From positions 3,780,001 through 3,812,000 of the forward strand of contig NC_003272.1 of NCBI RefSeq assembly GCF_000009705.1: a DNA stretch of 32,000 nucleotides. The letters run 5' to 3'. Made by a program: the position numbers and the translations under genes. The notes beneath the pieces were generated by a model that made no database searches, was not told the DNA's origin, and saw only the letters and a program-made list of their open reading frames with translations. Origin of the DNA: Nostoc sp. PCC 7120 = FACHB-418 (lineage in GTDB: Bacteria > Cyanobacteriota > Cyanobacteriia > Cyanobacteriales > Nostocaceae). This document shows, one piece after another, positions 1 through 32,000 of this stretch. Position 1 is the stretch's first letter, and each line of letters begins with the position of its first letter.

Positions 1-932
1 CCCAATGGCAGCCAGTGCCAATCATTATGGTAACAGCCCTCACCGCCAAAGAAGACCTTGCACGCTGCTTACAATCAGGTGCCGATGACTTCATTAGTAA
101 ACCTATCAATGCTCTGGAACTGAGGGCGCGCCTGCATTCCATGCTGAGGATTAAGCAACAGTATGACAAAATCCAAACTTTATCAAATCTCCAAACCAGC
201 ACCATCAAAGTCTTGGAAAGCACACTTGATGAACTGCGCGGCAATTTAGCTGCTACTTTACCCCATGAACTCAATACACCACTAAATGGTATCGTTGGAA
301 GCATCAGCATACTCATGGCAAATATTGAGAACATGGACACTGCTGAAATCCAGGAACTTTTAGGCTGGGTAGATTTATCTGCCCGTAACCTAGAAAGATT
401 AATCAAACAATTGCTGACCTATTTAGAACTGGAATTATCAACAAACCAACAGCAAAACATTGCATCTGAGTCAACCCACTTTTCCATAGCAGCAATTGAA
501 GCAATTTTGCAATCTCATGCTCCCAGTGTTAATCGCCGCGACGATCTCATGTTTGCAATTGAGGAAGCTGAGGTGTCAATCTCGGCTCGATATCTAACGA
601 TTATCATCCATGAATTAGTTGATAATGCGCTCAAATTTTCCCGGAGAGGGACAACCATTAAAATCAGTAGTCAGATAGTAGCAGGAATGTTAAATGTCTA
701 CATTCATGATTTCGGACGGGGGATGACAGCAGAACAGATATCTAAAATCGGCGCTTTTATGCAGTTTGAACGCAAAACTTATGAACAGCAAGGTATAGGC
801 ATGGGCTTAAAGCTTGCCAAACAAACCGTCGAAAGTTATGGGGGATTATTCTCAATTTCCAGTGTCTATCAACAGGAAACAACGGTACACATTGCCTTAC
901 CCATTGCCTATTCTAGACACTCAAGTTGGTGA
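1..932 (+). CDS. Hybrid sensor histidine kinase (end of a receiver domain + HisKA + HATPase_c), 5' end outside the window
   Basis: The frame is open to the window edge. It shows the receiver C-terminal motif (IMVTALTAKED...DDFISKPI), the H-box LPHELNTPLNGI, and ATP-lid motifs DFGRGM and GIGMGL. Confidence 0.85.
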   Translation, partial: QWQPVPIIMVTALTAKEDLARCLQSGADDFISKPINALELRARLHSMLRIKQQYDKIQTLSNLQTSTIKVLESTLDELRGNLAATLPHELNTPLNGIVGSISILMANIENMDTAEIQELLGWVDLSARNLERLIKQLLTYLELELSTNQQQNIASESTHFSIAAIEAILQSHAPSVNRRDDLMFAIEEAEVSISARYLTIIIHELVDNALKFSRRGTTIKISSQIVAGMLNVYIHDFGRGMTAEQISKIGAFMQFERKTYEQQGIGMGLKLAKQTVESYGGLFSISSVYQQETTVHIALPIAYSRHSSW

Positions 933-1017
933 TCAACTAATGCGATTCCATAGGGCTTGTAGGTTCTCGACGTTAACGGTGAACCAGTTGGCTGAATACC
1001 AAGTTTTCTCACTATGA

Positions 1018-1070
1018 AGACAAACATCAATCAACTTGAAATTATCCCTCAAGTTGATTGATGTTTGTCT
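1018..1070. repeat. Perfect 22-bp inverted repeat (agacaaacatcaatcaacttga / tcaagttgattgatgtttgtct) with a 9-nt loop
   Basis: Read directly from the sequence. It lies 85 nt downstream of the kinase stop and has no T-run after the stem. Confidence 0.8.
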
Positions 1071-1215
1071 GATTGCTCACGATAAGAAAAGAGTGACATC
1101 ACTCCGACCTAAAGGTACGGAGCTTCTAAGAATTCTTCTGAATTCACCCCAACGCCGCAGTCCAAAATAAGCTAAAATGCAAGCAGATTAAGCATTTCGC
1201 CCTCATTAATCCCCC

Positions 1216-1956
1216 ATGTTAGAGACTCTGCAAACCCAAATTTACCAGCTAGAAAAATTTGCTAACACCCTTGTCTCTTACCAACTGACACACCTGAGTT
1301 TGCTGAGTATTGGGATCATTTTTGCCGCAGGGTTACTCACTAGCCTCACACCCTGTATGCTTTCCATGCTGCCAATTACTATTGGCTACATCGGTGGTTA
1401 CGAAGCCAAAAGTCGTTGGCAAGCAGCAGCCCAATCAACTTGGTTTGCCTTGGGATTGGCGACTACCCTAGCAGGACTAGGCGTGGCGGCTGCAATGGTT
1501 GGCAAAGTCTACGGTCAGATAGGTATTGGTTTACCGATTATTGTCAGTATCATTGCTATCTTAATGGGGCTAAACTTACTAGAAGCCTTACCTCTGCAAC
1601 TGCCATCTTTTGGCGATACTAATTGGATTTCCCAAGACTTGCCTCCAGGGGTGCGTTCCTACGGTATTGGGTTAACTTTCGGCTTGGTCGCCTCCCCCTG
1701 TAGTACTCCTGTGTTAGCCAGTCTACTGGGTTGGGTAGCCAACACGCAAGATTTAATTTTAGGCGCCGTTTTGTTGATTTCCTATACAGCAGGCTATGTA
1801 ACCCCCTTGATTTTGGCGGGTACTTTCACAGCATCAATTAAAAAGTTGCTGGAATTGCGGCGTTGGTCTGGTTGGATAAATCCAGTTAGCGGTGCATTAT
1901 TGGTAGGATTTGGCGTATTTTCTCTAATTTCTCGGATTCCTCTAGGCAGTTTTTAA
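1216..1956 (+). CDS. ccdA: Cytochrome c biogenesis thiol-disulfide transporter CcdA
   Basis: Polytopic membrane protein with the DsbD/CcdA motifs LTPCMLSMLP and SPCSTPVL. It sits 3 nt upstream of ccs1. Confidence 0.9.
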   Translation: MLETLQTQIYQLEKFANTLVSYQLTHLSLLSIGIIFAAGLLTSLTPCMLSMLPITIGYIGGYEAKSRWQAAAQSTWFALGLATTLAGLGVAAAMVGKVYGQIGIGLPIIVSIIAILMGLNLLEALPLQLPSFGDTNWISQDLPPGVRSYGIGLTFGLVASPCSTPVLASLLGWVANTQDLILGAVLLISYTAGYVTPLILAGTFTASIKKLLELRRWSGWINPVSGALLVGFGVFSLISRIPLGSF

Positions 1957-1959
1957 GCA

Positions 1960-3345
1960 ATGACTACAGACAATTCAGCCCCCACAGCATCCCCTTGGTG
2001 GTCACTACCAGGAAAATTTTTGCGGCGAGAGTTTTTACCTGTACTGACAGATTTACGTTTAGCGATCGCTCTATTATTAATCATTGCTCTCTTCAGTATC
2101 TCTGGTACTGTGATTGAGCAAGGGCAATCACCAGCATTTTATCAATCTAACTACCCAGAACACCCCGCCTTATTCGGTTTCCTCACTTGGAAGGTGATCC
2201 AAGTGGTGGGGTTAGATCATGTTTATCGGACTTGGTGGTTTCTCTCCTTATTAGTTTTATTCGGGACTAGTCTGACCGCTTGTACTTTTACCCGTCAGTT
2301 ACCAGCCTTAAAAACTGCCCAACGCTGGAAGTATTACGAAGAACCACGCCAATTTCAAAAACTCGCTTTAAGTGCAGAACTAGACGCTGGTTCTGTCAAT
2401 TCCTTAAGCCAAATATTACAAAATCGCCGTTATAAAATTTTTCAAGAAAAAGACGATATTCTCTACGCTCGTAAGGGAATAGTCGGGCGCATCGGCCCTA
2501 TCATTGTGCATATAGGTATCGTCACCATCCTCTTGGGGTCAATTTGGGGCGCAATGACAGGATTTATTGCCCAAGAAATGGTTCCCAGTGGCGAAACCTT
2601 CCAGGTAAAAAATATTATCGATGCAGGACCATTAGCAGCCGGACAATTTCCCCAAGACTGGTCTGTACGTGTTAATCGTTTTTGGATTGACTACACTCCT
2701 AAAGGTGGAATTGACCAATTTTACTCAGATATGTCTGTCTTAGATAATCAGGGACAGGAAGTTGACCACAAAAAGATTTTCGTCAACCAACCTCTGCGTT
2801 ATCATGGCGTAACTTTCTACCAAACTGATTGGGGTATTTCTGGTGTTCGTGTCCGCCTCAACAAAAGCCCCATCTTTCAGCTACCAATGGCACTTTTGAA
2901 TACTAACGGACAAGGGCGGATTTGGGGAACATGGATTCCGACAAAACCAGATTTGAGTGAGGGCGTTTCCCTGTTAGCGAAAGACTTGCAAGGTATGGTG
3001 TTAATCTATGATGCCCAGGGTAAGCTAGTTGATACTGTACGTGCAGGGATGTCTACTCAAGTAAATGGTGTGACACTCAAAGTTTTAGATGTAGTTGGTA
3101 GTACTGGCTTACAAATTAAAGCCGACCCTGGTATTCCCATTGTTTACACTGGCTTTGGTATCCTGATGCTGGGTGTAGTGATGAGTTACTTTTCTCACTC
3201 ACAAATTTGGGCGTTACAAAAAGGCGATCGCTTATATGTTGGTGGTAAAACCAATCGCGCTCAAGTGGCTTTTGAACAAGAAGTTCTGGATATTTTAGAA
3301 CGCTTGAATTCACAATCGGCGACAGTCATTAATCAGCAGTCCTAA
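1960..3345 (+). CDS. ccsB: Cytochrome c biogenesis protein Ccs1/CcsB (ResB family, system II)
   Basis: 461 aa with N-terminal TM helices, a large soluble loop and a C-terminal TM, and a typical Ccs1 sequence ([18 protein letters not shown]...). It is tightly linked to ccdA. Confidence 0.9.
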
Positions 3346-3425
3346 ATGTGATGGGGAAGGAGGTAATTATTATTCTTTCCCCATTTCTTCCATCTCTGAT
3401 ACAACCTGCATAAATTATACTCAGC

Positions 3426-3761
3426 TTAGGCGACACCGTAATCTGTATACTGACGTTTATAAGGAGCTTGCAAACCCAGGACAATATCTTCCCGTGGTAC
3501 TCCCATCATCACTAATTCCTCTGCTGGATTGCGATCAGTTAAATTCTGTTGTAGCCATATTTTTCCATCTTTAATATCAAAATGAATCACGCATCGATAA
3601 ATACGATTCAATCCTTGCCAACCTACATTCATCCATTGATAATGATTACGTTCTGTGTCTAAAATTAGTTGAACTTCAACATCTTGGTCTGAGACATCAT
3701 CACTGGCGTAGTTAGTCAACAATGTTTTAACTAATTCTTGATATTTTACTAATTTATCCAT
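3426..3761 (-). CDS. xisI: XisI family protein (fdxN-element excision controlling factor-like)
   Basis: 111 aa with the characteristic XisI sequence (ERNHYQWMNVGWQG..RIYRCVIHFDIKDGKIWLQQN). An AAGGAGG Shine-Dalgarno lies 10 nt upstream of the ATG. Confidence 0.9.
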   Translation of the reverse strand: MDKLVKYQELVKTLLTNYASDDVSDQDVEVQLILDTERNHYQWMNVGWQGLNRIYRCVIHFDIKDGKIWLQQNLTDRNPAEELVMMGVPREDIVLGLQAPYKRQYTDYGVA

Positions 3762-3960
3762 TGTACAATAGCCTCCTTTTCCGGATCATAAATAATTAAC
3801 AACACCTGATACTGTATTAGTTTTTATCGTCAATAGACCTTTCAAAGTGGTATCGATATTTTAGTCTAGAAAATACTGTATCCATGTGGCAACGAGTAAT
3901 TCTTTTAACTAATGCAATACTGAGTTACATAGAGAAGATCGAAAATTTTGTTGCCGGAAT
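3749..3960 (-). pseudogene. xisH: Decayed xisH remnant directly upstream of and overlapping xisI
   Basis: The minus-strand frame ending at 3749 reads ...KLIQYQVLLIIYDPEKEAIVQWIN*, which is XisH C-terminus-like, and its stop overlaps the xisI start as in xisHI pairs. Further upstream the same frame has several in-frame stops (taa, tga, tga, tag, taa). The 5' limit is uncertain. Confidence 0.5.
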
Positions 3961-4285
3961 TGATGCTTTTATTAGCCACCTTGAAAGTGCTGAGTCGCCA
4001 TTTCCTCCTGTTGTGTGCAGTTCATGATGCGTATTTACTTTATTACGTGAGATTAAGGGAAATATAAAAAAATATTAATAGCCATATAGTTATACAATCA
4101 TTAATAGTTAAATGATTTTGGGGCTAAAAATAGTCTGGATCTATCTGGGCAGTGGTAATTGCCGGACAGATTAATGCACAGCCTCTCTAAACCTAGAATA
4201 ACAATCTTCACAACTCTGGTAGCCATCCAAAGTTGATGAATGTGACTGCCTAAAAATCTGGCGTTTGAATAACAAGGAAGCAAAA

Positions 4286-4999
4286 ATGAGTAGCAATCTA
4301 GCTGTTAAACTGCGCGCTGGCACTCAAAAAGCTCACACAGCAGCAGAAAACGTGGGATTCATGAAATGTTTTTTGAAAGGCGTTGTCGATAGAGAAAGCT
4401 TCGCCAAATTTTTAAGCAACTTGTATTTCGTCTACAGTGAATTAGAAGCAGCGATTCAAAGCCATGCCAACAATCCGGCGATCGCCCCGATTTACTTCCC
4501 AGAACTGAATCGCCTAGCCTCTTTAGAAAAAGACATGGTATTTTACTATGGTAGTGAATGGCGTAGCCTCATCGCCCCCTCAGCTAGCGCTCAAGCTTAT
4601 ATCAAGCATATTCGAGAGCTTTCTGCCACTGCACCCGCTTTATTAATTGGTCATACCTACACCCGCTACATGGGCGACCTTTCTGGCGGTCAGATGTTGC
4701 AAAAAATTGCTCAGTCAACCTTAAAGCTCTCTGGCTACGAGGGTACATCCTTCTATAACTTTGAGCAAATCCCTGACAAAAAAGCCTTCAAAGACCAGTA
4801 TCGTCAGGCATTGGACTCTGTACCCGTTGACGATGCCACAGCAGATAGAATTGTTGCAGAAGCCAATAGCGCTTTCCAGTTCAATATGCAAATGGCTACA
4901 GACCTAGAAGGTAATTTAATTAAAGCTCTCGGTCAAGTAGTATTTAATAGCTTGACTAGCACCCTCAACCCAGGTAGCACCGAAGCAGCAGCATCTTGA
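4286..4999 (+). CDS. ho: Heme oxygenase (biliverdin-producing)
   Basis: MSSNLAVKLRAGTQKAHTAAENVGFMKCFLKG...YTRYMGDLSGGQ matches the cyanobacterial HO1/HO2 family. I prefer the ATG at 4286 (AAGGAAG upstream) over the TTG at 4265 used in the track. Confidence 0.9.
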   Translation: MSSNLAVKLRAGTQKAHTAAENVGFMKCFLKGVVDRESFAKFLSNLYFVYSELEAAIQSHANNPAIAPIYFPELNRLASLEKDMVFYYGSEWRSLIAPSASAQAYIKHIRELSATAPALLIGHTYTRYMGDLSGGQMLQKIAQSTLKLSGYEGTSFYNFEQIPDKKAFKDQYRQALDSVPVDDATADRIVAEANSAFQFNMQMATDLEGNLIKALGQVVFNSLTSTLNPGSTEAAAS

Positions 5000-5039
5000 A
5001 GCAAGGAAAAAATGGGGGAGAAAGATTAGATAAAAATTT

Positions 5040-5071
5040 CCCCCAGTCCCCAATCCCTAGACCCTAATCCC
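5040..5071. repeat. STRR-like tandem heptamers (CCCCAGT CCCCAAT CCCTAGA CCCTAAT)
   Basis: 7-nt periodicity read directly, in the ho-hemN spacer. Confidence 0.8.
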
Positions 5072-5280
5072 TTCATTTAGTTCAATCAACACATCACGGT
5101 CTAGCGTTGATATCTAAACTAAGAAGCAGCTAGAGCATAAAGCTTTTATTAGCAATTTGCTGTGCGTCGAAAAACAAATTGCTTGTCCCCTATACCCATA
5201 TAACCGACCACTAGTCAGTTATGACGGAAATCAAAATATCATTAGGCAAAATTCCCATAACTCAGTCGATAGGTGTTGTT

Positions 5281-5324
5281 GAATTTTGTAGCGCTTGCGC
5301 TTCCCATAGGGTATTTTGACTTCC
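5281..5324. repeat. Small dispersed repeat, copy A (gaattttgtagc..gcttccc[a/g]tagggtattttga)
   Basis: The same core recurs at 16657-16697 and, inverted, at 30886-30956. Confidence 0.75.
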
Positions 5325-5365
5325 ACGTAGCGGCATGGTGTGGTTGCAGTACCTTGGAGGTTTTG

Positions 5366-6748
5366 ATGGTTTTTGTCTTACCTGGTGTCAAGTTTGATCT
5401 AGACATGATCAAAAAATATGACACTCCTGCACCTAGATATACCAGTTATCCACCCGCTACACAGTTAACTGAAGGATTCAGCGCCGCCGATTATCAAAGT
5501 GCGATCGCCGCCTCAAATCACAGAAAATCGCCCATATCGTTGTATTTCCACATTCCCTTTTGTCAGAGTTCCTGTTATTTTTGCGGTTGTAATACGGTCA
5601 TTTCCAACAACAAAAATATTGCTAAACCATACTTAGAGCATCTGGTGAGAGAAATCAAGCATACAAGTAACTTGATTGATCCAGATAGAAAAGTATTGCA
5701 AGTTCACTGGGGTGGTGGGACACCTAATTACTTAGATTGTGACCAAGTAGAATTTTTGTGGAAACATATTCATCGCCACTTCAATATTGATCCACAGGCA
5801 GAAATATCTGTTGAGATTAACCCCCGCTACGTTGATCAAAATTACATCTCCTTTTTGCGTGAGATTGGTTTTAATCGGATTAGTTTTGGTATTCAGGATT
5901 TTAATAGCCAAGTACAAAAAGCTGTCAACCGCATCCAACCGGAAGAACTGCTAGTGAATGTCATGAGTTGGATTAAAGCTGCTAAATTTGATAGTGTAAA
6001 TGTAGACCTAATTTATGGTTTACCCCATCAAACCTTGCAAACATTTCGGGAGACGGTGAAAAAAACCGTTGCATTAGACCCCGATCGCATTGTAGTTTTT
6101 AACTTTGCCTACGTTCCTTGGTTGAAGCCAGCCCAGAAAAATATTCCCCTGGAGGCGTTACCCCAACCGCAGGAAAAGCTGGAAATTTTAAAAATGACTA
6201 TTGAGGAACTGACTAATAGCCAGTACCTATTTATCGGGATGGATCATTTTGCCAAACATAACGATGAGTTAGCGATCGCCCAACGTAACCACACCCTCCA
6301 GCGCAACTTCCAAGGTTACACCACCCACGCCGGTACAGAACTTTTCGGCTTTGGTGCGACATCTATTAGTATGCTGCATGATGCTTATGTGCAGAATCAC
6401 AAGCAGTTAAAAGAATATTATCAAGCCGTTGCTGGTGATGCTTTACCTGTGAGCAAGGGTATCAAACTCACAACCGATGATATTCTCAGACGGGATGTGA
6501 TTATGTGTATCATGTCTAACTTTTATCTGCATAAACAAGAGATTGAGGACAAATATCACATTAATTTTGATGAATATTTCTCTCAAGAAATTGCAGCTTT
6601 AAAACCATTAGCGGCTGATGGATTAGTTAGTCTTTCCAGCAAACACATCCAAGTAACAGAAATCGGTAGATTACTAGTAAGGAATATCGCTGTTGTCTTT
6701 GATATTTATCACCACAATCAAGACAAACAATTCTCTCGGACTATTTAA
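5366..6748 (+). CDS. hemN: Oxygen-independent coproporphyrinogen III oxidase (radical SAM) HemN
   Basis: PRYTSYPP motif and radical-SAM CxxxCxxC (CQSSCYFCGC). GGAGG at 5356-5360 precedes the ATG at 5366. The track's extension back to 5273 runs through a dispersed repeat. Confidence 0.9.
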   Translation: MVFVLPGVKFDLDMIKKYDTPAPRYTSYPPATQLTEGFSAADYQSAIAASNHRKSPISLYFHIPFCQSSCYFCGCNTVISNNKNIAKPYLEHLVREIKHTSNLIDPDRKVLQVHWGGGTPNYLDCDQVEFLWKHIHRHFNIDPQAEISVEINPRYVDQNYISFLREIGFNRISFGIQDFNSQVQKAVNRIQPEELLVNVMSWIKAAKFDSVNVDLIYGLPHQTLQTFRETVKKTVALDPDRIVVFNFAYVPWLKPAQKNIPLEALPQPQEKLEILKMTIEELTNSQYLFIGMDHFAKHNDELAIAQRNHTLQRNFQGYTTHAGTELFGFGATSISMLHDAYVQNHKQLKEYYQAVAGDALPVSKGIKLTTDDILRRDVIMCIMSNFYLHKQEIEDKYHINFDEYFSQEIAALKPLAADGLVSLSSKHIQVTEIGRLLVRNIAVVFDIYHHNQDKQFSRTI

Positions 6749-6819
6749 TTCAGAGGGGCGCGGGGTGAGACAGCGCGGTCTTGGGGGTTTCCCCCATAAG
6801 CGACTGCGAACCCGAAGGG

Positions 6820-6868
6820 CTGAGGTATGGGAGAAAAATTTACCTAGTCTCCAATCCTCAGTTTTTTT
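6820..6868 (+). terminator. Rho-independent terminator after hemN
   Basis: Interrupted stem ctgagg-ta-tgggaga / tctcca-at-cctcag followed by TTTTTTT (6862-6868). Confidence 0.7.
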
Positions 6869-6994
6869 ATAGTCCTCTGATTGGTGCTAGTTTCGGACTT
6901 GATGAACTTCAGGGTCATGCGATCGCAACTGATTAATTTACTGAGTCAGATCCAGAGGCTTCCTTTAGTTCGCTCCAAGTGAATTGTTATACGG

Positions 6995-7903
6995 CTATTC
7001 ACCTCCACAGCCTCCACCTCCACAGCCTCCGCAACCTCCACCTCCGCAATCACTGCCGCCATCATTGCCATCAGACTCACCAGAACTATGACCACTAGAA
7101 TCGCCCCATCCCCATCCACTACCCCAACCCCCGCAGCCAGCAGATCCACAACCACTGCCGCCCCAACCTCCTCTGATACGAGGGAGTGAAGGATTCTTCA
7201 TCAAATCTACTATCCCTACAAGAAATCGTATAACGCCAAATGCTGCCGCAATACAAATAACGGCGAGTATAGCCCCTGTAAATGGATCGATATTGTTTTC
7301 AAAATTGCCTATATAACAACCGCTTAATATCAAAGCGAAAAGAATAGCGGTACTTGTTGTTGCTGCTTTTTGAACTTGCAGCTTTGCCAATACCCAATTT
7401 TGTTGAGTGTTGACGCGCACAAAATATAAATCGCGCCCAAAACGATCCTTTGGTGTAGACCAAATCTCTAATGGAGGTTTTACTTCAAAAAATCGTTCGT
7501 AGCTCTCCAAAGTCTCGCTATACCAATCATCAAATTTTTGATTTTCAGCCTCTCCGCCAAGAGTTGGATCATGATGCAACGGTGTTTGCAAAACCTGTGA
7601 GCAGAACTCTTCCCAATATGATCGCGTATAGGTCAAATGCAGATGCCAAACTTGGTCTACTTGGTCTGAAGGGGTAACTGGATGCCCTGCTGCTACAGCC
7701 AAAAAAGCGAACTTCTTGTACTCCTCAATGGTTTGCCGAGCGTACTGCAATGACCAGCCATTATCTCTTGCCAGTCGTTTGCTAAATGATAACGGAGCAT
7801 CTGGTTTGTCTAACGAAAATGCTTGAATTCGCTCATATAACTCTATTTGCTCAGTATTCATTGCTTGAACACCCGTGCTAGCTAACCCTTCAGAGTTCAC
7901 CAT
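6995..7903 (-). CDS. Membrane protein with a GRDP/DUF1399-like N-domain, two TM helices and a Gly/Cys-rich C-terminal tail
   Basis: VDQVWHLHLTYTRSYWEEFC resembles the DUF1399 signature. Two hydrophobic helices follow, then a ~65-aa tail GGWGGSGCGSAGCGGWGSGWGWG...DCGGGGCGGCGGGGCGGE. The start could be the ATG at 7903 or at 7861. Confidence 0.7.
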   Translation of the reverse strand: MVNSEGLASTGVQAMNTEQIELYERIQAFSLDKPDAPLSFSKRLARDNGWSLQYARQTIEEYKKFAFLAVAAGHPVTPSDQVDQVWHLHLTYTRSYWEEFCSQVLQTPLHHDPTLGGEAENQKFDDWYSETLESYERFFEVKPPLEIWSTPKDRFGRDLYFVRVNTQQNWVLAKLQVQKAATTSTAILFALILSGCYIGNFENNIDPFTGAILAVICIAAAFGVIRFLVGIVDLMKNPSLPRIRGGWGGSGCGSAGCGGWGSGWGWGDSSGHSSGESDGNDGGSDCGGGGCGGCGGGGCGGE

Positions 7904-8157
7904 CTTTTTTACTGAATTTGGATAAACTTTACTCAGAATTTAACATCGCCTTTAACATTCGTCGAAAGCTGACATAGTTCTGAAGTCTAATGAATAGCAC
8001 TACAACTGTTTCTCCACAGAGGACTCAAGCCGTATAACAGTGAATTTGTGCGGCGGCAGACAAGCTTGAACTCTCACCGACAATTTCTGCTCCGTCCGCA
8101 CCAACGCAGTGTTAGCTGGCTTACCTTACCAATAACCCTTAAGTACAATTAGAGGAT

Positions 8158-8552
8158 TCAAGGCTGAAAACGAAGGTGTTGAAGATATCGCACTTGAGTA
8201 ATGGTCTCGAAGTCACGATCATCATGGATCAAAAGTAAATTATTTTCCAGTGTCACTTGAGCAATACAGCAATCGATTGGACTACGAACGGTAAGCCCTT
8301 GGCGGCGCAAGTCGTAGTAGATACGTGCAGCCTCTCGCCACGAAGAAGGTGTTAGTTCAACGTAGTCTTGTGCTTCAAGATAAGTAGAGAGGAGAGTCCA
8401 CTCTTGCTCATTCAGACTACCTTGCAACAATTCAAGCTGGGTGAACCGAGTGAGTTCTGCCGATTCGCAACCAGGGTTTCAAGTTGCTGGCGAACTTGAC
8501 CACTACGATTACGGAAGACGCTGATCCATACAGATGTATCAATCAGCAACAT
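8158..8552 (-). pseudogene. vapC: PIN-domain toxin VapC, disrupted by a frameshift near 8457-8465
   Basis: The N-part MLLIDTSVWISVFR... (frame of 8412-8612) and the C-part ...(E)LTRFTQLELLQGSLNEQEW...IHDDRDFE (frame of 8158-8430) join into one PIN domain if a single base is restored in cggcag. Confidence 0.75.
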
Positions 8553-8751
8553 AACGAGTTTCACGTAGGGCTTTATAATCAAAATCTGGGGCAAATTGAA
8601 TCTGTCCCGCAAGGTCGAGAAGGTTTTTCTTACGGCGCGATCTCACGAATTCTTGTAGAGCAAGATTCATCAGTTCTTCTTGGGTGGTGAGGTTAGTCAG
8701 TTGAAAAGCTTCGTTGAGAAGCGATTCATCAAGGTTAAGGGTAATTTGCAT
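8539..8751 (-). CDS. vapB: Type II antitoxin VapB-like
   Basis: 70 aa, MQITLNLDESLLNEAFQLT..., with the ATG at 8751. Its 3' end overlaps the vapC start (8552) by 14 nt. Confidence 0.75.
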   Translation of the reverse strand: MQITLNLDESLLNEAFQLTNLTTQEELMNLALQEFVRSRRKKNLLDLAGQIQFAPDFDYKALRETRYVAD

Positions 8752-8967
8752 AGATATGGATATTGGATTGAAGTAGGCATAATTATTCTCTTTACATTTT
8801 AACCAAATAGATGACCAACCCACCTCTGGGCATATCTTTGTTAGTTGGCTGAAGTCTTATGTATCACTACCAATATCTCCCAACAGTCCGCTCCAGCCGG
8901 GTTGTTATGCGGCGATCGCCATTGACTAGCCACAGAACAAAGACAACCTTGAGACTCCAGTCCATAC

Positions 8968-9447
8968 TTAAAGCGCCTTAAAGTATCTAGCCACTGGGAA
9001 AAGCTCAAAACCTGCCTTCTCATAAGTGTGACGTGCTGGAGCATGACCAGGATCACCTGCCGTCTCAACCATCGCAATAGACATCCCAGCATCTTTCATC
9101 TGATCTAAAGCAAATTCTATCAAAGCGCTGCCAATGCCATGACCTTGAAAATCTGGATCGACAGCAACCATGTAGATTTCACCCATACTGTCTTCTGAGT
9201 GTAGTTTCATAGCGACAAAGCCCACAGTAGAGCCTTCATCGATCGCAACCCATACATTCGTGTCTTCCGCAGCACAGACATCCTCAACAGATTTTTGCTG
9301 ACTCACTTGCCATTGATTGGGATAGAACGCCTGATATACATCAGCATTCATAACGCTCTGAAGTGAATCAAAGACCGGAGTCCATGCCCGAAGCGAAAGC
9401 CGAACAACAGCCTCAAGATGATGGGGGGTGTATGCTTCAATGTGCAT
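8968..9447 (-). CDS. GNAT family N-acetyltransferase
   Basis: Acetyl-CoA binding motif VDPDFQGHGIGSALIEFAL. I prefer the ATG at 9447 over the TTG at 9483. Confidence 0.8.
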   Translation of the reverse strand: MHIEAYTPHHLEAVVRLSLRAWTPVFDSLQSVMNADVYQAFYPNQWQVSQQKSVEDVCAAEDTNVWVAIDEGSTVGFVAMKLHSEDSMGEIYMVAVDPDFQGHGIGSALIEFALDQMKDAGMSIAMVETAGDPGHAPARHTYEKAGFELFPVARYFKAL

Positions 9448-9586
9448 TTTGATGTCGCAACAAAAATCTGTGAACTTCGCCAAGCATAGTACAAAATACT
9501 ACAAAACAATATCGTCTAAATTTTGGATACTCACAGATAGCCTTTAAACTGCTACCCTACCCAGAATTGAGCCACATAACTATATT

Positions 9587-9611
9587 ATTATACGGAAAGT
9601 TTCCGTATAAT
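9587..9611. promoter_or_regulatory. Perfect palindrome ATTATACGGAAA-g-TTTCCGTATAAT (12-nt arms), with an extra half-site TATACGGAAA at 9661-9670
   Basis: Read directly. It lies 140-165 nt upstream of the GNAT start. The 1-nt centre favours a dimeric protein operator over an RNA hairpin. Confidence 0.5.
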
Positions 9612-9836
9612 TTTTTGTCAATCCTAATATATCAAGCATTACAACGAACTCCTGTCTGAATATACGGAAAACTTCTTTTTTACATCCCTGCCTGGGTATT
9701 ATGCCAGATTTCTTCGTGATTTTTTATACCTATACTCATGTTCTGAATCGGGGTGGTAAGGCTGTGCGTAGCCCCCTTGATTAGAAATACTGGCATATAT
9801 TTTGCATGAATTTTGAACACCTAAAATGGTACAAAG

Positions 9837-9929
9837 TTAACACCCTAGCTCATAGCCATAACACCACACAGCAGGCAAGTGGATTGCTGATGGGTATTCT
9901 GCTTCATCTTCCACCAGTAAAATTCGCAT
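9837..9929 (-). pseudogene. 5' stub of an OmpR/CheY-type response regulator gene (30 codons, then a stop)
   Basis: The minus strand reads MRILLVEDEAEYPSAIHLPAVWCYGYELGC*. The MRILLVEDE...GYE pattern is the canonical receiver N-terminus, and nothing receiver-like follows. Confidence 0.6.
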
Positions 9930-9945
9930 CGCCTTAATGCAAGGG

Positions 9946-10554
9946 TTAAGCAATTACTTTGCTTTCATCACAAAGAGAAATAATTTGGTTTATAAAAGCT
10001 TTCAGTTCTGGACAAGCTTGAATGGCAACTATCAAATCATTTTTCTCCAAAATTTTTTTGCCATGAATGGGCTTGTTATAATCTTGCCTTCCTCCTGATT
10101 TGAAAATTTCTTTAAGATGGTAGGAAGGCGGTTGCTGGTGATTTACAGTTTCAGGAGAACCACTAGGAGCAGAGCGGTTATGTTTTGCTAAGGATTGGAT
10201 AGTTTTCCAGTACGGGAGGAGCCATGCTTCAAAGTCATGCAGTGCTGTGTGAGGATAAAATTTGGGGTTGTTACCAGCCCACTTCATCATTTGGGCTTTA
10301 GCATCAGCTGCATCTTGAAAATCTTTAGTTCCTGTATACACGTCTGTGAGAGCAATTACAGCATCATAAACACTATTACCGGTCAGTAAATTTTCAACTA
10401 CACGCCTGAGTTTTTCTTCTTTAGGAATTCGACCGTTTTGCGGAATAAACTTGAGCTTTGGCATTTGTTGTCCTAAACGAGTTTGGAGAAACTTACGTAG
10501 TTCTTCTCTAAAAGCTACCTCAGTAGCCCCTTCAACTAAGATGGCAATTTTCAT
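9946..10554 (-). CDS. DUF4276-like protein (putative TOPRIM-like partner of the upstream ATPase)
   Basis: 202 aa from the ATG at 10554: MKIAILVEGATEVAF..., VIALTDVY, HDFEAWLLPYW. The start overlaps the ATPase stop as ATGA. Confidence 0.7.
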   Translation of the reverse strand: MKIAILVEGATEVAFREELRKFLQTRLGQQMPKLKFIPQNGRIPKEEKLRRVVENLLTGNSVYDAVIALTDVYTGTKDFQDAADAKAQMMKWAGNNPKFYPHTALHDFEAWLLPYWKTIQSLAKHNRSAPSGSPETVNHQQPPSYHLKEIFKSGGRQDYNKPIHGKKILEKNDLIVAIQACPELKAFINQIISLCDESKVIA

Positions 10555-11696
10555 GGGCGACCACCCATTAAATTCATCGCCCAAACTTGATCAAGGCTGT
10601 AGTCTTCTAACCATTTATCTAAATCAAGCGTATCTGCCCAAGTCATTCTTGCCTCACCTTCCTCAAGATCACAAATTAAAACTTCATGTGGTTCAAGAAA
10701 CCTAATGAGTCGATCTGAATGGGTTGCTACTATAAGCTGTGTATATTTTGAAGCTTCTCTCATCCAATAAACTAAATGTCTCAAAAGCTCAGGATGCAAG
10801 CTAACTTCTGGCTCATCTAGTAAAGTAATTGTTGTTAAACTCTGGCTTTGTAAAAGGGTCACTAGCCAAAGGAAACGTAGCGTTCCTTCTGATAATTCAT
10901 GCACATATATGGGTTGAGAAAAGTTTCTGTCTGTCCAAGTCATGGAAATAGTTCCGGCGGCGACAGGAGGGAAGTTTAACCTCTCAAAATCTGGAAATGC
11001 TGTAGAAACAACATCCTCTACCATTTCAAAACGATCTCCATCTGTTTCCCGAAGATCATAGAGACAGGAAACTAAGTCTTCACCACTTGCACCAGGTAGC
11101 TTGGCAGGGCGCATTGGCTGAGGCAAGCGAATCGGGCTTTTCTCAGAAACATCAAGCGCTCCATAGTAAGTGCAAGAAGCAAGACTTTTTCTCAAGTTCT
11201 CAGGTTCACGATACATTTTAGGAACTTGAGAGAGTGATGTTTCAAGCGGATTATGTTCCCAATTTGGTCTTAAAAGCCCACTACCTTCCTGAAAATATTT
11301 GATATCTAATCCATGCGATTCAATATATTTAAACGGTTCAGACTTGTTTGGATTTCGTTGCTGTGTTAAAGTTTCGTTTCTAATTTCGTAAGATAGTCCT
11401 TTAGGAGACAAGGTTAAACCATACTTCAAAGGTTGCTCTTGTGGGACTCTCATGGAAACTTCAATTTCAAGCTCCTGCGCTTTGCCTCTGGTTAAAATCT
11501 CATTTAATCCACCTTTAGATTGCAACGTTTCTTGCAACTTGCCATTGGCTGAAGCAGCTAGTGTTGAAAGAACATCCAAAAACGAAGTTTTTCCTGCTCC
11601 ATTCGCCCCAATCATGACAATAAGATCTCTCATCTCAAGGTCAATTTGTCGAAAGCGGCGAAAGCCTCTCACTGATATATTTTCAAATCTGTCCAT
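10551..11696 (-). CDS. ABC/SMC-like ATPase of the AAA_21 type (OLD/AriA/PtuA/AbiLi-like)
   Basis: Walker A GANGAGKT, a long insertion, signature-like LSEGTLRF, Walker B ITLLDEPEVSLHP and H-loop VATHS. Confidence 0.8.
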   Translation of the reverse strand: MDRFENISVRGFRRFRQIDLEMRDLIVMIGANGAGKTSFLDVLSTLAASANGKLQETLQSKGGLNEILTRGKAQELEIEVSMRVPQEQPLKYGLTLSPKGLSYEIRNETLTQQRNPNKSEPFKYIESHGLDIKYFQEGSGLLRPNWEHNPLETSLSQVPKMYREPENLRKSLASCTYYGALDVSEKSPIRLPQPMRPAKLPGASGEDLVSCLYDLRETDGDRFEMVEDVVSTAFPDFERLNFPPVAAGTISMTWTDRNFSQPIYVHELSEGTLRFLWLVTLLQSQSLTTITLLDEPEVSLHPELLRHLVYWMREASKYTQLIVATHSDRLIRFLEPHEVLICDLEEGEARMTWADTLDLDKWLEDYSLDQVWAMNLMGGRP

Positions 11697-11746
11697 ACGG
11701 CTGTAATTACCAGTAAAAGTCGTCGAGCTTGCTTAGGCGATGAAGT

Positions 11747-11994
11747 CTATATCGTTCCTAGTATAGCAATAGACCACAGTTGTGCCATTTGAGCTTGTGT
11801 CTTATCCCCGTGCATCACTGCAAACTGGCTAAACTTTTCCCAGTCAGTTATTTTGGCTTTTGTTGTGTTGGGAAGATTCGGCTTGGATTGGTAGTCCCCT
11901 GTTTGAGCATACCTTTGTAGCCACAGATTTATAGTGTTGCGACTTCACCTCCACAGCCTTTACAAAAACATCTGCAATTGCACCTGGATTTCAT
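11747..11994 (-). mobile_element. IS630/Tc1-mariner family transposase remnant (N-terminal HTH part only, with a stop and a frameshift)
   Basis: The minus strand reads SRNTINLWLQRYAQTGDYQSKPNLPNTTKAKITDWEKFSQFAVMHGDKTQAQMAQLW..., matching cyanobacterial IS630 ORF N-termini. An in-frame TGA lies at 11945-11947 and no DDE domain follows. Confidence 0.65.
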
Positions 11995-12087
11995 CTGTCC
12001 TTTGGCAAACTATGGAGAACTTTTGTTTAATTCAGTATCTATTGTGAGGAGTGTTATGAAACCTTTTATGTTAGTGAGTTCCATTTT

Positions 12088-12444
12088 GGATTTATTACCC
12101 TATTTGGCGTTGCTGTCCGCGATGGCTTGTTGTTGGTAGACAACTATAACAATAAGTTTGCTCAGGGAATGCTCCTTAAAGATGTGATTGTCAACGGTTC
12201 TCCGGAACGAGTGAACGCCATTCTGATGACCGCACTTACTTCCACACTAGGGATGCTGCCTTTGGCGATCGCTAGTGGGGCTGGAAATGAAATTCTACAA
12301 CTCTTAGCAATTGTCGTTTTAGGCGGTTTATTTACATCTACAGCTTTGACTTTATTAGTTATTCCAGCTCTCTACGCCAAATTTGGCAAACAATTAATGC
12401 CTCAACAGAAACCTGTTTTGATTAACCAAACCTGGTCAAACTAA
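12088..12444 (+). pseudogene. 3' fragment (about 118 codons) of a CzcA/CusA-type heavy-metal RND permease
   Basis: GFITLFGVAVRDGLLLVDNY...ERVNAILMTALTSTLGMLPLAIASGAGNEI...LTLLVIPALY is the conserved C-terminal TM11-12 region of ~1040-aa proteins. Similarity stops abruptly upstream of ~12088. Confidence 0.75.
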
Positions 12445-12609
12445 TAACAATGATGCTGTGACAAAAAAGTGCTGTGAAAATCATGAGTTTACTTGGGCTT
12501 TCACCTGATACTTGTAGCAATCTTGTGGATAATTCCTCTTAGTCGAATTCTATTCCGCGAACGGTGAGACTTTTGGTAAAATATAAATAAATTACCAAAA
12601 TTTTGGCTT

Positions 12610-12819
12610 ATGTCTGACTCAATGAACTCTTTACGCACTTTGAGTCAGATTATTTGCCACGATTGTGCTTTTCACGCCAAGGTAGAAGGAGCGATCGCCT
12701 GTGTTCACCCGGAAGAATTAGGGGTAAACTGTGCCGTTGTCATTTTCTGCAATTCCTTCCAACCATCCCAAGAAATTGATAGTCCTTGTGTGACTTTCGG
12801 TAGCGATGACGTAGAATAG
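12610..12819 (+). CDS. Hypothetical small Cys-rich protein (69 aa)
   Basis: ORF only. It has 7 Cys and contains a HIP1 site. I recognise no family. Confidence 0.35.
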   Translation: MSDSMNSLRTLSQIICHDCAFHAKVEGAIACVHPEELGVNCAVVIFCNSFQPSQEIDSPCVTFGSDDVE

Positions 12820-12860
12820 CCCACTTAGTAGTGGAGGGTAGGGCGCAGTGAGAGGAATCA

Positions 12861-12888
12861 CTGACAACTAACAACTGACAACTGACAG
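12861..12888. repeat. STRR-like tandem heptamers (CTGACAA CTAACAA CTGACAA CTGACAG)
   Basis: Read directly. The array abuts the stop codon (12889-12891) of the pyruvyl transferase gene. Confidence 0.8.
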
Positions 12889-13803
12889 TTAAATCTTGAA
12901 CTTACCTTGAGCAAAATCCAGTTTAAACTGCTCCAAACAGCCTTCTAATCGGGATAACATCTCTTCAATCCGAGCATCGCTGCTCAGGTGAGGTTTGGCT
13001 ACTTTCACTAAACTAGACAGTTCCCGTGCGGTTTTTTGCTGTCGTAGCCAGTCCTGCAATTTTCGGGCTGGAGTCAGGAGATTATCTAACTTATTAGTAG
13101 TCTTGTTATTCGCCCATCCACCTGTAGAAAAACGGGGTTGATAAAAGTGACTCAGGGAGTAAGACTGATACTCAAGTTTCATAGAAGCACACCAATCTTG
13201 CCACTTGAGGGGCAGAATCGAGGGATGGGTGCTGACTGGAATCCACGGTACTCGTAGGGTATCTGCAACAATCGCTCCGTGCATGGCTTCACAAACCAGA
13301 ACTTCTGTTTGACGAATGCGTGTCAAAATATCTTCAATTTCCCAAGCTGGACTGATGTAGCCAAAACCCAATTGATCACAAACTCTCTGCCAACCATCTC
13401 CCGCAAAATTATAGTGAGGCATATAGGAGAATTTATATTTTTTGGGAACGGAACTGTGATCTATTAATTTACGTAGCAAGAGTGCGCCATCTGTAACCGC
13501 TAAATCGCTACTCAAACCCAGTTTTTCTGCTGAGATTGGCCCTCGTACACAGTAGATATGGTAAGACTCATCAATCACAGGGGTAGCTTTTTCGTAGCCT
13601 GCGCCTGTGCTAAAAATAACTCGCAATTTTGCCTGGGGGGTACGGCGTGGGAGTGCGTCGTTAATGAGCGTTCCAATTCCCACAAAAGCGCAATTGGCAT
13701 CATCATCTAAGATTCCAGGAATCAGTTTTTCCCACAACCAAGGATTCAGCGCATCTCCAAAATTTTGCCTACCTTCTGGATACTTGCAATAGTAAAGTTT
13801 CAT
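12889..13803 (-). CDS. Polysaccharide pyruvyl transferase family protein (ExoV-like)
   Basis: N-terminus MKLYYCKYPEGRQNFGDALNPWLWEKL and an overall ExoV/CsaB-like pattern. Confidence 0.75.
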   Translation of the reverse strand: MKLYYCKYPEGRQNFGDALNPWLWEKLIPGILDDDANCAFVGIGTLINDALPRRTPQAKLRVIFSTGAGYEKATPVIDESYHIYCVRGPISAEKLGLSSDLAVTDGALLLRKLIDHSSVPKKYKFSYMPHYNFAGDGWQRVCDQLGFGYISPAWEIEDILTRIRQTEVLVCEAMHGAIVADTLRVPWIPVSTHPSILPLKWQDWCASMKLEYQSYSLSHFYQPRFSTGGWANNKTTNKLDNLLTPARKLQDWLRQQKTARELSSLVKVAKPHLSSDARIEEMLSRLEGCLEQFKLDFAQGKFKI

Positions 13804-13950
13804 AGTTAACTAAAATATAACTTTCATGAGCATAGAGACTAGAGATTATATCGTGTCCGGTTGAACACCTATCATACCCGTGGCCTTGGTCATTAGTAAC
13901 CAGTAATAAGCTATTACGCATTTAATGTATATTTCGCACTCAGGTTGTCA

Positions 13951-13978
13951 AAAGTCCAAAGTCCACAGTCCACAGTCC
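13951..13978. repeat. Tandem heptamers (AAAGTCC x2, ACAGTCC x2)
   Basis: Read directly, in an intergenic region. Confidence 0.8.
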
Positions 13979-14210
13979 AAGCTAGCCTTTGACTCTGGAG
14001 TCTTGACTATGGACAGCCCTGACGCAAGAATATTTGATTTAGGTGCGTATCACCCTAGTTACCCATTACTAATTACCCATGACCATTTCAACCAACCATA
14101 TTGTAAGTAATTAACCGGACTTGAATAGTGATTTTTTCACAGATCAGTAAAGATTTATAAACCTGGCAAGATAGCCAAATTTGCGAAATATATCAATGAA
14201 AAACCAATTT

Positions 14211-15479
14211 CTAACCTTCAAGTAGCTGTCTAGCAAAGGCGATCGCTGCTTCTGTTGTTGTCACTTTCCCCTCAATTCTGGCGATCGCAATCTCTGTTAG
14301 TAATTCTCCCACCAGTGGCGAGGGGGGAAGATCGAGTGCTATCATTAGATTTTTACCACTTACTAGCTGAGTGGGATGAGCGACCAGATCATCAGGGTTA
14401 AGGTAGCGGGTGATCAATGGAGAGTAAGCGGATAGCCGATTGTCGCCAGACATCGCCTCTACCAGGATATCTTGTACTAAAGCTAAAACAGCGATCGCTG
14501 CAAATACCATACCTGCTTCTTGAAACACAAAGTACTGTTCTCGCAAGGTATTAGCTGTTTTTAGCTGGGGAAATAGTTTCACAGCCGTAGTTACAGCGCG
14601 AATCTCGGCGCGACTGTAGGTGAGTTTTTGCAGCTCGATTTCTGCAACACTTGGATCAGGGTGGACTAGACAAGCGAGTTTGGCAATACTTAGCCAAGTG
14701 GTTTTTACTGTTTCCCGGACGTATCCTTGCAGTTCCACACCTAGTTGCGGCCACTGTTTTGCCAATAAATCAGCGACTTCATCAACTACCGCTAATTTAC
14801 GAAAGCTTTCAGGTGTGGTATTTGGGAAGAATTGCTTGAGTAAACCATCATTCTCAGCAATTGCCATCCAAGTATGACCTTGAGGACTAGCAAGTAAATA
14901 GCCAATTTCTACTCGCACTCGTTCGGCGGCGACTTGACACAGATGTGATGCTAAATCACGAATAGCGGCTTGGGTTGTCGGTTCAATAGTAAAGCCTAGT
15001 TGAGCGGCTTGGCGGTAAGCTCGTAATAAACGTAAAGGGTCGTCTTTGAGGTTAGCTTTGGCTATCATCCGCAACACACCCGCCTGTAAGTCAGCATAAC
15101 CGTTGAGGGGGTCGATGATTTCTTGGGTGTGGGGATTGTAGGCGATCGCATTAACTGTAAAATCCCTTCTATGCAGATCAGTCTCTAAACTATCCCCTTC
15201 CTGTTGAGCAAAGTCGGCTGTAGCCTGGGGAAATACCACCCGCGCAATTCGCCGCACCGGATCGAGTAAAACAAAACCAGCTTGGTAACGATGAGCGATC
15301 GTTCTAGCTACTTTCACAGCGTCCGATGGTATCACAAAATCTAGATCCAGATATTCTCGACTTCTACCTAGCATGGCATCCCGCACCGCACCACCAACCA
15401 TATAAGCAGGTTGTGGCAACCATTCCAGGCTAAAAGGCCAATTTTCAGATGCTAGGGTAGAAGGAACAAATCCAGACAT
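14211..15479 (-). CDS. cca: CCA tRNA nucleotidyltransferase / poly(A) polymerase family
   Basis: GGAVRDAMLGR...DLDFV nucleotidyltransferase motif and RRDFTVNA motif. Confidence 0.85.
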   Translation of the reverse strand: MSGFVPSTLASENWPFSLEWLPQPAYMVGGAVRDAMLGRSREYLDLDFVIPSDAVKVARTIAHRYQAGFVLLDPVRRIARVVFPQATADFAQQEGDSLETDLHRRDFTVNAIAYNPHTQEIIDPLNGYADLQAGVLRMIAKANLKDDPLRLLRAYRQAAQLGFTIEPTTQAAIRDLASHLCQVAAERVRVEIGYLLASPQGHTWMAIAENDGLLKQFFPNTTPESFRKLAVVDEVADLLAKQWPQLGVELQGYVRETVKTTWLSIAKLACLVHPDPSVAEIELQKLTYSRAEIRAVTTAVKLFPQLKTANTLREQYFVFQEAGMVFAAIAVLALVQDILVEAMSGDNRLSAYSPLITRYLNPDDLVAHPTQLVSGKNLMIALDLPPSPLVGELLTEIAIARIEGKVTTTEAAIAFARQLLEG

Positions 15480-15564
15480 TGTAATAAAACTCTAACCAGT
15501 AACTGGTGCTGAATGCTTTAGCTTAAGCTAGATTAACAATAAAGGACTTGGAGTTGGTTCTATT

Positions 15565-15813
15565 ATGTGTATTTGCGTAAACTGCCACTATGTAGACCGT
15601 TGTGTAACTTATAATGCCGTAGAAGCACAACACCAACAACCCCATTTAACTGAAACCCCAGATTTTGACCCTAATGAACCCTCCATCAACGTTAACATTC
15701 GCACCAAAGATGATGTGATTGAAATGGAATGGGATGTTGTTGGTTGTCTCAGCTTTAAGTCAGAAATGGGCAAGTGGTCGAAGTTGCGTCCGGGTGAGTT
15801 AGTCCCGACTTGA
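15565..15813 (+). CDS. ycf34: Ycf34 family protein
   Basis: MCICVNCHYVDRCVTYNAVE... cysteine pattern typical of Ycf34. Confidence 0.85.
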   Translation: MCICVNCHYVDRCVTYNAVEAQHQQPHLTETPDFDPNEPSINVNIRTKDDVIEMEWDVVGCLSFKSEMGKWSKLRPGELVPT

Positions 15814-15928
15814 TTAATTTGTCAATCAGAGGAAAAGGATAGTTTGATTTGGCGCTTGCTAGGCTTTCAGGTTGACGCGCTACTACACATAACTCAAAAA
15901 TAAGGTAGTAGCTCTATACTAATTTACT

Positions 15929-16585
15929 TTGACTACGCAAATAGAAGACCTCAAATCAACAAAATACGGTTTATCCCTCCACACTACTACCCCAGAATTG
16001 GGGCTAGCAATTAGTAACTTTGCTGGCGAAACTCGCTCCCAAGTGTGGAATTTAGGGCGAGATTTATCTAGTTATATACATCAATATTTAGTAGAATTTA
16101 TCGCCCCCCAAACTTGGGCAGACTTGGCTTTTATTGCAGTTGCCAAAGGGCCTGGAGGTTATACGGGAACTCGTATTGGTGTTGTCCTGGCTCGCACTTT
16201 AGGGCAACAGTTAAATATTCCTGTGTTTGCAATTTCTACCTTAGCCGCAGTGGCTTGGGCAGAAGTCGGTAAAAATCAACAAACAAAAGCTCTTGCAGTG
16301 GAAATGCCGGCTCAAAGAGGTCAGATTTTTGGCGCGATTTATCAGTCTTCTTTGCATGGTAATGAATTAACAACTTTATTACCTGATACAGTATTTACAC
16401 CACAAGCATGGCAGGAGATTCTAGCTAACTGGCAAAGTGATTACCAGTTAGTAGAAGCCAAAGTCGATTTAGCAGCAACGGTGACAAGTATTTTGGAGCT
16501 TGCTAATTTAGAATGGCAACAAGGTAAGCGCCCTAACTGGTCGGAAGCTTTACCGTATTATGGACAACATCCTGTAGATGTATGA
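15929..16585 (+). CDS. tsaB: tRNA t6A biosynthesis protein TsaB
   Basis: GLSLHTTTPELGLAI...GPGGYTGTRIGVVLARTL motif. The start (TTG at 15929) is uncertain. Confidence 0.75.
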   Translation: MTTQIEDLKSTKYGLSLHTTTPELGLAISNFAGETRSQVWNLGRDLSSYIHQYLVEFIAPQTWADLAFIAVAKGPGGYTGTRIGVVLARTLGQQLNIPVFAISTLAAVAWAEVGKNQQTKALAVEMPAQRGQIFGAIYQSSLHGNELTTLLPDTVFTPQAWQEILANWQSDYQLVEAKVDLAATVTSILELANLEWQQGKRPNWSEALPYYGQHPVDV

Positions 16586-16620
16586 AGAAGGCAGGGAGCA
16601 TGGAGGTTATAAAAGTAATG

Positions 16621-16697
16621 ACTGTTAACTGTTGACTAATCATTAATTTTGAATTTTGAATTTTGTAGCTTTAGCTTCCCGTAGGGTATTTTGAATT
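16621..16697. repeat. Heptamer array (ACTGTTA ACTGTTG ... TTGAATT TTGAATT) fused to dispersed repeat copy B
   Basis: Read directly. The core gaattttgtagc..gcttcccgtagggtattttgaattg matches copies A and C. Confidence 0.75.
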
Positions 16698-16702
16698 GAT
16701 TC

Positions 16703-17383
16703 ATGACCATAATCTTAACTAACGATGACGGTATTGATGCACCGGGGATTAAAGCCTTAGCTCAAGCTGTCAGTGGCAAAAACTTTATCGTTGCTGCACC
16801 TAGAGACCATCAATCAGGTTGTGGTCATCAAGTTACTACTACTCGGCCAATTAATCTCCAGAGACGTTCTGATAGTGAGTATGCGATCGCTGGTACTCCT
16901 GCCGATTGTATCAGAATTGCAATTACACAAATTTCACAGGATGTCAAGTTTGTTTTGTCAGGTATCAACGCTGGTGGTAACTTGGGAGTTGATGCTTACA
17001 TTTCTGGCACTGTTGCGGCTGTCCGAGAAGCTGCTATGCACGGTATTGCCGGGGTTGCTATTTCTCACTATCGTAAAGCCAAGCAAAATTTTGATTGGGA
17101 ACTAGCTGCTAAATGGACGGCAGAAGTTTTAGAGGAATTACTGCACCGTCCTTTAGAACCGGGATACTTTTGGAATGTCAATTTACCCCATCTACAACCA
17201 GGGGAAACCCAACCAGAGTTGGTGTTTTGTCAGCCTTGCACTAAACCTCTACCAGCCAACTATCGCATTGATGGTGACGATTTTTATTATGTGGGTGAAT
17301 ATGGCAAGCGTGAACGCACACCAGGGAGTGATGTGGATGTTTGTTTTACAGGTAACATTGCCATTACACAATTAAGGGTTTGA
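16703..17383 (+). CDS. surE: 5'/3'-nucleotidase SurE
   Basis: N-terminal ILLTNDDGIDAPGI-type motif (MTIILTNDDGIDAPGIKAL) and SGINAGGNLG. Confidence 0.9.
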   Translation: MTIILTNDDGIDAPGIKALAQAVSGKNFIVAAPRDHQSGCGHQVTTTRPINLQRRSDSEYAIAGTPADCIRIAITQISQDVKFVLSGINAGGNLGVDAYISGTVAAVREAAMHGIAGVAISHYRKAKQNFDWELAAKWTAEVLEELLHRPLEPGYFWNVNLPHLQPGETQPELVFCQPCTKPLPANYRIDGDDFYYVGEYGKRERTPGSDVDVCFTGNIAITQLRV

Positions 17384-17444
17384 ACTCAATCCCGATACCC
17401 TCATAAGCTATTCTGCTTTTAAGTTGCACAATCCATCGTGAGGG

Positions 17445-17486
17445 CTGTTGACAGTCAACGGTTAACGGTTAACAGTTAACAGTCCT
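17445..17486. repeat. STRR-like heptamer array (CTGTTGA CAGTCAA CGGTTAA CGGTTAA CAGTTAA CAGTCCT)
   Basis: Read directly, downstream of surE. Confidence 0.8.
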
Positions 17487-17646
17487 TGTTAGTAGTTGTA
17501 CAATTTAGCCGCGCATTAGCTTACTGTCACAAAGGTAAAACTTACAAATCATCGTCACAATCTGGTTGTATCCCCGTCATATCCAACTGCTAAGTTAAAA
17601 CTACACAGCCGACACCTTCACTACGGAGGCTTTGTAGATAGTTGGT

Positions 17647-17751
17647 ATGTTTAATTTTGTTCTGGCTACATTTTTGGTGAGTTTACTCACTGCATCTGGT
17701 TGGGCGGCGATCGCCTACCTATTTCCTCAGAATCATTCCCAAGATTCATGA
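17647..17751 (+). CDS. Unannotated small membrane protein, 34 aa (MFNFVLATFLVSLLTASGWAAIAYLFPQNHSQDS)
   Basis: ATG-to-TGA ORF below the track's length cut-off. It has one clear TM helix, contains a HIP1 site, and is followed 20 nt later by a strong intrinsic terminator. Confidence 0.45.
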   Translation: MFNFVLATFLVSLLTASGWAAIAYLFPQNHSQDS

Positions 17752-17770
17752 TCATCCATAACTCTTTTAC

Positions 17771-17801
17771 CCAAGCGTCAGTACATGACGCTTGCTTTTT
17801 T
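17771..17801 (+). terminator. Rho-independent terminator
   Basis: 9-bp stem caagcgtca / tgacgcttg, 5-nt loop gtaca, then cTTTTTTT. Confidence 0.8.
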
Positions 17802-18065
17802 TGATTTTAATTCCAATATGAGCATTAAATCAATTCGCAATAGCCTGCGGCGAGGCTAACGCCAACGCAATTCACAATTGCCTAGTGCTTTAGGGCTAGT
17901 ATTTGTACCCAGCGCTCATTTCATATTTTAACCCAATCCATTTCGTGAATAGGTATTTATATTTGCTGTTAATTTTTGATTTTTTTGCTATTAAATCCGT
18001 TGTGTAATTAATTCGACCAAGTTATTTTGGAGGAATAATCAAATTTGTTTCCCAGAGCCTTGATT

Positions 18066-18353
18066 ATGAATCAAATACAATTAACTCTATGGATTAGTTA
18101 CTTACTCATGACTTGCTATTTTTTTAGCAACTGGGTGAGATTTTCCCTGCGCCATCCTACGTCTTCCCCAGAAGATAAGTTTTTAACTCTTGTCATGTGT
18201 TTAATTACAACAGTTTTCTGGCCTTTAATTGTACCAGTGTCATTAATTGAAATCATTAAGCACAGAAAAATAGAGGTTAGCACTATCATTCCTGTCTTGT
18301 TAGCGATATTCGCTGTAACTATTTCTTACCTAATATCAGAGTTATCTACCTAA
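18066..18353 (+). CDS. Hypothetical membrane protein (about 95 aa, 3 predicted TM)
   Basis: ORF with hydrophobic segments. I prefer the ATG at 18066 over the TTG at 18045. No family recognised. Confidence 0.45.
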   Translation: MNQIQLTLWISYLLMTCYFFSNWVRFSLRHPTSSPEDKFLTLVMCLITTVFWPLIVPVSLIEIIKHRKIEVSTIIPVLLAIFAVTISYLISELST

Positions 18354-18473
18354 GCCAAGAATTTATCTGTAAGTTGCAACGCTGTTAAATTTCTTCACAT
18401 AGTTAGAAATATGAGCGTTAGCCTACGTATAAAATTTTACTCAATTATTAAAAATTAAACCAGAAGCGCTGAG

Positions 18474-18491
18474 TGTGACAATTTTGTCACA
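18474..18491. promoter_or_regulatory. Palindrome TGTGACA-attt-TGTCACA
   Basis: Read directly, 200 nt upstream of the hydrolase start codon. Confidence 0.4.
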
Positions 18492-18690
18492 ATTTAGGGA
18501 AATTTAGACAAAGTTTTTCAAAGTTACCCCTAGTTATAAATTAAACCTGAGATAATGAGGAGCTAGAGCAAGGATTGGCTGTTTAACTTGTGGTGCTGGA
18601 TGTGTCATTTATTTGTGAGCTAGTTTAATGCCATCCTTGTGGGTGGATATTTTTCAAAATTAATGACATCTACTACCTGTAAATAAGCTT

Positions 18691-20058
18691 ATGTCAGATG
18701 CAACTCCCAAAAATCCAGTTGTTATGCTCCACGGTTACTCTGATACGGGGAACTCTTTTCAAACGTGGATAAAAAAGTTTCAAGAAAATAATTATGATGT
18801 CAAGATTATTCATATTTGTAAATATGTATCCCTATCTAATGAGATTAACATTGAAGATATTGCTGAAGGACTAGATCAAGCTTTAGCGGAGAAATTAGGT
18901 AATAACAGAACCTTCGATGCGATCGTTCACTCAACTGGAATGTTGGTGATTCGTGCTTGGTTGGCGAAATACTCTAGCCAAGGTTATTATCGACTCCAGC
19001 ACTTGATTGGATTAGCACCAGCCACTTTTGGTTCTCCTATTGCCCACAAAGGCCGCAGTTTTTTAGGTGCGCTGTTTAAAGGAAACAGAGAGTGGGGGCC
19101 AGACTTTTTAGAAGCAGGAACTCGCATATTAGATGCGTTGGAATTAGGTAGTAAGTTCAGTTGGGATTTGGCGCATAAAGATTTACTAGGTGAAACCACA
19201 TTTTACGGTTCAGATAGTGATACACCTTTTGTATTTACCTTCTGTGGAACACAACAGTTCTTTCAATCATCATTAATAAATAACTTTCTTGGAAGAATCA
19301 CAAATAGAGTTGGTGTACCGCTTGATGGTACAGATGGTGTTGTCAGGTGGGCTGGATGTGAACTGAGAACACGTAAAATAACTATAGATTTTACTAAACA
19401 GCAACCTGAAGATAAATTATCTATCTCACCCTGGAAAAATAGTGGTATTGCCCATGCAGTGAGAGTTAAGGATCATAACCACGGCAGAATTATGGGTGAT
19501 CCTAGTTCAGACTTGGTAGAGTCAGTATTTCAGGCATTACAATTTACATCTGAACAAGATATTAATATTTGGCATCAGACAACTTTAAAGACCCTATCAC
19601 CAAATGATTCCGAGAATGCAGAATGGCAACAGTTTATCATTCGGGCGATAGATGATAATGATGAGCCAATCCCTGATTACTATATTGAATTGGCAACAGC
19701 ACAAAACAACCAATGGAAACGAATTGAAGATTTTGGTGTAGATGTTCACGTATATGCACAAGATAAGAGTCTACGCTGTTTTCATGTAGACATCACAAAG
19801 ACTAAAAATTTGCAAAATTTGCAGATACGTATTGTTGCGTCATCAAATTCAGAGTATGTGCGTTATACAGGATATGCTTCTAGTGCAGAAAATTTTGATT
19901 CTATTACCGATTTAGAGCTAGATATTTCTCATATTTTGCAGCAGAAAGAGATCAAATTTTTCTATCCATTTACCACAACGCTAGTGGAAATAAGACTTAA
20001 GCGACAAACAAGAAAACGATTATTGCAGTTTATGGCTTTCGCTGAATCAAAATTGTGA
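18691..20058 (+). CDS. Lipase-like alpha/beta hydrolase with a ~170-aa C-terminal domain of unknown function
   Basis: VVMLHGYSDTG (oxyanion region), nucleophile elbow VHSTG (AxSxG-like, as in small Bacillus-type lipases), and candidate Asp in GTDGVV and His in DHNHG. No signal peptide. Confidence 0.7.
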   Translation: MSDATPKNPVVMLHGYSDTGNSFQTWIKKFQENNYDVKIIHICKYVSLSNEINIEDIAEGLDQALAEKLGNNRTFDAIVHSTGMLVIRAWLAKYSSQGYYRLQHLIGLAPATFGSPIAHKGRSFLGALFKGNREWGPDFLEAGTRILDALELGSKFSWDLAHKDLLGETTFYGSDSDTPFVFTFCGTQQFFQSSLINNFLGRITNRVGVPLDGTDGVVRWAGCELRTRKITIDFTKQQPEDKLSISPWKNSGIAHAVRVKDHNHGRIMGDPSSDLVESVFQALQFTSEQDINIWHQTTLKTLSPNDSENAEWQQFIIRAIDDNDEPIPDYYIELATAQNNQWKRIEDFGVDVHVYAQDKSLRCFHVDITKTKNLQNLQIRIVASSNSEYVRYTGYASSAENFDSITDLELDISHILQQKEIKFFYPFTTTLVEIRLKRQTRKRLLQFMAFAESKL

Positions 20059-20070
20059 CATATCTCTTCC

Positions 20071-21417
20071 TTAAACAATCTTCCCGGCTTTACCAAACTC
20101 TCGCTTGATAGCGGCTTGCAAATCCTCTTGGTGAATCACGGTATCACCTCGCTTGAGGGTTTGCAGGCAGCAATACTGTACCACATTCATAATGTCGGCT
20201 CCACTCAGTTCATAGGTGGTTGCAAGTTCCCAGAGGTTGACTACCTCAGCTAGCTCGACCTGGAATGGAAAAGCCATTTGCCATATTTGCAATCGCTCTT
20301 TAGAACTGGGTAGGGGAAAATGAATTATTGCTTGAAAGCGACGGATAAAAGCGTCATCAATGTTGCTCTTGAAGTTAGAAGAGAGGATAACTAATCCATC
20401 GTAGTTTTCCACACGCTGTAATAGGTAACTAACTTCTTGGTTGGCGTATTTGTCGTGAGCATCACGCACATTTGTACGTTTGCTAAATAGAGCATCAGCC
20501 TCATCAAAGAATAAAATCCAATCTTTACTCTCAGCTTTAGCGAAGAGATTAGCCAAGTTTTTTTCGGTTTCACCAATAAACTTGGATACCACCATTGACA
20601 GGTCGATTTTGTAAACTTCTTTGTTTGTATACTTGCCTAGAAGACTAGCGGTGAGTGTTTTACCTGTACCAGGGGGGCCGTGAAATAAAGCCCGATAGCC
20701 TAGCTTAAGTTTTCTTTTCATTCCCCAATCATAAAGGATGGTGGAACCGTGGGTTATCCAGGCTTTGAGGTCATGAATCTGATCTAAGGTCTGTGTATTG
20801 AGTACTAAATCTTCCCATTCCATTTCTGTCGAGATGCGTTGAGCAGGAAAGTTGATACTGAATTGAGGGGAAGAAAAGTGACCTTGAGTAAACAAATCTA
20901 TATAGTCTTGGGTGATGATGAGTTTACCACTCATGAGAGGCTCACCATCGGCTGGTGGCTCTAGGTATAGCACTCGTTCACGGACAAACAGATGCTCATT
21001 ATGAAAGAGTTGCTGGAGACGAAAGCGATCGCTAAACTGATTTCCTGCCACTATAAATAGTATTGTCTCACCAGTGGGCAAAAATCCCCGATGGGACTTT
21101 CCCCGCCAACCGCCAATTTGGGGATAATCGCCTGCTTGCGGTAACTGGGAGGTGATGAGTTGATCAAAAAAATCTGCCTGTAAATGGGGTGCTAAGGCTA
21201 TCAACAGAGTCAGTTGTTCAGCAGTATTTAATTGATGCTTGCAGATAAATTGAGTTAGAGGTGTTTCTGCTGTTAATAAATCATGGGGTGGCTGAGGAAT
21301 GGTAATTGCTTGCTGTTCCTGATTGTGAAAAGATGAAGTGATCCGCCACTGAATCACCCTAGCAAGGTAATCAAGCGCATATTGCAGGGTTTGAGCATTT
21401 GCATCAAGCGTCATCAT
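20071..21417 (-). CDS. Classical-clade AAA+ ATPase with a ~230-aa N-terminal domain of unknown function
   Basis: Walker A GPPGTGKT, Walker B ILFFDEADALF, sensor-1 SSN and Arg finger region FIRRF. Confidence 0.85.
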   Translation of the reverse strand: MMTLDANAQTLQYALDYLARVIQWRITSSFHNQEQQAITIPQPPHDLLTAETPLTQFICKHQLNTAEQLTLLIALAPHLQADFFDQLITSQLPQAGDYPQIGGWRGKSHRGFLPTGETILFIVAGNQFSDRFRLQQLFHNEHLFVRERVLYLEPPADGEPLMSGKLIITQDYIDLFTQGHFSSPQFSINFPAQRISTEMEWEDLVLNTQTLDQIHDLKAWITHGSTILYDWGMKRKLKLGYRALFHGPPGTGKTLTASLLGKYTNKEVYKIDLSMVVSKFIGETEKNLANLFAKAESKDWILFFDEADALFSKRTNVRDAHDKYANQEVSYLLQRVENYDGLVILSSNFKSNIDDAFIRRFQAIIHFPLPSSKERLQIWQMAFPFQVELAEVVNLWELATTYELSGADIMNVVQYCCLQTLKRGDTVIHQEDLQAAIKREFGKAGKIV

Positions 21418-21613
21418 TTGATTTAGCCTAATTGAATGTTGATATTACTTCATAAAAAGTCTTACAAATTTACGTGTTTTGTGATTAGTGAATAAAATTG
21501 ACTGGGATATTTTTAGAAAATTTATGATCTGAAGTTTTAATCTAAATTTAGAAGTAAAATTTGCAATATGATAAACCCATGTTCTCATATTTAGGAGGAC
21601 AACATTAGCTTTT

Positions 21614-22120
21614 ATGCAAGAGTCTGTAGTTGAGCAAAATCAGAACTCCCAGAATAATATCATGCCAATTCTTTACAACAGGAATGATGCTTATGTGCAG
21701 ATCAATCCTGTGCAAGAGCAGGCGACACAATTATGGGAAACTCTCTCACAACAGGATACGGCTGTTGTTTACCAACAAGCCGTTGCGAAGACTTGGAAAC
21801 TGTTAAAACAGGCGATCGCTCTGATTGTCTTTTTATTTGTTTCCTTGGTTGCCCTGATATTTTGGATTTGGGGTATAGGTTTTCAAAGTGGTTTTCATTT
21901 TCGCAAATGGCTAGAAGTTAAACAGCCCAATGTGAATGAGGTAGTAGGTTTATTTCTAAAAATTCTGTTCTGGCCTTTAATACTAGCTTTTCAGTGGGCT
22001 AACTCGTTTGTCAAAAAATATTTGGGTTGGGAAGTTCAATTTGACCTCTCAAGCTCAGAAACCACCCCAGAGACAACTGGAGAAACGTCTACTCCTCCGA
22101 AAGATTCATTAACAAATTAG
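21614..22120 (+). CDS. Hypothetical membrane protein (168 aa) with a Thr/Pro/Glu-rich tail
   Basis: ORF with two or three hydrophobic helices, contains a HIP1 site. No family recognised. Confidence 0.5.
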   Translation: MQESVVEQNQNSQNNIMPILYNRNDAYVQINPVQEQATQLWETLSQQDTAVVYQQAVAKTWKLLKQAIALIVFLFVSLVALIFWIWGIGFQSGFHFRKWLEVKQPNVNEVVGLFLKILFWPLILAFQWANSFVKKYLGWEVQFDLSSSETTPETTGETSTPPKDSLTN

Positions 22121-22178
22121 GGAGACCGGGGATTGGGCGAAACTCTGGGAGTAAGTTCTCCCCCTGTCCCCCTCTGCC

Positions 22179-25100
22179 TCATCTATGACTAGTTGAGGGA
22201 ATTTTGTCATCATGGGCAGAATCTAGCGGTAGGTGTGGGGAATTGGGTCTAAAGCGATCGCGGATTTTACTAATCACGATGTACAGAATAGGCACAACAA
22301 ACAAACTCAATACAGTTGAGACAATCATTCCCCCCACCACGGCTGTACCGAGAGATTTTCTACTAGCTGCACCCGCGCCTATGGGATTGATTAATGGCCA
22401 GACACCAAGAATGAAAGATAGGGAAGTCATGAGAATAGGTCGCAACCTTTCTTGTGATGCTTGCACGGTGGCTTTGATAATTGGCAAACCCCCTTCGCGC
22501 AGTTGATTGGCAAATTCCACAATCAAAATGGCGTTTTTACTTGCCAAACCAATCAACATGACTAGACCTACTTGGCAAAATACGTCATTACTCAGACCCC
22601 GCAGCCACTGAGCCGATAAGGCTCCCAAAATAGCTAGGGGAACTGACAGCATAATAATTAATGGGTCAACGTAGTTCTCATATTGAGCTGCCAACACGAG
22701 AAAAACAAAGACTAAGCCTAGTCCAAAAATCAGGGGCGCTTGACCTCCTGATTCTTGTTCTTCCGCAGTTATCCCCGACCATTCGTAACCCATACTGGCG
22801 GGTAAAACTTCTTTTGCTAATTTTTCCATAGCTGTAGTTGCTTGACCAGAACTATAACCAGGCGCAGCCGCACCGTTGATGGTAATTGAACGGAATAGGT
22901 TGTAGTGGTTGATTGTTTGCGCTCCAGTCGCCGGAGTAATTGTCACTAGATTACTCAGGGAAATCATTTGATCGTTGGCAGAGCGGACATATAACTTACC
23001 AATATCCTCAGGGTTAGAACGGAATTGAGCATCTGCTTGTACGTAAACCCGGTAAGTTCTTTGTTGGAAATTAAAATCGTTGACGTACCTGGAACCCAAG
23101 TAAGATTGCAGAGTGTTAAATACTTCGTCTACATCAACTTGTAAAGCTTTGGCTTTGTTGCGGTCGATGTCAATTAACATCTGGGGTGTGTTAGCACTAA
23201 AAGTACTAAATACACCTTGTAAACCAGGAGTCTGATTACCGCGCATCATGATTTCTCCCATGACTTGCAGCAAATTTTCTAAGCCAGTGTTACCTGCTCT
23301 ATCTTGCAGTTCAAATTGAAAACCGCCGAAACTTCCTAAACCATCAATGGGTGGAGGACTAACGGGGAAAATTCTGGCTTCGGTGATGTTGGAGAAGACT
23401 CCTGCCAACTTACCAATAATTTCTGGTGCTGATTGTCCTGGTTGTTGGCGCTCATCCCAAGGCTGGAGAGTAGTAAAAATTACCCCACTGTTGGCACTGT
23501 TACCACTAAAACTAAAGCCACCAATGGCAAAAGTACCTGTAACTTCTGGCAATTTGAGGATTTCTTTTTCCACCTGAGCCATGACATTGCTGGTGTAGTT
23601 AAGAGAAACTCCTTCTGGCCCTTGGATGATCGTGATGAAATAGCCTTGGTCTTCTTCAGGAATAAATGCTGTGGGTACGCTGAGATAAACCCAGCCTGTT
23701 AAGGCTATAGAAGCGAGGAATAATAAGACAACGATCGCCCTAACCTTCACGAGAAAATTAAGCGATCGCTCATATCCCCGGCGCATCCAATCCAAAAACC
23801 TATTTACCTGGTGAAAAATCTTGCCTAACCAACCACGGGGGCGCTGTCCCCGACGTAGCAATAAGGCTGAAAGGGAAGGTGTGAGTGTCAGAGCCAAAAA
23901 GGTGGAGATGACCATCGAAAAGGCAATGGTCAGGGCAAACTGTTTATAAATCTGTCCTGTAGTACCTGGGAAGAAGGCAACGGGAACAAATACCGCCATC
24001 AACACTAAGGAAGTGGCAATTACAGCCCCAAATAGTTCCCGCATGGACTCGGATGCAGCCTGACGGGGTGACATTCCCTCTTGCTCAATTAACCGGGAGA
24101 TGTTTTCCACCACAATAATTGCATCGTCCACCACTAACCCCGTAGCTAATGTCAGACCAAACAAAGTTAAGGTGTTAATGGAAAATCCAAAAACCTTAAT
24201 AAAGGCAAAAGTCCCAATCAAAGTTAGGGGAATGGTAATTACCGGAATCAGGGTTGTACGCCAGTCCTGCAAGAAGATAAAAATTACCAAGACAACTAGA
24301 ATCAGCGCTTCTATCAATGTCTTGACCACTTCTGCAAGGGATTCCTCCACAAACAGGGTTGTATCAAACGCCACCTGATATTTCAACCCTGGAGGAAAGC
24401 TTTGCGCTAACCGAGCCATTTCGGTTTTCACTGCTTTGGATACTTCTAAGGCATTACTACCTGGGGTAGGGAATATCCCTATACCCACACCCTCATTACC
24501 TCGGAATCGCAGAAAAGAACTATAATTTTCCGCCCCTAATTCTGCCCGACCCACATCTTTGAGCTTGATGAGTGTGCCATCGCTTCCAGTCTTAATTACC
24601 ATGTCGGCAAATTCCGTTGCTTCGGAGAGTCTGCCGCGAGCCTGTAAGTCTATTTGATACATCTGGTCTGGTAGGGAAGGCTGCTGTCCGATTTGCCCCA
24701 CCCCTACCTGTATGTTTTGTTCGTTGATGGCATCAATCACATCTTGAGCCGTCAACTTGCGACTGGCTAGACGATTCGGGTCAAGCCACAATCGCATAGC
24801 ATAGCGCCGTTCACCAAAAATCCGCGCCTCGCCTACACCATCAAGCCTTTTCAGGGCATCTACTATATATTGGTCGGCGTAGTTACTTAAAAATACGGTG
24901 TTATATTCCTGTTGTTCGCTATACAGCCCCATCGCTAACAGGATATTGTTAGATTGTTTGCTGACTGTGACCCCAGTACGTTGTACAGCCTCTGGTAACT
25001 GGGGCTGGGCAATGGACACGCGGTTTTGGACATCAACGGCGGCAATATCTTTGTCCCGTGATGGGTCAAAGGTGATGGTAATAGTGCTAGTACCATCGTT

Positions 25101-25352
25101 ACTACTGCTAGATGTCATGTACTTCATACCTTGAACGCCATTGATTTGGCGCTCCAAGATATTTGTCACCGTATTTTCTACGACTTCCGCACTGGCTCCA
25201 GTATAGTTAGCATTAACAACAATTTGTGTGGGGCTAATTTCAGGATAGCGATCGGTAGGCAGCGTAGGTATACTGATTGCGCCTACTAGCAAAATGATAA
25301 TGGCGCAGACACTTGTAAATACAGGTCGCCTGATAAAGAAGTCAACAAACAT
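22179..25352 (-). CDS. RND efflux transporter permease (AcrB/HAE1-like)
   Basis: 1057 aa with the typical N-terminus MFVDFFIRRPVFTSV, a 12-TM architecture with two large periplasmic loops, and the GLVVDDAIVVVEN-type motif (GLVVDDAIIVVEN). Confidence 0.95.
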   Translation of the reverse strand: MFVDFFIRRPVFTSVCAIIILLVGAISIPTLPTDRYPEISPTQIVVNANYTGASAEVVENTVTNILERQINGVQGMKYMTSSSSNDGTSTITITFDPSRDKDIAAVDVQNRVSIAQPQLPEAVQRTGVTVSKQSNNILLAMGLYSEQQEYNTVFLSNYADQYIVDALKRLDGVGEARIFGERRYAMRLWLDPNRLASRKLTAQDVIDAINEQNIQVGVGQIGQQPSLPDQMYQIDLQARGRLSEATEFADMVIKTGSDGTLIKLKDVGRAELGAENYSSFLRFRGNEGVGIGIFPTPGSNALEVSKAVKTEMARLAQSFPPGLKYQVAFDTTLFVEESLAEVVKTLIEALILVVLVIFIFLQDWRTTLIPVITIPLTLIGTFAFIKVFGFSINTLTLFGLTLATGLVVDDAIIVVENISRLIEQEGMSPRQAASESMRELFGAVIATSLVLMAVFVPVAFFPGTTGQIYKQFALTIAFSMVISTFLALTLTPSLSALLLRRGQRPRGWLGKIFHQVNRFLDWMRRGYERSLNFLVKVRAIVVLLFLASIALTGWVYLSVPTAFIPEEDQGYFITIIQGPEGVSLNYTSNVMAQVEKEILKLPEVTGTFAIGGFSFSGNSANSGVIFTTLQPWDERQQPGQSAPEIIGKLAGVFSNITEARIFPVSPPPIDGLGSFGGFQFELQDRAGNTGLENLLQVMGEIMMRGNQTPGLQGVFSTFSANTPQMLIDIDRNKAKALQVDVDEVFNTLQSYLGSRYVNDFNFQQRTYRVYVQADAQFRSNPEDIGKLYVRSANDQMISLSNLVTITPATGAQTINHYNLFRSITINGAAAPGYSSGQATTAMEKLAKEVLPASMGYEWSGITAEEQESGGQAPLIFGLGLVFVFLVLAAQYENYVDPLIIMLSVPLAILGALSAQWLRGLSNDVFCQVGLVMLIGLASKNAILIVEFANQLREGGLPIIKATVQASQERLRPILMTSLSFILGVWPLINPIGAGAASRKSLGTAVVGGMIVSTVLSLFVVPILYIVISKIRDRFRPNSPHLPLDSAHDDKIPSTSHR

Positions 25353-25353
25353 T

Positions 25354-25411
25354 GGGGAATGGGGATTAGGGATTAGGGAATGGGGATTAGGGATTAGGGA
25401 TTAGGGATTGG
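25354..25411. repeat. STRR-like array of eight tandem heptamers (GGGGAAT/GGGGATT/AGGGATT), followed by CCCAGTA CCTAGTA CCTAGTC at 25433-25456
   Basis: Read directly. It fills the 108-nt spacer between the adaptor stop and the permease start. Confidence 0.9.
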
Positions 25412-25460
25412 AAGTAAGATTTATCTTCTTCTCCCAGTACCTAGTACCTAGTCCCCGACA

Positions 25461-26780
25461 CTAAGATTCAGGAACAATAGGAACGCCATCACGGAGATTC
25501 AGCAGCCCTGAGGTGACAATTGTGTCTGTTGGCTGTAATCCCTTGATGATTTGGTAATTATTCCCTCTGATATCACCCAACTGCACGCGTTTTTGCCGTG
25601 CAACTAGTTGGGAGGTTCCTTGGGGCGTTTTTTCCGTTTGGGTTACATAGACAAAAGTTTCCCCGGCGATGCGTGTGACTGCTGTAATCGGAATTAAAAC
25701 GCCTGTACGTTGATTCCAAATAACTCTAGCTCTCACTAGCTGATCTGCCCTTAGTTGACCATTTGAGTTGTTATATAAGGCTTTTACCAGAATTGATTGG
25801 GTTTCGTTACTGGCATTAGGAGCAATGAAAAATACCCTACTAGTACCCAGTGTTTGACCTTGGGTGTTCATAATCTCTACAGGCATTCCCTGACGTAATT
25901 GGGGCCCTCGTTCTAGAGGTACAGAGATATTAACCTCCAAGGGTCGGTTTTGAGTAATGGTTAGTAGTGGTGTGGAACTATTGACAAAATCACCAATTTT
26001 AACGGGGATATTGCCGACAGTGCCTTCAAAGGGGGCAGTAATTCGATAGAACTGGAGTTGGACTTGTTGCTCGTCAGTATTAGCCTGGGCTTGCTGCACT
26101 GATTTTTGTGCTTGGGCGATACTAGCTTTTTGGGCTTGAATCCTAGATTCTATGGCGTTGAGATTGGCTCGTGCTGTAGCTAGTCTGTTGGCATACTGAT
26201 CTTTGGTTTGCCGAGATACAGCCCCTTGGTCAGCTAAAGAAGCATACCTGTCGTACTCTTGCTGATTCAATCGCACATCAGCAACATTAGATAATCTTTC
26301 CGCTTCTAAGGATTTGAGGGTAGCATTAGCGTTTTCTAGCTGTGCTTTGCTAGCTTGGGTGGCTGCATCGTTACTGATAACGGCTGCTTGTTGCTGTCTG
26401 GGGTCGATTTGAATCACGGCTGCACCAGAGGCGATCGCATCTCCCGATCTCACAAATATCTGGGTCACTTGACCCTGTACTCTTGGTTGGAGAGTGACGG
26501 AACGCCGTGACTCTAAGCTAGCCACAAAATCTGTGCTTTCTTCAATAGTGCCGACTTGTACTGGTGATGTTTTTACTCTTACGCCTGGCGGTTGAGCCTC
26601 AGCAGTGGCGGGTGGGCGATCGCTCGGAGTCAGTAACCGCCAAACTATCGCTGTTCCACCCCCTAATAAGAGGATGGCAGCCAACAATAACCTGAGCCAC
26701 CGCCGTTGTTTTGGTGGTGGCTCAGGGGGTTCCTGGGGAAGATTATCTCTAAAATCAGTTTGAGGCTCAGAGGATGACAT
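25461..26780 (-). CDS. RND efflux periplasmic adaptor (membrane fusion protein, HlyD/AcrA family)
   Basis: N-terminal TM anchor, long coiled-coil (Q/A-rich) hairpin, lipoyl and beta-barrel regions. It lies upstream of the permease on the same strand. Confidence 0.9.
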   Translation of the reverse strand: MSSSEPQTDFRDNLPQEPPEPPPKQRRWLRLLLAAILLLGGGTAIVWRLLTPSDRPPATAEAQPPGVRVKTSPVQVGTIEESTDFVASLESRRSVTLQPRVQGQVTQIFVRSGDAIASGAAVIQIDPRQQQAAVISNDAATQASKAQLENANATLKSLEAERLSNVADVRLNQQEYDRYASLADQGAVSRQTKDQYANRLATARANLNAIESRIQAQKASIAQAQKSVQQAQANTDEQQVQLQFYRITAPFEGTVGNIPVKIGDFVNSSTPLLTITQNRPLEVNISVPLERGPQLRQGMPVEIMNTQGQTLGTSRVFFIAPNASNETQSILVKALYNNSNGQLRADQLVRARVIWNQRTGVLIPITAVTRIAGETFVYVTQTEKTPQGTSQLVARQKRVQLGDIRGNNYQIIKGLQPTDTIVTSGLLNLRDGVPIVPES

Positions 26781-27286
26781 GGTTTACAGCGAACCTAAGA
26801 ACTAATTAACTAAACATTGTCACAAGGATAAATATGTAGGCCATGGAATTTACTTATTTAGCATGAGTCTCCATAAATAGCTTTGTGTTAGCTCACCCAA
26901 AATATACTGTTTTTATATTTTCGCCAATCTACCTAAAGGTGAATGATAAAGTCTAGTTTACAAATCAAGAGTATATCTTGTCTTTTCAATTATTGCTAAA
27001 ATTTTTCTAATCTTGCTTTCGAGATTCGATATTTTTCTGTAATTATTAATATAGAGGTTTCCTGATATTTGTTGATTTAGTTTGATTTATATAGATGAGT
27101 TTTTAATTATTATTTTTCCCGGTAAAACTAAATGTAGTTTACAAGATTAACCAATCAAATTATTTATCATAATTATTGGAATTGATGAGTATCGACCATT
27201 ACAAAATATCATATCTCCCTAACGCAACCAAGTTGTTTTTTTTCGGTGTAGTCTGCGCTTAAAAATATTTAATAGGATTGTTATGA

Positions 27287-27441
27287 GGACTTACGCACCC
27301 AGATTTTCTGTTGGGACTGGGTGTATGGGTGTAAGGCTCGCATTTCTCACAAGCTTCAGGTGTTGGATGGGGTGTAGGGGAAAGGACTTGTACAATAACT
27401 CTCCCTTACACCCTTGATTTTTCGTTTTCATGGGTGAGTCC
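27287..27441. mobile_element. MITE-like element with nested inverted repeats
   Basis: Outer arms GGACTtacgCACCC (27287-27300) / GGGTGAGTCC (27432-27441). Inner arms GGGTGTAAGG (27327-27336) / CCTTACACCC (27404-27413). Non-coding. Confidence 0.55.
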
Positions 27442-27489
27442 GATTGATTTTATAAATAGTCTCTTATTGCCTAAGTTAGCTAATGAAAC

Positions 27490-27858
27490 TTATTCAACTG
27501 CTGTCAACCCATCAGACTTTTTAGCTAATGAAGCACTAGCAAGAAAACTAGAAATAGCAAAGAGCATCCAACCCAAACATACGTGCTTTTTTGTTTGCCA
27601 ATCTTGTCTGTTATTGATGGTGGGAATTGGTTGACTATTCATCTCTAATTTCCAACAAGTTATGGCACCTATACCGAACAATACAGCACCAACGATAGAG
27701 GAAATTGTCACAGTTCTAAATATCCAGTAAGCAAAATTTTGTTCCATGCGTAAACGCCTGACAGCACGGCGATTACGAATCATACTTAGTTCATCTTTGT
27801 TCAGACTGAGTGGAGCTAGTGGATAGGTTATTTGTTGATTTCCCATCATTTTTGTCAC
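27490..27858 (-). CDS. Hypothetical membrane protein (122 aa, 2-3 TM)
   Basis: ORF with hydrophobic helices. No family recognised. Confidence 0.5.
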   Translation of the reverse strand: MTKMMGNQQITYPLAPLSLNKDELSMIRNRRAVRRLRMEQNFAYWIFRTVTISSIVGAVLFGIGAITCWKLEMNSQPIPTINNRQDWQTKKHVCLGWMLFAISSFLASASLAKKSDGLTAVE

Positions 27859-28409
27859 CTAATATCTCCTTCTACGTCATATATGATATCCGTAACTGTG
27901 GTTATATATAAACTTTCGTCGGAGATAATTTATTAAATAAATTTCAAGATAAAAAGTTTAAACAACTGCTGGTTCTGGAAGCAAATACCCAAAGATATAA
28001 GTAGGACAGCATAAAAATTTGGAGTCGGGAATAGCCAATTATGCTGAAGGAATGAGGAGGGAGGATTTTAGTTCATCTTTCTTAACTAAGATAGTTTTGT
28101 GGTTTGACGGACTACTTACTTAAGAAAGAGATTTGATTATTACAAAAATATAAGTATCTGTGGGGATACTGGAACAATAGTTTTGGTTTGTTTACGAATC
28201 TTGAAGACATGGTGTGAGAAACCAAAATCTATTTTTTTTTGCTATGGTGATCCCAAAGGAATTATTAAGCACACAGGGAAGTATAAACAGTATTGATCGT
28301 GTTTATGGTGCTGCGATGGCGTTCTGTCTGACCGCCAAAAGAAAAAAAATAAATGCAACAAAAAACTAATTCTCCATAACCAAAGCATTAATTCAGGGAG
28401 GTAATACTG

Positions 28410-30870
28410 ATGGTGACAGTATCTCAAAACACTTTGGCAAAATTTTCTCAAGAGGAATCGTTGGTTCTCTGGCTTGATAAAGTTGGCATTAAAGATATTG
28501 CCTTAGTGGGTGGTAAAAATGCCTCATTGGGGGAAATGATTCAACAACTGACACCCAAAGGCGTGAACGTACCGACAGGATTTGCTACTACTGCTTACGC
28601 TTATCGTTATTTCATCCAATCGGCTGGGTTAGAAGCCAAGTTACGGGAACTGTTTGCAGATTTAGATGTGGAGGATGTGAGAAATTTACAAGAACGGGGA
28701 CTCAAAGCCCGATCGCTCCTCATGCACACCCCATTTCCTTTAGAATTACAACAGGCGATCGCCTCTGCTTATGAAAGTTTGTGTAAGCAGTACAATCCTG
28801 ATACAGATGTCGCCGTCCGTTCCAGCGCTACCGCCGAAGACTTACCTGATGCGAGTTTTGCTGGACAACAAGAAACATATCTCAACGTAGTTGGTGCAGA
28901 AGCAGTATTAGCAGCTTGTCATAAATGCTTTGCTTCCCTATTTACAGACCGCGCCATTTCCTATCGCCATACTAAAGGATTTGATCACTTTAGCGTCGCC
29001 TTGGCTGTGGGTGTACAGAAAATGGTACGTTCTGACCTAGCCACCTCTGGGGTGATGTTCTCTATTGATACAGAAACAGGTTTTAAAGATGCAGCCTTAA
29101 TTACAGCCGCCTATGGTTTAGGCGAAAACGTTGTCCAAGGGACAGTTAATCCAGATGAATATTGTGTATTTAAGCCGACATTAAAAACAGGATTTAAACC
29201 AATTATTGATAAAAAATTGGGCAGTAAAGAATTAAGAATGGTCTATGATGAAGGCTCCCAATCTACTAAAAATGAACCAGTATCAATAGTAGAACAAAAT
29301 AAATTTGCTCTCAGTGACGCAGATATTTTACAACTAGCTCATTGGGCTTGTTTAATTGAAGACCATTATTCTCAAGCCCACGGTAGTTACACCCCAATGG
29401 ATATTGAATGGGCAAAAGATGGCATTACCAACCAACTTTTTGTAGTGCAAGCCCGTCCAGAAACGGTGCAGTCCCAGAAGAATGGGAATGTGTTGCGGAG
29501 TTATCGGTTGGGGCTGGGGACTGGGGAGAAAACGCAGAATTTATCACTCATCCCCCTAGTCACTGGACGCGCCATTGGTGAAGCGATTAGCCAAGGGAAA
29601 GCGCGGGTAATTTTAGATGCCAAACAAATAGAAGAATTTCAGGCTGGGGAGGTGCTGGTGACAGAGAGAACTGACCCTGATTGGGAACCAATTATGAAAC
29701 GTGCCAGTGCAATTATTACCAATTCTGGTGGTCGTACTTGTCATGCGGCCATTATCGCACGGGAATTGGGTGTGCCGGCGATCGTTGGTTGTGGTAAAGC
29801 CACGCAAGTATTAACAACTGGTCAAGAGGTGACGGTTTCTTGTGCGGAGGGTGAAGAAGGTAAAGTCTATCCTGGGTTATTACCTTTTCAAGTGAAAGAA
29901 GTTCTCTTAGAAAACTTACCCCGCACCCATACCCAAATCTTGATGAATGTGGGTAATCCCCAAGAAGCGTTTAGTTTATCGGCAATTCCTAATGATGGTG
30001 TTGGTTTAGCCAGGACGGAGTTTATCATTGCTAACCAAATCCAAGTCCATCCCTTGGCGTTGATTCACTACGACAATTTAGCGGATGCAGAACAAAAAGC
30101 CAAAGTTGCGGCTATCACCGCCATGTATGACGATAAACCCCAATATTTTGTAGATAAATTAGCCCAAGGTGTGGGCAGAATTGCCGCCGCCTTTTATCCC
30201 AAACCTGTGATTGTGCGAATGTCCGATTTTAAGAGTAATGAATATCGCAACCTTGCAGGGGGTTCCCAATTTGAACCAGATGAAGAAAACCCGATGCTGG
30301 GCTGGCGGGGGGGCTGCACGTTATTACGATCCAGGTTATAGAGAAGGTTTTGCTTTAGAATGCCATGCTATCAAGCGGGTGCGGGATGAAATGGGGTTAA
30401 CTAACGTTATTCCCATGATTCCTTTCTGTCGCACACCAGAGGAGGGACGTTTGGTTTTAGCAGAGATGGCGAAACATGGTTTAAAGCAAGGTGTTAACGA
30501 CTTGCAGGTTTATGTAATGTGCGAGTTACCAAGTAACGTCATCTTGGCCGAACAGTTTGCAGAGGTGTTCGACGGTTTCTCCATTGGTTCCAACGACCTG
30601 ACTCAGCTGACACTAGGATTAGATAGAGATTCAGCTTTAGTCGCTCGACTATTTGACGAACGTAGCCCAGCTGTGAAACAAATGGTGAAAATGGCGATCG
30701 CCTCTGCAAAAAAACAACGCCGCAAAATCGGCATCTGTGGGCAAGCACCAAGCGATTACCCGGAATTTGCCCAGTTTTTGGTAGAAGAAGGAATTGATTC
30801 TATTAGTCTCAATCCCGACTCTGTATTAAAAACGATGCTGGAAATAGCTAAGGTGGAACAGCAAAGCTGA
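28410..30870 (+). pseudogene. ppsA: Phosphoenolpyruvate synthase PpsA, interrupted by a +1 frameshift in a G7 run (30307-30313)
   Basis: The ATP-grasp N-domain (GGKNASLGEM), the phosphohistidine domain (GGRTCHAAIIARELG) and the PEP-utilising C-domain are split across two frames. Removing one G restores ...[23 protein letters not shown]... (819 aa). GGGAGG SD precedes the ATG at 28410. Confidence 0.9.
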
Positions 30871-30885
30871 GGTAGGAGGTAAATC

Positions 30886-30956
30886 AATTCAAAATACCCT
30901 ACGGGTTCGCGTAGCGTTCTCGAAGAGTAGGCAAGCCTACAAAATTATAGAATTGC
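30886..30956. repeat. Small dispersed repeat, copy C (inverted, carrying a ~30-nt internal insert)
   Basis: caattcaaaataccctacggg...ctacaaaatt matches the reverse complement of copies A and B. Confidence 0.7.
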
Positions 30957-30972
30957 TGACTCAGCACTCGTC

Positions 30973-31299
30973 TTACATCCTAGCCAAGGCTGACACTTTG
31001 GAAAGCTTGTCTTTAGATAACCCTTCCAGTTCGTTGACATGAAGCCAGCCGTCTTTGACTAACCCAGCAAAGACAAACAACAGAGCCGAGTATTGGTAGT
31101 CATACTTGCCCTCGATTTCATGCCTTCTAGCACTCAAGAAATCGTGTAATTGCCAAAGCTCGTCCAACTCTACAAGTGTGCTGGCTTCTTTTTGAACCTG
31201 TTTGAGCAAAGCCTCAATCTCTCGTTTGTAGGCTTGATCAAAGGCTGTTCGAGCTATCGTCTTTTCAATATCACTCCACTCGGCTTCACTCACGTACAT
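30973..31299 (-). CDS. frp: Fluorescence recovery protein (FRP)
   Basis: 108 aa. WSDIEKT..FDQAYKREIEALLKQVQ..LWQLHDFLSARRHEIEGKYDYQYS..FVFAGLVKDGW..SKVSALARM parallels Synechocystis FRP (Slr1964). It lies directly downstream of ocp. Confidence 0.85.
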   Translation of the reverse strand: MYVSEAEWSDIEKTIARTAFDQAYKREIEALLKQVQKEASTLVELDELWQLHDFLSARRHEIEGKYDYQYSALLFVFAGLVKDGWLHVNELEGLSKDKLSKVSALARM

Positions 31300-31414
31300 G
31301 ACTCAATCTTAAACTTGTATTAATTAATTGCGTTTGCTCAGAATAATTGAGCGCCCTTCGTTAAGAGAGCGCTCACCGCGATAATCAGCTATTTAGTTGT
31401 TTTGTTATTTTCCT

Positions 31415-32000
31415 TTAGCGAACCAAGTTCAAAAGTTCTTTGGGAGAGGCTAACAAGTCAATAGCTACGAAGAAGATTTTACCTTGGGGGTTGAGCAAGA
31501 AGCGCCAAGCCATGTTCATCCCTACTGCTGCACCAAACCAAGGGGTCTGAACTTTACCTGTCACTTTCACCTGAGTATAGCCATCGTCTGCGGGTTCAGC
31601 CACACCGCGCTCTGGAAGCAAGTTGAGGTTCTGGCATTCTTCACGGAAGAACCGCAGAATTGCATCCTTACCAACGATTGGTCTTTGGAAGGGAGGCTGC
31701 AAAGCTCCATCCTCCACGAACAACTTGATCAGTTCATCAAAGTCATTGGCGTTCAAGTTGTTCATGTAATTCAACACAGTGGAATTATTAATTCCCTCAA
31801 TGGTGACTTGAACACGCTGGGAAATATCTTTAGGTGCAACTAATGGTTCAGCAACTCTTGTGTAGCCGTCTAGTTTAGCTGCATCAAATCCCATATCTAC
31901 AACGGAACTGCGGAGGACGGTAATCTGTTGTCCTTGATCCAGACTTTTCAGGGTTTCCAATACTGCATTAGCATTGGCTGAAAGCTGATAGCCAGCAGGA
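31415..32000 (-). CDS. ocp: Orange carotenoid protein (OCP), C-terminal NTF2-like domain and linker; 5' end outside the window
   Basis: NSTVLNYMNNLNANDFDELIKLFVEDGALQPPFQRPIVGKDAILRFFREEC...WFGAAVGMNMAWRFLLNPQGKIFFVAIDLLASPKELL. The frame stays open beyond position 32000. Confidence 0.9.
   Translation of the reverse strand, partial: PAGYQLSANANAVLETLKSLDQGQQITVLRSSVVDMGFDAAKLDGYTRVAEPLVAPKDISQRVQVTIEGINNSTVLNYMNNLNANDFDELIKLFVEDGALQPPFQRPIVGKDAILRFFREECQNLNLLPERGVAEPADDGYTQVKVTGKVQTPWFGAAVGMNMAWRFLLNPQGKIFFVAIDLLASPKELLNLVR

Follow-up and report, generated by a model that had tools for sequence, protein, structure and literature searches.

A cyanobacterial member of the candidate anti-phage system HEC-01 in Nostoc sp. 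PCC 7120: an ABC ATPase gene overlapping a gene for a DUF4276 protein of predicted TOPRIM-like fold

PARIS, AbiL, MADS3-4, OLD and Gabija are defence systems that combine an ABC ATPase with a TOPRIM protein, and a pair of overlapping genes in the cyanobacterium Nostoc sp. PCC 7120 (FACHB-418) raises the question of whether the same combination serves the same end there. The pair lies on the minus strand of a stretch of 32,000 nucleotides (NC_003272.1, positions 3,780,001 to 3,812,000; the window, hereafter), and an initial annotation, made from sequence alone, had taken it for a candidate uncharacterised defence module with the architecture of a split OLD-family nuclease.

The gene pair and its family

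Both genes are intact and overlap by four bases, ATGA, as first described (Table 1). The second encodes a DUF4276 protein of 202 aa when counted from the ATG at 10554, and its open reading frame reaches 10584 with a TTG-extended start. The overlap supports coupled expression, but the fixed stoichiometry that had also been read from it is not demonstrated by an overlap. In all 80 related loci the ATPase gene immediately precedes the DUF4276 gene, and this neighbourhood is therefore more than chance; the junction is ATGA in 74 of them and GTGA in the remaining 6/80. The GGGTGG preceding the second start is a putative ribosome-binding site, kept as GGNGG in nearly all of the 80 loci, although the Gly-Gly codons in which it lies could by themselves explain this conservation.

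The 381-aa ATPase has the Walker A, signature, Walker B and H-loop motifs that had been claimed for it, with an insertion of about 230 aa between Walker A and signature. It matches Pfam AAA_21 over practically the whole profile (7.6e-54, 1-303 of 304) as well as AAA_15 (4.6e-21), and among proteins of known structure those nearest to it in sequence are PtuA, GajA, Ts OLD and AriA, in support of its assignment to the OLD/GajA/PtuA/AriA type. Among 43 homologues K36, Q112, S269-G271, D294 and E295 are invariant and H326 is kept in at least 90%, and dN/dS for the gene is 0.03-0.11. An AF2 model built from these 43 homologues, which are 81-95% identical, was unusable (pLDDT 43.7).

Table 1. Coordinates of the gene pair, its motifs and neighbouring features in the window
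Feature	Position	Strand	Remarks
Whole two-gene cassette	9928..11773	-	~1.85 kb; common to relatives in otherwise unrelated genomic contexts
Upstream leader of cassette	11697..11773	-	nucleotide similarity to relatives runs to 11765-11773
Promoter-like site	11788..11760		-35-like hexamer from 11788; -10-like TGcTATACT ending at 11760
HEC-01A-type ABC ATPase gene	10551..11696	-	ATG start, 381 aa, intact ORF
Walker A GANGAGKT	11586-11609	-	aa 30-37
Signature LSEGTLRF	10872-10895	-	aa 268-275
Walker B ITLLDEPE	10806-10829	-	aa 290-297
H-loop ATHS	10716-10727	-	aa 324-327
Shine-Dalgarno-like GGGTGG	10561..10566	-	putative; 7-12 nt 5' of DUF4276 ATG, within terminal Gly-Gly codons of ATPase
ATGA overlap	10551..10554	-	ATPase stop TGA 10553-10551, DUF4276 start ATG 10554-10552
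HEC-01B-type DUF4276 gene	9946..10554	-	202 aa, intact ORF
Candidate metal-site/catalytic E8	10531-10533	-	invariant
Candidate metal-site/catalytic E12	10519-10521	-	invariant
Candidate metal-site/catalytic D71	10342-10344	-	invariant
Candidate metal-site/catalytic D107	10234-10236	-	
Candidate metal-site/catalytic E109	10228-10230	-	nearly invariant
Candidate metal-site/catalytic K161	10072-10074	-	nearly invariant
3' tail of cassette	9928..9945	-	TAA then CCCTTGCATTAAGG; similarity to relatives stops at 9928-9932
VapC, split in two	8158-8430 and 8412-8612		
VapB	8539-8823		looks intact
GNAT acetyltransferase	8968-9483		looks intact
Response-regulator N-terminal fragment	~9830-9931		by eye
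IS630-like fragment	~11780-11860		by eye
AcrB C-terminal fragment	12127-12444		

The pair is not an unnamed module. By profile match, it is a cyanobacterial member of HEC-01 (Hma-embedded candidate 01 of PADLOC-DB; Payne et al., bioRxiv 10.1101/2024.01.29.577857), an already named candidate anti-phage system, rather than a new one: the ATPase matches HEC-01A PDLC04175 at 4.1e-70 (234.7 bits, residues 3-381 against profile positions 5-362 of 363), and the small protein matches HEC-01B PDLC04188 over its full length at 3.7e-18. The layout is also that of HEC-01, with two same-strand genes, ABC ATPase first and DUF4276/TOPRIM second, joined by a start/stop overlap of four bases; in the prototype, Pseudomonas agarici WP_060782633.1 and WP_060782632.1, an AAA ATPase is followed by a protein annotated as DUF4276, at coordinates that imply the same overlap. 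The prototype is a distant relative: its ATPase shares 23% identity (E 1e-22) with that of the window and its DUF4276 protein about 18%, and hhalign aligns the two DUF4276 proteins over their full length with a probability of 50% and E 1.6e-4. The acidic residues align: E8 with E10, D71 with D66, and D107xE109 with E101xE103 (window/prototype). The window pair differs from the prototype in that its clade is cyanobacterial and has a highly conserved 1.85-kb cassette of its own, and in its setting, since the helicase-methylase-ATPase (Hma) system inside which HEC-01 was discovered, which is not part of the detection rule, is absent at the window locus, where no helicase or methylase/methyltransferase genes lie near the pair.

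Experiments on HEC-01 are in conflict. The prototype gave no protection in E. coli against any tested coliphage (Payne et al., bioRxiv 10.1101/2024.01.29.577857), whereas a cold-seep survey reports, in a text that states no effect size for HEC-01, that a representative other than the prototype gave E. coli B protection from one or more of T4, T5 and T7; HEC-01 was also one of the 12 most abundant types of system in that survey. With one negative and one positive test, and with DUF4276 already classified as Toprim, the earlier statement that the DUF4276 version lacks an experimentally defined function is outdated.

The DUF4276 protein and related ATPase-TOPRIM systems

The small protein, described at first as DUF4276-like from the motifs KIAILVEGATE (aa 2), ALTD (aa 68) and HDFEAWLL (aa 106), matches Pfam DUF4276 over its full length (1.1e-34, profile 1-191 of 192). 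Its AF2 model is confident (pLDDT 88.6, pTM 0.85) and predicts a TOPRIM core with a helical domain. The best five PDB matches found by Foldseek are all C-terminal TOPRIM-plus-helical regions of OLD proteins (6nk8, 6njv, 6njx, 6njw; E 1.2e-4 to 3.1e-4, probability 1.00, TM 0.39-0.52), in agreement with the TOPRIM-like fold that had been suspected, and the only significant viral structural match is an RloB-like protein. The assignment rests on structure and not on sequence: a DUF4276-alignment profile run against PDB sequences gave only chance-level matches and retrieved no OLD or other TOPRIM protein, its five matches all being unrelated (E >= 0.35), and a Pfam scan with E up to 1 retrieved no Toprim or Toprim_Old match. 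The literature points the same way, with DUF4276 and RloB both placed in the Toprim superfamily, DUF4276 tied previously to MADS Mad4, itself termed a DUF4276 homologue, and to Menshen NsnC, and HEC-01B reported to have a TOPRIM fold whose metal-binding site is conserved.

Residue conservation, scored over 36 relatives of 28-55% identity, is complete at E8, G9, E12, D71 and C181, and dN/dS for this gene is 0.09-0.26. The predicted fold together with invariant E8, E12 and D71 and nearly invariant E109 thus resembles what is reported for HEC-01B. In the cyanobacterial clade the TOPRIM DxD motif lacks its second Asp, the sequence being D71-V-Y73 in place of the classical DQD of the prototype, and position 73 is variable in the wider subfamily.

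The OLD family (class 1 P2 Old and Ts OLD, class 2 Bp and Xcc OLD, and GajA) likewise unites an ABC ATPase with a TOPRIM nuclease, and the C-terminal regions of Bp and Xcc OLD are the best structural matches of the DUF4276 model. By position and spacing only, residues E400, E404, D455, E508 and K562 of the Bp OLD two-metal site parallel E8, E12, D71, E109 and K161, and the spacings of 4 and 2 residues are shared; cleavage by Bp OLD was not discernibly affected by the single substitution D457A. The presence of an ABC/AAA_21 ATPase beside a small TOPRIM-like DUF4276 protein supports the split OLD-like architecture proposed at the outset, although the two parts form one polypeptide in the OLD family and two ORFs with a stop/start overlap here, the second DxD Asp is missing in the window clade while the Glu (E8) and first Asp (D71) are invariant, the small protein has no sequence-level Toprim/Toprim_Old match, and its TM scores to OLD are only 0.39-0.52. 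Nor does the pair have a UvrD-like helicase partner.

PARIS, the best-understood mechanistic model, in which an ATPase scaffold frees a TOPRIM nuclease upon sensing a phage protein, has the same division into an ABC ATPase gene (AAA_15/21 group) and a separate TOPRIM effector gene. Its effector is, however, the DUF4435 protein AriB, and the 202-aa DUF4276 protein matches neither DUF4435 (Pfam) nor AriB (PADLOC) at E up to 1. The ATPase does match the AriA HMM PDLC02980 (1.3e-42), but the length and aligned range of that match mirror the generic AAA_21 profile and HEC-01A models outscore it by far; PDB AriA is matched (4.3e-4) over the signature/Walker B region only, and AriA chains are longer, at 464 aa. 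PARIS is moreover often found on phages or satellites, and the window clade was not found in the phage and viral collections searched. AbiL (AbiLi ATPase with RloB-like AbiLii) and MADS Mad3/Mad4 also pair an ABC ATPase with a small TOPRIM-superfamily partner, the RloB-like viral match of the DUF4276 model recalls AbiL, and the mad3 and AbiLi HMMs give weaker matches to the ATPase. Yet NCBIfam antiphage_MADS3 reaches 88.7 bits where its cut-off is 420, the small protein matches no Mad4, RloB or AbiLii model in Pfam or PADLOC, and the window holds no methyltransferase or other MADS genes. The MANTIS preprint is unrelated and does no more than cite MADS.

A horizontally spread cassette in an ordinary chromosomal region

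Sequence similarity between the locus and its relatives begins and ends sharply. Anabaena sp. CCY 9910 is 97.2% identical in nucleotides over exactly 9928-11773, and loci of other cyanobacterial orders are 90-92% identical over 9929-11765; no flank synteny joins the window locus to any of 80 related loci, and no conserved third gene was found beside the pair in relatives. Recurrent neighbours were rejected as cassette members, since they reflect only synteny among Microcoleus genomes. Copies also occur in Chloroflexota, Planctomycetota and Deinococcales contigs, so the pair spreads horizontally as a self-contained 1.85-kb unit between cyanobacterial orders and to other phyla. Relatives show a mosaic structure in which the TOPRIM core is exchanged between variants. 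The pair is under purifying selection (dN/dS 0.03-0.26 overall), and sequence conservation across orders, 73-95%, exceeds what is usual for a defence gene. A scan limited to close relatives found 191 relatives in 185,579 species genomes, and searches with a reach of fairly close relatives found nothing by tblastn of the DUF4276 protein in 50,697 phage records and 72,556 plasmid records, nor by pattern scan in IMG/VR. As for expression signals, the -35-like partner of the -10-like element in the leader falls in non-conserved DNA, and a promoter/terminator scan gave no more sites than shuffled sequence.

The surroundings are less suggestive of defence than had been thought. The gene wrecks around the pair are real (VapC, AcrB, and the IS630-like and response-regulator fragments seen by eye), but the GNAT acetyltransferase and VapB genes among them look intact too, so that the pair is not alone in this. 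The wider region of the window consists of ordinary chromosomal DNA with housekeeping genes, scans for tRNA and Rfam families gave no matches in the window, and no other recognisable defence system occurs in it; the defence-island context thus fails for the window and holds only in some lineages among the relatives. At about 60 related loci the immediate neighbours (150 non-redundant, analysed with Pfam and PADLOC) are mostly housekeeping with scattered defence-like matches, counted without a control set, and at some Pseudanabaena loci the pair adjoins PDC-M29-like or PtuB-like genes. The AcrB fragment was rejected as a duplicate of the full-length AcrB gene at 22179-25352 (only 38.6% protein identity, no DNA match). 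An AcrB fragment is also present at the Anabaena sp. CCY 9910 locus, but it and the window fragment represent different parts of AcrB and have no detectable homology to each other; a common ancestral insertion site for the two cassettes is unproven.

Proposed function and alternative readings

We consider it probable that the locus is a HEC-01 member in which the ATPase is translationally coupled to a TOPRIM-fold, OLD-like, metal-dependent putative nuclease of the DUF4276 family. In the most likely mechanism, modelled on OLD, Gabija and PARIS, an ATP sandwich would join ATPase subunits into dimers or oligomers, and the ATPase, in presumed physical contact with its TOPRIM partner, would serve as the sensor or regulator keeping that partner held or under control; the arrival of a phage or mobile element would then free the putative nuclease to cut nucleic acid, which might be foreign DNA directly or, in an abortive-infection mode, host or phage RNA such as tRNA. 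The protection reported for the cold-seep HEC-01, the Pseudanabaena loci beside defence-like genes and the defensive nature of related systems speak for a defence role, and the unrelated flanks, sharp similarity boundaries, copies in other phyla and mosaic structure speak for accessory, mobile behaviour. Counting against this explanation are the inactivity of the prototype, the mostly housekeeping neighbours of the relatives, the absence from the phage, plasmid and IMG/VR collections searched, the missing second DxD Asp, the unusually high conservation, and a window with no other defence system. A more specific version, which we regard as improbable, makes the cyanobacterial clade a functionally distinct, PARIS-like HEC-01 variant, whose ATPase scaffold would free an RNA- or tRNA-targeting TOPRIM protein upon meeting a cyanophage protein; if true, it would explain the null result in E. 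coli of a prototype working in the style of a DNA nuclease. Features behind such a reading are D-V-Y in place of DxD, the invariant Cys181, the strong conservation, the exchange of the TOPRIM core, and inter-phylum spread without a recombinase.

Some of the same observations suit a selfish addiction cassette of toxin-antitoxin type, in which a putative TOPRIM toxin is restrained by the ATPase and loss of the cassette is harmful, with no part in phage defence. A compact unit with tightly coupled genes that moves into unrelated contexts is what such an element would look like, the prototype did not defend, defence genes are not clearly enriched among the neighbours, and a decayed VapBC pair adjoins the locus in the window. 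Against this, a different HEC-01 representative is reported to be phage-protective, the cassette did not turn up in the plasmid collection searched although plasmids commonly carry addiction modules, and many abortive-infection systems are formally toxin-antitoxin-like, which makes this reading overlap with the HEC-01 defence reading; on balance it is rather unlikely, if the most credible of the rivals. Strong purifying selection and high conservation across cyanobacterial orders, together with the housekeeping genes around the pair, would instead fit a cellular factor in DNA repair, replication or the cell cycle, comparable to RecF (ABC ATPase) with RecR (TOPRIM) or to Cran1, an archaeal OLD-family ATPase that reportedly serves the progression of the cell cycle rather than defence (PMC12796447), a precedent for a non-defence role. 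We think this very unlikely: the distribution is patchy (the 191 relatives noted above, in a scan limited to close relatives), the flanks differ in every lineage, transfer between phyla and mosaic recombination have occurred, and the window cassette sits in a decayed, variable patch where an IS-like remnant cuts its upstream region, all of which marks an accessory rather than a core gene. Least credible, with hardly any weight left to it, is an ABC transporter ATP-binding subunit beside an unrelated small neighbour. Some sources do label homologues 'ABC transport protein, ATP-binding subunit', and there is a weak ABC_tran Pfam match, but this match spans residues 19-95, the Walker A region alone, while AAA_21 matches the full length; the long insertion before the signature motif, the lack of a conserved membrane or substrate-binding partner and the strict pairing with the DUF4276 gene complete a case in which domain architecture and conserved pairing effectively refute the transporter reading.

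HEC-01, then, is a common candidate defence system for which the experimental evidence conflicts, and its cyanobacterial form adds no new principle to the ABC ATPase and TOPRIM theme of OLD, Gabija, PARIS, AbiL and MADS3-4. What the cyanobacterial clade offers is a well-defined, conserved two-gene cassette suited to testing whether an ABC ATPase with a DUF4276 protein defends, and what its TOPRIM protein targets, with K36 and E295 of the ATPase and E8, D71, E109 and K161 of the DUF4276 protein as the residues to mutate.

Gene pair and its match to HEC-01

The two minus-strand genes (table) are intact, and their ORFs, ATGA overlap and sequence motifs all proved to be as the initial annotation had described them. 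AAA_21 covers the 381-aa protein end to end (7.6e-54, profile 1-303 of 304), with a further match to AAA_15 (4.6e-21), and DUF4276 spans its 202-aa partner (1.1e-34, profile 1-191 of 192; Pfam). Among solved structures, those matched by the ATPase in sequence are PtuA, GajA, Ts OLD and AriA, in stretches confined to the surroundings of Walker A or of signature/Walker B, and none for a close relative was found in this comparison. In 43 homologues K36, Q112, S269-G271, D294 and E295 never vary, and at least 90% of them keep H326; such conserved catalytic residues fit an active, dimerisation-dependent ABC ATPase, while the predicted structure (pLDDT 43.7) allows no reading of its inserts.

Both proteins match components of the PADLOC candidate defence system HEC-01 over their full length, the ATPase as HEC-01A (PDLC04175, 4.1e-70) and the small protein as HEC-01B (PDLC04188, 3.7e-18; PADLOC-DB). 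Payne et al. (bioRxiv 10.1101/2024.01.29.577857) list HEC-01 among their "Hma-embedded candidates" and describe an ABC ATPase together with a TOPRIM protein whose predicted structure has the Bp OLD metal-binding site. Its tested prototype, from Pseudomonas agarici, comprises the AAA family ATPase WP_060782633.1 (2005165..2006352) and the DUF4276 family protein WP_060782632.1 (2004590..2005168; Payne et al., supplementary table), with the same gene order and 4-base overlap as the window pair. Judged by sequence, the window proteins are distant from this prototype, the ATPases sharing 23% identity over 347 residues (E 1e-22) and the window's DUF4276-subfamily profile aligning with the prototype's B protein at full length with ~18% identity (hhalign probability 50%, E 1.6e-4). 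Other named systems are excluded: OLD proper by the split genes and absent profile match, PARIS by the lack of DUF4435, AbiL by the lack of an RloB profile match, and MADS by scores under the cut-off and the lack of Mad4 and a methylase.

TOPRIM-like fold and candidate active site

For the small protein, AlphaFold2 gave a confident model (pLDDT 88.6, pTM 0.85; 43 homologues) with a beta-alpha-beta-alpha-beta-alpha-beta core (strands 2-7, 33-38, 65-71 and 99-104) and, after it, a helical region (108-195). In a Foldseek search of the PDB, the five best matches (E 1.2e-4 to 3.1e-4, probability 1.00, TM 0.39-0.52) are C-terminal TOPRIM regions of OLD from Burkholderia pseudomallei and Xanthomonas campestris; matches ranked under these are far weaker (E at least 2.5e-3), unrelated and mostly of lower probability. 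Among viral predicted structures the sole significant match is an RloB-like protein (E 7.5e-4, TM 0.50). Fold and family matches together uphold the original structural reading, an ABC ATPase with a TOPRIM-like DUF4276 partner. The Menshen study placed both DUF4276 and RloB in the Toprim superfamily and termed MADS Mad4 a DUF4276 homologue, and the PARIS paper counted AbiL and MADS3-4 as ABC ATPase plus TOPRIM systems.

Relatives of the small protein number 452 at E <= 1e-3 among 1.84 billion representative proteins. Across 36 full-length relatives (28-55% identity), E8, G9, E12, D71 and C181 are invariant and E109, E135 and K161 nearly so, revealing a conserved acidic site. In Bp OLD the site is made up of E400 and E404, D455 and D457, T506 and E508, and K562 (PMC6755086); by fold position and spacing in the model, E8/E12 may correspond to E400/E404, D71 to D455, D107-x-E109 to T506-x-E508, and K161, in the helical part, to K562. 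Of the classical DxD, the window protein lacks the second aspartate (D71-V-Y73), whereas the HEC-01 prototype has D-Q-D; this is not in itself evidence against the putative nuclease activity, because single metal-ligand substitutions in Bp OLD, D457A included, had no discernible effect on cleavage (PMC6755086).

Genomic setting, spread and mobility

The defence-island context proposed initially fails here, since the window is ordinary cyanobacterial chromosome, with genes for a sensor kinase, CcdA/ResB, XisI, haem oxygenase, HemN, pyruvyl transferase, CCA-adding enzyme, TsaB, SurE, an AAA+ ATPase, full AcrB with a membrane-fusion protein, PEP synthase, FRP and OCP, and no other defence system was detected in it. 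XisI, FRP and the C-terminal part of OCP, together with matches of 95-97% to Anabaena sp. CCY 9910, identify the window as coming from a filamentous (Nostocales-like) cyanobacterium. The IetA match of the AAA+ gene is probably generic, as it covers the ATPase core only and no IetS-like protease partner was identified beside it. Around the pair lies a small decayed patch with VapB and a split VapC, an intact GNAT gene, an AcrB C-terminal fragment, and IS630-like and response-regulator fragments. The split of VapC is consistent with a frameshift, and that of the PEP synthase-like gene suggests a frameshift or a sequencing error.

Features of the window and of related loci in other genomes (L-numbers)
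Feature	Position	Strand	Remarks
XisI	3426-3761	-	
VapBC toxin-antitoxin pair	8158-8823	-	VapB 8539-8823 looks intact
PIN-domain VapC	8412-8612 + 8158-8430	-	split in two overlapping ORFs
Response-regulator N-terminus (MRILLVEDEAE...)	~9830-9931	-	begins 15 nt past DUF4276 stop; by eye, six-frame translation
DUF4276 ORF	9946..10554	-	202 aa counted from ATG at 10554, intact; KIAILVEGATE aa 2, ALTD aa 68, HDFEAWLL aa 106
Stop/start overlap ATGA	10551-10554	-	ATPase TGA overlaps partner ATG
ATPase ORF	10551..11696	-	381 aa, ATG start, intact; GANGAGKT aa 30, LSEGTLRF aa 268, ITLLDEPE aa 290, ATHS aa 324
IS630-like transposase fragment TDWEKFSQFAVMHGDKTQAQMAQLW	~11780-11860	-	just upstream of cassette; by eye, six-frame translation; 40 aa, no Pfam match
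AcrB-family fragment	12127-12444	+	5'-truncated; C-terminal ~86 aa of AcrB
AAA+ ATPase, 448 aa	20071-21417	-	PADLOC IetA models 1.9e-32, ATPase core only
PEP synthase / pyruvate phosphate dikinase-like gene	28410-30870	+	two overlapping ORFs: 28410-30341 (PPDK_N, PEP-utilizers, part of PEP-utilizers_C), 30211-30870 (remainder of PEP-utilizers_C)
Fluorescence recovery protein (FRP)	30973-31299	-	
Orange carotenoid protein, C-terminal part	31415-31960	-	
L021 (Pseudanabaena), second ABC ATPase + small PDC-M29B-like protein	10646-12529	-	AriA/PDC-M29A-like, 465 aa; tail-to-tail with HEC-01 pair
L036 (Pseudanabaena), PtuB-like HNH protein	11223-11693	-	adjoins HEC-01 pair
L081 (Anabaena sp. CCY 9910), AcrB-family fragment	8619-8876	-	5'-truncated; N-terminal-region segment

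Each protein has thousands of homologues; the best 120 of each span many cyanobacterial orders, at 73-95% identity for DUF4276 and 81-95% for the ATPase. Scanning a single genome for each species gave 191 close relatives, with copies outside cyanobacteria in contigs of Chloroflexota (Litorilinea), Planctomycetota (Schlesneria) and Deinococcales among them; searches of phage, plasmid and IMG/VR collections gave none. The ATPase gene lies directly upstream of the DUF4276 gene in all 80 retained loci, joined by ATGA in 74 and GTGA in six, with a GGNGG motif 8-12 nt upstream, and dN/dS values (ATPase 0.03-0.11, DUF4276 0.09-0.26) show purifying selection on both. No conserved third gene was found beside the pair in these loci. 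Most of the 150 non-redundant genes immediately beside the pair are unrelated housekeeping genes; scattered among the neighbours are matches to Uma2/PDC-S03, TnpB-like, mad3/mad6, Csx1 and SLATT. Some Pseudanabaena loci hold a lineage-specific mini defence cluster, in which the pair adjoins either a PDC-M29-like ATPase and its partner or a PtuB-like HNH gene.

The cassette is horizontally mobile: nucleotide similarity with relatives is limited to ~9928-11773, the genes flanking it in the window recur at none of the 80 loci, and the most similar copy (97.2%), in Anabaena sp. CCY 9910, is flanked by unrelated nif and cytochrome bd genes. The IS-like remnant replaces the distal ~95 bp of an upstream region still common to four relatives. 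When window 9968-11765 was compared with L005, L010, L012 and L002-L006, the ATPase gene and last ~220 nt of the DUF4276 gene were 90-98% identical to Thermoleptolyngbya, Coleofasciculaceae and unclassified cyanobacterial MAG copies, while the first ~350 nt of the latter (TOPRIM core) were 90-95% identical to Nostocales copies, against 74-79% for L010 and L012 and 86-92% for L005. These split affinities therefore indicate recombination between cassette variants, with breakpoints apparently near 10600 and near 10200. AcrB-family fragments diverge from the pair's upstream end both here and in Anabaena sp. CCY 9910; no homology between the two is detectable, and they could be coincidence or could be left from an ancestral event in which an AcrB gene was the insertion site.

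Function of the pair

HEC-01 is an already known candidate system, to which the cyanobacterial locus adds a member, and we consider it probable that in this member an OLD-like TOPRIM (DUF4276) effector is coupled to an ABC ATPase. The initial description of an uncharacterised module must be given up: HEC-01 is already catalogued, and two published tests conflict, the prototype having failed to protect against every coliphage that was tried (Payne et al., bioRxiv 10.1101/2024.01.29.577857), whereas a later study of cold-seep microbes reports that a randomly picked representative shielded E. coli B from at least one of T4, T5 and T7.

By analogy with OLD, Gabija and PARIS, the ATPase would most likely interact with its nuclease partner and control its action on a substrate ATP-dependently, triggered by an invading element, in a presumptive defence role. 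The pair might instead be a selfish addiction cassette, an idea that overlaps conceptually with abortive infection and that we think unlikely. A cellular role in DNA metabolism is more improbable still, being disfavoured because the distribution of the pair is patchy and mobile. The chief use of the cyanobacterial pair, as a putative HEC-01 member, is that with its clean, conserved make-up it lends itself to testing what HEC-01/DUF4276 modules do.
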